Origin: an uncultured Candidatus Rokubacteria bacterium
Lineage (GTDB): Bacteria; Methylomirabilota; Methylomirabilia; Rokubacteriales; CSP1-6
Direction: 5' to 3'
Assembly: GCA_963789955.1 (NCBI GenBank)
Contig: CAWBMV010000006.1
Span: 160,001 to 224,000, forward strand
DNA: 64,000 bases
Shown: positions 1 through 64,000 of the stretch, piece by piece
Position numbering within the stretch: position 1 is the stretch's first letter
Layout of the letters: each line of letters begins with the position of its first letter
Program-made: the position numbers and the translations under genes
Notes under the pieces: model-generated
What the model saw: only the letters and a program-made list of their open reading frames with translations
What the model was told of the DNA's origin: nothing
The model's database searches: none

Positions 1-516
1 CCGGACAACGTCGCCGCCGCGGTCTTCGGCGGGCTCACGGTCTCGTGCGTGACTCCGGACGGCGTGACCGCGGTCACCTTGCCGGTGACGAAGAGCCTCT
101 CGTGGGTCGTGCTGGTGCCCGAAGTGACGAGCACCACGGCCGAAGCGCGCGCGCTGTTGCCACGCTCGGTGCCGCGCGAGGACGCCGTGTTCAACGTGCA
201 GCGCGTGGCGCTCCTGCTCGCGGGCCTTCAATCCGCGCAGCCCGCGGCGCTCTCGGTCGCGCTCGAGGACCGTCTGCACCAGCCGTACCGATTGAAGCTC
301 TTTCCCTGGATGCCCGACGTCGCGACGGCGGCTCGGACGGCCGGCGCACTCGGCTGCGTGCTGAGCGGCGCGGGGCCCTCGCTGCTCGCCGTCGTCGACG
401 GCAACGGCACGGCCGTCGGCCGAGCGATGGAGGAGGCGGCAAGCCGCGCCGGCATTCGGGGCAAGGCCCAGGCGCTGGATGTCGACGCCGCGGGCGCCAC
501 GAGCCGGGTCTCCTAG
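1..516 (+). CDS. thrB: Homoserine kinase, C-terminal part (5' truncated by window)
   Basis: Frame 1 reads PDNVAAAVFGG (HPDN motif), DRLHQPYR and LSGAGPS (GHMP kinase motif 3); TAG at 514-516. Confidence 0.92.
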   Translation, partial: PDNVAAAVFGGLTVSCVTPDGVTAVTLPVTKSLSWVVLVPEVTSTTAEARALLPRSVPREDAVFNVQRVALLLAGLQSAQPAALSVALEDRLHQPYRLKLFPWMPDVATAARTAGALGCVLSGAGPSLLAVVDGNGTAVGRAMEEAASRAGIRGKAQALDVDAAGATSRVS

Positions 517-527
517 GTCGCCGGACC

Positions 528-1751
528 ATTTCCGTCTCTCGCCCCGGAACGATCATCCTCGTCGTCTGGGCCGCGCTGGCCGTGGGCAACGGCCTCTACT
601 TTTCGTTCTCGGTATTCCTGGTGCCACTCATCGAGGAATTCCACTGGTCACGCGGGCTGACCGCGGGCGCCCAGTCGGTGTCGACGATCATCCAGGGCCT
701 GCTGGCGCCGGTCGCGGGAATTCTCGTCGACCGATTTGGGCCGCGCCGCGTGATCCTCACGGGCACGGTGCTCCTGGCCAGCGCGTCCGTTCTCGGGTCG
801 ACGATTCACTCGGCCGGCGAGTTCTACGTCTACACCGGCGCACTCGGCGCCGCCGGACTCGTGGGCGTCGGCCCCGTACCGATGGGCGTGCTGCTCTCGC
901 GCTGGTTCTCGGAGCGTCGAGGACGCGCCGTCGGTGTCGCCTTCTCGGGCATGGGGTTCGGCGTCTTCGTGATGGGGCCGCTCGCTCAGTGGCTGATCGC
1001 GACGATGGGCTGGCGCGTCGCGAGCGCGACCCTGGGCCTCGGGTCCTTCTGCATCCTCGCGCCGATCGTGTGGATCGGCGCTCGCGACCCAGCGCCCGAT
1101 CGGCGCGCGGGCGCGTCGGCTCGCGCGAGCGCCGCCGGCGCCGGCGCGGACCCCGGCTCGGCTCGCGAGTGGACGTTGCAGCGCGCCGTTGCGACGCGCA
1201 CCTTCTGGGCGCTCTGGTTCGCCTACATGTGCACACCGCTGGCGGTGTTCTCCGTGACCACTCACCAGGTCGCGTTCGCGATCGATCGCGGCTTCGAGCC
1301 GCTGCTGGCGGCCAGCGTGTTCGGCGTCATGGGCTTGCTGTCGATCGCCGGACGCGCCAGCTTCGGGCTGGCGGCCGACCGGATCGGCGGCCCGCTCGCG
1401 GCGACCATTTCGTACGGGTGCACGGCGTGTGGATCGCTCGCGCTCCTGGCGCTCGACAGCGATCGCCACGTGGGCTGGCTCGTGGCCTATGCGCTCTTGT
1501 TCGGGCTCGGCTTCGGCGCCCGCGGTCCGATCATCACCGCGATGGCGTCCGATCTCTTCGGCGGCCGCCGCTTCGGGGTGATCTATGGAGCCCTGAGCGT
1601 CGGGAACGGAATCGGTGGCGCAATCGGGCCGTGGTTCGGCGGCGTCGTCCACGACGTCATGGGCTCCTACCGGGTCGTCTTCCTCACGTCGATGGTGTTC
1701 TGCGCGGTGGGCTCCGCGTGCTTCTGGCTGGCCGGACGGCGCTCGTCTTGA
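528..1751 (+). CDS. MFS transporter (OFA/MCT-like)
   Basis: About 12 hydrophobic segments and MFS motif A (GILVDRFGPRRV); the start is unclear, with in-frame ATT at 528 and no ATG/GTG before TM1. Confidence 0.85.
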   Translation: MSVSRPGTIILVVWAALAVGNGLYFSFSVFLVPLIEEFHWSRGLTAGAQSVSTIIQGLLAPVAGILVDRFGPRRVILTGTVLLASASVLGSTIHSAGEFYVYTGALGAAGLVGVGPVPMGVLLSRWFSERRGRAVGVAFSGMGFGVFVMGPLAQWLIATMGWRVASATLGLGSFCILAPIVWIGARDPAPDRRAGASARASAAGAGADPGSAREWTLQRAVATRTFWALWFAYMCTPLAVFSVTTHQVAFAIDRGFEPLLAASVFGVMGLLSIAGRASFGLAADRIGGPLAATISYGCTACGSLALLALDSDRHVGWLVAYALLFGLGFGARGPIITAMASDLFGGRRFGVIYGALSVGNGIGGAIGPWFGGVVHDVMGSYRVVFLTSMVFCAVGSACFWLAGRRSS

Positions 1752-1784
1752 CCTCTCGGGCGCACGATGCTAACTGGATCGGGC

Positions 1785-2918
1785 ATGAGTGACGGCGTCC
1801 TGCCGGACCGTGAGCTGCGCGCGGCGGTGCGCGACGGCTGGATCGTGTCGCCGGTCCCGATCGACGATCAGCAGTTCCAGCCCGCGAGCCTCGACCTGCG
1901 GCTCGGGTCCGACGCCTATCAGCTCCGCGCGAGCTTTCTGCCGTTCCGGGAGAGCGTGCAGAGCCGCCTCGGCGAGCGCGGGCTCACCGAGAGCGACCTC
2001 GTCATCGATCAGCTGTCGCTGGCCGGCGCCGGCGCGACCCTGCAGCGCGGCTCGGTCTATCTCGTGCCCCTGCTCGAGTCGCTCGCTCTGCCGCCGGGCG
2101 TGCGCGGCCGGTCGAATCCGAAGTCGACCACGGGGCGGCTCGATATCTTCACGCGCGTGATCACCGACGCGACGCCGCGCTTCGACGAGATCCGCGCGGG
2201 GTATCGCGGCGCGCTCTACCTGGAAGTGTCACCGCAATCGTTTCCGGTCCGCGTACAGACCGGCGCCTCGCTGAATCAGCTCCGGCTGCTCGCCGGACAG
2301 ACGTCGATGTCGGACGAGGCGCTCGAGACCCTGTATCGCGAGCGGCCGCTGCTCTACGACGACGACGAGCGTCCGCTCCCGCTGGAACGTGTCGTGGTGA
2401 GCGATGGTCTCTACATGGGCATCGATCTCTCCGGCCGATTGACCGACGGAGTCATCGGCTATCGCGCCCATCCCAATCCGCCCGCGGTCGATCTGAGCCG
2501 AATCGGCTTCTACGATCCCGGGGAGTTCTGGGAGCCCATCAAGCGCCCGTCGCGCGATTCGTACATCCTGGAAGCCAACCGCTTCTATATCCTCCTTTCC
2601 AAGGAGCGGATCCGCGTGCCCCCGGAGTTCGCCGCCGAGATGGTCGTTTACGACGCCGGGGCGGGGGAGATCCGCACCCACTACGCCGGATTCTTCGATC
2701 CCGGATTCGGCTGGGGCGATGGAACGATTCTGGGCACCAAGGTGGTCATGGAGGTCAGGGCGCGCGAGGTACCGTTCATGGTGTACGACGGCCAGACCTC
2801 ATTCAAAGTCTTGTTCGAGCGGCTTCGATCGCGCCCCGAGCGGGTCTATGGTGCGGGCCTGGGCTCGTCCTACCAGCGGCAGACCTTGACCCTCAGCAAG
2901 CACTTCAGACGCGTGTGA
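1785..2918 (+). CDS. dcd: dCTP deaminase (long two-domain type)
   Basis: QPASLDLRLG, NPKSTTGRLD and HYAGFFDPGFG motifs. Confidence 0.88.
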   Translation: MSDGVLPDRELRAAVRDGWIVSPVPIDDQQFQPASLDLRLGSDAYQLRASFLPFRESVQSRLGERGLTESDLVIDQLSLAGAGATLQRGSVYLVPLLESLALPPGVRGRSNPKSTTGRLDIFTRVITDATPRFDEIRAGYRGALYLEVSPQSFPVRVQTGASLNQLRLLAGQTSMSDEALETLYRERPLLYDDDERPLPLERVVVSDGLYMGIDLSGRLTDGVIGYRAHPNPPAVDLSRIGFYDPGEFWEPIKRPSRDSYILEANRFYILLSKERIRVPPEFAAEMVVYDAGAGEIRTHYAGFFDPGFGWGDGTILGTKVVMEVRAREVPFMVYDGQTSFKVLFERLRSRPERVYGAGLGSSYQRQTLTLSKHFRRV

Positions 2919-2927
2919 GAAGGGGCG

Positions 2928-2936
2928 TGCTAAAAT
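2928..2936 (+). promoter_or_regulatory. Putative extended -10 promoter (TGcTAAAAT) upstream of the Pup-like gene
   Basis: TG-N-TAAAAT about 60 nt upstream of the ATG at 2996. Confidence 0.45.
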
Positions 2937-2995
2937 GCGTGCAGTAGTGGTTTCGGGTACTTTGCGACACGGCCCGTTGCCCCATGGAGGGCGAG

Positions 2996-3196
2996 ATGGC
3001 AGAGCAGAAGAAGAAAGAAGTCCGGCCGACCAAGCCCGCAGAAGGTGGAGACGGAGCAGCGCCGAGCCCTGAGCTTGCCAAGAAAGGCAAGAAGATCAAG
3101 GAAGACATCGACAAGCTCCTCGACGAGATCGACGACATCCTGGAAGAGAACGCCGAGGAGTTCGTGAAGAGCTACGTGCAGCGAGGCGGCGAGTAG
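2996..3196 (+). CDS. pup: Prokaryotic ubiquitin-like protein Pup homolog
   Basis: 66 aa with a charged, low-complexity N-terminus; C-terminus LLDEIDDILEENAEEFVKSYVQRGGE closely matches the Pup consensus; GGAGG RBS at 2986-2990. Confidence 0.9.
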   Translation: MAEQKKKEVRPTKPAEGGDGAAPSPELAKKGKKIKEDIDKLLDEIDDILEENAEEFVKSYVQRGGE

Positions 3197-3198
3197 GA

Positions 3199-3411
3199 AT
3201 GCCGATCTACGAGTATCGCTGCAAGCAGTGTGAAGGCGAGTTCGAGAAGTACGTCGCTGGGGCGTCGACAGCCGTCGCGTGTCCGTCCTGCGCCAGCGAG
3301 CAGGTGATGCGGAAGCTGTCGGTGTTCGGCCTCAAGACCGCCGGCGCACTCCAGTCGTCCGGCATGTCCGGCGGCGGTGGGTGCTGCGGCGGCGGCTGCG
3401 CCTGTCACTGA
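3199..3411 (+). CDS. FmdB-family zinc ribbon protein
   Basis: MPIYEYRCxxC...CPSC plus a Gly/Cys-rich tail GGGCCGGGCACH. Confidence 0.88.
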   Translation: MPIYEYRCKQCEGEFEKYVAGASTAVACPSCASEQVMRKLSVFGLKTAGALQSSGMSGGGGCCGGGCACH

Positions 3412-3439
3412 GTAGCTCCACGAATCCCGTCTCGCTCTG

Positions 3440-4348
3440 ATGGACCTTCGCCGCCTCGAGATCTTTGCGAAGGTGGCAGAGCTCGGAAGTTTTTCGCGCG
3501 CCGCCGAGGCGCTGTTGCTGACCCAGCCCACGATCTCCGAGCACATCCGCGCCCTCGAAGACGAGCTCGGCGTGCAGCTTCTCGATCGGCTCGGACGCGG
3601 GGCCACGCCCACGCGCGCCGGCGAGCTGATGCTCGGATACGCGCGGCGCATGCTCGCTCTCTCACGTGAAGCCCGCCAGGCGCTCGACCAGTTCCAGGGA
3701 CGGCTGAGCGGACAGCTCGTCGTGGGCGGCTCGACGATTCCCGGGGAGTATCTGCTGCCGGCGCTAATCGGCCAGTTCAAGGCGAAGTACCCGGACATCT
3801 CGATCTCGCTGCTGATCGGCGGCAGCCGCCAGGTGAGCACGTGGGTCGATGACGGTCGGGCCGAAGTGGGTGTGGTCGGCGCGCGTCCGACTCTCCGCAC
3901 CTCGGTCAGCCGCGAGCTCATGCCGGACGAGCTCGTGGTCGTCCTTCCGCCGGAACACCCCTGGGCGGGACGCAAGAGCATCACGCTCGCCGACCTCAAG
4001 CGCGAGCCGTTGATCGTGCGCGAGCAAGGCTCGGGATCGCGCGAGGCGCTCGAGCACGCGCTGGGCGAGGCCAACGTCGACCTGACAGCGCTGCGAGTCG
4101 TCGGCGAGATGGGCTCCACCCAGGCCATCAAGCAGGCGGTGCGCTCCGGCGTCGGGATCTCGATCATCTCGAAGCGGGCCGTCGACGACGAGTGCAAGGC
4201 CGCGCTGCTGTCGTGCGTGAAGCTGAAGGATCTCCGTGTCTCGCGCTTCTTCTACCTGATCACCCACCGCGACCGGAGCCGGTCGCCGCTGGCTCAGGCG
4301 TTCGTCGACTTCGTGGAATCCCAGCTTCCCGCCCGCGCCTCTCAATAG
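3440..4348 (+). CDS. LysR-family regulator (CysL-like, selD-associated)
   Basis: N-terminal HTH SFSRAAEALLLTQPTIS; STIPGEY and REQGSGSR motifs; directly upstream of selD. Confidence 0.9.
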   Translation: MDLRRLEIFAKVAELGSFSRAAEALLLTQPTISEHIRALEDELGVQLLDRLGRGATPTRAGELMLGYARRMLALSREARQALDQFQGRLSGQLVVGGSTIPGEYLLPALIGQFKAKYPDISISLLIGGSRQVSTWVDDGRAEVGVVGARPTLRTSVSRELMPDELVVVLPPEHPWAGRKSITLADLKREPLIVREQGSGSREALEHALGEANVDLTALRVVGEMGSTQAIKQAVRSGVGISIISKRAVDDECKAALLSCVKLKDLRVSRFFYLITHRDRSRSPLAQAFVDFVESQLPARASQ

Positions 4349-4352
4349 GCCT

Positions 4353-5422
4353 ATGGCCGACCACACACACAGCGAGGTCCGGCTCACTTCCTACGCCTCC
4401 TGCGCCGGCTGAGCGTCCAAAATGGCTCCTGGAGATCTCCAGGAGGTGCTGGCAGTACTGAGGCCCGGCGGGACGCCGCCGCCCCCTGAGCTGCTCGTCG
4501 GGACTCGGGCGCGGCCGACGACGCGGCGGTCTATCGCCTCGGGCCCGACCTGGCGATCGTCGAGACGGTGGATTTCTTTCCGCCGGTCGTCGACGACCCG
4601 TGGACGTGGGGCGCGGTCGCGGCCGTGAACGCGATGTCGGACGTCTACGCGATGGGCGGCGAGGTGCTGTTCGCGCTCGCCGTGGCAGGGTTCCCGCGCG
4701 AGATGGCGAAGACGATCATCTCCGAGGTGTTCCGCGGCGGCCGTGACAAGGTCGGCGAAGCCGGAGGCGTGATCGCGGGCGGCCATACCGTCGTCGACGC
4801 CGAGCCGAAGTACGGGCTCTGCGTGACGGGTCGCGTTCATCCCGACCGCATTCTGGTCAAGGGCGGTCTGCGGCCGGGTGACCGAGTCTTTCTCTCCAAG
4901 CCGCTCGGGACCGGCGTGATCACGACCGCGGCGAAGAACGGCGTCGCCGGCGCTGAGCGGCTCGCGGGCGCGGTCGCCAGCATGCTCAGGCTGAACCGTG
5001 TCGCGGCCACCGTCGCCCGCGAGAGCGGCGCGAAGGGCGCGACCGACATCACGGGCTTCGGCTTTCTCGGTCACGCCGGAGAGATGGTCAAGGCCTCCGG
5101 CGCAGGTCTCTCGATCGACGCATCCCGGCTTCCGGTGCTCCCGGGCACACGCGAGCTCGCCGAGAAGGGGCAGTTCAGCGGCGGGATGAAGCGCAACCGG
5201 CGCTACGTCGACGAGGCGTTCGGGAGCGCGCTCACCATCGAGCCGTCGGTGCCGGGCTATCTGGCCTCGCTACTCACGGAAGCGGAGACCTCGGGCGGGC
5301 TCCTGTTTTCGGTCGCCGCCGACCGTGCGGGAGCCGTCGTCGACGCGTTTCGGCGGCGCGGTGAGGAGTGCTGGGAGATCGGTGTCGTGTTGCCGGAGCC
5401 GGTGATCCGCATCAAGGCGTAG
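4353..5422 (+). CDS. selD: Selenide, water dikinase SelD; selenoprotein (Sec at TGA 4410-4412); one frameshift near 4505
   Basis: MADHTHSEVRLTSYASCAG-U-ASKMAP, then DDAAVY, TVDFFPPVVDDP, NAMSDVYAMGG, TDITGFG and ETSGGLL. Confidence 0.93.
4413..4445 (+). promoter_or_regulatory. Putative bacterial SECIS element
   Basis: Perfect palindrome CTCCTGGA-GATC-TCCAGGAG (4426-4445) beginning 13 nt after the in-frame UGA, with a G in the apical loop. Confidence 0.75.
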
Positions 5423-5551
5423 CGGCCCGCCCTTATCGGCTGCGGTCTCCGTTTCTTCGCATTGGAATCGGTGTTACCGATTTGTCTTCCTGCCGAATCC
5501 CGATATCGTCGAAGGTCATCGAATGGTCAGCCTGAGCTCAAGGAGATCGCC

Positions 5552-6669
5552 ATGAACCGTCGCACCTTCTTGCGCGGCGCCGCCTCGCTCCCGGCACTCG
5601 CCGTCTCGTCCCGTGTCGCGGGCTTCGTGAGCCCCGGCCGGCGCCCAGCAAAAGGAATTCGTGCCGCGGCCCGGAACCTGGCGGACCTTCGAGATCACGA
5701 CGCGGGTCGAGATCCTGGAGCCGGTCGGAGTGACTCGCGCCTGGCTCCCGATTCCGTCGGTCAAGTCCGACTTTCAGAAGCCGCTCGGCGACCAGTGGAC
5801 GGGCAATGCGAAGGTCATGAAGTCCGTGGCCGACAATCCCTACGGCGCCAGCATGCTCTACGCAGAGTTCGCGGCGGGCGAGGCCGCGCCGGTGGTGGAG
5901 CTGACCAGCCGTTTCCAGACGCAGGATCGCGCGATCGACTGGTCGAAGAAGGTGGCGGTCGACGACGACCCGGCGATCGTCAAGACGTGGACGAAGTCGA
6001 CCGATCTGATGCCGACGGACGGGATCGTCCGCGAGACCGCGCTCGAGGTCACCAAGGGCAAGACCACCGATCTCGAGAAGGTGCAAGGCCGTGTACGACT
6101 GGATCCTCGCCAACACCTACCGCGAGCCCAAGGTGCGCGGCTGCGGCGTCGGCGACATCAAGACGATGCTCGAGACGAAGAGCTTCGGCGGCAAGTGCGG
6201 CGACATCAACGGGCTCTTCGTCGGCCTGGTCCGATCCGTCGGCGTGCCCGCCCGCGACGTCTACGGCATCCGCGTGGCACCGTCGGCCTTCGGCTACAAG
6301 GCACTCGGCGCGGGAAGCGCGAACATCAGCAAGGCCCAGCACTGCCGCGCCGAGGTCTTCCTCAAGGACTACGGGTGGGTGGCCATGGATCCCGCGGACG
6401 TGACGAAGGTGGCCCGCGAGGAAACGAGCGAGTGGCTGAAGATCGATCATCCGCTGGTCGAGGCGGTGCGGCCCAAGCTCTTCGGCGGATGGGAAGGCAA
6501 CTGGGTCGCGTTCAACACGGCTCACGACGTGGCGCTGCCGGGCGCGACCCAGGGGGGAAAGCTCGGCTTCTTCATGTACCCGCAGTCGGAGACGGCACAG
6601 GGCCGCCGCGACAGCCTCGACCCTGACAATTTCAAGTACACGATCACCACGCGCGAAATCAAAGCGTGA
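5552..6669 (+). CDS. Tat-exported transglutaminase-like protein (frameshifts near 5650 and 6085)
   Basis: MNRRTFLRG twin-arginine signal; Cys-His-Asp triad in GGKCGDIN, HCRAEV and MDPAD; AGGAG RBS. Confidence 0.85.
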
Positions 6670-6691
6670 CCGTGAGCGCTCGACGGGCGCT

Positions 6692-7255
6692 GTGACGATC
6701 GTCGCCGCGCCCGTCGCGGCCGCCCGCCGACGTGTCATCATCCGCCTCTCGATCCTGTTCCTCGGTACTCTTGTCTGCGTCTCGACCATGGGTGCGGGGA
6801 TCGTCCGCGCGGATCCCACACGCTTCATTCCGTGGACAGACGCGACGGCGCCGGCCCTCGCTCTCAACGATCTCGGCGGCGCCCCGCGTACGCTCGGGGA
6901 CTACCGCGGCCGGATCCTCCTGGTGAATTTCTGGGCGACCTGGTGCGAGCCCTGCCGCGACGAGCTGGCGTCGATCAACAAGCTCCAGGAGAAGCTCGCG
7001 GGGAAACCGTTCGTGGTCCTGTTGATCAACTACGGAGAAGCGCGGGCACGGGTCGCCGATTTCGTGAAGCGTGAGTCGATCGTGTTTCCGATTCTTCTCG
7101 ACCCGAATCAGGACGCGTCGAAGGCGTGGCGAGTTCGCGTGCTGCCGTCGAGCTTCCTGGTCGGTCCGGATGGGCACGTTCGCTACACGGTCATCGGCGA
7201 GATCGACTGGGCTCAGGCTGATGCCGTCGAAGTCGTCCAGAGTCTGTTGCGCTAG
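6692..7255 (+). CDS. TlpA/ResA-family thiol-disulfide oxidoreductase
   Basis: NFWATWCEPC active site, hydrophobic N-terminus, VLP cis-Pro loop; start uncertain. Confidence 0.88.
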   Translation: MTIVAAPVAAARRRVIIRLSILFLGTLVCVSTMGAGIVRADPTRFIPWTDATAPALALNDLGGAPRTLGDYRGRILLVNFWATWCEPCRDELASINKLQEKLAGKPFVVLLINYGEARARVADFVKRESIVFPILLDPNQDASKAWRVRVLPSSFLVGPDGHVRYTVIGEIDWAQADAVEVVQSLLR

Positions 7256-7293
7256 GGGCTATCGGGCGAGGAGCGGTTCGTCGAGAGGTGAGG

Positions 7294-7569
7294 CTATGCG
7301 TCGGGACGGGGCGCGCGCGGATTTCGCAGGACGGCCAGGAGTCGCTTCTTGAGCTCGGAGGGGATCTCCACTTCCTTCAGCTTGGTCGCGGCGTTCACGG
7401 TTCCTCGGTAGGTGTTGACGAACGCCACGCAGGGCCCGCATCCCTCGATGTGCCATTCCAGAAGCTCCCGCGTCGGTTTAGGGAGGCTTCCATCGAGATA
7501 ATCGCCAAGGAGGTCGGCTATCTGCCGACATTCGATCTTCGAGGGCATCTGGGCGTCACGCTCTGACAT
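7294..7569 (-). CDS. Zinc-finger (zf-HC2/ZAS) anti-sigma factor family protein
   Basis: C...DYLDG...HIEGCGPC (HxxxCxxC) motif; TATAAT 8 nt upstream of the ATG. Confidence 0.82.
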   Translation of the reverse strand: MSERDAQMPSKIECRQIADLLGDYLDGSLPKPTRELLEWHIEGCGPCVAFVNTYRGTVNAATKLKEVEIPSELKKRLLAVLRNPRAPRPDA

Positions 7570-7636
7570 CGCCGTACATTATATGTAGACGCCGGGCCGC
7601 GTGCGAGGGATTCGAGGCCAGATTGGCTGGGGAATC

Positions 7637-7665
7637 TTTACGCAGTGCGGCGTAGCCGATATGCT
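7637..7665 (+). promoter_or_regulatory. sigma70-type promoter, probably giving a leaderless glycosyltransferase mRNA
   Basis: TTTACG-17 nt-TATGCT, ending 7 nt before the ATG at 7673; no SD sequence. Confidence 0.5.
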
Positions 7666-7672
7666 CGCGCCC

Positions 7673-8947
7673 ATGCCCCTTCGTCTGGCGATCCTCACGC
7701 CGTTCGGTCCGCCGGCCCCGAGGGGCAATGCCGTGACGGTCGCGCGGGTCGCGCAGGGTCTCGCCGAGCGGGGCGTCGAGGTCCGTCTGTGGGATCTCTC
7801 GGCGGTCGACCTTGCGACGGTCGACTCCGAGATCCAGGCCTACCGGCCGGCGCTGATCCACGCCTTTCACGCCTACGGTGCAGGCCCTCTGGCGCTTCGT
7901 CTGGCGCACCGCGTCGAAGTCCCGCTCGTCGTCACGCTCACTGGAACCGACGCGAACCACGATCTGCTGGACCCGGAGCACTCGCCGGTGGTCAAGAACG
8001 TGCTCAACAACGCCCACCGGATCACCGTGTTCCATCAGTCAGTCGGCGATCGGGTCGCCGCCATGCTGCCGGGTGTCGGCGGACGACTTGTCGTCGTCCC
8101 CCAGTCCGTCCGCCTGCCAGGGAACGGCCGGTTCGATCTGCAAGAGCGCTGGCCGCTTCCGCCTCGGACCGTCCTCTTCGTGTTTCCCGTCGGTCTCCGA
8201 GCGGTGAAGAATCCGGTTTTTCCGGTGGCGCCGCTGAGCCGGCTCGTCAAGGCGATCCCAGAAATCCGTCTGCTCTATGCGGGGCCGATCCTGGAGCCCT
8301 CGGTCGGTGAAGCGCTGGAACGGCAGCTCTCGGCGATGCCGTGGGCTCGCTACGTCGGCGAGGTCCCGCACGAACAGATGGCGTCGCTCCTGTCGCAGGC
8401 CGACGTGGTGCTGAACTGCTCCATTTCGGAAGGGGGCATGGCGAACTCCGTGCTCGAGGCCCTGTCGCTCGGCCGCGCGGTCCTGGCCTCCGATATCGAC
8501 GGCAATCGCTCGATCGTCGCCGACGGCTCCACGGGCTTTCTTTTCCGCGACGAGGCCGAGTTCGAGCGGCACGCCGCGGAGCTCGCACGCGATCCGGCGC
8601 TCCGGGAGCGGCTCGGGCTCGCCGGCTCGGTGCTCGTCAGGGAGCGCTTTTCTCCGGCACGGGAGATCGACGGCTATCAGACGGTCTATCGCGCAGCTGG
8701 CTACGGCTCGAGGAGCGCTGGGGCCGTCGTCGGCTTTGTGACGCTGACGTCACGCCGAGAGCGCTCGGCGATTGTGCAGCGACGTTGCGAGCGCCGATTC
8801 GCGAGGCACGGACTGGAGAGAGGCCGCGGATTTCGGCGTGATTCAGCTGTCGATCGTCCCTTTCCGCAATTGGCAGGCAACTTGCTTAGCTCATCGAGTA
8901 GTATGAGACGAAGCGGTCGTCGAGAAAACGGCAGCGCCAGCGCTTGA
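7673..8947 (+). CDS. GT4 (GT-B) glycosyltransferase, SenB/GLT1D1-like; the true end may be near 8700-8750
   Basis: GNAVT, FHA, LTGTD, LRAVKN and [14 protein letters not shown] motifs; the last ~80 codons look non-coding. Confidence 0.8.
8870..8886 (+). promoter_or_regulatory. sigma54 (-24/-12) promoter upstream of the moxR operon
   Basis: TTGGCAGGCAACTTGCT has GG-N10-GC spacing and matches TGGCA-N6-TTGCW. Confidence 0.65.
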
Positions 8948-8994
8948 CGGCTCTCTATAGAATGGGCAGCAGGGATTCGCGAGAGGAGAGCTCG

Positions 8995-10010
8995 ATGACT
9001 CAGGATTCCCGGGTTCAGGCGTTCGTCGCCGCGTTCGAGAGACTGCGCGCCGAAGTCGAAAAGGTCATCGTCGGCCATCACGAAGTCATCACGCACGTGC
9101 TCACCGGCATGTTCGCCGGCGGTCACGTCCTGCTCGAAGGCGTGCCGGGCCTGGGCAAGACGCTCCTGATCAAGACGCTCTCGGAAGGGCTCGACCTGTC
9201 CTTCTCGCGCATTCAGTTCACGCCCGACCTGATGCCCGCCGACATCATCGGCACCAACATCATCGTCGAGGACGCGGACGGCCGGAAGCACTTCCAGTTC
9301 CAGCAGGGGCCGATCTTCGCGCACATCCTGCTGGCCGACGAGATCAACCGCGCCACACCCAAGACGCAATCCGCGCTGCTCGAAGGCATGCAGGAGAGCG
9401 CCGTCACCGTCGGCGGCTCCACGCGGCCGCTCCCGGCGCCGTTCTTCGTGCTCGCCACGCAGAACCCGATCGAGATGGAAGGGACGTATCCGCTGCCGGA
9501 AGCCCAGCTCGATCGATTCCTCTTCAAGCTGCGCGTCCGTTACCCGCAGATCGAGGAGCTGAACGCGATCATCGATCGCACGACGCAGTCACGGACCGCC
9601 ATCGTGCAATCGCGTCCTGAGCGGGCCCGGACGTGCTCTCGTTCCGCGAGCTGATCCGCGAAGTGCCGATCGCCTCGCACGTCCGCGACTTCGCCTCCGC
9701 GATCGTCATGGCGACGCACCCGCAGTGGGAGCAGGCGCCGGACGTCGCGCGCCGGTTCGTGCGGTACGGCGCGAGCCCCCGCGGGGCCCAGGCTCTCGTG
9801 CTCGGCGCCAAGGTGAGGGCGCTCGCCGAGGGGCGGTACAACGTCAGCGTGGAGGACATCAAGGCGCTGGCGGTGCCGGCGCTGCGCCATCGCGTGATCC
9901 TGAACTTCGAGGGCGAGGCCGAGGGAATCGACACCGACACGGTGATCTCCCGGGTCATCGCCGACACCGAGGCGGGCGTCGCCCAGAGCCGCGAACCCTT
10001 TCTCCGCTAG
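8995..10010 (+). CDS. moxR: MoxR-family AAA+ ATPase (frameshift near 9625)
   Basis: [53 protein letters not shown] and GASPRG. Confidence 0.92.
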
Positions 10011-10025
10011 TCGCAGGAGGAGCGC

Positions 10026-11477
10026 ATGACCGAGTCGCCACGGATCGAAGGCCTCCTGCGCCGTATCGGGCGGGAGGTCCGCCGCCGGCGGGCCGAGTAT
10101 TACGGTCTCCGCGGCGCCTTCTGGGGTGCGGTGGCCGGGGTCGCAGTCCTGCTGGCCAAACACGCCCTGGCCGGACGAGCGCCGTGGATCGCCGCGAGCC
10201 TCATGGTCCTCGGCGGGCTGGCGGGGATCGTCTACGGGGCCGCGCGGGGCATCCGGCGCGGCGACATCGCGCGGGTCGCCGACCGGGCGTTCGGTCTGGA
10301 CGACCGTGTCGCGACGACGCTCGAGTGGGCGGACCGCCCGGACCGCACGCCGCTCGTGGACGCGCTGATCGCGGACACCGTCGCGCGGGTCGAGAGCCTG
10401 CAGATCAAGCGCGTGGTCAAGCGCGTCGTTCCCCGTGAAGGCCAGCTTCTGCTCTTCCCGGTGCTCGCCGCCCTGGTCCTGATGATCATGCCGCCGATTC
10501 CGTTGCCGTCGGGCCGGCTGCCCGATTTCCTGTCCTCCACCGAAGAGGAGAGCGAGGAGCGGACGGGCTCGTCCATGCTCGAGGAAACGACGCGCCAGCT
10601 CTCCAAGGATTCGCTCAAGCGACCGTCCTTCGAGGAGCGCGACTTCGCCCAGCGCGCCGGTGGCAGCGGCGCCACGACCACCGGCGATCTGTCGGCGATC
10701 TTCAAGGACACCTCGCTCGCCAACTCGCGCCCCGACTTCAACAGCTTCATGAAGAAGGGTGACGAGCGGCTCCGCATGCTCGAGCAGACGGACCGCATGC
10801 CGGATCTCCAGTCGGACTTCACGAACAGCCAGTACAAGATGGTCTACCGCAAGTCGAAGGCGCTGACCGGCGGTCTCCGGCCCGATCAGATCTCGCCCCA
10901 GAAGCTGCGTGAGCTCCTCGAGGAGATGGAGCGCCTCGGTCGCAAGGGCGGTGGCAACTGGAGCGGTGACGCCATGGAAGGCATGGAGGCGCTCGAGGGC
11001 GGCCAGAGCGATCGGGCCCTGGAGGCGATGCAGAAGGCGCTCGACAAGATGCGCGCGATGGACGAGGCGCAGCGCTCCGGCAAGGGCCTGCGCGGCGGGC
11101 GCGAGTCCGAGCGCGGCGGGCGAGGCAAAGACCGCGCACGCGGCGACGGCATGGGTCCGGAGGATCAGGATTTCGGCGAAGGCGAGGGGCTCATGCCCGG
11201 CAAAGGCCGGAGCGGGAACCCGAAGGGCGAGGCCACCCAGCGGCTTCGCGCCAACCCGTTCGACGTGGGCGTCGAGGGGGAGTCGCGTCAGGGCCGCAAG
11301 GACGGCTACGACACCAACCTGACCGGACGGGGCGGCACCATGGCCTCGCGGCTTCAGTACCTCGGCGTCATCGGCCAGTACCGCAAGGCGATGGAGGACG
11401 CGATCACGCGTGAGCAGGTGCCGCGCGACTTCCACGACCAGATCCGCAACTACTTCCAGTCGCTCGACGAGCGCTGA
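10026..11477 (+). CDS. Membrane-anchored protein with coiled-coil and Gly-rich C-terminus (MoxR-cluster associated)
   Basis: Three TM segments followed by a helical/Gly-rich region ending VPRDFHDQIRNYF; AGGAGG RBS. Confidence 0.75.
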   Translation: MTESPRIEGLLRRIGREVRRRRAEYYGLRGAFWGAVAGVAVLLAKHALAGRAPWIAASLMVLGGLAGIVYGAARGIRRGDIARVADRAFGLDDRVATTLEWADRPDRTPLVDALIADTVARVESLQIKRVVKRVVPREGQLLLFPVLAALVLMIMPPIPLPSGRLPDFLSSTEEESEERTGSSMLEETTRQLSKDSLKRPSFEERDFAQRAGGSGATTTGDLSAIFKDTSLANSRPDFNSFMKKGDERLRMLEQTDRMPDLQSDFTNSQYKMVYRKSKALTGGLRPDQISPQKLRELLEEMERLGRKGGGNWSGDAMEGMEALEGGQSDRALEAMQKALDKMRAMDEAQRSGKGLRGGRESERGGRGKDRARGDGMGPEDQDFGEGEGLMPGKGRSGNPKGEATQRLRANPFDVGVEGESRQGRKDGYDTNLTGRGGTMASRLQYLGVIGQYRKAMEDAITREQVPRDFHDQIRNYFQSLDER

Positions 11478-11500
11478 TCGGACGGAAAAGCATGCCGGTG

Positions 11501-12379
11501 ATGCGCTCAACGTTCTTCACGTCCGAGTTTCTGGCGCAGCTCGAGCGTCTGTCCTTGCTCTCGCGGCGGATCTTCCGCGGGCGGGTGAAGGGCGAGCGCC
11601 GCAGCCTCCGGCGCGGGCACAGCGTCGAGTTCTGTGACTACCGCGCGTACGGCGTCGGCGACGATCTGCGCTACGTCGACTGGAACATCTACGGCCGACT
11701 CGATCGCCTGCACGTCAAGCTCTTCGTGGACGAAGAGGATCTGTGCCTGCACCTGATCGTCGACGCGTCGGCGTCGATGAACTTCGGGACGCCCAGCAAG
11801 CTCGAGTGCGCGGTACGGATCGCCGCGGCGCTCGGCTTCGTCGGGCTCGTGAACATGGAGCGCGTCGGGGTGGGTGTGCTCCGCGAGCGGATCGCCGAAG
11901 GCTTTCCGCCGACCCGCGGCCGCAACCAGGTCACCGGCCTCGTCGATTTCCTCGCCGCGGTACGCCCCGCCGGCGGCACGAGCCTCAACGAGGCGCTGGC
12001 CAACTACGCCGCGCGCTCGCGGCAGACGGGGCTCGCCGTCGTCATCTCCGATCTCCTCGATCCGGCTGGGTATGAATCCGGCGTGCGGGCGCTGCTCGAA
12101 CGGCGCTTCGACGTGCATCTGGTCCACGTGCTGGCGCCCGAGGAGATGAACCCGGAGCTCGCCGGCGACCTGCGCCTGCTCGACAGCGAGACCGGCGAGA
12201 TGCGCGAGCTCTCGATGGACGGCGACGCCGTCCGCGCGTACCGCGAGCGCCTCCGGCAGTACCTCGAGCGCGTCGAGACCTTCTGCCGGACCAAGGAGAT
12301 CGGCTATCACCGGATGACCTCTGACTCGCCCGTGGAGTCGTTCGTCCTGGCCCAGCTCCGGGGCCGAGTCGTCGCATGA
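11501..12379 (+). CDS. DUF58 domain protein (VWA-like MoxR partner)
   Basis: SVEFCDYRAYGVGDDLRYVDWN, VDASASM and VISDLLD. Confidence 0.9.
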   Translation: MRSTFFTSEFLAQLERLSLLSRRIFRGRVKGERRSLRRGHSVEFCDYRAYGVGDDLRYVDWNIYGRLDRLHVKLFVDEEDLCLHLIVDASASMNFGTPSKLECAVRIAAALGFVGLVNMERVGVGVLRERIAEGFPPTRGRNQVTGLVDFLAAVRPAGGTSLNEALANYAARSRQTGLAVVISDLLDPAGYESGVRALLERRFDVHLVHVLAPEEMNPELAGDLRLLDSETGEMRELSMDGDAVRAYRERLRQYLERVETFCRTKEIGYHRMTSDSPVESFVLAQLRGRVVA

Positions 12380-15300
12380 GCTTCCTGTCTCCGCTCGCGC
12401 TCTCGCTGTTCGCGCTGTCCGTCCCGCTGGTGCTGCTCTACTTCCTCAAGGTCCGCCGGCGCGAGCGGACGGTGTCGAGCCTGCTGCTCTGGAGCACCTC
12501 GCTCCGTGACCGCGAGGCGTCGACGTTCTTCCAGCGCCTGCACCGCGATCCGCTGCTCCTGCTCCAGCTGCTGGCGCTCCTGGCGCTGGCGCTGGCGCTG
12601 GCGAAACCGGTCGCGACCGTCATGGGCCAGGGCGCACGCAAGGTGGTCGTCGTCCTCGACACCTCCGCCTCGATGAAGGCGCAGGACGTCTCGCCCTCCC
12701 GGTTCGAGGCAGCCAGAGCCGGCGCGACCTCGCTCGTGCGCGGGCTCGGCGAGGGCGCGGAAGTGATGGTGATCGAGGCGGGCGTACAGCCGAAGGTGAC
12801 CGCCGCGCTCGCGCGCGACCGCGAACGGGCACTCGGCGCGATCCGCTCCGCGCAGGCCCGCGACCTGCCGACCCGCCTGGTCGAAGCCGTGCGGACCGCG
12901 CGGGCGCTCGTCGCCGCCGATCCGCGGGCCGAGATCCACGTCTTCACCGATGGCGCGTTCACCCTGCCCCAGAGCGAGGACACCACCGATCCGCGCGTGC
13001 GCTGGATCGGCGTCGGGCGGCAGGGCAACAACGTCGCGATCACCAGCCTGTCGATCCGCAAGAACTACTACGGCGCGTTCGACTATCAGGCGTTCGTGTC
13101 GCTCGTGAACTACGCGAACGAGGCCCAGACCTTCACGTTCCGCCTGGAGCTCGACGGCAAGTCGATCGCCGAGAAGGAAGTGACGCTCGAGCCGAGCGTT
13201 CGCCGGTCGGTGGTGTTGCCGTTCAGCCACGGCGGCAGCGGGACGATCACGGCGCGGATCCGCGTCGACGACGACCTGGCCGTCGACAACGTCGCGTACG
13301 CGGTCCTGCCTCCGCCGCGGAAGATCGCCGTGCTGCTGGTGAGCCCGGGGAATCTGTTCCTCGAGAAGGTTCTTCGAACCGATCCTCAGGTGTCCCTCGA
13401 CGTGCGCACGCCCGACCAGTACCAGGGCGGCATGGGCGACGCGGACGTCGTCGTGCTCGACTCGGTGACGCCGCCACGCGCCGGACCGGGGCGTTTCATC
13501 TTCGTGAACGCGGTGCCGCCCGACGTGCCACTGGAGGTGCTCGGCCGCATCGAGCGCCCGACGATCATGGACTGGGACCGGACGCACCCGGTCATGCGTC
13601 ACGTCGAGCTCGCGAAGGTGACGATCGAAGATGCGCTGCGCGTCCGGCCGCTGGCGGCCGGGCGCCCCGTCGTCGAGGCGGTAGGCGGACCGCTCGTCTA
13701 CGCGCTCGAGGAGCCCGACCGCAAGGCGCTGTTCGTCGGGTTCGACCTGTTCAAGACCGACTTTCCGCTGCGGATCGCGTTTCCGCTGGTGCTGTCGAAC
13801 ACCCTGCGCTGGCTGCATCCGGCAGGGCTCGACCAGTCGAGCTTCCAGTTCGCCACGGGCCAGCCGATCCTGCTGCCGGCGCCCCACGGCGTCAGCACGG
13901 TCACCGTGACCACGCCCAGCGGCCGGACGGTTCAAGGACGGGTCACCCGCGGCGCGATCAGCTTCACGGAGACCGACGAAGCCGGCGTGTACACCCTGGC
14001 GACGGCGCGCGGCGAGACGCGCGTAGCCGTGAACCTCATGAACGCCGAGGAATCGAACCTGGCGCCGCATCCGCTGCCGAGTCCGTCCGGGCACGGCCCG
14101 GCCGCGCCGCCGGTACCGGTCCAGCGCGACCTCTGGCCGCTGTTCGTCATGCTGGCCGTCCTGCTGCTCGCGGGAGAGGGACTCCTCTACTGGCGTCGCC
14201 AGAGCGCCGGGCGGCTACGCTTGCCGTCGAGCCCAGGCGATCGCTGGGCACTCGCGCTGCGGAGCGCGCTGGTCGTGGTTCTCTGTCTCACGTTGCTGCG
14301 GCCGACCCTGCCCCGATGGGTCGACCGGATGAACGTCGTCTTCTTGATGGATCTCTCCGACAGCGTGAGCCTCGCCTCGCGCGAGCGCGCGTACCGGTTC
14401 GTCGCCGAAGCCGCCAAGTCGATGAAGAGCGGCGACCGCAACAGCGTGATCGCCTTCGGCGAGCAAGCGGTCGTCGACCAGCCGCTCGCCACTCGTCCGA
14501 CCGTCGAGCGTCCGAAGGTGCAGGTCGATGGACACGGTACGAACATCTTCCAGGCGATCCAGCTCGCCCTCGCGATGCTGCCGCCGGGCCAGGCCAATCG
14601 CATCGTCATGCTCACCGACGGGCGCCAGAACGCGGGCAACGCGCTCGCCGGCGCGCAGGCCGCCAAGGACGTGGCCGCGGATATCTACTACGTCGCCGCG
14701 CCGCTGACCTTCACACAGGAGGTGGTCGCCGAGGCGCTGGTGCTGCCGCACGAGGTGAAGTTCGGCGAGCCCTTCCAGGCGAAGGTCGTCGTGTGGAGCC
14801 ACCGAGACACCGAGGGACGGCTCTCGCTCTTCAGGAACAACGAGTTCCTCGGCTCGCAGGTCGTGCGCCTGAGCGCCGGCAAGAACGTCTTCAGCTACCG
14901 GCAGTCGCTCGACACGAGCGGCATCCACGTCTATCAGGCGGCGATGGAGGTCGACGGCGATACGATCGAGGAGAACAACCGCGCCGTCGGCGCCGTCGTG
15001 GTGCGCGGCCGGCCCCAGGTGCTGCTCGCCGACAAGGACAAGAGCCACGCCCAGTCACTGGCCGGCGCGCTTCGCTCGCAGAACATCGACGTGACCGTGG
15101 TGGAGCCGCCGGGGATTCCGACCGATCTGGCCGGCCTGCAGAAGTACGACGGGATCGGTGCTCTCGAACGTCTCGTCGCTCAAGCTGAGCCGGCCGCAGA
15201 TGGGGTACATCCGCGATTACGTCCGCGACTACGGCGGCGGGCTCGTCATGATCGGCGGCGAGGAGAGCTTCGGGCTCGGCGGCTACTACCGCACGCCGGT

Positions 15301-16752
15301 CGAGGAAGCGCTGCCGGTCACGATGGAGGTCAAGCAGAAGGTCGAGATCCCGAGCCTGGCCGTCGTGCTCTCGATCGATCGCTCGGGCTCCATGGCGATG
15401 TCGACCGACGAGAAGGTGACGAAGCTCGACCTCGCCAAGGAAGCCTCGCATCTCGTGGTGGATCTGCTCGACGAGCGCAACGAAGTCGGCGTGATGAGCT
15501 GGGACACCGAGTTCATCTGGGACGCGCCGGTGCGGCCCGGCCAAGGACAAGGCGGCGATCCATCACGCGATCGCGACGATCAAGGCCGGCGGCGGCACCG
15601 ACGGCTATCCGGCGCTCAAGGAGTCGTACCAGGTGCTCTTCGAGCGCCCGGCGCTGCTGAAGCACGTGATCTTCCTGTCGGACGGACAGATGACGCGCGG
15701 CGACTTCCAGGGCCTGCTTCGCCGGATGGCGAAGGACAAGATCACGGTCTCGACCGTCGCGATCGGCAAGGACGCGGACGTCCAGCTGATGGTCGACGTG
15801 GCCAAGTGGGGCAAGGGCCGCTTCTACTACACCGAAGACTCGCAGACGATCCCGCGGATCTTCACGCTCGAGACCCAGCTCGCCTCCAAGGCCTCGCTCG
15901 TGGAGCAGCCGTTCAAGCCGCAGCTGACCTCGCCCGGCCACGAGGCGATCCAGGAGATCGACTGGAAGAGCGTGCCGCCCCTCGGCGGCTACGTCGCCAG
16001 CACCTTGAAGTCGACCGCCGACCTGGTCCTCATGAGCCACCAGGAAGATCCGGTGCTCGCCACCTGGCGGTACGGGCTCGGCCGCTCGGTCGCGTTCACG
16101 TCCGACGCCAAGGCGAAGTGGGCCGTGCTCTGGCTCCGGTGGCGTGAGTTCAACAAGTTCTGGTCGCAGCTCATCCGCTGGACCTTGCGAAGCGGGACAC
16201 GCAGCGACACGGTCGCAGTCGTGGAGCGCCACGAAAACACCGGCGAGATCTTCGTCGACGCCGTCGACCCGAAGGGCGAGTTCATCAACTTCCTCGACTC
16301 GCAAGTCGGCCGTGGTGGCGCCGAACCGGGAGCGGTCGGTGGTGGACCTCGAGCAGGTCGGCCCGGGCCGCTACCGTGGTCAATTTCCGGCCGCCCAGGA
16401 GGGGGTCTACCTGGTCGGTATGGCGCAGCGGCGGAACGATCGCGTGATCGGCTCGCAGCTGGCGGGTCTGGTGGTACCGTATGCTCAGGAGCTGCGCGAC
16501 CTGGGCGTCGACGAGAGCCTGCTCCGTGAGCTCGCTGAGCTGACGGGTGGGGGAGCGCTCGCGAAGCCCCAGGACGCATTCTTGACAGCGCGGCGGCAGT
16601 CGCGGATCGGTGTCGAGATCTGGCCCTGGCTCGTCGGGCTCGTCGCGCTGCTGCTCGTCCCGGACATTGCGCTCCGGCGCATCGGCCCAGGGGCGTTCGA
16701 CCGAGTGGTCACGCTCGTCCGTCGGGGTCTCCGGAAGAAGGAGGTTCCGTGA
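12376..16752 (+). CDS. Giant BatA + multi-VWA + GATase-like membrane protein (frameshifts near 15155, 15540, 16310)
   Basis: BatA-like N-terminus (LLYFLK...VSSLLLW); three MIDAS motifs DTSASM, DLSDSV and DRSGSM; GGGLVMIGGEESFGLGGY and WRYGLGRSVAFTSD; C-terminal TM. Confidence 0.8.
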
Positions 16753-18101
16753 TGCATCGACCGGGTTCGCGGTCCTGGATCGTCGCGGCGGTCGCGGGTC
16801 TGCTCGTTCTCGCCGTCGCCGGCGGGGCGAGCGCCCAGTCCAAGCTGCGAGTCGTCGTGATCGCGCCCTTCGACGCAAGCGTGCTCGAGCGCGAAGAGCA
16901 GTGGATGGGCGAAGGCATCGCCCAGATCCTCGGTCTCGGCCTGGCGCAGCACGCGTCGATCGTTCAGATCGAGCGCGGGCGCCTGCGGGCCGCCGGCCGA
17001 GCCGACGCGTGGACCGAGCCGTTCCTCGCCCAGGCCGCGCGCGCTGTCCGCGCCGACGCGGCGCTTTTCGGCCGGATCGAGCGTCGCGGTACCGACCTGG
17101 TCGTCGTCCCGCAGCTGATGGAGATCAAGCCGAGCGGACCGGAAGTCACGAACCTCGAGCCGGTGGTCGCTCCGCCGGGTGAGCTGTTCGGTCGGCTCGC
17201 CACCTTGCCGGTCGCGTACGTTCGCACGCTCCACGTGGCCACGACCGATGCCGAAGTGGGCCGGATCGAGAAGGCGGCGCGCCCAACGCGGGTGCCGCGG
17301 GCGTTCGAGCTGTTCTCGCGCGGCCAGATCTCGGCGTTGCGCGCCGACCAGGAGGGTAACGAGGCCGCGGTCGATCTTCTGTCTCGTGCCGTCGAGGTCG
17401 ACCCCAGCTTCGTCGTGGCGGCCTACATGCTCGGCGTGGTGCACTCCTCGCTCGGCAACCGATGGAAAGCGGCCGCACAGTTTCGCGCCGCGACGCAGCT
17501 CGATCCTCTCTATCCGGAGCCGTACAAGGCGCTCGGCGATCTCTACCTGTCGCAGCCGCGGCGGCTCTTCGATCAGGCGGTCGAGGCGTACGGCAAGGCG
17601 ATCGAGCTCCGCCCCTTCTACGCGGATGCGTACGTCGGGCTCGGCGACGCCAAAGCCGCGAAGAGCGACATCGACGGCGCGATCGCCGCGTACCAGAAGG
17701 CCCTCGTCTACAACCCGGTCAACCCGCGCGTACACATGAGCCTGGGCAAGATCTACTACGGGGAGAAGGGCCTCTACTACGAGTCGGTCAACGCGTACAA
17801 GAAGGCGATCGATCTCGATCCTCACTCGGTCGACGCTCGCATGGGCCTCGGCGAGGTCTACGAAGAGAAGGGGCTCTACAAGGAAGCGACGGAGGAATAT
17901 CGGCAGCGTGATCGAGATCGACGGCAAGCACACCGGCGCCATGTACAACCTCGCGCTCGTGTACGAGAAGGTCGACCCCAAGGCCGCGATCGGTCAGTGG
18001 GAGCGGTACATCGAGCTCGCGTCCCCGCTGGCCACGGAGAAAGATTGGGTCGACGTCGCTCGCCAGCATCTGAGGAAGCTCAAGAATCAGGTCAAGGACT
18101 A
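16752..18101 (+). CDS. Secreted/periplasmic TPR-repeat protein (frameshift near 17905)
   Basis: Signal peptide (ASA-Q), TolB-N/CsgG-like first domain, multiple TPRs (AYGKAIELRPFYADAYVGLG). Confidence 0.85.
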
Positions 18102-18242
18102 GGCGGCCGCAGATCCGCGGCCGTCTACGTCGTCGTTCGACTCGCCCCGAGCGTGGTCGCCGCAGGCGCCTCGAATGTATGCGGAGGGGTGCCTCGCCGA
18201 CGGCTATGATAGCCGCGTGGGCAGAGGTTTCTGGGGGATCCT

Positions 18243-19236
18243 GTGGATGAGCTGAGGAAGGACCCGACCCGAGGGCACTGGATCCTCATCCGCCCGAAGG
18301 CCAAGCCCGCCCCGCCGACGGATTGTCCCTACTGCCCGGGTGCGGAGCATCTCGCCGGACCGGAGATCACGGCGTTTCGTCCGGAGGGCTCGATCGCGAA
18401 CAGTCCGGGCTGGAGCGTGCGCGTCGTTCCCGAGCCCGACGCGTATTTCCGGATCGAATGGGAGCTGGTGCGCGAGGGCGTCGGCATGTTCGACATGATC
18501 AATCCGCGCGGCGCCAGCGAGCTCGTCATCGAGTCACCCCGCCACGACGACACCCTCGGCGTCGATGGCTCCCGAGCGCTCGAGGCGGTGCTGTGGATGT
18601 ATCGCGACCGGCTGCTCGACCTGAAGCGCGACGGTCAGATTCGCGACATTCTCGTGTCCCGCCGCCACAAGAAGCCCGGCGTGGCCGGCCATCATCCGTA
18701 CTCGCGAGTCACCGCGATCCCGATCGTCTTCGACGAGACGCGGCGCGAGCTGCGCGAGGCGCGCGAGTACTACCAGTACAAGCGACGCTGCCTCTATTGC
18801 GACATCCTTCGCCAGGAAATCGGCGCCGAGGAGCGCGTGGTGCGTCTGACCCCGGCGTTCGCCGCCGTGGTGCCGTACGCGCCGCGCGTGCCCCTCGAGA
18901 CGTGGATCGTCCCGCGGCAGCACGGGTGCTCGTTCGAAGAGGCCATCAAGCCTGAGAACCTCGGCGACCTCGCCCGCCTCCTGTCCGACTACTTCCGCAC
19001 GCTCGCGCGTGGCTTCGGCGACCCCGGGTACGAGATGGTGCTGCACACCGCGCCCAACCTCCGCTCGCGCATCTTGCAAGGGGACTGGGCCACGATCCGT
19101 GACGACTATCACTGGCACATCGAGATCATGTCCGGAGCCCGAGCACGCCAATCGCATCGGGGGCATCTTCATCAACGAGACGCGCCCCGAGGTCTCTGCC
19201 GCGGAGCTCCGTCAGGCCTGGACCGATCAGGTCTAA
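18243..19236 (+). CDS. GalT-like (galactose-1-phosphate uridylyltransferase fold) protein with degenerate active site (frameshift near 19130)
   Basis: ELRKDP..G.W, CPYCPG, CLYCD and YHWHIEI match GalT; HPHxQ is replaced by HPYSR. Confidence 0.8.
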
Positions 19237-19412
19237 GACTCGCTCCAGCCGACTCAAAGCTCCGTCTTTCCTGGTCGTATCTAAGTACCGGTAAACAATT
19301 CACAACAGCCGCGACAGAGGTCTGCGGTCTCGAGCGGCGGGCCCTCCTCGGTCTTCAACGCCGGAGCCGGGGTAGCGCTCAGGGGATTCCCTGTCATTAC
19401 GGCTATTTCCAG

Positions 19413-19440
19413 TTGACGCCGGGCTAGCCCGGTGTAGAAT
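19413..19440 (+). promoter_or_regulatory. sigma70 promoter of the isc operon
   Basis: TTGACG-16 nt-TAGAAT; the spacer contains the palindrome CCGGGCTAGCCCGG. Confidence 0.65.
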
Positions 19441-19473
19441 CCGACTGAATGAGTCGCCGATCAAAAGAGTCGG
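19441..19473. promoter_or_regulatory. Tandem IscR/Rrf2-type operators
   Basis: CCGACT-GAATG-AGTCG and CCGATC-AAAAG-AGTCGG resemble the GACT-N5-AGTC core of IscR type 1 sites and lie over the likely transcription start. Confidence 0.65.
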
Positions 19474-19526
19474 CGATGCGGGCCCTGCCCATGGCAAGGG
19501 ATCGGAAGAACGCGAGGGTAGAGACG

Positions 19527-19955
19527 ATGCTCCGCTTTACGAAGCGCGCCGACTACGGGCTGATGGCGATCCACTACATCGCCACGCACGATGGCCTCGG
19601 AGCCGTCAGCACCAAGCGGATCGCCGAGGAGTTCGGGATTCCGCCCGAGCTGCTCGCGAAGATCCTGCAGCGCCTCGCCAAGCGTAGGCTGATCGTCAGC
19701 CAGAACGGGCCGAAGGGCGGATACGTGCTGACGCGGCACCCCGGCGACATCACGGTCGGCGAGGTGGTCCGCGCCCTCGAGGGGCCGATCAGCATCGTGA
19801 GCTGTCTGGAGGGCCCAGGAGTGCCCGCAGGAGACGCGCTGCAATCTCAGCGGCCCGTACAGAAGCTGCAGACGGCGATCAGCCAGCTGCTCGACAACAT
19901 GAGCCTGGCCGAGCTGAGCAACCAGGACGTTCCCGAGGTTCTGTCGATCAAGTGA
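19527..19955 (+). CDS. iscR: Rrf2-family regulator, IscR-like
   Basis: TKRADYGL and GPKGGYVL motifs; first gene of the isc operon; two further Cys (ECPQETRC) lie in a shifted frame near 19815-19850. Confidence 0.82.
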
Positions 19956-19992
19956 AGCAGGGCACGCACCAGCGCGAGACGGAGAGAGCCAG

Positions 19993-21218
19993 ATGCTGAA
20001 GTTCCCGATTTTCATGGACTCGCAGTCGACGACGCCCGTGGACCCGCGGGTCGTCGAGGCGATGCTCCCTTACTTCACCGAGAAGTTCGGACACCCGGCC
20101 AGCCGCAATCATTCGTTCGGCTGGGAGGCCGAGAACGCGGTCGATCGTGCCCGCGAGCAGATCGGCAAGATCATCGGCGCCCGGGATCCCAAGGAAGTGA
20201 TCTTCACGTCCGGCGGAACCGAGTCGATCAATCTCGCGCTCAAGGGCGTCGCCGAGATGTACCGGGAGAAGGGCAACCACATCGTCACCACGGCGATCGA
20301 GCAGCGGGCCAGCCTGGACGTCTGCAAGCGTCTGGAGCGCCAGGGCTTCGAGGTGACGTACGTGCCGGTGCGACCCGACGGCCTCGTCGAGCGTCGACGC
20401 GATCCGCCAGGCGCTCACCGACAAGACGATCCTGATCTCGGTGATGTATCGCGAACAACGAGATCGGCACGATCCAGGACATGGCCGCGATCGGCAAGCT
20501 CGCCAAGGAGAAGGGGATCATCTTCCACGCCGACGCGACCCAGGCGGTCGGCAAGATTCCGGTGAACGTCGAAGCGATGGGCATCGATCTGCTCTCGTGC
20601 ACCGCGCACCTGATCTACGGCCCCAAGGGCGTGGGCGCGCTGTACGTCCGGCGCAAGGCGCCGCGGGTGCGCATCGCGCCGCTGATCGACGGCGGCGGGC
20701 ACGAGCGGGGCATGCGTTCGGGAACGCTTCCGGTGCCGCTCATCGTGGGTTTCGGCCGCGCGGCCGAGATCTGCGGCGAGGTGATGGCCGAGGAGGGCGC
20801 GCACCTCGCGAAGCTTCGCGACCGGCTCCAGGACATGATCCTCTCGAACGTCGACGAGGCGTATCCTGAACGGCCACCCGGAGCGGCGGCTGCCGCACAA
20901 CCTGAACATCTCGTTCGCGTACGTCGAGGGCGAGTCGGTGCTGATGGGGCTCAACAAGGAGACGCGCCTTGTCCTCGGGCTCGGCCTGCACCTCGTCGAC
21001 GCTCGAGCCGTCGTACGTGATCGGCGCGCTCGGCGCGAGCGCCGAGCTGGCCCACTCGTCGATCCGCTTCAGCCTGCACCGGTTCAACGACCGAAGAGGA
21101 AGTCGAGTACGTCGGCGCGCGGACGATCGAGGTGGTCAAGCGGCTGCGCGAGATGTCGCCGCTCTACGAGCTGGCCAAGGAAGGCGTTGATCTGAAAAGC
21201 ATTCAGTTGGAAGGCTGA
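19993..21218 (+). CDS. iscS: IscS-type cysteine desulfurase homolog lacking the PLP lysine (several frameshifts)
   Basis: [46 protein letters not shown] and LREMSPLYE present; AH-L-IYGPKG instead of AH-K-IYGPKG. Confidence 0.88.
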
Positions 21219-21236
21219 CTAAGGGGGGCTTCGACC

Positions 21237-21647
21237 ATGGCGTATAGCGATAAGGTTGTCGACCACTACAACAACCCACGGAACGTCGGGTCCTTCACGA
21301 AGGACACTCCGGGAGTGGGTACGGGGCTCGTCGGCGCGCCGGAGTGCGGCGACGTCATGAAGCTCCAGATCAAGGTCAACCTCGACACGGGCGTCATCGA
21401 GGACGCGAAGTTCAAGACGTTCGGGTGCGGCAGCGCCATCGCGTCGTCGAGCCTGGCCACCGAGTGGCTGAAGGGCAAGACGGTCGACGAGGCCGCCAAG
21501 ATCAAGAACACCGACATCGTCAACGAGCTGAAGCTGCCGCCGGTGAAGATCCACTGCTCGGTGCTGGCCGAGGACGCGATCAAGGCGGCCCTGGCCGACT
21601 ACCGGGAGAAGAGCGCATCGGCGGACACTTCGGCGTCGTCGAAATAG
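21237..21647 (+). CDS. iscU: Fe-S scaffold IscU
   Basis: MAYSDKVVDHYNNPRNVG, APECGD, FGCGSA and LPPVKIHC. Confidence 0.96.
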   Translation: MAYSDKVVDHYNNPRNVGSFTKDTPGVGTGLVGAPECGDVMKLQIKVNLDTGVIEDAKFKTFGCGSAIASSSLATEWLKGKTVDEAAKIKNTDIVNELKLPPVKIHCSVLAEDAIKAALADYREKSASADTSASSK

Positions 21648-21669
21648 GTGAGCGGGAGGAACACAACGC

Positions 21670-21998
21670 ATGGCGGTCGCACTGTCGGAAGCAGCGGCGA
21701 AGCAGGTGAAGGAGCTCAAGCAGGCGCAGAACCTGCCGGAGACCGTCTTCCTGCGCATGGGTGTCAAGGGGGGCGGGTGCTCGGGGATGTCGTACACCCT
21801 CGAGTTCGACACCGAGATCGGTCCCCACGACAAGTCTTCGAGATCGACGGCATCAAGGTCGTGGTCGACAAGAAGAGCTACCTGTACCTGAACGGCACAA
21901 CGCTCGACTACGTCCAGCAGGGGCTGACGGGTGGCTTCACCTTCGTCAACCCCAAGGCGAAGTCGAGCTGTGGATGCGGCACGTCGTTCTCGGCGTAG
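21670..21998 (+). CDS. iscA: A-type Fe-S carrier IscA (frameshift near 21833)
   Basis: GGGCSGMSY and SCGCGTSF. Confidence 0.92.
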
Positions 21999-22017
21999 CC
22001 GGGGCCGGAACCACAAG

Positions 22018-22050
22018 GAACGGGCCCGGCGGAGGGCCCGTTCGCATTTT
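22018..22050 (+). terminator. Hairpin between iscA and hscB (terminator or mRNA stabiliser)
   Basis: GAACGGGCCC-6 nt-GGGCCCGTTC followed by gcatttt. Confidence 0.55.
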
Positions 22051-22075
22051 GGGCAGGGGCGTGAAGGGGAGGGCT

Positions 22076-22656
22076 GTGGATCACTTCGAGGTCTTCGGGT
22101 TGCCGCGCCGACTCGGCATCGACACCGCCGAGCTGCAGCGAAAGTTCTACGAGCTCTCGCGCCGCGGCCATCCTGACTTCCACCAGGGCGAGACACGCCG
22201 AGCGCCAGGCGGAAATCCTCGAGGCCTCCGCGCGCCTCAACGCCGCGTACCGGGCACTGCGCGATCCGATCGCCCGTGTCGAGTACCTGGTCCGCCTCGA
22301 AGAAGGGCGCAAGACGCGCGAAGGCGCCACGGTGAAGCCGAAGGCACCGCCCGAGCTGCTCGCAGAGATGTTCGAGATCCAGGAGAGCGCTCCAGGAGGC
22401 CAAGTCCGCCGGCAGCGGCTGGACGACGCCGACGCGCAGCAGACGCTCGTCGCCCAGCGCGACCGGCTCCGGGCGCGCTACGAGCAGGAAGAGGCTCGGC
22501 TGCGTGGGCCGCTCAGCCAGGCGTGGGACGCGGCCGCGGCCGCTGAACGCGCGGCGGCGCTCAACGCCTTCAAAGACGTCGCTGGCGGACGCGGGCCTAT
22601 CTGCGGACCGTGATCGACGACATCGACGAAGCGCTCGGAGACATCGCAGGAGACCC

Positions 22657-22679
<23 letters not shown>
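22076..22679 (+). CDS. hscB: Co-chaperone HscB (frameshifted; end approximate)
   Basis: [11 protein letters not shown]-domain [21 protein letters not shown] and LLAEMFE. Confidence 0.88.
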
Positions 22680-24493
<1,814 letters not shown>

Positions 24494-24494
<1 letters not shown>

Positions 24495-24817
24495 TGGCGG
24501 TCCACAAGGTGACGTTCCTGCCGCTCAACGTGACCGTCGAGGTCGACGACGAGAAGTACCCGCTCGCCGACCACGGCAAGCCCGGGTCGCTGCTGGACAT
24601 CGCGCTGGCCAACGACATCCATCTCGAGCACAACTGCGGCGGAAGCTGTGCCTGCACGACCTGCCATGTGATCGTGAGGGAGGGCGAGGAGAACCTCTCG
24701 GACATGCAGCCGGACGAAGAGGACCGGCTCGACACGGCCGAGGGGCTCACGATCCACTCGCGGCTGGGCTGTCAGGCGGTCGTGCGCGGCAACGTCGTCG
24801 TGGAGATCCCCAAGTGA
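24494..24817 (+). CDS. fdx: ISC-type [2Fe-2S] ferredoxin
   Basis: [13 protein letters not shown] and SRLGCQ. Confidence 0.92.
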
Positions 24818-25017
24818 TCAAGTGGCGGGACTACGAGGACATCGCGATCGCGCTCAGCGAGGGCCATCCGGATCTCGATCCGCTGACGGTCCGGTTCACC
24901 GATCTCCACCGCTGGGTGACCGAGCTTCCCGGCTTCACCGACGACCCGAAGGGGTCCAACGAGAAGATCCTCGAGGCGATCCAGATGGCCTGGCTGGACG
25001 AATACCGGAACCGATGA
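24814..25017 (+). CDS. iscX: Fe-S assembly protein IscX
   Basis: [13 protein letters not shown]...[14 protein letters not shown]...[12 protein letters not shown]. Confidence 0.93.
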
Positions 25018-25040
25018 CGCGAGTGGTCGCGGGCGGACGC

Positions 25041-25268
25041 CTACCAGGTCACGACCTGGTCGGCCTCGAAGATCAGCTCGAGCAGCTGACCGTACGAGAG
25101 GTCGCCGTCGAGGCGGCGCACCGTCGCGCCCGCCGGCAGACCGGACGCGGCGCCGCCCGGCAGGACGACGACCGTGACGCGATCGCCGCGCCGCGCAGAT
25201 GGTGATCGACCACGGTCCACGGCGAGCGTGGTGTCCGAACCCTTGACCAGATGGAGCACCGCGGCCAT
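25041..25268 (-). CDS. DsrH/TusB-like small protein
   Basis: VLHLVK N-terminus and LSYGQLLELIFEADQVVTW C-terminus; third gene of the DsrE-like trio. Confidence 0.7.
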   Translation of the reverse strand: MAAVLHLVKGSDTTLAVDRGRSPSARRGDRVTVVVLPGGAASGLPAGATVRRLDGDLSYGQLLELIFEADQVVTW

Positions 25269-25624
25269 CAGAACACCAGGAACCGGCGGCCGCGCTGGAC
25301 GAGGGCGGCGATCTCGTCGCGGGTCACCGGAATGACGGCGTGGCCGTCGGCGTTCCAGCTCGCGTCGGTCGGCACGGCGTCCTTCTCGACGTGGAACGGC
25401 ACGCCGAGCGATTTGAGGTTCGCCCGGAACTTCGCGATCTCGTCGCCGTCGACGAGCTCGTCGGTGTCCTCGTCGAGCAGGTGGACGCCGGCGCCCAGCA
25501 GCACGAAGGTGACGTCGTTCTCGCCCGCGACGACGCCGAGGCCGATGCGCATCGCCTCGTTCGCGCGATGGGACACGCGCGGGTCCGTCGAGATGAGGAC
25601 GATGACCGGCGGGCTGGCGATCAC
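25268..25624 (-). CDS. DsrF/TusC-like (DsrE family) protein
   Basis: VLISTDPRVSHRANEAMRIGLG followed by VTFVLLGAGV; ends RFLVF; no Cys. Confidence 0.72.
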   Translation of the reverse strand: MIASPPVIVLISTDPRVSHRANEAMRIGLGVVAGENDVTFVLLGAGVHLLDEDTDELVDGDEIAKFRANLKSLGVPFHVEKDAVPTDASWNADGHAVIPVTRDEIAALVQRGRRFLVF

Positions 25625-25629
25625 GGAGA

Positions 25630-25954
25630 TCAGTTGAGCGCGATGAACCGGTCGGTGGCGTTGATCAGGTCGGTCAGGACGACGAGGCCGCAGTAGGTCA
25701 CGCGTGTCGGCGTCGCGCAGAGGGATACGACGCTTCTGGCAGCCGTAGGCGCACACGAACAGCTTGGCGCCGCGCTCCGGCAGGGCGCGAACGCGCGGAT
25801 CGTCCAGCGCGGTGACTCCGTCGTCGATGAGGTACAGGTAGAGATCCGCGCCGCGCTCGAGCGCCGCGCTCGAGAGACCGACGGCCGTCTCGAGGTTCGG
25901 ATGATCGCGCCCCGTGGACAGCAGAACGCCGAGCTTCTTCTTCGCGAGGTCCAT
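25630..25954 (-). CDS. DsrE/TusD-like sulfur relay protein (frameshift near 25705)
   Basis: LYLYLIDDGV, LFVCAYGCQKR and GLVVLTDLINATDRFIALN. Confidence 0.8.
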
Positions 25955-25996
25955 CGCGGATCGAGCGTAGCATCGTAAAAAATGGAGAGCAAGCCG

Positions 25997-27154
25997 ATGA
26001 GCCGTCGAGTGTACCTGGATTACAACGCGTCGACCCCCGTCCATCCGGAAGTGCTCGCCGAGATGCTGCCGTACTTCGCGGACGTCTACGGCAATCCGTC
26101 GAGCATCCACGGGTTCGGGCGTGAGGCGCGCGAAGGCATGGACCTGGCGCGCGAGCGGGTCGCGAAGTTCCTGAAGGTGGCGAGCCAGGAGATCGTCTTC
26201 ACCTCCGGCGGGACCGAGTCGGACAATTTCGCGGTGAAGGGGCTCGCGCTCGCCAAGGGCAGGGGCCACCTCATCACCTCGCAGGTCGAGCACCACGCGG
26301 TGCTCCGCGCGTGCCGGGCGCTCGAGGCCCAGGGCTTCGGCCTGACCTGCCTCGGCGTCGACGAGCACGGCATGGTCGACCCCGACGAGGTGCGGCGCGC
26401 GATTCGCCCGGACACCCTGGCGATCAGCATCATGCACGCCAACAGCGAGGTCGGCACGCTCCAGCCGATCGAGGCGATCGGCCGTATCGCGCGCGAGCAC
26501 GGCGTGCCGTTCCATGTCGACGCGGTGCAGACCTTCGGCAAGCTGCCGATCGACCTCGACCTGCTCGGCATCGACATGCTGTCGTTCTCGGCCCACAAGA
26601 TCTACGGGCCGAAGGGCGCGGCCGGGCTCTACATCCGCAAGGGCACCAAGATGGTCGCGGTCCAGCACGGCGGCGAGCACGAGCGGCGCCGGCGCGCGGG
26701 CACCGAGAACGTGGCGGGCATCGTCGGGCTCGGCAAGGCGGTGGAAGTGCGGGCCCGCGACATGGCCGCGGAGGCCGAGCGGCTGACGGGCCTCCGCGAT
26801 CGGCTCTGGAACGGGATTCGCGAGCGCGTGCCCGACGTGAAGCTGTCCGGCCACCCGACCAAGCGGCTCCCGGGTACCGCGAGCCTGCTCTTCCGCCACG
26901 TCGAGTCCGAGTCGATCGTGCTCGGCCTCGACCTGAAGGGGATCGGCGTCTCGGCCGGCTCGGCGTGCACCTCCGGCAACGTCGAACCGTCGCACGTCCT
27001 GGTCGCGATGGGCGTCGCGGTCGACTGGGCCATGGGCGCAGTCCGATGCTCGCTCGGACGCTCGACCAGCGCCGACGACATCGACTACGTCGTCGCGTGC
27101 GTCGAGCCGCTCGTCAAGAAGCTCCGGCAGGCGATGCCGGTCGGCGCGGCATGA
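25997..27154 (+). CDS. nifS: Cysteine desulfurase (NifS/IscS group I), intact
   Basis: [30 protein letters not shown] and SAGSACTSG all canonical. Confidence 0.92.
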
Positions 27155-27185
27155 GCGGTCGCCCCCGGCCGGAGCGAGGCTGACG

Positions 27186-27848
27186 GTGTTCGCGGAGCTC
27201 CGGCGCGACATCCAGGCGGTGCGTGATCGGGACCCCGCCGCGCGCTCCACGCTCGAGGTGCTGCTCTGCTATCCGGGTGTCCACGCGCTCGCGTGCCATC
27301 GGTTCGCGCACGCGATCTGGCGGCGCGGCTGGAAGATCCCCGCGCGCTTCCTGTCTCACATCGCCCGGTTCTTCACCGGCATCGAGATCCATCCCGCGGC
27401 CAAGCTCGGGCCCGGCCTCTTCATCGACCACGGCATGGGCGTCGTCATCGGCGAGACCGCCGAGGTCGGGGAGAACGTCACCCTGCTCCAGGGCGTGACG
27501 CTCGGCGGCACGAGCCTCAAGCGGGAGAAGCGCCATCCGACCCTCGGCGACAACGTCGTCGTCGGCGCCGGCGCCAAGATCATCGGCGCGTTCAAGATCG
27601 GGGACGGCAGCCGCATCGGCGCCGGCTCGGTCGTCGTCCGCGAGGTGCCGACGAACTCCGTTGTCGTGGGCGTTCCGGGCCGGGTAACATATCGGGACGG
27701 TCAGCGGGTGGCCGGCGGGATCGATCTGGATCAGACCGATCTGCCGGACCCCGTGAGCAAGGCCATCGAGCAGCTCGTCGAGCGGATTCGAGCTCTCGAG
27801 GACGAGCTCGAGACGGTGAAAAAGAAAGTCGAGGAGGAACACGCGTGA
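27186..27848 (+). CDS. cysE: Serine O-acetyltransferase
   Basis: [29 protein letters not shown] and KRHPTLG. Confidence 0.95.
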
Positions 27849-28024
27849 ACCCCAAGGACATGCTGAGCCTCAAGGAAGCGTCGACGTATCTCGGCATGGA
27901 TGAGCGCGCGCTCGCGTCGCTCGCCACCGAGCGGCGCATCCCGTCGTTGCAGCTCGACGGCGCCTGGATGTTCTCCAAGAAGTCGATCGACAAGTGGCGG
28001 GGTCAGCAGACGCCACGCCCGTGA
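27845..28024 (+). CDS. Small excisionase-like helix-turn-helix protein
   Basis: [12 protein letters not shown]...[15 protein letters not shown] start overlaps the cysE stop. Confidence 0.75.
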
Positions 28025-28585
28025 TCTCGCGCGACGAGGCCTGGTCCGTCCTCACCGAGTTCACCAAGAGCGATAGTCTCCGCAAGCACGCCCGCGCCGT
28101 CGAAGCCTCGATGCGCGCCTACGCCGGCCGTTACGGCGAGGACCCGGACGCGTGGGGCGTGACCGGCATGCTCCACGACTTCGACTACGAGATGCACCCG
28201 CGCGCGCCGCATCACCCCATCAAGGGCGCCGAGATCTTGATATCGCGCGGCGTGTCCGAGCCGATCGTGCACGCGATCCTGGCCCACGCCGACTATTCCG
28301 GCGTGCCGCGCGTCTCGCGCCTCGACAAGGCTCTCTACGCCTGCGACGAGCTCTCCGGCTTCGTGCACGCGGTGCGCCCTGGTCCGGCCCGGCCGGGTGA
28401 TCACCGGGCTCGAGCCGCCTTCGGTCAAGAAGAAGCTCAAGGACAAGGCGTTCGCCCGCACCGTGAACCGCGACGACGTCTACCGCGGCGCGACCGAGCT
28501 CGGCGTCGATCTCGACGCCCACATCGCCTTCGTCATCGCCGCCCTCACCGAAGTCGCCCCCGAAATCGGCCTCGCCCGCACCTGA
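28021..28585 (+). CDS. HD/HDIG-domain hydrolase (frameshift near 28372)
   Basis: LRKHARAVEA, GMLHDFDYE, ACDELSG and KDKAFARTVNR. Confidence 0.85.
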
Positions 28586-28715
28586 CCCGAGCGAGGCTGA
28601 GTAACGCCTCCCGATGCCTAGGCCACGACCCCCGAGGTGCCGATCGCACCCGCCGCCGGGCGGGACGTACAGACAAGGCCAACGGGATGCGCGCGCGACG
28701 CGCGTGATCAGGATT

Positions 28716-28864
28716 GCGTGCGGGGTGGGCCGGGGGCGGGGGCCCCTTCCGTGACCCGTGTAGTCAGGGTCGATCTCGATATACGCGCGTCGTACGACGA
28801 CGCCGCGGGCTGTCCGCTAGCGTGGTCGCGGAAGGGGCCCCCGCCCTCGGCCCGCCCCGCACGC
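28716..28864 (+). repeat. 41-bp inverted repeat around a 67-nt spacer (MITE-like or structured RNA)
   Basis: Arms 28716-28756 and 28824-28864 pair at 38/41 Watson-Crick positions; the other three are G-T. Confidence 0.8.
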
Positions 28865-28870
28865 CGCGCC

Positions 28871-30056
28871 ATGACCGCGCGCGACGAGAGCGATCACACA
28901 CGTCGACATGGACGCCTTCTACGCGGCGGTCGAGCAGCGCGACCGCCCCGAGCTGCGCGGACGGCCCGTGATCGTGGGCGCGAGCCCGACGGGCCGCGGC
29001 GTCGTCTCGGCCGCGTCGTACGAGGCGCGAACGTTCGGCGTGCGCTCCGCGATGCCGATCGGCCGCGCGGCGCGGCTCTGCCCGGAAGGGGCCTTTCTTC
29101 CGGTGGACATGGAGAAATACCAGCGCGTCTCCGTCCAGATCATGGGCATCCTGGCCGACTTCTCGCCGCTCGTCGAGCCGGTCTCCGTCGACGAGGCGTT
29201 CGTCGATCTCACGGGCACCGAGTCGCTCTTCGGAAGCCCGGTGGACGCGGTGCGCCAGATCAAGCGGCGGATCCACGCCGAGACCCGCCTCACGGCGTCG
29301 GCGGGGCTCGCCGCCAACAAGTTCGTCGCGAAGGTGGCGTCCGACCTCGAAAAGCCTGACGGCCTCGTCGTCGTCGCGGCCGGTGACGAGGCGCGATTCC
29401 TCGGCGCCTTGCCGATCGAGCGGCTCTGGGGCGTCGGCAAGGTGATGGCGAAGGAGCTGCGCGAGCTCGGCTTCGCGACGATCGGCCAGCTCCAGAAGGC
29501 GCCGCGGGCCGTGCTCGCCAAGCGGTTCGGCAAGCACGGCGATGGGCTCTACGACCTGGCCTACGGACGCGACGACCGGGCGGTCGAGCCGTTCGGCGTG
29601 CCCAAGTCGATCGGCGCCGAGGAGACCTTCGGCGCCGACTGTACGGATCACGAAAAGCTCCGGACCACCCTGCGCGCTCACGCGGAGCGCGTGGCCGCCG
29701 AGCTGAGAGACGGGGGCTACGCGGCCGGCCGCATCACCGTGAAGCTTCGACTCGCCCCATTCGAGACGCACACCCGCAGCATCACCGGCGAGCCGACCCA
29801 GGACGGCCTCGAGCTCTACCGCCGCGCCCTGGCGCTGCTCGAGCGCGATCCCGTGACGCGACCCGTCCGCCTCATCGGGCTTTCCGCGGGTCGCCTCGGC
29901 CCGGCGGGCGCGGGCCAGCTCGATCTGCTGGATCCCGCGGCGCTACGACGTGAGCGGCTGGCTCGCGTGGTCGACCGGCTGACGGCTCGATTCGGAGAGG
30001 GCGCGGTAGTCCCCGCGACCTTGCTGGGGCGACGGCGCCACCACGACGACGACTGA
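28871..30056 (+). CDS. dinB: DNA polymerase IV (Y family; frameshift near the start)
   Basis: HVDMDAFYAAVE, SYEARTFGVRSAM, SVDEAFVD, AKVASDLEKPDG and LWGVG. Confidence 0.93.
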
Positions 30057-30112
30057 CGGGGCGGGAAGGAGCCGCCGATGCCGCTCGGCGACTCCTCCGC
30101 CGCCATCGAGAC

Positions 30113-31294
30113 CTAGAAGCTCAGAGGCTCGGTCAGGCGCACCCAGCGGCCGCCCTTGACCACCGCGAGGAATGCCGAGTTCGCACCCTGGTGCTTGTCG
30201 GGGCCGAAGCTCGCTTCGGGCCCGTTGAAGATGTCCTTGTAGCTCTTGATCGACTCCATGCCCTTGACGAAGCTGTCGGTCGTCAGATCGGCGCCCGCCC
30301 TTTCGAGTCCGACCACGGTCAGATCGGCGGCGACCCAGCCATACACGGCGCCGATGTTCGGGTCGACCTTGTAGCGTTCTTTGTAGCGATCGAACCACCC
30401 CTGCGCCGTCGGGCTCAACGTGTCGCGGTACGGCATGTCGGTCAGCCCCATGGCGTAGAGCCCTTCGGTGACGCCGCCCTGCGCCCCGGCGACGAAGAGA
30501 TCGTAGCTGGCGGTCGAGCCGAAGAAGTCGACGTCGGTCCAGCCGATCTTGCGCGCCGTCGCGTACGGCACGATCGAGTCGCGCACGATCGTGCCGAACA
30601 CGACCAGGTCGCAGTTGGCCGCCTTGAGCTTGGTGATCTGCGCCGTGAAGTCCTGGTCGGTCGGCTTGTGCGTGGTCGTCTCGACGATCTTCACCTTCAT
30701 CTTGTCGGCCTGTAGCTGCACGCCGTCGAGCACTTCCTTGCCGAAGTCGGTGTCCTGGTACATGACGCAGAGCGCCTTCTTGCCCTTCTTGGTCACGAAG
30801 TAGTTGATGCCGGCGCGCACCTGGTCGACGTACGACGCGGCCCCGTAGAATTTCAGCTTGTGGAAGGGCTCGTACATCGAGCGCGCGGCCGAGAGGGGAA
30901 AGAGATTCGGCACGCCCGCGTCGAACTGCTCCTTGAAGAGCGCATTGTTCATCGGGGTGCCGAGCCCGGCGACCATGGCGAAGATGTGGTCGCGGTTGAT
31001 CAGCTTCGTGCCGGCCTGCACGGCCCGCGGCACCTGGTACTGAGTGTCCTCGACCACCAGCCTGATCTTGCGGCCGTGGACGCCGCCCTTCTCGTTGAGC
31101 TCGTCGAACCGCATCTTCACGGCGTTCGACGACGAGACGCCGTAGGTGGCGGCCGGCCCCGAGAGGTCGGTGTGCATCCCCAGGACGATCTCGGTCTTGC
31201 TGACGCCGCGGGTCTCCTTCTGCGCCGCCGCGACACCGGCCAGCGCGACCGCGCCGATCAGCACTCCCACCGTGAGCAATCGAACCCTCATCAT
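30113..31294 (-). CDS. LivK/J-like ABC substrate-binding protein
   Basis: Signal peptide, DLSGPAA and GGVHGRKIRLVVED. Confidence 0.9.
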   Translation of the reverse strand: MMRVRLLTVGVLIGAVALAGVAAAQKETRGVSKTEIVLGMHTDLSGPAATYGVSSSNAVKMRFDELNEKGGVHGRKIRLVVEDTQYQVPRAVQAGTKLINRDHIFAMVAGLGTPMNNALFKEQFDAGVPNLFPLSAARSMYEPFHKLKFYGAASYVDQVRAGINYFVTKKGKKALCVMYQDTDFGKEVLDGVQLQADKMKVKIVETTTHKPTDQDFTAQITKLKAANCDLVVFGTIVRDSIVPYATARKIGWTDVDFFGSTASYDLFVAGAQGGVTEGLYAMGLTDMPYRDTLSPTAQGWFDRYKERYKVDPNIGAVYGWVAADLTVVGLERAGADLTTDSFVKGMESIKSYKDIFNGPEASFGPDKHQGANSAFLAVVKGGRWVRLTEPLSF

Positions 31295-31344
31295 GCGCTC
31301 CTTTCGTCGTGACGCCAGGACCGTGACGTGGCCGCCGAGCGGCG

Positions 31345-33183
31345 CTACGCCTCGGCGTACATGGCGTCGATCACGTCCTTGTACTTTCGGTTGACGTACG
31401 CGCGCTTGAGCTTCATCGTCGGCGTGAGCTCCTCGTCCTCCGCGGTGAGGATCTGCTCGATCAGCCGGAACTTCTTGATGGTCTCGACCCGCGCCAGCTG
31501 TCGATTGACCCGGTCGATCTCGCCGCCGATCAGGCTCTGGACCTCGTCCGTTCGGCAGAGCGAGGCGAAGTTCGTGAACGGCACGTTCCGCTCCTGCGCG
31601 AACTGCGCCACGGTCTCGTGGTCGATCATGACCAGGCAGGACAGGAACTTCCGCTTGTCGCCGATGACCACGGCATCGGAGATGTAGGGCGAGAACTTGA
31701 GCTGGTTCTCGATCTCGGACGGCGTGACGTTCTTGCCGCCGGCCGTGATGATGATGTCCTTCATGCGGTCGGTGATCCGGACGAACCCCTGATCGTCCAT
31801 GACGCCCACGTCGCCGGTGTGCAGCCAGCCGTCGACCACGGTTTCCGCGGTCTTCGTCGGGTTCTTATAGTAGCCGAGGAAGACGTGGGGGCCCTTCAGC
31901 AAGATCTCTCCCTCGGCGGAGATGCGGACTTCGGTGCCGGGCCGGGCGATGCCCACGGTGCCGAGCTTGATACGGTCGACCGGCATGGCCGTGGCGAGCC
32001 CGCAGTTCTCGGTCTGGCCGTAGACCTCGCGCATGTCGATGCCGAGCGCCATGTACCACTTGATGAGATCGGGCGCGATCGGCGCGGCGCCGGTCGCGGT
32101 GCCGCGGGCGCGGTGCAGGCCCATCGAGCGCTTGACGTTGTCGAGCACGAAGAAGTCGGCGATCCGGAACAGCAGGCGAAGACCGACGCCGGGCCGGCGG
32201 CCGGCGACGCGGTGCTCGGCCACGCGTGCGCCGACGGAGAGCGCCCAGTGGTAGGCGAGCCGTCCCGGACGCGTGGCATCCCGCATCCGGAGGGCGACGG
32301 CCGAGTAGAGCTTCTCCCAGATCCGCGGCACCGCGAAGAAGAGTGCCGGAGCGACTTCGCGGAGGTTGTCCGGCACGGTGTCGATGCTCTCGGCGAAGTT
32401 GACGGTGGCCCCGGTTCGGAGCGGATTGAACACGCTGACCGTGCGCTCGGCGATGTGGCAGAGCGGGAGGAACGAGAGCTGCTGGTCGCCTTCGTGGAGC
32501 TCGGTGACGTAGTCGGAGTAGTCGATCTGGAACAAGATGTTGCGGTGACTCAGCATCGCTCCCTTCGGCGGTCCCGTCGTGCCCGACGTGTAGACCAGGA
32601 TCGCCAGATCGTCGGGCCGAGCGAGCTCGACCAGGCGCTCGAAGGCGCCGGGATTCTCCGCCTCGTGGCGGAGGCCCAGCTCGAGCAGCTCGTCGAACGA
32701 CATCACTTGCTCGTCCTTGAAGGCGTGAAGCCCCTCGAGGTCGAAGACGATGATCTTCACGAGCTGGGGGCAGTTGCCGCGGACCTCGAGGATCTTGTCG
32801 AGCTGCTCCTCGTCGGCGGCGAAGAAGAAGCGGGTGCCGCTGTCGTTCACGATGTATTCGACCTGCCGCGCCGAGTCCGTCGTGTAGATCCCGTTGGTGA
32901 CGCCGCCGACCGAGAGCGTCCCGAGATCGGTGTAGAGCCACTCGGGGCAGTTGTCGGCCATGATCGAGACGACGTCGCGGTGGCGCAGACCGAGCGCGAC
33001 CAGCCCGAGCCCGACGTGCCGCGCCCGCTCGCCGTACTCGTGCCAGCTGACGGCTCGCCAGACGCCCAGCTCCTTCTCGCGCATGGCCACCCGGGCCCCG
33101 CGCTCGCGCACGACGTGGCGAAAGAGCTTCGGCAAGGTGTCCTGGCCGAAGACGGTGGTCGAAGTGCCGGTCGTCACCGCCAT
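31345..33183 (-). CDS. Long-chain fatty acid-CoA ligase (AMP-binding)
   Basis: YTSGTTGPPKG, YGQTE, GWLHTGD, DRMKDIIITAGGKN and LTPTMKLKR. Confidence 0.92.
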   Translation of the reverse strand: MAVTTGTSTTVFGQDTLPKLFRHVVRERGARVAMREKELGVWRAVSWHEYGERARHVGLGLVALGLRHRDVVSIMADNCPEWLYTDLGTLSVGGVTNGIYTTDSARQVEYIVNDSGTRFFFAADEEQLDKILEVRGNCPQLVKIIVFDLEGLHAFKDEQVMSFDELLELGLRHEAENPGAFERLVELARPDDLAILVYTSGTTGPPKGAMLSHRNILFQIDYSDYVTELHEGDQQLSFLPLCHIAERTVSVFNPLRTGATVNFAESIDTVPDNLREVAPALFFAVPRIWEKLYSAVALRMRDATRPGRLAYHWALSVGARVAEHRVAGRRPGVGLRLLFRIADFFVLDNVKRSMGLHRARGTATGAAPIAPDLIKWYMALGIDMREVYGQTENCGLATAMPVDRIKLGTVGIARPGTEVRISAEGEILLKGPHVFLGYYKNPTKTAETVVDGWLHTGDVGVMDDQGFVRITDRMKDIIITAGGKNVTPSEIENQLKFSPYISDAVVIGDKRKFLSCLVMIDHETVAQFAQERNVPFTNFASLCRTDEVQSLIGGEIDRVNRQLARVETIKKFRLIEQILTAEDEELTPTMKLKRAYVNRKYKDVIDAMYAEA

Positions 33184-33947
33184 GTCTTCTTCCTCTTCCA
33201 GCGCCGCGTGCCGCGGACGCCCGACTCCTTCATCCCGAGGTAGAACTCCTTGATGTCCTCTTTCTCGAGAAGCCGCGCGCACGTGTCCTCCATCACGATG
33301 CGGCCGACCTCGAGCACGTAGCCGTAGTCGGCGATGTGGAGCGCCATGTTGGCGTTCTGCTCCACCAGGAGGACGGTCACACCGCGCTCCCGGTTGATGC
33401 GCGCGATGATCTCGAAGATCTCCTTGACGAGCCGGGGCGAGAGGCCGAGCGACGGCTCGTCGAGCAGCATCATCCGCGGCCGCGCCATCAGGGCCCGGCT
33501 GATCGCGAGCATCTGCTGCTCGCCCCCGGAGAGCGAGCCCGCGCGCTGCTCGGCCCGAGACCGGAGCACCGGGAAGTACGAGTAGACCAGCTCCAGATCC
33601 TCGGCGACACCGCCCGCATCCCGCCGCGTGAACGCGCCCATCATGAGGTTCTCTCGAACCGAGAGAAACGGGAACACTTCGCGTCCCTCGGGCACGTGGC
33701 TGATGCCGAGCCGCGTCACCTTGTCGGGATCCATGCCCTGGATCTCGCGGCCCGCGAACGTCACGGTGCCCTTCTGGGGATCCATCACGCCGGACACCGT
33801 CTTGAGGATCGTGCTCTTGCCGGCGCCGTTGGCGCCGAGGATCGTGACGACGGAGCGCTCCGGCACCGCGAAGCTGACGCCGCGGATGGCCATGATCGGA
33901 CCGTAGTAGGTTTCGAGGTTCGCGACGGCGAGCAGCGCGTCGGCCAT
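33174..33947 (-). CDS. LivF-like ABC ATPase
   Basis: GANGAGKST, HVPEGREVF, LSGGEQQ and LDEPSLGL. Confidence 0.92.
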   Translation of the reverse strand: MADALLAVANLETYYGPIMAIRGVSFAVPERSVVTILGANGAGKSTILKTVSGVMDPQKGTVTFAGREIQGMDPDKVTRLGISHVPEGREVFPFLSVRENLMMGAFTRRDAGGVAEDLELVYSYFPVLRSRAEQRAGSLSGGEQQMLAISRALMARPRMMLLDEPSLGLSPRLVKEIFEIIARINRERGVTVLLVEQNANMALHIADYGYVLEVGRIVMEDTCARLLEKEDIKEFYLGMKESGVRGTRRWKRKKTWR

Positions 33948-33950
33948 TCG

Positions 33951-34709
33951 TCAGGCGCCCAGGTACGCCTTGATGACTTCGGGATGCTCCTGCACCTCAC
34001 GCGCGGTGCCGAGCGCGATCGGCCGCCCGTAGTTCACCGCGAGGACCCGATCCGACACCGAGCTGACGAGACTCATGTCGTGCTCGACCATCAGCACGGT
34101 GACACCGAGGATCGTCCGGATGTCCTGGATCCAGAACGCCATGTCCTCGGTCTCCTCGACGCTCAGCCCGGACGACGGCTCGTCCAGCAGCAGGAGCCGC
34201 GGGCGCGTGCAGAGCGCCCGCGCCACCTCGACGACCTTGCGGACGCCGTAGGCCAGGTTGACGACGAGGCTATCGCGATGCGGCTGCAGATCCAGGAAGT
34301 CGATGACCTTCTCGACCGCTTCCCGGTGCTCGAGCTCGAGCGCGCGCACCCGCGGCAGGAACAGGAGCTCTTCCACGAACCGCGAGCGCTTGTGGGCGTG
34401 GCGGCCGAGCAGGAGGTTCTGGAGCACGGTGGCGTGCTCGAACAGCTCGATGTTCTGGAACGTCCGCGCGATGCCGCGCCGCGCGACCTCGTGCGGCGCC
34501 ACCCGCGTGATGTCCTCACCGTCGAAGATCAGGCGGCCCGCGCTCGGCTCGTAGATGCGCGAGACCAGGTTGAAGATCGTCGTCTTGCCGGCGCCGTTGG
34601 GGCCGATGATCGTGAAGACCTCGCCCGGCTCGATCTGGAAGCTCACGCCGTCGACGGCCCGGAGGCCGCCGAAGTCCATGACGAGGCCGTCCGCGGCGAA
34701 GAGACTCAC
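33951..34709 (-). CDS. LivG-like ABC ATPase
   Basis: GPNGAGKTT, RTFQNIELF and VEHDM; GTG overlaps the upstream stop. Confidence 0.9.
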   Translation of the reverse strand: MSLFAADGLVMDFGGLRAVDGVSFQIEPGEVFTIIGPNGAGKTTIFNLVSRIYEPSAGRLIFDGEDITRVAPHEVARRGIARTFQNIELFEHATVLQNLLLGRHAHKRSRFVEELLFLPRVRALELEHREAVEKVIDFLDLQPHRDSLVVNLAYGVRKVVEVARALCTRPRLLLLDEPSSGLSVEETEDMAFWIQDIRTILGVTVLMVEHDMSLVSSVSDRVLAVNYGRPIALGTAREVQEHPEVIKAYLGA

Positions 34710-35849
34710 CGCAGGCGCTCCGACCGCATGTACGACTTCTGGCGCCTGAACGTGGCGCGCTTGTAGAGCGGGAAGGTCGAGAAGTAGAGCTGGATCTTCC
34801 GCCAGCGGCCATAGATGCCCAGCGGCTCGAACAGGATGAACAGCACGAGAATCAACCCGAAGAGCCCGGGCTCGAGGCCGGGCTTCTTGACGAACTGATC
34901 CACCGCCAGGAACGCCGCGCTGCCGGCTTCCTTTCCGAACGGAGCGGCGAGCGCGCCCGGCCCAGGCCGGGATCGAGTCGCGGGCCTGGGAGATCGCCAC
35001 CGGCAGCAGCGCCACGAAGACGGCGCCGAAGAGCGCGCCGTGCAGGGAGCCGAGGCCGCCGACGACCACCATCAGCAGAAACTGGATCGAGAGCAGCACG
35101 GTGAAGATGTCCGGAGCCAGAAACCCGATCTTGTGCGCGAAGAGCGCGCCGGCGACGCCCATCAGCGCGGCGGAGTAGGCGAAGGCGCTGGTCTTGTAGA
35201 CGGCAAGGTTCACGCCCATCGACTGCGCCGCGATCTCGCTGTCGCGGATCGCCACCCAGGCTCGGCCCGTCGGCGCGCGCAGGAGGTTGCCCGTCAGCCA
35301 CAGACCCCCGATCAGGAAGGCCAGGCACAGGAAGTAGAACGCGGCGTCGCCGCCCATGTTGACGCCGAAGACGACGGGCTTGTCCACCGCCTTGCCCTTG
35401 AGCCCGCCGGTGACTCGCTCCCAGCGCGTCAGCGCTTCCTGGATGATCAGCGCGAACGCCAGGGTCGCGATCGAAAGATAGACGCCGGTCATGCGCAGCG
35501 CGGGCAGGCCGACCAGGACGCCGACCCCCGCCGTCACGACGCAGGCGAGGGCGACCCCGACGACCCACGGCAGGCCGAGATCGTGAACGACGTAGACGTG
35601 CGTATAGGCGCCGATCCCGAGGAACGCGGCGTGGCCCAGGCTGACGAGGCCGGTGTAGCCCGCGAGCACCATGAGCGAGAGCCCGCAGAGCCCGTAGATG
35701 AAGACGAGGCTCACGTCGACGAGATAGGAGGGGATCAGCAGCGGCAGGACCAGCAAGCCCAGCAACAGGGCCAGATACCAGTTGCGCTGGACCCCGTCGC
35801 GAAAGATTCCCAGGTCCTGAGCGTAGGTGGTCTTGAAGATGAAGCGCAC
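34706..35849 (-). CDS. LivM-like ABC permease (frameshift near 34950)
   Basis: GLVSLGHAAF, AIRDSEIAAQSMG and VVGGLGS. Confidence 0.88.
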
Positions 35850-35852
35850 GCC

Positions 35853-36725
35853 TCAGACCTTCTTCCGCGTGATCGTGCCGAACATGCCCTGAGGCCGCAC
35901 CGCGAGCACGATGAGCAGCACGACGTACGCCGCGACGTCCTTGAATCCCTGGGGCAGGTAGGCCCCCGAGAAGAGCTCGATCAGCCCGATCGTGACGCCG
36001 CCGACGAGCGCGCCGGGGATCGAGCCGAAGCCGCCGAGCACCGCGGCCGCGAACGCCTTGAGCCCGATGAATCCGAGGTTGATGTCGATCAAGGACACCG
36101 GGGCCAGCAGGACGCCGGCGATCGCCGCGACCGCCGCCGAGATCGCCCAGATCAGCGAGAACATCAGCTTCACGGGGATGCCCATGTAGTAGGCCGCGAG
36201 CTGGTTCTGCGACGCGGCCTGCATCGCCAGGCCGACGCGCGTGAACGTGAAGAACGCGTAGAGGATCGCGCACAGCAGTAAGGTGCCGACGATGATCGAC
36301 AGGTACTCGTGGCTCACCGCGACCCCGGCCAGGCGCGTGGCGTGGGCGCTGAACGGCGTCGGGAGCGTGTAGATCTCCGAGCCCCAGGCGATCGACGCGA
36401 AGCTCCGGAAGATCGCGCCGAGCCCGATCGTGAGCATGACGACCGAGAACTGCGGCTGGCCGATGACTCTTCTGAGGATCGTCGCGTCCAGGACCGCGCC
36501 GAAGATTCCGACCAGCACCACCGCCAGCGCAAGCGCCAGCCAGTAGCCGACCCCGTACCAGACGACGAACATGTAGCAGGTGAAGGCGCCCAGCATCAGG
36601 AGATCGCCCTGCGCGAAGTTCACGAGCTCGGTCGCCTTGTAGATGAGCACGAAGCCGAGCGCCACCAGCCCATAGATGCAGCCCACCGCGAGGCCGTTCA
36701 GCACGAGCTGCAGGATGATGTCCAG
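35853..36725 (-). CDS. LivH-like ABC permease (probable CTG start)
   Basis: ALGFVLIYKATELVNFAQG and GGFGSIPGA; GGAGGAGG lies 5 nt before the CTG at 36725. Confidence 0.88.
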   Translation of the reverse strand: MDIILQLVLNGLAVGCIYGLVALGFVLIYKATELVNFAQGDLLMLGAFTCYMFVVWYGVGYWLALALAVVLVGIFGAVLDATILRRVIGQPQFSVVMLTIGLGAIFRSFASIAWGSEIYTLPTPFSAHATRLAGVAVSHEYLSIIVGTLLLCAILYAFFTFTRVGLAMQAASQNQLAAYYMGIPVKLMFSLIWAISAAVAAIAGVLLAPVSLIDINLGFIGLKAFAAAVLGGFGSIPGALVGGVTIGLIELFSGAYLPQGFKDVAAYVVLLIVLAVRPQGMFGTITRKKV

Positions 36726-36902
36726 GCCGCCCTCCTCCGGGTTGGCTCCGAAATGCTCCGTTTATAGCCAGCAAGCCGCCATCCGTCAAATTGGACGGGT
36801 ATTTCGCCTGGGCCACCGCGAAACCCTGGGCTGGGATTGCCACGCGCAGGGCACTCGTTTACACTTCGATGAACAGTCGTTCATTTTCCGGGAGGCCCTC
36901 GC

Positions 36903-37658
36903 ATGGATCGACCGATCGCCTACGACAAGCTCGCGCGAGAAGACCGATTCATCAGGATGCGCGCGCGGGACGTCGCGGAGCTGAAGGTCGCCCAGGGGCT
37001 CCCGCCGTTTCCCGATCTCTCGAGCGCCGAGTCGATCAAGGAGCGGGTCCACGGGATCATGGTCGGCGAGATGCAGGCGATGGAGGGTGCCGGCCGGAGC
37101 GTGTGCGACTTCCCCGAGGCGCCGTGGGACTTCACGATGGACATGGCGCGCCAGGTCTGGGACGAGTCGCGCCACGTCGAGATCTACCTGAGACTGCTCG
37201 AGCACCTCGACGGCTACGCCGGAGAGTATCCCGAGACGACGATCCTCTGGCGCTGCGCGTGCGCCGAGGACGCCGCGGCGCGGGTGGCCGGCGTCAACCG
37301 CGGCCTCGAGGGCCTGGCGTGCGACGTCTTCAACCAGCTCGTGCACATCGCCCGGAAGATCGGCGACCCGATCCTCGAGCGCGCGGTCGATTTCGTGCTG
37401 GCCGACGAGATCACGCACGTCCGCATGGGCTCGAAGTGGCTGACCAAGCTCACCGAGGGCGACGCCGAACGGCGGCGCCGCGCGATCGAGTTCCAGGAGA
37501 GCATCGACGAGCGCTTCAATCTGGGCGGTGTCCGCCGCGAAGGTGATCACGACGCGGTGTCCATCTCGATCGCCACCGACGTGCGGCGGATGGCCGGGTT
37601 CACGGAAGAAGAGATCGATCGGCTGATCAAGACCACCCAGCGGTCTCAGGTTTACTGA
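36903..37658 (+). CDS. Ferritin-like diiron protein (DUF455-like)
   Basis: Complete E...DESRH...E...DEITH ligand pattern. Confidence 0.8.
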   Translation: MDRPIAYDKLAREDRFIRMRARDVAELKVAQGLPPFPDLSSAESIKERVHGIMVGEMQAMEGAGRSVCDFPEAPWDFTMDMARQVWDESRHVEIYLRLLEHLDGYAGEYPETTILWRCACAEDAAARVAGVNRGLEGLACDVFNQLVHIARKIGDPILERAVDFVLADEITHVRMGSKWLTKLTEGDAERRRRAIEFQESIDERFNLGGVRREGDHDAVSISIATDVRRMAGFTEEEIDRLIKTTQRSQVY

Positions 37659-37663
37659 GCGGC

Positions 37664-38646
37664 GTGTCGCAGCCCCTGGAAGGAACCTTCAGCGCCGAGC
37701 ACTCCGCCCGGCTGCTCCGTAACTACCGCTACGTCGTCGAGCGCACCATGCGAGCGCTGGGCGGCTGGATCGCGCTCACGCCCGAGCTCTCGGCCAAGCT
37801 CCTGATGGGCCGACACGTCTGGGACCTCGCCCAGCACTGTGACGCCTTCGGCCAGCGTCTCCCGGAGCTCCGCGCCCGCGCCCAGGTCTCCGAAGCCGCG
37901 AACCCGGCGGTCGCCGCGCTCATGGACTCTGTCGAGGACGCCGAAGGGCCCGATCAAACCGTCGAGCGTCTGGTCGGCGTGTACGGCGTACTGAAGCCTC
38001 ATCTCCTCGCGACCTACCGCGATCATCTCGCGCACGCCAATCCGGTCTACGAGCCACCGACCCGCCGCATCCTGGCGCGCTGCATCGACGACGAGGAGCG
38101 CCACATCGCCGCCGGTCAGACGATCCTGCGCTACCTCGCGGCCGGTCCGCGTGCGGCCGAGCGCGTGAGCGCGCGGCGCCGGCACCTCGAGGGGCTGCTG
38201 GCGGCCGCCGGCGGGGTGACGGGGGCGGGAGTGCCGGCGCCGGGCCAGCGCGGTCATCGCAGCGCAGGCGGAGATGTCGGACGACGCGCAGGAGTTCATC
38301 CGGCTGGAGAAGGCGACGGGCACATGGCCGATCCCCGCGGATCTCGAGGAGGCGCAGCGCTCGTTCGCGTCGGCGCTCGTGGCCGGTGACGACGCGACCT
38401 TGACTCGCTGGCTCGTGCCCGGTCTCGAGATCCAGACCACCGCGCGCGCACTGCTGGACGGCGCGACGTACTCCAGCCACGCGACCGTCGCGTTCGCGCG
38501 GCTCGGGCCATCAGCGGCTCGTGAAAATGCGGCTCGACGGCCCGTCGAGCTCGGCGACCGTGCTCGCCCGCTGGACGCCGTCGCCGCAAGGCTGGCGCAT
38601 CGCCGCTCTCGACGTCGGCGGGCGAGACGCCGTCCGCCCGGCCTGA
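37664..38646 (+). CDS. Ferritin-like protein with a small C-terminal (possibly NTF2-like) domain (frameshifts near 38250 and 38505)
   Basis: HVWDLAQH and DDEERH helical motifs; C-terminal [15 protein letters not shown] strand pattern. Confidence 0.62.
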
Positions 38647-38653
38647 GCGGCCG

Positions 38654-40003
38654 TTGTTCGGCACCGTCCTCGTCGCCAATCGCGGAGAAATCGCCCGCCG
38701 CGTGTTCCGCGGCTGCCGTCAGCTCGGGCTCAAGACCGTTGCGGTGTACTCGGAAGCGGACCGCGGAGCGCTGCACGTCGCGCGACGCCGACGCGGCGGT
38801 CGAGATCGGCGGCGCGCCGGCCCGCGAGAGCTATCTCAATGCCGAGCGTATCCTCGACGCGGCCCGCCAGACGCGCGCCGACGCCATCCATCCCGGCTAT
38901 GGTTTTCTCTCCGAGAGCTGCGCGCTTCGCCGAGGCCGTTCAGCACGCCGGCATCGTCTTCGTCGGCCCCAGCCCGCGACGCCATCCGGAAGATGGGCGA
39001 CAAGATCGAGGCGCGCCGCCTGATGAGCTCCGCCGGCGTCTCGGTGCTGCCCGGCAGCTCCGGCGCGGTCGCCGACGTCGCCGGAGCCGAGGCGGCGGCG
39101 CGCGAGGTGGGCTATCCGATCATCCTGAAAGCCGCCGCCGGCGGCGGCGGCATCGGCATGGCCCGCGTCGACAAGCCCGGCGATCTCGCCGCCGCGTTCG
39201 CCGCGGCGAACCGGCGCGCCCAGGCCGCGTTCGGCACGGGCGAGCTCTACGTCGAGCGCTACCTCGAGCGGCCCCGACACGTGGAGGTTCAGGTGTTCGG
39301 CGACGAGGCGGGAACGGTCGTGCACATGCACGAGCGCGAGTGCTCGATCCAGCGGCGTCACCAGAAGCTCGTCGAAGAGTCGCCGGCGCCCGGGCTGCCG
39401 GCCGCCACGAAGTCCGGCCTCACCGCCGCGGCGGTCGCCGGCGCCCGCGCCATCGGCTACACGAACGCCGGGACGATGGAGTTCCTCGTCGACGAGCGCG
39501 GGGGATTCTATTTCCTCGAGATGAACGCGCGGCTCCAGGTCGAGCACCCCGTCACGGAAGAGGTGACGGGCCTCGATCTCGTCGTCGCGCAGCTTCGCGC
39601 CGCGGCGGGCGAGCCGCTGCCGTGGCGGCAGAGCGAGATCGTTCAGCGCCGGGCGGCTATCGAGTGCCGAGTGTATGCTGAGGATCCGTCGAAGGGCTTC
39701 CTGCCGTCGCCGGGAACGATTCAGAAGCTCGAGCTGCCGTCGGGAGAGGGAATCCGGATCGAGTCCGGGATCGAGGCGGGGAGCACCGTGTCGGTCCACT
39801 ACGATCCGCTGCTCTTCAAGCTGATCGCCCACGGAGCGACGCGCGCGGACGCGATCGAGCATCTGGCCGCTGCGCTCGATCGCTGCGTGATCGAGGGTGT
39901 CCAGACCACGATTCCGTTTCTGCGCCGGGTCGTCGCGAGCGCCGAGTTCCGGCAGGGTCGCGTGCACACGCAGATGCTCGAACAAGGAGCCTTCAATGCC
40001 TGA
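38654..40003 (+). CDS. Biotin carboxylase subunit (compensating frameshifts near 38780-38975)
   Basis: [38 protein letters not shown] and [14 protein letters not shown]. Confidence 0.92.
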
Positions 40004-40211
40004 GGAGATCAAGGCGCACATCACGGGGGTCGTGTTCCAGATCGCCACCAAGCCCGGTGACCGGGTGGCGGCGGGCGACGCGGTGATCGTGCTCGAGTCG
40101 ATGAAGATGGAGATCCCCGTCGAAGCGCCCAGGGCCGGCGCGGTGAAGGAGATCAAGGTCCAGGAAGGTCAGACCGTGCAGGAAGGCGACGTGGTCGCGG
40201 TACTGGAGTAG
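39996..40211 (+). CDS. Stand-alone biotin carboxyl carrier protein
   Basis: LESMKMEIPVEAP biotinylation motif; about 71 aa. Confidence 0.9.
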   Translation: MPEEIKAHITGVVFQIATKPGDRVAAGDAVIVLESMKMEIPVEAPRAGAVKEIKVQEGQTVQEGDVVAVLE

Positions 40212-40222
40212 GGAAGAGGCCG

Positions 40223-40733
40223 ATGAGCCTCGACCTCATCCGGGGACTGTACGACTACCACCGCTGGGCCAACCGGCGGCTCTTCGACGTCGCGCTCGCG
40301 CTCGGCGAGGACGCTGGCGGCCCGCGACGTCGGCAAGCAGTTCAGCTACACGACGATCCGGGAGATGTTCGGTCACCTCTACGGTGCGGACCGCATCTGG
40401 CTCTCACGCTGGACGGGGCGCTCGCTGACCGCGGACCCACGCGGGCAGTTCGCGACGCTCTCGTCGATCCGGGCGCCGTGGGACGACCTCGAGCGGGATC
40501 AGCGCGCCTACATCGAGGGATTGTCAGCGACGGATCTCGCGGGCGTGATCCAGTACACCAACGCCGAGGGCAAGCAGCTCAGGGCTCCGCTCGGGCCGCT
40601 GCTTCAGCACGTGGCCAATCACGCCACGCACCACCGGAGCGAGATCGCGACCATGCTGACGATGGTCAGCAGCTCGCCCCCGGACACCGGTCTCGCCACC
40701 TACCTTCTGGTCACGACGAATCAACTGCGGTAA
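40223..40733 (+). CDS. DinB/YfiT-family metalloprotein (frameshift near 40320)
   Basis: YHRWANRR, HLYGADRIW and HVANHATHHRSEI. Confidence 0.85.
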
Positions 40734-40762
40734 GCGCGTGACCTCGCGGGCGGCACGACTTC

Positions 40763-40830
40763 GAGGGGCGCCGGCTACGCCGGGGCGTCTCCGAGCGCGG
40801 GGGGCTTGGGGGGCCCTTCGAGGCCCCCCA
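40763..40830. repeat. GC-rich double hairpin between convergent genes (REP-like or terminator)
   Basis: CCGGC-tac-GCCGG stem and TGGGGGGCC-cttcga-GGCCCCCCA stem (40807-40830). Confidence 0.55.
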
Positions 40831-40836
40831 TCTCGC

Positions 40837-42338
40837 CTAATTCTCGATAAAGGCCCGGAGGTTGCGGCCGCGCAGCGGATGACGCAGCTTCCTGAGCGCC
40901 TTCGCCTCGATCTGGCGAATGCGCTCACGCGTCACCTCGAAGCGCTTGCCGACCTCTTCGAGGGTATGCTCGCCCTCTTCGCCGATACCGAATCGCAGTC
41001 GCAGGATTTCCTTCTCTTTCGGCGACAGCATCGACAGCGCTCGCTCGACCTGCGTGGTGAGGTCCTGGTTCAGCAGCGACTCGTTGGGCGAGCCCGCTGA
41101 CTTGTCCTCGAGGAAGTCTCCGAGCTCGGAGTCCTCACCAATGGGCGTCTCGAGCGACAGCGGCTTCCTCGACGACTCGAGGATGAGCCGAACCTTCTTG
41201 GCCGGCACGCCCGTGCGCTGCGCCAGCTCTTCCGGAGTCGGCTCACGACCGATCTCGTTGACCAGATTCCGGTTCACGCGTGAAATCCGGTTCAGGGTCT
41301 CGACCATGTGGACCGGGAATGCGGATCGTGCGCGAGTGGTCGGCGATCGCCCGGGTGATCGCCTGGCGAATCCACCAGGTGGCGTACGTCGAGAACTTGA
41401 AGCCTCGCCGGTACTGGAACCGGTCGACGGCCTTCATGAGCCCGATGTTGCCCTCCTGGACCAGATCCAGCAGGGAGAGATCGCTCCCGAGGTAGCGCTT
41501 CGCCACCGACACGACCAGGCGCAGGTTCGCCTCCATCAGCTCGCGCTTCGCCTGGCGCACCGTGCGGTCGCTCCTGTCGATCTGCTCGAGCAGAGGGCCG
41601 AGATGCTTGCGGGGAAGTCCTGCCCGCTTTTCGAGCAAACGCAGCTCTCGCGCGGCCGCCGGGTTGTGCGACCGCCGGTTGCTGCGATCCAGCTCGCTGA
41701 TCTGCTCCCAGCGACGCCGCACCTGCGCGACCAGCTCGTCGATCAGCGCCGGCTTGAGCGTCATTCCGGCGACCACGTCCTGGATCGCCTCGCGCGCCAC
41801 GGCAATGGCCGTGGCGGTGCTCTTGCGATAGGTTGCCGACCGCCGCCTGGCCTTGAGTGACTCTTCCAGGCGCGCGATCTTCCGCTCCAGCCGCCGAATG
41901 CGCTCGAAGGCCAGGACGATCGGCCGGATCGCCTTCGCTTCGAGCTCGCCCCCCTCCGGCAGGACGATCACGTCGTCGGCAGGCATCTCGCCACGACGCA
42001 ACTTATCCCCAACCTCGAGGAGGGCCTCGACGGCCATCGGGAATCGCGACGAGCGTGCGGCGCAGAGCGATCTGACCCACCTCGATGCGGCGGCCGATCT
42101 GCACCTCCTGCGCAGCGGTGAGCAGGGGAACCTTGCCGATCTCCTTCAGGTAGAGACGGACCGGATCCTCGCCCCTGCTGAGACCGGGAGCGTAAGTTTC
42201 CTCGACGGTCGCACGCGGAGTCTCCTCCGCCTCTTCATCGACCACCGTGTTTGCTTCGCGCTCTCCGGCCGAGGCCATGCTGACGGAAGCCACGGAGCTA
42301 CCCTCGACGGCATCCGAAGTCTCGCGAAATGTCATCAT
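40837..42338 (-). CDS. RpoD-like sigma70 factor without region 1.1 (frameshifts near 41315 and 42040)
   Basis: [40 protein letters not shown] and [19 protein letters not shown]. Confidence 0.9.
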
Positions 42339-42663
42339 GTCACCGGCTTTCTGTCATGGGATTCCTGTTGGTTCAGATGCAGGAACCCGCTTGAAAGTTT
42401 CACCAAACTAGACTTTCATCCCATCGGAGCCCGGCTTAGGGTCATTCCCGCTGGGATCCTCGGGCGTTTCCCCGAGCCCCGAGCTCGCACCGACCCTCGC
42501 GGCGATCCCGCGCAGCCCTCTGACCGCGATTGCCCGCCGATCTATTCATGACCCGGGCGCATCAGTCGTAAACGCAACGACCCCACCCGGAGTTCCTGGA
42601 GAAATCCCGGGCCGTCCACGGCAGTGCCGGGCCTGGAGCACCCGCAGGGGTAGAATCGACGCT

Positions 42664-44098
42664 GTGATCGCCCCGAGCGCCAGCTACAGCTTCACAGTCC
42701 GGCTGCAGATCGCGAGCCGACCGGGCATGCTCGGCCGGGTCGCGTCCGCGATCGGCGACGCCGGCGGAGATATCGGCGCCGTCGACCTGGTCGAGACCAC
42801 GCGAGAGCGGACCGAGCGCGACATCACCGTCAAGGCGCGTGACAGTGTCCACGCGCAGCAGATCGTCACAAGGCTGCGGCGCGTGGCCGGCATCCGGGTC
42901 GGCGCGATCTCCGACCGGACGTTCCTCATGCACCTGGGCGGCAAGATCGAAGTCCGCAACAAGGTGCCGATCCGGACGCGGGATGACCTCTCGATGGCGT
43001 ACACCCCGGGTGTCGCTCGAGTCTGCCTCGCGATCAGGGACGATCGGCAGCGCGCCTTCTCGCTGACGATCAAGCACAACACCGTGGCGGTGGTCACCGA
43101 CGGCACCGCGGTGCTGGGCCTCGGCGACATCGGCCCCGAGGCGGCGCTGCCGGTGATGGAAGGCAAGGCGATGCTCTTCAAGGAGTTCGCCGGCGTCGAC
43201 GCCTTTCCCATCTGCCTGGCGACCAAGGACGTGGACAAGATCGTCGAGACCGTGAAGCTGGTCGCGCCGGCGTTCGGCGGCGTCAACCTCGAGGACATCG
43301 CGGCGCCGCGCTGCTTCGAGGTCGAGGAGCGCCTGCGCAAGGAGCTGGATATCCCGGTCTTCCACGACGACCAGCACGGGACGGCGGTCGTGGTGCTCGC
43401 CGCGTTGCTCAACGCGCTCAAGATCGTCCGGAAGGACCCGAGGAAGATTCGTGTGGTCGTGACGGGGGTCGGCGCCGCCGGGACGGCCACCATCAAGATT
43501 CTTCAATCCCTGGGTGTCCGTGACATCATCGGCGTCGACGAGCACGGCACGATTCACCGCGAGCGGACACGAGGCATGGACTTCATGAAGCGCTGGGTCG
43601 CCGCCGCCACCAATCCCCGCCGGGTCAAGGGCAACCTGAGCGCGGCGCTCGAGCGCGCCGACGTCTTCATCGGCCTCTCGGTCCCGGGGATCCTGTCCGC
43701 GCGCGATCTGAAGCGGATGGCGCGCGATCCCATCGTCTTCGCGATGGCCAATCCCGACCCGGAGATCCGACCTGAAGAGGCCCAGACGGCACGTGCGCGT
43801 CATGGCGACGGGCCGCTCGGACTACCCGAACCAGATCAACAATGTGCTGTGCTTCCCGGGCTTCTTTCGGGGATTGCTCGACGCCCGCGCGCGCGTGGTC
43901 AACGACGAGATGAAGCTCGCGGCGGCGCGCGCGCTGGCGGCGTGCGTGAGCCGGAGCGAGCTCTGCGAGGAGTACATCATCCCCAGCGTCTTCAACAAGG
44001 GTGTGGCGCCGGCGGTGGCCGAAGGGGTGGCCCGGGCCGCGCACGACACCGCCACGGCTCGTCGGCGGCGGCGCCTGGACGTCTCCCGCATCCGGTGA
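42664..44098 (+). CDS. NAD-dependent malic enzyme with N-terminal ACT domain (frameshift near 43790)
   Basis: [35 protein letters not shown] and [12 protein letters not shown]. Confidence 0.92.
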
Positions 44099-44811
44099 CA
44101 CCTCGCTGGTCGGTGGTCATTCCGGCGTTCAACGAAGCCGAACGCCTTCCGCCCTTTCTGGAGAAAGTCGTCGCGTACTTCGAGGGCCGCGACGAGCCCT
44201 ACGAGGTCATCGTCGTCGACGACGGCTCCACGGACGGCACGGCCGATATCGTGGGAGCCCGGCATCTTCCGGCGGTTCGCGTGCTGCGTCTTGCCGCGAA
44301 TACCGGGAAGGGCGCCGCGGTGCGCGCCGGGATGCTGGCCGCGAAGGGAGCGTACCGCGTCTTCGCGGACGCCGACGGCGCGACGCCGATCGAGGAGATC
44401 AAGCGCCTCGAGCCGATGCTCGTCGCCGGCGCCGACGTCGTGATCGGCTCCCGGGTCCTCGTCGATCCGGGGGTCGCGGTGACGACGCGGCCGCATCGGG
44501 TGGCCGCCGGTCGTCTCTTCAACTGGCTAGTGGCGCGGGTCGGTCTGCGGGACATCGCCGACTCGCAGTGCGGCTTCAAGGCGTTCACCGCGCCGGCCGC
44601 GAGCCGGCTGTTCGACGCGCTCTCGACAGAGGGCTTCGGCTTCGACGTCGAGATCCTGCTGCTGGCCCGGGCCGCCGGCTGTCGGATCGTCGAGGTCCCC
44701 GTCAACTGGACCGATCAGGCCGGGAGCAAAGTGGGCGTGCTTCGCCATGGGCCCGGCATGCTCTGGCAGATCGTGCAAGCACGGCGAAGAGTCGGCAGGA
44801 GGCGCCCGTGA
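44095..44811 (+). CDS. GT2 polyprenol-phosphate glycosyltransferase (Alg5/DPG synthase-like)
   Basis: [38 protein letters not shown] and GFGFDVE. Confidence 0.9.
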
Positions 44812-45974
44812 CGTTCGCGCGGCGGATCGAGGAGATCGAGCCGTTCCTGGCCGTCGAAGTCGCCGAACGAGCGCAGGAGCTCGAGCGCGCCGGCATCGAC
44901 GTGGTCCATCTCGAGTTCGGCGAGCCCGACTTCGAAGCGCCGCCCGCCATCCGCGACGCGCTGGCGCGCGCGATCAAGGACGGTCGCACACGCTACACGC
45001 ACAGCCTCGGTATCCTGCCGCTTCGCGAAGCGATCGCGGAGCACTACGCGCAGACGTACGGTGTGACGGTCTCGCCGGATCAGATCCTCGTCACGGCGGG
45101 CACCTCGCCGGCCATGCTGCTCCTGTTCGGGCATCTCCTGAATCCCGGTGACGAGGTGGTGCTGAGCGATCCGTACTACGCGTGCTATCCGAACTTCATC
45201 CGCTACGCCGAGGGGCGGCCGGTCTATGTCGGAGTGACGGAAGAGGACAACTTCCAGTACCGGCCCGAAGCGATCCAGAGTCGCATCGGGCCGCGCACCC
45301 GGGCGATCGTGATCAACTCGCCCGCGAATCCAACGGGAACCGTGCTGTCGGCCGACCGCATGGCGGCGATCGGCGCGCTGAGCCGCGATCACGGTCCCCT
45401 CATCGTCTCGGACGAGATCTATCACGGGCTCAGCTACGAGGGACGTGACCGCACGATCCTCGAGTTCACCGACCGGGCCTTCGTGCTCAACGGATTCTCG
45501 AAGGCCTACGCCATGACCGGCTGGCGGCTGGGATGGGTCATCGCGCCACCCGATCACATCCGGGCGCTGCAGACGCTCTACGGCAACTTCTTCATCTCGA
45601 CCAACGAGTTCGTGCAGTGGGCCGGCGTCGCCGCCCTGCGCGAGGCCGGCGACGACAGCCGGCGCTTTCGCGCGATCTTCGACGACCGGCGCCGCGCGAT
45701 GATCGCCGGCCTCCGGTCCCTTGGATTCGGCGTCGGCGCCGAGCCGACCGGCGCATTCTACGTGCTGGCGAACGCGCGTCACCTCTCCACCGACTCGGTC
45801 CTCCTCGCCCGCGAGATCCTCGAGTCGAGCCACGTCGCGGTCACGCCCGGCGCGGCCTTCGGCGCCAACGCCGAAGGCTATCTGCGATTCTCCTATGCGT
45901 CGTCGCTCGAGCGCATTCACGAGGGCCTCGAGCGTCTGCGCCGCTTCCTCGGCGAAGCGCGACGCCGAGGCTGA
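44808..45974 (+). CDS. Class I/II PLP aminotransferase
   Basis: GEPDF, NSPANPTG, SDEIY and NGFSKAYAMTGWRLG. Confidence 0.92.
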   Translation: MTFARRIEEIEPFLAVEVAERAQELERAGIDVVHLEFGEPDFEAPPAIRDALARAIKDGRTRYTHSLGILPLREAIAEHYAQTYGVTVSPDQILVTAGTSPAMLLLFGHLLNPGDEVVLSDPYYACYPNFIRYAEGRPVYVGVTEEDNFQYRPEAIQSRIGPRTRAIVINSPANPTGTVLSADRMAAIGALSRDHGPLIVSDEIYHGLSYEGRDRTILEFTDRAFVLNGFSKAYAMTGWRLGWVIAPPDHIRALQTLYGNFFISTNEFVQWAGVAALREAGDDSRRFRAIFDDRRRAMIAGLRSLGFGVGAEPTGAFYVLANARHLSTDSVLLAREILESSHVAVTPGAAFGANAEGYLRFSYASSLERIHEGLERLRRFLGEARRRG

Positions 45975-46696
45975 TGGACGCCGCCTACGTCGCCGTCCAC
46001 ATCGAGGAGGACCGGTCGCACTGGTGGTTTCGCGGCCGGCTGGCCGTCATTCTCGCCGCGCTCCGTCGAGCGCTGCCGCCGCGGCGCGTTCGCCTGCTCG
46101 AGCTCGGCTGCGGCAGCGGCAACGTGCTCGGCGTCGCTCTCCGAGTTCGGCGAAGCGGTCGGGATGGACGGGCACGGCGATCTGGTCGCCGCCGCGCGCG
46201 CGGCCGGCCTCGACGTGCGGGCCGGCCATCTTCCGGACGATCTCGGCGTGCCGCAACGGCTGGGCGGACGTCGTCCTCCTGCTCGACGTGATCGAGCACG
46301 TGGACGACGACCTCGCCACGCTCCGCGCGGCGCGCACCAGCGTCGGCGAGGGAGGGCTGCTCGTCGTGACCGTGCCCGCCTATCAGTGGCTCTGGAGCGG
46401 CCACGACGAGGTCCTGGGCCATCGCCGCCGCTATACCGCCGCCGAGCTTCGCGCCGCGGTCGAGCGCGCCGGCTTCACGGTGCTGCGGGTGAGCTACTTC
46501 AACACGCTTGCTCTTTCCGCTGCTGCTCGCGGCCCGCGCGGCGAAGCGCCTGCGCGGAGATCGGGGTCACGACCTGCGACACCCCGCGGCGCCGATCAAC
46601 TGGCTGCTCGAGCGCGTGTTCGCCTTCGAGCGCCACCTCGTTCCTCGCGTTCGGCTGCCGTTCGGCTCGTCGCTTCTGCTGATCGGCCGGCGATGA
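45974..46696 (+). CDS. Class I SAM-dependent methyltransferase (frameshifted)
   Basis: EEDRSHWWFRGR, LELGCGSG, LDVIEH and TVPAYQWLWSGHD...HRRRY. Confidence 0.85.
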
Positions 46697-48846
46697 CCGA
46701 CACGCGCTCTGCTCGCGAATGGGCGATCGTCGGCGGCGTCTACCTGGCCCTGGTGCTGATCGCGGCGGTATGGCTGGCGGTCGACCGCACGCCGCCCGAA
46801 TGGGACCACGCAAATCACCTCGAGCGCGTCGTCCATTGCGCCGAGGACATGGCGCGGGGCGACGTGCGCACCATCATCGAGCGCTCGTCGTTCTATCCGC
46901 CGGTCGTACCATGCACGGCCGCCCTCGTGTACCGGCTGGCGCCGTCGGACGCGGCGGCGGCCCAGAGCGTGATCCTGGCGTTTCTCGGCCTCGGCATGGC
47001 CGCGGTCTATCTGCTCGGCCGGCGCGTGGCCGGCGGTACCGAGGGCGTCGTGGCCGCGGTCGTGTTCGGCTGCGCGCCGTTCGTGGTGTTCTCGGCGCTG
47101 CGCTTCCAGCTCGATCTGCCGCTGGCCGCGATGGTCGCGGTCGCGCTGCTCGTGATCTTCCTCACCGAGGGCTTCACCCGGGTCGGGTGGTCGCTGGTCG
47201 CGGGGATCGTGTTCGCCGTGGGCATGCTCACCAAGCCGCCGTTCGCGGCGTACGTCCTCGTCCCGGTTCTGCTCGCCGTCGCCTCGAGTTACCGGCGCCG
47301 TCGCGCGGCCGGCTACGCGGCGCTGGCGATCCTGGTGGGGGCCGCGCTCAGCGTGCCGTGGTACGGGCCGCGCCTCTTCGGCCTGCTCCCCCAGATCGCC
47401 AATCGTTCGTTCAAGCAAGCGGCCGAGTCGGGTCACCCGGATCCGCTCACGGCGACGGCGCTGCTGCTCTATCCGACGTGGCTCGCGCCCCAGCTCGGAG
47501 TGCTCGCGCTGCTCCTGCTCCTCGTCGGGATCGTCATCGCCGCGATGCGACGGCAATGGATCGTGCTGGCCGCGCTCCTGGCACCGTTTCTTCTTTTCGA
47601 GCTGCTCCAGAACAAGAACCTGCGCTACACCTTGCCGCTGATGCCCGTCGCCGCTGTCCTGGCCGGCATGGCCTTCGGCCTCTTGAAAGGACGTGCGCGC
47701 TCCGTCGGGGCGATCGTGCTCGGGCTGGCGTGCGCGCTCCAGGTGAGCGCCACCGTCCTGGCGGTGCCGTCAGGCTGGAAGCTGCCGGGCCTCGGCGTTC
47801 CGTTCGTCCTGGAGTCGCCGCCGCGCACCGCCAGCTGGCGGCAGCGCGAGATCCTGGCGCTGATCAGCAAGGACAGCCGAGGCGAGCCCGTGACCGTGAG
47901 CGTCGTCCCGAACGATAATTTCTTCTCCGTGAGTAACTTTCGATACTACGGGACACGCGACCGTCTCCCGCTCCAGTTCACGCGCGCCTGGGACGGTGAG
48001 CCGATCGGGATCGAGTACATGATTCTCAAGACCGGCGACGTCGGCCCGTCCTGGACCGCCGAGAAGCCGCGACGGATCGCCGAACGATTGCAGACCGACG
48101 GCGCGCTCGCGCGAGTGTTCCCGGTGATCGGCGAATTCCAGCTTCCCGACAACTCGACGGCCACCGTTCGCGCGAGGCGACTCACCGAGGACGTCCCCGC
48201 GACGGCGGCCGCCTTCGCGCGCGAGGTCCAGGCGGCAGTTCGCCGGGCGCTGGCGGACGTGGCGACCGACGTCCAGGGGCTCGAGATCAATCTGAATCAT
48301 GACGACACGATCCTGCGCGGACACATTGGCCGCGTGGAGATCCGTGCGGCGGCCGCGCGCGTCGGCGAGCTCAAGCGCCCGGGCTCGCCGCTGCTCCGCG
48401 TCGGCGACATCCAGTTCGTGTTCGAGGACGTGCTCGTCAACCCCTTCAGCGTGCACGCGAACGGGCGGTTGTCTCCGCTCGACGCCCGCCGCGCCTCCCT
48501 CGAGCGGGTGACCATCCGCGAGGACGATCTCCGGGCGTTTCTCAAGGAGCAGAAAGGGTTCAAGACGGCGTCGGTGACGTTCGAGCAGGGCGCGCTGGCC
48601 TTCGTCATCAGCCTGCCGGGGCCCGATGTCGCGGCGCGAGTCCGGGCCCTGCCGGCCACCGACCGGCCGTTCGCGCTCGTCGCCGATCACGTCACGGTCG
48701 GGGGGATCCCGGTGCCGGCGATGCTCGTCGACTGGGTCGTCCGCACGTGGGATCCGGCGCCACGGATCGCCAGCCGGCTCCCGGTGCCCGTGACTCTGGG
48801 CCGGATCGACATCACGCCCGAGGCCATCCGGATCTCGGCCCGGTAG
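46693..48846 (+). CDS. ArnT/PMT-like GT-C glycosyltransferase with a large extracytoplasmic C-terminus (LmeA/DUF2993-like)
   Basis: PPEWDHANH, FYPP, QLDLP, LTKP and KNLRY; about 11 TM segments, then a beta-rich tail. Confidence 0.75.
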   Translation: MTDTRSAREWAIVGGVYLALVLIAAVWLAVDRTPPEWDHANHLERVVHCAEDMARGDVRTIIERSSFYPPVVPCTAALVYRLAPSDAAAAQSVILAFLGLGMAAVYLLGRRVAGGTEGVVAAVVFGCAPFVVFSALRFQLDLPLAAMVAVALLVIFLTEGFTRVGWSLVAGIVFAVGMLTKPPFAAYVLVPVLLAVASSYRRRRAAGYAALAILVGAALSVPWYGPRLFGLLPQIANRSFKQAAESGHPDPLTATALLLYPTWLAPQLGVLALLLLLVGIVIAAMRRQWIVLAALLAPFLLFELLQNKNLRYTLPLMPVAAVLAGMAFGLLKGRARSVGAIVLGLACALQVSATVLAVPSGWKLPGLGVPFVLESPPRTASWRQREILALISKDSRGEPVTVSVVPNDNFFSVSNFRYYGTRDRLPLQFTRAWDGEPIGIEYMILKTGDVGPSWTAEKPRRIAERLQTDGALARVFPVIGEFQLPDNSTATVRARRLTEDVPATAAAFAREVQAAVRRALADVATDVQGLEINLNHDDTILRGHIGRVEIRAAAARVGELKRPGSPLLRVGDIQFVFEDVLVNPFSVHANGRLSPLDARRASLERVTIREDDLRAFLKEQKGFKTASVTFEQGALAFVISLPGPDVAARVRALPATDRPFALVADHVTVGGIPVPAMLVDWVVRTWDPAPRIASRLPVPVTLGRIDITPEAIRISAR

Positions 48847-48862
48847 TCGTAAGGGGAGCGTC

Positions 48863-49519
48863 ATGCGAGAGTCTCGAGACGCGAAGCGAGCCCGGGCCCG
48901 CAAGATCATTCGCGCGCTGAAGAAAGCCTATCCCGACGCCAAGATCGCCCTCGACTTCGGGAATCCACTCGAGCTGCTCGTCGCGACCATTCTGTCCGCG
49001 CAGTGCACCGACGAGCGCGTGAATCAGGTCACCCCTGCCCTCTTCAAAAAGTATGGGACCGCGCGCGACTACGCTCGAGCGAGCTCGGCCGTCCTGGAGG
49101 AAGAGGTCCGCTCCACCGGCTTCTACCGCGCGAAGACCCGCTCGATCATCGCGATGGCGAACGCGCTCCTCGACAAGCACGGCGGCGAAGTCCCGCGGTC
49201 GCGCGCGGCCCTCGTGACCTTGCCCGGAGTCGGGCTCAAGACGGCGAACGTCATCCTGGGCAATGCGTTCGGCGAGCAGGCCATCGCGGTCGACACGCAC
49301 GTGTTCCGCGTGTCTCAGCGCCTGGGACTGGCGCGCTCGGATGACCCCGAGAAAATCCACGATCAGCTCGCGGACGTACTTCCAGAAAAGGAATGGACGT
49401 TCACGACGCACCTCGTGCAGGCGCACGGGCGCCGCTGCTGCTTCGCGCGCAAGCCGCTCTGTCCGGCGTGTCCGGTCCGAACGCTCTGCCCCTGGCCCGG
49501 CAAGACCAAGATTCGTTGA
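48863..49519 (+). CDS. nth: Endonuclease III
   Basis: LSAQCTDERVN, HhH LPGVGLKTAN, VDTHVFR and C-X6-C-X2-C-X5-C. Confidence 0.95.
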   Translation: MRESRDAKRARARKIIRALKKAYPDAKIALDFGNPLELLVATILSAQCTDERVNQVTPALFKKYGTARDYARASSAVLEEEVRSTGFYRAKTRSIIAMANALLDKHGGEVPRSRAALVTLPGVGLKTANVILGNAFGEQAIAVDTHVFRVSQRLGLARSDDPEKIHDQLADVLPEKEWTFTTHLVQAHGRRCCFARKPLCPACPVRTLCPWPGKTKIR

Positions 49520-49544
49520 CAGCCCCCTGCTTCTCCCTTAGAGT
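49516..49544 (+). promoter_or_regulatory. sigma70 promoter of the rplM operon
   Basis: TTGACA-17 nt-TAGAGT. Confidence 0.7.
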
Positions 49545-49601
49545 ATGGCGTTGCGTTTTTCCAGTTTGGACGCCTACTTAGAAGCGTCAAGGGGAAGCGA
49601 G

Positions 49602-50045
49602 ATGCCGACGTTGGTACCGAAAGAAAGCGAAATCGAGCGCAAGTGGTTCATCGTGGACGCCAACGGGCAAGTCCTCGGACGTCTCGCGAGCCGCATTGCG
49701 TCAATCCTGCGCGGTAAGCACAAGCAGACGTTCGTGCCTCACCTCGACGTCGGTGATCACGTGGTCGTCGTCAACGCCGCGAAGGTCCACCTGACCGGGC
49801 GCAAGATGCGGGACAAGCAGTACCGCTGGCACTCCGGCTACATCGGAGGGCTCCGCGAGGTGAATGCCGAGACGATGCTCAGGACCCATCCCGAACGCGT
49901 CATCGAGTGGGCGGTTCAGGGGATGCTGCCCAAGACCCGCCTCGGACGGGCGATGGCCAAGAAGCTCAAGGTCTACGGCGGCGCCGCGCACCCGCACCAG
50001 GCCCAGCAGCCCGAAACTCTCACGACGAAGCCGGAGGTTCGCTAG
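49602..50045 (+). CDS. rplM: 50S ribosomal protein L13
   Basis: WFIVDA...[15 protein letters not shown] and GMLPK. Confidence 0.97.
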
Positions 50046-50444
50046 ATGGCAGCGGTGGTCGACAGGTTTTACGCGACCGGCCGTCGCAAGACGTCCGTCG
50101 CGCGGGTGTGGATCAGGCCGGGAGCCGGACGCATCGTCGTGAACCGCCGGGCGTTCGAGGACTACTTCCCGCGCGAGACCCTGCGAATGATCATCGCCCA
50201 GCCGCTCGAGGTCACGAGCACCGTCGGGCAGTTCGACATCTTCGTGACCGTCGGCGGCGGTGGTCCCACGGGCCAGGCCGGCGCGGTCCGGCACGGGCTC
50301 TCGCGGGCGCTGGCGAAGTTCGACGAAAAGTTCCGGCTCCCGCTGAAGAAGGCCGGTCTCCTGACGCGTGATCCGCGGATGCGCGAACGGAAGAAGTACG
50401 GCCAGCCCGGCGCCCGGCAGAAGTTCCAGTACTCGAAGCGCTAA
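50046..50444 (+). CDS. rpsI: 30S ribosomal protein S9
   Basis: [21 protein letters not shown] and QYSKR. Confidence 0.97.
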
Positions 50445-51499
50445 TGGCGACGATCCGCGTCGCGGTCGCCGGCGCCAGCGGGTACATGGGCGCGGAGCTC
50501 CTCCGGCTGCTCTGCGTCCATCCGCACATCACGTTGACGGGCGTCACCTCGGACCGGCTCGCCGGCGAGGCGCTCACCAAGGCCTATCCCCACCTGCGGG
50601 GGCTGAGCGAGCTTCGCTTCCACGACCTCGACGCCGAGTGGCTCGCGAGTGTCGCCGACGTGGTTTTCCTCGCGCTGCCGCATATGGAATCGCAGAAGGC
50701 GGTGCCGATTCTGCGGGCTCGCGGGCGGCGCGCGATCGATCTCTCCGCCGACTATCGGCTGCGCGATCCGAACGACTACGTGACGTGGTACAAGGCGCCG
50801 CACATCGATCTGTCCGGCCTCGGGGAGGCTGTCTACGGCCTCGCCGAGCTCCACCGGAAGGCGATCGCGCAGGCCGCGCTCGTCGCCACACCGGGCTGCT
50901 ACCCGGCCGGCGCGATCCTCGCGACGGCGCCGCTGTTCAGGGCGGGGCTCGCGCGGCTCGAAGGCGTCGTCATCGACGGAAAGTCCGGCGTGACCGGAGC
51001 CGGGGCGCAGGGTCGAAAGATCGACCCGATGTATCTCTTCACGGAAGCCAACGAGAACGTGCAGGCCTACGGGATGGCGACGCATCGGCACACGCCGGAG
51101 ATCGAGCAGGAGCTCGGGGCTCTCGCCGGATCGCCCTTGCGCGTCGCGTTCACGCCCCATCTGGTGCCGCTCAATCGCGGGCTGTTCACGACGGCCTCCG
51201 TGCCGCTCGCGTCGGCGGCGACGACGGCGCGCCTGCTCGACGTCTATCGCGAGTTCTACGCGGGTGAGCCGTTCGTTCGCGTGCTCGACGAGGGTGAGCG
51301 CCCGACCACGCGCACGGTCGTCGGCTCCAACTACTGCGACGTCACCGTCGTGGCGGACCCGCGGACCAACCGTGCGGTGTGTGTCTCGGCGCTCGACAAC
51401 CTCGGCAAGGGCGGCGCCGCGAACGGTATCCAGAATCTCAACATCATGTTCGGCTGGGGCGAGCGGACCGGGCTCGAGGCCCCGCCCGTGTACCCCTAG
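50444..51499 (+). CDS. argC: N-acetyl-gamma-glutamyl-phosphate reductase
   Basis: GASGYMG, DLSADYRL, PGCYP and DNLGKG. Confidence 0.96.
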   Translation: MATIRVAVAGASGYMGAELLRLLCVHPHITLTGVTSDRLAGEALTKAYPHLRGLSELRFHDLDAEWLASVADVVFLALPHMESQKAVPILRARGRRAIDLSADYRLRDPNDYVTWYKAPHIDLSGLGEAVYGLAELHRKAIAQAALVATPGCYPAGAILATAPLFRAGLARLEGVVIDGKSGVTGAGAQGRKIDPMYLFTEANENVQAYGMATHRHTPEIEQELGALAGSPLRVAFTPHLVPLNRGLFTTASVPLASAATTARLLDVYREFYAGEPFVRVLDEGERPTTRTVVGSNYCDVTVVADPRTNRAVCVSALDNLGKGGAANGIQNLNIMFGWGERTGLEAPPVYP

Positions 51500-51501
51500 G
51501 C

Positions 51502-52725
51502 ATGGCGCCGGCAGAGCTCCAGTGGCTCGACGGCGGCATTACGGCGGTGCCGGGGATCCTCGCCGGCGGCGTCGTGGCCGGCATCAAGCCGAGCGGTAAG
51601 AAAGACCTCGCCCTCATCTATTCCTCGACCCCGGCGCGTGCCGCCGCGGTGTTCACGTCGAATCAGGTCAAGGGCGCGCCGGTGCTGGTGTCGTCCGAGC
51701 ACGTGCGCGGTGGCCAGGCGCAGGCGATCGTCGCCTCGAGCGGTTGCGCCAACGTCTGCACCGGCGAGCAGGGCATCGCCGATGCGCGCGAGATGACGCG
51801 GATCGTCGGAGATCTGCTCCGGATCCCGGCCGGGCATGTGCTGGTCGCGGCGACCGGCGTCATCGGCATTCCGTTGCCGATGGACAAGATCCGCGCGGCG
51901 ATGCCCAATCTCGTGAAGTCGCTCTCGCCGCAAGGGCGGCGGGCGGCGGCCGAAGCGATCATGACGACCGACACGCAAGCCCAAAGAGGCCGCGGTGCGC
52001 GTCGAGATCGCCGGTCGCCCCGTCACCATCGGCGGGATCGCGAAGGGCGTCGCGATGCTCGAGCCGCACCTCGCGACGATGTTCTGCTTCGTCGCGTCGG
52101 ACGCGGCGGTGGCGCGAGGCGCGCTCGCTCCGGTTCTACGGCGGGCCGTCGATCGCTCCTTCAACAGAACGACCGTCGACTCCGATCAGTCGACGAGCGA
52201 CACCGTGGCGGTCCTGACCAACGGCCTCGCCGAGAACACGCCTCTGGAGACGGGCTCGCGGGGCATCCGCCAGTTCGCCCTGGGCCTCGACGCGGTGATG
52301 ACCAAGCTGGCCCGGATGCTCGTGGCCGATGGCGAGGGCGCCACGAAGCTCGTGACGGTCGCGGTGCGCGGGGCGGCGAACGGCAAGGACGCGCTGAACG
52401 CCGCGCGGGCCGTGGCCGAACTCGCCCCTGGTCAAGACGGCGATCAACGGCCAGGACCCCAACTGGGGCCGCATCATGATGGCCCTGGGCAAGTCGCCGG
52501 CCCGGATCGACCCGGGCGAAGGTCGCGATCGCCTTCGGGGACGAGCGCCTGGTCGAGCGCGGGATGCAGAAGGAAGGCGTGCGTATCGAGCGCATTCGGG
52601 AGATCATGGGATTGTCGGAATATGAGATCTCGATCGATCTCGGTCTGGGCCGCGGTGAGGACCGGGTCTGGACGTGCGATCTGAGCGAGGAGTACGTGCG
52701 GCTCAACGCCAAGTACACGACGTAG
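51502..52725 (+). CDS. argJ: Ornithine acetyltransferase (frameshifted)
   Basis: TGVIG, AIMTTDT, LATM, DGEGATK and DPNWGRI; ends NAKYTT. Confidence 0.93.
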
Positions 52726-52729
52726 CTCA

Positions 52730-52820
52730 CCATTACACACGCCGCGCACTTTCGGTGGCAGGGCGTCGCCCGCCGGGGCGAGCCTGCTGAGCGCGGCGGA
52801 GGCAAACCGAAGGAGGATCC
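52730..52820 (+). promoter_or_regulatory. rpsB 5' leader (S2 autoregulatory RNA-like)
   Basis: ACACAC-GCCGCGC...GCGCGGC-GGAGGCAAACC with an internal stem, matching the conserved rpsB leader layout. Confidence 0.65.
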
Positions 52821-53585
52821 ATGGCCGCATTGACGATGAAGGAGCTGCTCGAGGCCGGAGTGCATTTCGGCCATCAGACCAAGCGCTGGAACCCGAAGAT
52901 GCAGAAGTACATCTTCGGTGAGCGCAACGGCATTTACATCATCGACCTTCAGAAAACCCTCAAGAAGTTCCGTGAGGCCTACGGGTTCGTGCGCGACCTC
53001 GCCGCGGGCGGCGGCACGGTGCTCTTCATCGGGACCAAGAAGCAGGCCCAGGAGACCGTGTTCGAGGAGGCGAGCCGCTGCGGCATGTTCTACGTCAACC
53101 AGCGCTGGCTCGGCGGGACCCTGACGAACTTCACGACGATCCGCAAGTCGATCACCCGGCTCAAGAAGCTCGAGGAGATGAAGGAGACGGGTGAGTACGA
53201 GCGCGTGCCCAAGAAGGAAGCGCTCGAGCTCGATCGGGAGCGGGAAAAGCTCGAGAAGGCGCTGATCGGTATCAAGTTGATGGAGCAGCTGCCGGCGGCG
53301 GTCTTCATCATCGATCCTCGCAAGGAGAAGATCGCGGTCGCCGAGGCTCAGCGGCTCGGCATCTCGATCGTCGCGATCGTCGACACCAACTGCGATCCGA
53401 CCGGGATCGATTATCCGGTCCCCGGCAACGACGACGCGATCCGCGCGGTGCGCCTGATCACCTCGCGCATCGCCGACGCCGTCAACGAGGGACGCGGCAC
53501 GCTCGGCAAGGACGAGGGCGAGGCCGCGGCGGCGGAGGTGCCGGCCGAGGGCGCGGAGCTGGCCGCGGCCGAGGCGGAGGACTAG
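52821..53585 (+). CDS. rpsB: 30S ribosomal protein S2
   Basis: [21 protein letters not shown] and PGNDDAIR. Confidence 0.98.
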
Positions 53586-53588
53586 GGC

Positions 53589-54195
53589 ATGGCCGCGACC
53601 CCGCAGCAGGTCAAGGAGCTTCGCGACCGGACGGGCGCCGGCGTGATGGACTGCAAGGAGGCCCTCCAGGCGGCCAACGGCGACCTCGAGGCCGCCCTCG
53701 AGTTCCTCCGAAAGAAGGGCCTGGCCCAGGCCGGCAAGCGTGCACATCGAGAGGCTCGCGAGGGCGCCATCGGAACGTACATCCACCACGGCGCCAAGCT
53801 CGGGGTGCTGATCGAGGTCAACTGCGAGTCGGACTTCGTCGCGCGCACGGACGCCTTCCAGGATCTGGTGAAGGATCTCGGGATGCAGGTCGCGGCAGCG
53901 AATCCGTCCTATGTCGCGCGCGAGGACGTGCCCGCACGCGGTCATCGAGAAGGAACGCGAGATCTACCGCGGCCAGATGGCCGACCAGAAGAAGCCGCCT
54001 CAGGTGATCGACAAGATCATCGAGGGCAAGCTGGAAAAGTTTTTTACCGAGCAATGCCTGCTCGAGCAACAGTTCATCAAGGACGCCTCGGGCAAGACGA
54101 CGGTCCGCGAGCTCGTCGACGGCGTGAACGCCAAGACCGGTGAGCGCATCGTCGTCAAGCGCTTCGCCCGTTTCCAGGTGGGCGAGGGGGGGTAG
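53589..54195 (+). CDS. tsf: Elongation factor Ts, short type (frameshift near 53935)
   Basis: [23 protein letters not shown] and RFARFQVGE. Confidence 0.95.
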
Positions 54196-54196
54196 C

Positions 54197-54937
54197 ATGA
54201 CGGCGGCTGCCGGCTCCGGCCGCCCCGCCTACCGCCGTATTCTCCTGAAGCTCTCGGGAGAGGCGCTCGCCGGGAGCCAGGGCTACGGGATCGACCCGCT
54301 CGTGATCGATCGGATCGCCTCCGAGGTGCGCGAGGTGGCGGCACTCGGGGTGCAGATCGCGATCGTCATCGGCGGCGGCAACATCTTCCGCGGAGTCGCC
54401 GCGAGCGCCGGCGGCATGGAGCGCGCCACCGCCGACTACATGGGGATGCTGGCGACGGTCATCAACGCGCTGGCTCTCCAGGACGGGCTCGAGAAAGTCG
54501 GCCTGCAGACGCGGGTCCTGTCGGCCATCGAGATGCGGGCGGTCGCCGAGCCCTATATCCGACGGCGCTCGATCCGTCACCTCGAGAAGGGACGCATCGT
54601 GATCTTCGCGGCGGGCACGGGCAACCCGTTCTTCACGACGGACACCGCGGGAGCCCTGCGGGCCGTCGAGATCGGTGCCGACGCGATCATGAAGGCGACG
54701 AAGGTCGACGGGATCTACTCGGCCGACCCCAAGCAGGACGCCAACGCCCAGCGGCTGGAGCGCGTGACGTACATCGAGGTCCTCAACCGGGGGCTTCAAG
54801 TCATGGACGCCACCGCGATCTCCCTCTGCATGGACAACAAGCTGCCGATCGTCGTCTTCGACCTGAACCGGTCCGGGAACATCAAGCGGATCGTCCTCGG
54901 CGAAACCGTGGGCTCGATCGTATCGTCGGGAGGATGA
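54197..54937 (+). CDS. pyrH: UMP kinase
   Basis: [17 protein letters not shown] and GNPFFTTD. Confidence 0.97.
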
Positions 54938-54942
54938 CGTCA

Positions 54943-55506
54943 ATGGCGGACACGCAGGGCGTGATGAAGGAAATCGAGGCGAAGATGACCGGCGCCCTCG
55001 AGGCGCTCGGGCGGGAGCTCGCGACGGTGCGCACCGGCCGCGCCTCGGCCGGCCTGCTCGACGGGATCCGCGTCGACTATTACGGCACGCCGACACCCGT
55101 CAACCAGATGGCGTCCATCTCGGTCCCCGACGCCCGGACGATCGTGATCCAGCCCTGGGAAGCGGGCCAGCTCAAGGCGATCGAGAAGGCGATCAGCACC
55201 TCCGATCTCGGCCTGACCCCGGTCAACGACGGCAAGATCGTGCGCCTCGCGATGCCGTCGCCGACCGAGGAGCGGCGCAAGCAGCTCGCAAAGACCGTGC
55301 ACAAGATCGCCGAGGAATCCCGCGTGGCGGTCCGCAATCTCCGCCGCGAGGCGAACGATCGGCTGAAGGCACTCGCCAAGGACAAGAAGGTCTCCGAGGA
55401 CGAGGAGCGCCGCAGCCACGACCAGATCCAGAAGACGACGGACCGCTTCATCGCCAAGGTCGACGAGCTGCTCAAGAAGAAGGAGCAGGAGATCCTGTCA
55501 TTCTGA
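54943..55506 (+). CDS. frr: Ribosome recycling factor
   Basis: RTGRAS, VDYYG and PTEERRK. Confidence 0.97.
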   Translation: MADTQGVMKEIEAKMTGALEALGRELATVRTGRASAGLLDGIRVDYYGTPTPVNQMASISVPDARTIVIQPWEAGQLKAIEKAISTSDLGLTPVNDGKIVRLAMPSPTEERRKQLAKTVHKIAEESRVAVRNLRREANDRLKALAKDKKVSEDEERRSHDQIQKTTDRFIAKVDELLKKKEQEILSF

Positions 55507-56237
55507 CGGAAGGCGACCTGTTCGAGGCCGTTCGCGCCCAGCCGGTTCCCGAGCACGTGGCCATCATCATGGACGGGAACGGACGCTGGGCGACCCATCG
55601 CGGCCTGCCGCGCGTGGCCGGACACCACGAGGGCGTGAAGTCGGCTCGCTCGATCGTTCGCGCCTCCTCGGCGCTGGGCCTCCGCTACCTGACCCTCTAC
55701 GCGTTCTCGACCGAGAACTGGAGCCGCCCGCCCGACGAGGTCTCGATGCTCATGAGCCTGCTCGAGCGGTCGGTCAACGCGGAGCTGCCCGAGCTGATGG
55801 CTCGCAACGCTCGACTCCGCGTCCTCGGCCGGACCAACGGGTTGCCGTCCGGCGTGCGCCGCGGCATCGACCACGTCGTGCACGAAACGCGCAACAACAC
55901 CGGGCTGACCGTGTTGATGGCGTTCAACTACGGAGCGCGGGACGAGCTGATCGACGCGTTCCGGTCGCTGGCGCGTCAGATCGTGGCGGGGGAGCTCAAG
56001 CCCGAGGACATCTCGGAAAAGAAGATCAGCGAGGCGCTCTACACCGCCGACATCCCCGATCCCGATCTCCTGATCCGCACGAGCGGCGAGATGCGGATCT
56101 CGAACTTTCTCCTGTGGCAGATCGCCTACACGGAGCTCTGGGTGACCCCGACTCTCTGGCCCGATTTCGGGCCCGTCGATCTCTATCGCGCCATCGCCGA
56201 GTTCCAGGGCCGGACGCGACGCTTTGGGAAGGTGTGA
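55503..56237 (+). CDS. uppS: Isoprenyl transferase (undecaprenyl diphosphate synthase); probable CTG/ATT start
   Basis: PEHVAIIMDGNGRW, FSTENWSRP and RTSGEMRISNFLLWQ. Confidence 0.95.
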   Translation: MTEGDLFEAVRAQPVPEHVAIIMDGNGRWATHRGLPRVAGHHEGVKSARSIVRASSALGLRYLTLYAFSTENWSRPPDEVSMLMSLLERSVNAELPELMARNARLRVLGRTNGLPSGVRRGIDHVVHETRNNTGLTVLMAFNYGARDELIDAFRSLARQIVAGELKPEDISEKKISEALYTADIPDPDLLIRTSGEMRISNFLLWQIAYTELWVTPTLWPDFGPVDLYRAIAEFQGRTRRFGKV

Positions 56238-56238
56238 C

Positions 56239-57133
56239 GTGGCCGAGACGGAGGCCGCGCGCGTGACCGTTCCTGGAGCCGGAGCCATCTCGCCGGCCTG
56301 GAAGCGCATCGCCAGCTCCATCGTGCTGATTCCGGTCTTCGTGTGGGTCACGACCGGGGCGCCGGCGTGGGTGTTCCAGCTGCTCGTGGTGGCGGCGAGC
56401 GCGGTGGCCTGCCGAGAGCTCGCGCGCATGTTCGAGCGCACGGGGCGCCCGATTGCCACGTGGCTCACGGTCGGCGTCGGCGCCGCACTCACGGCCAGCT
56501 TCGCCACGAGCCTCTATACAGGGCTCGGCATCGATGGACACGCGGTCCGCTGGATGCCGACCCCGGAGCTGGCGCTTCTGGTCGGTGTCGGCCTGATCTG
56601 CAGCGCACCGCTCTGGAGCTCGGGACGTCCGCTGGTCGAGTCGACCGCGAACACCCTGTTCGGCGCGATCTACATCGGCTGGCTTCTCGGCTACGCGATC
56701 TGGCTTCAAGGCCGCGCGGACGGCCCGCAGCTCGTGCTGTTTCTCGTCGGCGTGACGTGGGCCGGCGAATCGGCCGCGTACCTGGTCGGCTCCTCGGTCG
56801 GCCGCCACCGCCTCGCGCCGGTCTTGAGCCCGCGGCAAGACCGTCGAGGGTGCGATCGCTCAAGTCATCGTCTCGGTCGCCGCCGCGCTGGCGCTGGGAT
56901 TCTGGCTGCTCCCGGCGTGCGGTCTGCTCGGCGCCGCCGGAGCCGGCGTCGTCCTCGGCGTGATCGGCCAGGTCGGCGACCTGGCGGAGTCGGCGATCAA
57001 GCGAAGCATCGGAACCAAGGACACTGGCGACCTCATCCCGGGTCACGGCGGCATGCTCGACCGGATCGACAGCTTGCTCTTCAACGCCCCGGCCCTTTAC
57101 CTCTATTCTTTGTACGCCTGGTGCCGCGCATGA
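56239..57133 (+). CDS. cdsA: Phosphatidate cytidylyltransferase (frameshift near 56835)
   Basis: SP.KTVEG and GDLAESAIKR...KDTG..IPGHGGMLDRIDS. Confidence 0.92.
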
Positions 57134-58305
57134 AAAGCATTACGCTGCTCGGAGCAACGGGATCCATCGGTCTTCGAACCCTCGACCTCGTGTCGAGCTT
57201 CCCCGAGGAATTCTCGGTGGCGGCGCTCGCGGCGCGCGGGTCGAACGTCGAGCGGGTCGCGGACCTCTGCAAGAAGTACTCGCCGCGCGCCGTCGCGCTG
57301 CTGGAGGCGGACGCCCGCGACCAGCTGGCGCGCCTCCTCCCGGCGCCGCGTCCTGAGCTGCTCGCCGGTCCCGAGGGATTGGTGGCGCTGGCCCGCGACG
57401 TGAAAGCGGACATCGTGGTCTCGGCGCTGGTCGGCGGCGCCGGCCTGCTCCCGACCATGGCCGCGATCCAGGCCGGGCGCACCGTGGCGCTCGCCAACAA
57501 GGAAACCCTCGTCATGGCCGGGCGGCTGATGACCGCGGCGGCCCGGGCGCGGGGCGTGAAGCTCTTGCCGGTCGACTCCGAGCACAGCGCGATCTTCCAG
57601 TGCCTCGCCGGCCACAGCCGGGCCGACGTTCACCGTATCCTGTTGACAGCGTCCGGCGGTCCCTTCCGGGAGACGCCGAAAGCGCGGCTCGCGACGGTGA
57701 CGGTCGAGGACGCGCTCCAGCACCCGACGTGGAAGATGGGCGCGAAGATCACGATCGACTCGGCCACTCTGATGAACAAGGGCCTCGAGGTGATCGAGGC
57801 GCGCTGGCTGTTCGACGTCGCGTCCGATCAGGTCCAGATCGTGGTGCACCCGCAGTCGATCGTGCACTCGATGGTGGAGTACATCGACGGCTGCGTGATC
57901 GCCCAGATGGGCGTGGCGGACATGGGCGTGCCGATCCTCTACGCGCTCACGTATCCGGAGCGGCGGCCGATGCCGACCGCCCGCCTCGATCTGGTGCGCG
58001 CCGGGCAGCTCACGTTCTACGAGCCCGACGTCGACAAGTTCCCGTGCCTGCGGCTCGCGCGCACCGCGCTCGAGTCCAATAGCTCGGCGCCCGTGGTGCT
58101 CAACGCCGCCAACGAGATCGCGGTGGCGGCGTTCCTCGACCGGCGCATCGGCTTCAACGCGATCGCGGAGCTCATCGAGGAGGCGCTCAACGCCTCCCGC
58201 GCCGGCGACCTCGACTCGATCGAGGCCCTGGTGGCGGTCGACGCCGACACGCGCCGTTCCGTGCAGCGCGCGATCGACATCCGTCAGGGAGCGCGCTCCT
58301 CGTGA
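57130..58305 (+). CDS. dxr: 1-deoxy-D-xylulose 5-phosphate reductoisomerase
   Basis: LGATGSIG, LANKE, PVDSEH and HPTWKMG. Confidence 0.96.
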   Translation: MKSITLLGATGSIGLRTLDLVSSFPEEFSVAALAARGSNVERVADLCKKYSPRAVALLEADARDQLARLLPAPRPELLAGPEGLVALARDVKADIVVSALVGGAGLLPTMAAIQAGRTVALANKETLVMAGRLMTAAARARGVKLLPVDSEHSAIFQCLAGHSRADVHRILLTASGGPFRETPKARLATVTVEDALQHPTWKMGAKITIDSATLMNKGLEVIEARWLFDVASDQVQIVVHPQSIVHSMVEYIDGCVIAQMGVADMGVPILYALTYPERRPMPTARLDLVRAGQLTFYEPDVDKFPCLRLARTALESNSSAPVVLNAANEIAVAAFLDRRIGFNAIAELIEEALNASRAGDLDSIEALVAVDADTRRSVQRAIDIRQGARSS

Positions 58306-59666
58306 CGACCATCCTCTCGTTCGTCATCGTCATCGGCATCCTCATCCTGGTCCACGAGCTCGGCCATTTCCTGGTCGCCCGATGGACCGGTGTCGGCGTC
58401 GAGCGCTTCTCGATCGGCTTCGGTCCGGTGCTCGCGCGGTGGCGCGGCAAGGAGACCGAGTACTGCCTGTCGGCGATTCCGATGGGCGGGTACGTGAAGA
58501 TGGTCGGCGAGGAGAATCCGCTCGAAGGGGGCGGCTCGCCGGACTACGACCCCAAGAAGGCGTTCGCGCTCAAGCCGCTGTGGGCGCGCTTCCTGATCGT
58601 GTTCGCCGGCCCCGGGATGAATTTCGTGCTCGCCGCCGTGATCTTCGGCATCGTCCTCGCGACCATCGGGCGTCCGGTGTCTCCGGCGATCGTCGGGCGC
58701 GTCGCCGACGACGGCCCGGCCGCGGCTGCGCGGCTGCAACCGGGGGACACGGTGGGGTCGATCGACGGTCGCCCGATCGCGTTCTGGGAGGAGCTCTATC
58801 GGGCGATCATGAACTCGCAGGGCCAACCGCTGCGGTTGGGGATCGTGCGCGACGGAGCCAAGCGGGAGGTCGAGATCACGCCGCGGCGGGTCACCGTACG
58901 CGACCCGATCTTCAAGGAAGAGCGGGAGGAGTGGGACCTCGGCATCGGCCCGCAGCTCACGCCGCAGATCGGCGCGGTCACCTCGGGCTCTCCGGCCGAG
59001 CGGGCCGGCCTGCGCCCCGGGGACACCGTCATCGGCGTGGCGGGCCAGACGGTCTTCACGCCCGACGAGCTCACCCAGGCGATCCAGAAGCGCGGCGGGC
59101 AGACCTTCGAGATCGTCGTCCAGCGCGAGGGCAAGCCCGTGACCCTGCACGTGACGGCGACCACGGTGAAGGAGAAGAGCCCGACGGGTCAGGACGTCGA
59201 GATCGGGCGCATCGGCGTCGGCATCGTCATGAAAGCCGTTCGCTACGAGCGATACAATCCGCTCCAGGCGATGGGTTACGGCACCGTCAGGACCTGGGAC
59301 ATGACGGTGCTGACCGCCAAGGGGCTCTGGAAGCTCGTGACCCTGCAGTTGCCCCTCTCGAACCTCGGTGGCCCGATCCAGATCGCGGCGGAAGGGGAGC
59401 GTCAGCGCCGCGAGGGGTTGCCCTCGCTCGCGCAGTTCACGGCGATCATCAGCGTGAATCTGGCGGTGCTGAATCTCCTCCCGGTGCCGATGCTCGACGG
59501 CGGCCATCTTCTGTTCTTCGTCATCGAAGGAATTCTGGGCCGGCCGGTGTCGCTCAAGAAGCGCGAGGCCGCGCAGCAGCTCGGGCTCGTTCTTCTGCTG
59601 CTCTTGATGGTATTCGCGATTTACAATGACCTCGTCCGGATCGACGCATTCAGAATCTTTAGATAG
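58302..59666 (+). CDS. rseP: RIP metalloprotease RseP (two PDZ domains)
   Basis: HELGH, GGYVKM and NLLPVPMLDGGH. Confidence 0.95.
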   Translation: MTTILSFVIVIGILILVHELGHFLVARWTGVGVERFSIGFGPVLARWRGKETEYCLSAIPMGGYVKMVGEENPLEGGGSPDYDPKKAFALKPLWARFLIVFAGPGMNFVLAAVIFGIVLATIGRPVSPAIVGRVADDGPAAAARLQPGDTVGSIDGRPIAFWEELYRAIMNSQGQPLRLGIVRDGAKREVEITPRRVTVRDPIFKEEREEWDLGIGPQLTPQIGAVTSGSPAERAGLRPGDTVIGVAGQTVFTPDELTQAIQKRGGQTFEIVVQREGKPVTLHVTATTVKEKSPTGQDVEIGRIGVGIVMKAVRYERYNPLQAMGYGTVRTWDMTVLTAKGLWKLVTLQLPLSNLGGPIQIAAEGERQRREGLPSLAQFTAIISVNLAVLNLLPVPMLDGGHLLFFVIEGILGRPVSLKKREAAQQLGLVLLLLLMVFAIYNDLVRIDAFRIFR

Positions 59667-59675
59667 GACGGTTCA

Positions 59676-60773
59676 ATGATTACACGGCGGCAGACGCGGC
59701 AGATCAAGGTGGGCAGCCTCGCGGTCGGCGGCGGCGCCCCGATCACCGTGCAGTCCATGACCAAGACCGACACGCGCGACGTCCAGGCGACGTTGCTCGA
59801 GATCTGGTCACTCGAGGCGGCCGGCTGCGACATCGTCCGGTGCGCGGTGCCGGTCAAGGAAGCCGCCGAGAAGCTCGGTGAGATCAAGAAGCAGATCCGC
59901 ATCCCGCTCGTCGCGGACATCCACTTCAACTACAAGCTGGCGTTGATCGCGCTCGAGCAGGGCGTCGACGGCCTGCGGCTCAATCCCGGCAACATCGGCG
60001 GCAAGCAGTTCGTGCAAGAGGTCGTCAACGTCGCCAAGGACAAGAAGATCCCGATCCGCATCGGCGTCAACGGCGGCTCGCTCGAAAAGGATCTGCTGGC
60101 CAAGCACAACGGGCCGACCGCGGAAGGCATGGTCGAGTCGGCGCTCCGTCACATCCGCATCCTCGAGGATCTGAACTATCCCGAGATGAAGATCTCGCTG
60201 AAGGCTTCCGATCCCTTGATGATGATCGAGGCCTACCGGATGCTGGCCGACAAGGTCGACTACGCGTTCCACCTCGGTGTCACCGAGGCCGGCACGCCGG
60301 GCGTGGGCACGATCAAGTCGGCGATCGGTCTCGGCGCGCTCCTGTCGGAAGGGATCGGCGACACGATTCGCGTGTCGCTCTCGGCCGATCCGGCCGAAGA
60401 AGTCCGCGTCGGGATCCAGATCCTCAAGTCGCTCGGCCTGCGCAAGGGCGGCCTGACCTTCGTGTCGTGTCCGTCGTGCGGCCGCGCGGACGTCGACCTG
60501 GTCAAGCTCGCGAAGGAAGTCGAGGACGAGTTCAAAGGGCTGAACGAAGAGATCCACATCGCCGTGATGGGCTGCGAGGTCAACGGCCCCGGTGAGGCGC
60601 GTGTCGCGGACATCGGCGTCGCCGGCGGGCGCGGGATCGGGCTGATCTTCAAGAACGGAGACGTGATTCGCAAGGTGCCGGAGAAGGATATCGTCCAGGC
60701 GATGCGCGAGGAAGTCGACAAGTTCATCGCCGAGCGCAAGGCCGCGAAGCCGGCGGCCGTGGAGGCCTCGTGA
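59676..60773 (+). CDS. ispG: HMBPP synthase IspG
   Basis: VQSMT, ADIHF, RLNPGN, CPSCGR and MGCEVNGPGE. Confidence 0.96.
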   Translation: MITRRQTRQIKVGSLAVGGGAPITVQSMTKTDTRDVQATLLEIWSLEAAGCDIVRCAVPVKEAAEKLGEIKKQIRIPLVADIHFNYKLALIALEQGVDGLRLNPGNIGGKQFVQEVVNVAKDKKIPIRIGVNGGSLEKDLLAKHNGPTAEGMVESALRHIRILEDLNYPEMKISLKASDPLMMIEAYRMLADKVDYAFHLGVTEAGTPGVGTIKSAIGLGALLSEGIGDTIRVSLSADPAEEVRVGIQILKSLGLRKGGLTFVSCPSCGRADVDLVKLAKEVEDEFKGLNEEIHIAVMGCEVNGPGEARVADIGVAGGRGIGLIFKNGDVIRKVPEKDIVQAMREEVDKFIAERKAAKPAAVEAS

Positions 60774-61105
60774 TGGGACAGTACAAGACTCACGTCTTCG
60801 TGTGCACGACCGGCGATTCGTGTCCGACTCAGGGCAACGTCGAGCAGTACGTGAAGTTTCTCCGCGACGAGTCGGTGAAGGCCGGGCTCAAGGCGGACAT
60901 CCGCATCAACAAGGCCGGCTGCTTCTCGCAGTGCGGTCACGGTCCGATGCTCGTCTTCTACCCGGAGAACGTCTGGTACGGCGGCGTCCAGGAATCCGAC
61001 TTGAAGGAGATCTTCGAGTCGCACATCCGCGACGGCAAGCCGGTCGCCCGCCTGATCTACGATCCCGGCGTCAAGGGCGCGAACAAGAAGCCAGGTTACA
61101 AGTAG
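60773..61105 (+). CDS. Thioredoxin-like [2Fe-2S] ferredoxin
   Basis: HVFVCT...C...AGCFSQCGHGP...YPENVWY. Confidence 0.88.
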   Translation: MGQYKTHVFVCTTGDSCPTQGNVEQYVKFLRDESVKAGLKADIRINKAGCFSQCGHGPMLVFYPENVWYGGVQESDLKEIFESHIRDGKPVARLIYDPGVKGANKKPGYK

Positions 61106-61164
61106 CAAGCCCCGTCAAGGGTCCTCGCTGCTCCCGGTGCAGGCGGGATAAGTATGCCTCCGCC

Positions 61165-61193
61165 TTGCCTCCGGTCGGAACACGTGCTAAATT
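61165..61193 (+). promoter_or_regulatory. sigma70 promoter of rimP-nusA-infB
   Basis: TTGCCT-17 nt-TAAATT with extended TG. Confidence 0.55.
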
Positions 61194-61197
61194 CTTG

Positions 61198-61224
61198 AAA
61201 AAGTGGGCTTAGCCCGCTTTTTTT
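61198..61224 (+). terminator. rimP leader hairpin/attenuator
   Basis: AAAAAGTGGGC-tta-GCCCGCTTTTTTT, a stem plus U-tract of the kind found upstream of rimP-nusA. Confidence 0.7.
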
Positions 61225-61271
61225 AGTTTTGCCGACTGAGATGGAGGTGTTGGGCGCCGCGCCCGTGGTCC

Positions 61272-61739
61272 ATGGACGATGTCGAAAGGATCGCCCTGAT
61301 CGAGGAGACGGTCGCGCCGGTGGTCGGTGACCACGGGCTGGAGCTGGTCGACCTGGATTGGCGGGGGCTCCGGCCTCGAGGCGTGCTCCGGCTGTACGTC
61401 GACAAGCCGGGCGGCGTCGGGGTCGGCGACTGCGAACGCCTGAGCCGGGAGCTGGGAGACGTGCTGGACGCCGCCGCGGTGATCGAGGGGGGCTACGACC
61501 TCGAAGTGTCGTCGCCGGGACTCGACCGCCAGCTCAAGAAGGACCGGGAGTACCGCTGGGCGACGGGCAAGCAGGTCCGCTGCTGGCTGGCCGGCGGCGC
61601 CGAGTTTCACGGGCGCCTGGCCGAGGTCGGCCCCGAGCGGCTGGTGCTGGAGCGGGACGGCGAGCGAACCGAGCTCCGCCGGAGCGAGGTCACGAAGGCG
61701 CGGTTGGAGGCAGAGGTCCCCTGGGCCCGCAAGGCGTAG
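61272..61739 (+). CDS. rimP: Ribosome maturation factor RimP
   Basis: LRLYVDK, DCERLSR and YDLEVSSPGLDR. Confidence 0.94.
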   Translation: MDDVERIALIEETVAPVVGDHGLELVDLDWRGLRPRGVLRLYVDKPGGVGVGDCERLSRELGDVLDAAAVIEGGYDLEVSSPGLDRQLKKDREYRWATGKQVRCWLAGGAEFHGRLAEVGPERLVLERDGERTELRRSEVTKARLEAEVPWARKA

Positions 61740-61762
61740 AATCTGGGCGAGTCAAGGAAACC

Positions 61763-63108
<1,346 letters not shown>

Positions 63109-63112
<4 letters not shown>

Positions 63113-63474
63113 AGACACCCCCGAGCCGCACGTGTCTTGGATGTCGGCGAGCTCGGCCGAAGGCCGACCTCGTGCGGCTGACCCGAACGCCGAGCGGAAC
63201 GGTGGTCGTGGACTGCGGGCCTCGCGCGACAGGCCGCGGCGCGTATGTGTGTCCCGAGCCCGAATGTCTCGAGCGCGGCCTGAGCCGCGGTCGGCTCGGT
63301 CACGCATTCAGAAAGCCCAGTGAGGCAGGTCCGGATCTGGTCGCGACGGTGCGAGCCGCCGCGGGGCGTGAGCCACAGGCTGCGCTGGCCGAAGCGAGCC
63401 CGGAGGGCACGCTCTTGTGTGAGGCCGGCGCGGGAGCGATCGGCGATGTCGCAGTGATCACGGTGAGAGCGTAG
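63109..63474 (+). CDS. ylxR: YlxR/DUF448 RNA-binding protein
   Basis: PSRTCLGCR and GRGAYVC; located between nusA and infB. Confidence 0.88.
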
Positions 63475-63489
63475 GGAGGTGAGGGGACA

Positions 63490-64000
63490 GTGGCAGCAGC
63501 CAAGATAAAGGTGATCGAGCTCGCCAAGGAGCTCGGCGTGACCAGCAAAGATCTGATGGTCGCGGCCGAGGAGATGGGCCACAAGGGCGTCCGGGCCATG
63601 AGTCCCCTCGACAGCGCGCTCGCGAACGCGCTGCGCGTGAAGCTCGGCAAGGGCCGTGACCTGCCGGAAGCGCCGAAGCCCAAGCGCGTACCCGAAGCCC
63701 AAAACGGACGAGGCCGGCGATGCGGCCGCGGGCGATCTCGTCGCGAAAAAGCCCGCCTCTCGGTCGAAGAAGGCCAAGACCGAGGACGAAGTGGCCGCCG
63801 ACGTCAAGCCGGCTGCGACGATCGTGAAGCCGAAACCCGCTGGAGCCGTGCCGGACATCGCGCCGCAACCGCCGTTCGTACCGGAGCCGGAGCCCGAAAT
63901 CGTGCCCGAGCCCACCGTGGTTGCCGCGCCGCCCGAGCCCGTCGTTCCCAAGCCGGCTGCGCCGCTCGCGCCGCCGCCCGTTCCGCCCGCGCCTGCAGGG
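63490..64000 (+). CDS. infB: Translation initiation factor IF-2, N-terminus (frameshift near 63700; 3' truncated by window)
   Basis: IKVIELAKELG IF2_N motif followed by a Pro/Ala-rich linker; canonical position. Confidence 0.88.
   Translation, partial: MAAAKIKVIELAKELGVTSKDLMVAAEEMGHKGVRAMSPLDSALANALRVKLGKGRDLPEAPKPKRVPEAQNGRGRRCGRGRSRREKARLSVEEGQDRGRSGRRRQAGCDDREAETRWSRAGHRAATAVRTGAGARNRARAHRGCRAARARRSQAGCAARAAARSARACR

Follow-up and report, generated by a model that had tools for sequence, protein, structure and literature searches.

IscS catalysis is regarded as the step with which ISC must begin, which raises the question of what an IscS homologue without the catalytic Lys and His does in an otherwise complete isc operon. 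Such an operon is found in a 64,000-nt stretch of DNA (hereafter the window) from an uncultured Candidatus Rokubacteria bacterium (GCA_963789955.1, contig CAWBMV010000006.1, positions 160,001-224,000; Methylomirabilota, Rokubacteriales, CSP1-6). We call the ISC-operon IscS homologue without catalytic Lys and His IscS*. Its residues are numbered as in E. coli IscS, following an alignment of the intact orthologue from genome G013 with E. coli IscS (1P3W). We collected 85 orthologues from two Rokubacteriales families (f1 and f5), eight from genus g14 and seven canonical ones from sister lineages, and we surveyed 145 genomes for SufBD and DsrC/TusE. Published sources given by PMC number are cited for the portions of their text available to us.

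A complete isc operon

The operon lies on the forward strand. Upstream of iscR is a sigma-70-like promoter match (19413-19440, 10 of 12 consensus positions), a consensus match only, with one found versus 0.4 expected in shuffled sequences. The iscR gene (19527-19955, Rrf2 family; tblastn 85% to G013 IscR) carries two compensating indels, at 19820 and 19848. At the position that we take to be the His ligand site, where E. coli IscR presumably uses its His, Arg or Lys is found in 98 of 98 sequences. Then come iscS* (19993-21222), split by six probable assembly indels, and the scaffold gene iscU (21237-21647; PF01592, the G013 orthologue scoring above the TIGR01999 cut-off). They are followed by iscA (21670-21998, one indel), hscB (22061-22670, several indels, approximate ends) and hscA (22657-24494, several indels, approximate end), and by fdx (24494-24817, PF00111), coding for an ISC-type [2Fe-2S] ferredoxin, and iscX (24814-25017, PF04384). 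The set iscR-S-U-A-hscB-hscA-fdx-iscX is complete at this locus, with all three Cys residues in IscU. These are present in 97/97 IscU sequences; Fdx harbours its four ligand Cys in 88/88 cases and a fifth Cys in 86/88. Gene set, gene order, IscU ligands and the tail and surface residues of IscS are those of E. coli ISC, but the latter keeps Lys206, His104 and Asp79, which the window ISC lacks, and in Rokubacteriales the genes next to the operon code for a DsrE trio, NifS and CysE. SufBD was detected in only 32 of the 145 genomes (20 of the 77 high-quality ones), so that IscU is usually the sole three-Cys scaffold seen and the ISC system with IscS* probably works.

The intact IscS* orthologue passes the IscS family profile NF010611 (604.6 versus 548 bits) and remains below the TIGR02006 cut-off (593.5 versus 643.2). 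The AlphaFold2 model of IscS* (pLDDT 88) has the IscS/Nfs1 fold (Z 56-58), sharing 51-56% identity with human NFS1 and IscS of E. coli but 46-48% with Archaeoglobus fulgidus IscS (AfIscS). In a tree from which AfIscS was left out, IscS* is nested among canonical ISC-type IscS proteins, which would point to convergence with AfIscS.

Fixed loss of catalytic residues

Lys206 is replaced by Leu (CTG, 20610-20612) and His104 by Gln (CAG, 20302-20304), and both codons are in frame in the window sequence. These changes, seen in the preliminary description, are real and conserved: position 206 is Leu (64) or Met (21) and position 104 is Gln in all 85 f1 and f5 orthologues, and canonical residues are found in 7/7 orthologues of the sister lineages. 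Leu206 is also present in 117 of 120 metagenomic homologues, the other three being unparsed by the search pattern. The His104Gln and Gln183Glu substitutions of genus g14 (8/8 for both) arose independently.

A third change had been overlooked. Asp79 is Ile (ATC, 20227-20229) in the window and in 85/85 f1 and f5 orthologues, and Asp in 7/7 canonical relatives.

That AAG and CTG are two substitutions apart had been used to argue against a sequencing error. CTG is indeed present, but the argument is weaker than claimed, since the Met206 codon of 21/85 orthologues is ATG, one step from AAG. These orthologues belong mostly to early-branching lineages, and the history of codon 206 would thus fit a Lys>Met>Leu path. 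The six single-base indels that split the window gene are most likely assembly errors, given that Illumina contigs from four public runs have no extra bases at 20393, 20449, 20864/5, 20963, 21086 and 21205 and that similar indels affect most neighbouring genes. Codons 104 and 206 lie outside the 40 of 488 substitutions listed from these reads, so the substitutions are confirmed through relatives and not by the reads directly.

IscS* is under purifying selection, with a dN/dS of 0.158 versus 0.230 for nifS and 0.244 for hscA (63 genomes); the fdx value is 0.164. The iscS/hscA divergence ratio is 0.71, versus 0.69 in five canonical genomes. E. coli IscS H104Q, K206A and Q183E are reported to have no activity (PMC9978102), which makes it almost certain that IscS* is no canonical desulfurase, in agreement with the preliminary description.

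Retained surfaces and PLP pocket

The persulfide-loop residue Cys328 (20987-20989) is kept in the window and in 120/120 aligned IscS proteins. The arginines 220/223/225/237, presumably a binding patch for Fdx and IscX, are found in 85/85 IscS* proteins. So are the IscU-contact residues Glu309, Ser312, Arg379 and Glu388, and a median of 22 of the 23 residues of the IscU-binding C-terminal tail is retained (contacts and tail requirement from PMC2854127). The residue Glu49 of the E. coli TusA interface is not conserved. The protein thus appears to be maintained as an IscU partner, as had been suggested, and we infer from these surfaces that it would bind IscU, Fdx and IscX.

The window protein also keeps Arg354, Thr243, Asp180, Gln183 and His205. 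In f1 and f5, Thr76, Asn155, Asp180, His205, Thr243 and Arg354 are present in 85/85 orthologues and Gln183 in 84/85. Since the remainder of the pocket is intact, the earlier label 'PLP-less' is unproven: E. coli K206A still binds some PLP and forms cysteine adducts (PMC9978102), and Archaeoglobus IscS, for which a non-catalytic role was proposed, binds PMP (PMC8918507). The IscS* pocket may accommodate PLP or PMP non-covalently.

No canonical IscU was found in two genomes of separate clades, G080 and G130, which have the two fastest iscS* genes of the 85, with excess changes relative to sister genomes of 53-65:16-21 and 51-57:8-10, respectively. They keep only 9 and 10 of the tail residues and are the only two of 88 without the fifth Fdx Cys. 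The IscS* tail decays where iscU is not found, although in G080 iscS* and fdx are separated by a 20-N stretch in which iscU-hscA could be hidden. The trio genes are faster in G080 only and nifS in G130 only, a pattern that establishes no connection between IscU and either of them.

The DsrE trio, NifS and CysE

Three small coupled genes follow on the reverse strand. The third trio gene (25041-25268), conserved across Rokubacteriales, is DsrH/TusB-like by position and size only; its product has no conserved Cys and no Pfam or PDB match. The DsrF/TusC-like protein of the DsrE/F family (25268-25624; PF02635 above cut-off) also lacks conserved Cys residues. The DsrE/TusD-like gene (25630-25954, PF02635; one indel near 25702) codes for Cys68 (25751-25753) and Cys72 (25739-25741), both present in 83/83 sequences, the invariant Cys68 being at a strand-helix junction and a candidate counterpart of the active DsrE residue Cys78. 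Its modelled product superimposes on DsrE (2HY5_A; Z 15.0, rmsd 1.9, 102 residues aligned). The small coupled genes and the DsrE fold with its conserved Cys recall DsrEFH/TusBCD systems, including DsrEFH type II, the available main text of whose description names neither Methylomirabilota nor Rokubacteria. The differences are the missing DsrH match of the third gene and the scarcity of DsrC/TusE, the usual acceptor of the trio, which was found in 5/145 genomes and not in G000 (87% complete).

Head-to-head with the trio, at a median start-to-start spacing of 42 bp over 83 loci, is a gene for a NifS-like type I cysteine desulfurase in which no catalytic residue is missing (25997-27154, forward strand), followed by the serine acetyltransferase gene cysE (27186-27848, forward strand; PF06426 and PF00132). 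As initially described, this paralogue has the His, Lys and Cys residues and lacks the IscS tail. Its motifs are intact in 80/80 sequences bar one frameshifted Cys column, which upholds NifS as a plausible sulfur donor, and the intact gene adjoins the operon in all 80 Rokubacteriales loci that reach cysE. An IscU-like partner is encoded downstream of nifS in 59 of 67 loci; this U protein has a third Cys in 2/71 cases only and is therefore not a three-Cys NifU-type scaffold, unlike in NifS-NifU/MIS pairs, with which the locus shares an intact desulfurase. Neither the window nor its genome yielded this U protein; the other desulfurase paralogue of the genome (at C37) has Asp at the Lys position.

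A specific association of IscS* with the dsrE-nifS-cysE block had been envisaged. It is not supported, as the block occurs in 5/5 canonical-IscS relatives whose locus reaches cysE, and in other Nitrospirota the trio accompanies canonical IscS as well (17 of the 30 IscS proteins read). The block thus predates the Lys loss, and the trio and nifS, equally present beside canonical IscS, have some other job. Among 121 Nitrospirota, the same DsrE (E<1e-20) is found in 48, all within the 49 that have this IscS clade; since the pattern reflects kinship, it adds no independent evidence.

Parallel losses in Leptospirillum

The ISC-type IscS has the Lys206Leu change in 13/13 Leptospirillum-like genomes, a trio-bearing lineage in which the loss is independent of that in Rokubacteriales, and these copies have also lost Asp180 and Gln183. 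A Lys-bearing desulfurase was found in three of five Leptospirillum genomes and not in the drafts G188 and G219, so that a NifS donor cannot be general; SufBD was found in 0/5. In G188 and G202, tusA is directly upstream of the DsrE gene. The only desulfurase at E<1e-40 in an Aquifex genome (G189) is Lys-less. In Leptospirillum CF-1, isc genes are co-transcribed and the cysteine desulfurase activity of whole extracts rose with iscS transcripts (PMC9628965); in the main text of that report, as available, 'lysine' and 'PLP' never occur and the active site is left uncommented.

A probable platform for IscU and its possible source of sulfur

Our proposal builds on the observations that the residue changes are fixed, that iscS* is under purifying selection, that the isc set is complete and conserved, and that the tail decays where iscU is not found. 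We consider it very probable that IscS* is a non-catalytic docking platform for IscU in most Rokubacteriales and, separately, in Leptospirillum. Given such a platform, the balance tips slightly towards a carrier-borne persulfide on Cys328. To the reading as a whole, in which IscS* is a non-catalytic platform for IscU and carriers load its Cys328 with persulfide in trans, we assign a probability of about 0.48.

Having lost Lys206, His104 and Asp79, IscS* would serve as an assembly platform, and a persulfide brought from outside would be loaded onto Cys328 and passed to IscU. In Rokubacteriales the sulfur would come, less certainly, from the neighbouring intact NifS. The carriers would be TusA, the DsrE-like protein and perhaps the two-Cys IscU-like protein encoded after nifS in most relatives. 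The usual relay runs IscS>TusA>DsrE; flow from NifS and carriers into IscS* would reverse it. A further role of Cys328 may be to ligate the cluster transiently, as it does in the Archaeoglobus complex. For a cable-bacterial DsrEFH, transfer between TusA and DsrE goes both ways in vitro (PMC13293266). E. coli Fdx reduces persulfide, and sulfide rescues an iscS/fdx mutant despite the lack of Fdx (PMC13015791); the conservation of Fdx and its fifth Cys would suit a persulfide route. Against this reading, the TusA-interface residue Glu49 is not conserved, NifS usually has an IscU-like partner of its own, and the trio and nifS also stand beside canonical IscS.

The most serious alternative, which we judge to be perhaps half as probable, is that IscS* is only a structural partner with Cys328 as a cluster ligand, that sulfur is supplied as inorganic sulfide, or as polysulfide captured by TusA/DsrE, and that NifS serves other pathways. 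This is what was proposed for AfIscS (PMC8918507, PMC7585200), and H2S rescues E. coli without iscS via IscU (PMC13015791), but that rescue is anaerobic, whereas the public runs with iscS* are from soil, rhizosphere and sediment. The Leptospirillum and Aquifex genomes with no Lys-bearing desulfurase found, and the former without SufBD, are in keeping with a sulfide source, although the two Leptospirillum genomes are drafts; the fixed position of NifS and the conserved Fdx speak against such a source.

IscS* might instead be a residual enzyme or a ligand sensor, with non-covalent PLP or PMP and slow turnover of cysteine or another substrate, or with a trapped cysteine-PLP adduct regulating ISC. 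The conserved pocket and the adducts of E. coli K206A would suit this role, but 211 of 407 IscS alignment columns are near-invariant, so pocket conservation may be structural. Moreover, H104Q and K206A each abolish E. coli activity and both sites are altered here, and the Leptospirillum copies lack two further pocket residues. The desulfurase activity of CF-1 extracts would fit an enzyme as well, but may be due to other proteins, as three of the five Leptospirillum genomes have a Lys-bearing desulfurase. We regard this possibility as improbable.

Slightly less credible still is a heterodimer in which the active site belongs to NifS, and IscU, Fdx and IscX dock on IscS*. The two proteins share a fold, Thr243, which we take to complete the PLP site of the partner subunit, is invariant, and NifS is tail-less and always adjacent. 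However, they belong to different deep clades, NifS is not faster in G080 although IscS* is, and no partner was found in some Leptospirillum. Since every IscU contacts a single IscS monomer in the known IscS-IscU structure, sulfur passed from the NifS Cys on to IscU would still have to cross subunits. Lastly, a sequencing artefact, or a pseudogene redundant to NifS or SUF, was rejected despite the many window indels and the decay in G080 and G130, since 85/85 orthologues share the changes in open frames, dN/dS is 0.16 and SufBD was not found in most genomes.

If the platform reading is true, the platform role of IscS has been separated from its catalytic one. A broader scenario is doubtful: that IscS has turned from a sulfur producer into a sulfur receiver in a full ISC machine, of a kind seen elsewhere in E. 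coli and mitochondria, with the TusA/DsrEFH relay running backwards into Cys328 as a sixth mode of Fe-S biogenesis, that an ISC operon lineage accompanied by this DsrE trio switched off its desulfurase three times independently (f1 and f5, g14, Leptospirillum), and that Leptospirillum may build clusters from non-cysteine sulfur under oxygen. Annotation pipelines still call IscS* a cysteine desulfurase, in an abundant soil order for which ISC is usually the only scaffold system. The question of the sulfur source that Archaeoglobus IscS raised becomes testable with a full set of partners and named candidate donors, Leptospirillum offers a parallel case in a cultured organism, and canonical, intermediate (g14) and fully substituted orthologues make up a natural biochemical series.

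Known Lys-less relatives

The preliminary description knew of no described variant of this kind. Lys-less IscS proteins are in fact known. AfIscS (4HVK, 4EB5, 4EB7, 4R5F; same fold, Z 52) lacks the Schiff-base Lys, keeps the loop Cys and has IscU as its partner (PMC8918507). There, Lys is replaced by Asp, whereas here Leu or Met is accompanied by His104Gln and Asp79Ile; the archaeon, a sulfide producer, has a minimal IscS-IscU pair, the soil bacteria a full iscRSUA-hscBA-fdx-iscX operon. Methanosarcina acetivorans IscS1, suggested to be AfIscS-like, also lacks the catalytic Lys, in a minimal archaeal system with active paralogues (PMC7585200). Among bacteria, PDB entry 9WFY, deposited as a 'cysteine desulfurase' together with 9WFE, 9WFB, 9WF8, 9WEW, 9WER and 9WEP, matches a Lys-less protein from an Aquifex record (E 9e-244). 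No paper on this series was found in our literature search, and it is absent from the fold library. Unlike IscS*, the 9WFY protein has retained His104 and is without the ISC tail, and it falls in another clade. It has Leu at the Lys position, where 9WFE has Lys, indicating that a bacterial Lys-to-Leu paralogue is already under structural study.

Loss of catalytic residues in the isc-operon IscS of Rokubacteriales

On the plus strand of the window, the gene order is iscR-iscS-iscU-iscA-hscB-hscA-fdx-iscX, followed by three small DsrEFH/TusBCD-like genes on the minus strand (hereafter called the trio) and then by a nifS-like gene (25997-27154, +) and cysE. Close homologues are labelled Ca. Rokuibacteriota in their source records. 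The preliminary description reported that the isc-operon IscS homologue (hereafter called IscS*) lacks the catalytic Lys206 and His104 (E. coli IscS numbering), and both codon changes are indeed present in the window. These sites were placed by aligning the intact orthologue of genome G013 to E. coli IscS, and the same alignment revealed a third substitution, of Asp79 by Ile. The window iscS also contains six single-base insertions, which are missing from the short-read contigs of four runs, and most genes beside it are hit by the same kind of indel. Every one of the 30 bins of the region is represented in metatranscriptome contigs from two runs, which do not prove its expression, since RNA libraries may hold DNA.

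An iscS orthologue was found in 131 of 145 Rokubacteriales genomes (E<1e-140), and we compared 100 of these loci with 20 loci of the same class outside Rokubacteriales. In all 85 sequences of families f1 and f5, position 206 is occupied by Leu or Met, position 104 by Gln and position 79 by Ile. Lys206 is retained together with the H104Q and Q183E substitutions in genus g14 (8/8), canonical IscS proteins are found in f3 and in f4 outside g14 (7/7), and Lys206 and His104 are present in 20/20 sequences from the other orders. As the E. coli IscS H104Q, Q183E and K206A mutants are each described as devoid of desulfurase activity (PMC9978102), the changes are expected to be inactivating in 93 of the 100 order orthologues. 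A shared grouping of g14 and f1 is rejected when 11 neighbouring genes are used for the tree (p-AU 3e-6), although iscS alone, with the trait columns dropped, does not reject a single origin of H104Q for f1+f5 and g14 (p-AU 0.445); the loss thus likely has two origins within the order.

The median pairwise dN/dS values among 63 f1 and f5 genomes are 0.158 for iscS*, 0.230 for nifS, 0.244 for hscA and 0.140 for iscU, which places iscS* under purifying selection. With hscA as the yardstick, iscS* has not evolved faster than its canonical counterpart (0.71 versus 0.69 for the latter in five genomes, from pairs that are not independent). Cys328 of the persulfide loop, Arg354, Asn155, Asp180, His205, Thr243, Thr76 and surface arginines are conserved in 85/85 f1 and f5 proteins, and an AlphaFold2 model of IscS* has an ordinary IscS/NFS1 fold (pLDDT 88). 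Given these pocket residues and this model, and with some PLP binding described for E. coli K206A (PMC9978102), the initial label of 'PLP-less' is not established.

Relation to IscU and to SUF

SufBD was detected in 32 of the 145 order genomes, which rules out SUF as a working replacement for most of them; it was not found in G000, the genome of the window (87% complete). IscU harbours all three Cys residues in 97/97 cases. Canonical IscU was not found in two genomes, G080 and G130, both of which have SufBD and belong to separate clades, a separation that rests on starred branches. Their iscS* genes are the two most divergent of the 85, with decayed tails that keep 9 and 10 of 23 consensus residues; fdx is also sped up in both, and the fifth Cys of Fdx is lost in these two alone. 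Cys328 is still present in both. In the G080 locus, iscS* and fdx are separated by a gap of 20 Ns, with iscR and iscX missing at ungapped places, and the G130 locus has no gap. In E. coli, the IscS tail is described as necessary for IscU binding (PMC2854127). Tail decay and fast iscS* and fdx evolution where canonical IscU was not found link IscS* to the IscU machinery, with the G080 gap as a caveat.

The trio, NifS and other sulfur carriers

Both dsrE-like and nifS genes occur in each of the 80 order loci extending as far as cysE (67 of f1 and f5, 8 of g14 and 5 canonical). The substitutions at 206 and 104 are conserved in f1 and f5, whereas a specific association of the trio-nifS block with inactive IscS is not supported, since canonical loci have it as well. 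The block is therefore older than the loss of catalysis, which it may have permitted; no specific link between the trio and the loss was demonstrated in the Nitrospirota and order loci examined.

The fold of the first trio protein is that of DsrE (Z 15.0 to 2HY5_A), and its Cys68 and Cys72 are invariant; a profile search of the PDB gave no significant match for the first and third trio proteins. DsrC/TusE is found in 5 of the 145 order genomes, and TusA-DsrE transfer is described as bidirectional in vitro (PMC13293266). In most loci, nifS is followed by a gene for an IscU-like protein with two Cys residues, the third being present in 2 of 71; this protein may be a sulfur carrier instead of a scaffold. 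It was not found in G000. In L045, for example, its gene lies between nifS and cysE, and the window, G013, G014, G006 and G012 lack a copy next to nifS.

Contig C37 of G000 encodes another Lys-less desulfurase homologue (L002:1489-2697, minus strand, i.e., G000:C37:452946-454154), directly following tusA (G000:C37:454123-454332). Asp takes the place of the Lys in this protein, as it does in A. fulgidus IscS. The protein lacks the equivalents of His205, Gln183 and Arg354 and retains the loop Cys. This type is found in 76/82 order genomes versus 0/38 genomes of other orders (E<1e-110), and among 30 loci at least 18 have a tusA motif. Contig C37 also carries, downstream of an XdhC-like gene, a SufU-like gene and then a Lys-bearing SufS-like gene (G000:C37:58817-60397, -). 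SufBD was not found in the genome, and this orphan pair is a possible further sulfur donor. Another tusA-dsrE pair (G000:C22:191056-191925, -) lies upstream of a TusA-domain fusion resembling cobalamin-independent methionine synthase.

Lys-less desulfurases in Leptospirillum and other lineages

A motif scan of GTDB for Lys-less type I desulfurases gave at least 120 matches, in Verrucomicrobiota, Aquificota, Thermodesulfobacteriota, Nitrospirota, archaea and Rokubacteria. Lys-less NifS/MIS-type proteins among loci L164-L282 include those of Verrucomicrobiota (Arg), Aquificota (Leu) and Hydrothermarchaeota, with the gene orders tusA-S-iscU in Caldimicrobium and rrf2-S-tusA in a Nitrospirae record. 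One match, from a Leptospirillum record, sits in an rrf2-iscS-iscU-iscA-hscB operon. This IscS type is found in 49 of 121 Nitrospirota genomes; among the best 30 of the 49, 17 are canonical, and the 13 most similar to the Leptospirillum query carry K206L, with His104 replaced by Ile or Gly, D180N and Q183Y, and with Cys328, Arg354 and the tail retained. A common origin of the Leptospirillum-like and Rokubacteriales losses is rejected (p-AU 0.007, from a quick tree with long branches).

The same DsrE is encoded in 48/49 Nitrospirota genomes with this IscS type versus 0/72 others (E<1e-20), and was not seen adjoining isc in the loci examined; four genomes of other Methylomirabilia orders gave two weak matches and two misses. 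In the quick tree, the IscS proteins of Rokubacteriales cluster with those of Nitrospirota (support 99) and not with those of other Methylomirabilia orders, paralleling the distribution of the DsrE trio, by either shared ancestry or transfer. SufBD was not found in 5/5 Leptospirillum genomes; a Lys-bearing desulfurase is encoded elsewhere in three of them, and none was found in the other two. A further, very divergent Lys-less homologue with the loop Cys is present in all five (L364, L365, L367, L368, L371).

The preliminary description knew of no comparable variant. Nevertheless, an inactive IscS without the Lys has been described in A. fulgidus (PMC8918507), its lack has been noted for M. 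acetivorans IscS1 (PMC7585200), and PDB entry 9WFY is a bacterial K-to-L desulfurase paralogue. In the literature searched, largely outside subscription journals, we found no account of an IscS without its Lys from Rokubacteria or Leptospirillum, or within a complete isc operon.

Proposed function of IscS*

Most likely, IscS* serves as a dock for IscU, Fdx and IscX, whose Cys328 would accept persulfide loaded in trans and shuttle it, all sulfur-transfer steps being inferred. NifS, whose motifs are complete in 80/80 loci, one frameshifted Cys column aside, and which is intact as first described, would be the obvious sulfur donor in Rokubacteriales. It cannot be the general one, given the Leptospirillum genomes in which no Lys-bearing desulfurase was found.

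A model with sulfide as the source and Cys as a ligand is a less likely alternative; that Fdx has been retained speaks for sulfane sulfur and not for free sulfide (PMC13015791). In the text examined, a 2026 review ascribes the use of sulfide to minimal systems alone, MIS and SMS (PMC13066941). Residual or non-canonical activity of IscS* appears unlikely. In Leptospirillum CF-1, the isc operon is reported to be co-transcribed and stress-induced, and whole extracts to have desulfurase activity (PMC9628965), which weighs against a non-catalytic IscS* unless it comes from another enzyme. The IscS*-NifS heterodimer also proposed initially seems slightly less probable still, and an artefact or decaying pseudogene is hardly credible with changes shared by 85/85 orthologues under a dN/dS of 0.158.

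Other features of the locus

Two genes coupled to cysE (27845-28585, +), a small one of the HTH_17 type and one with an HD domain, are kept in many relatives. Upstream of iscR, a gene for a GalT-like nucleotidyltransferase (18243-19233, +) has H-P-Y in place of the H-x-H motif (aligned to 1Z84), as do all variants among the matches listed; the protein is possibly another pseudo-enzyme or uses a Tyr nucleophile. In IscR (19527-19955), the three Cys residues are kept in 98/98 order sequences, with Arg (93) or Lys (5) at what we take to be the position of the His ligand.
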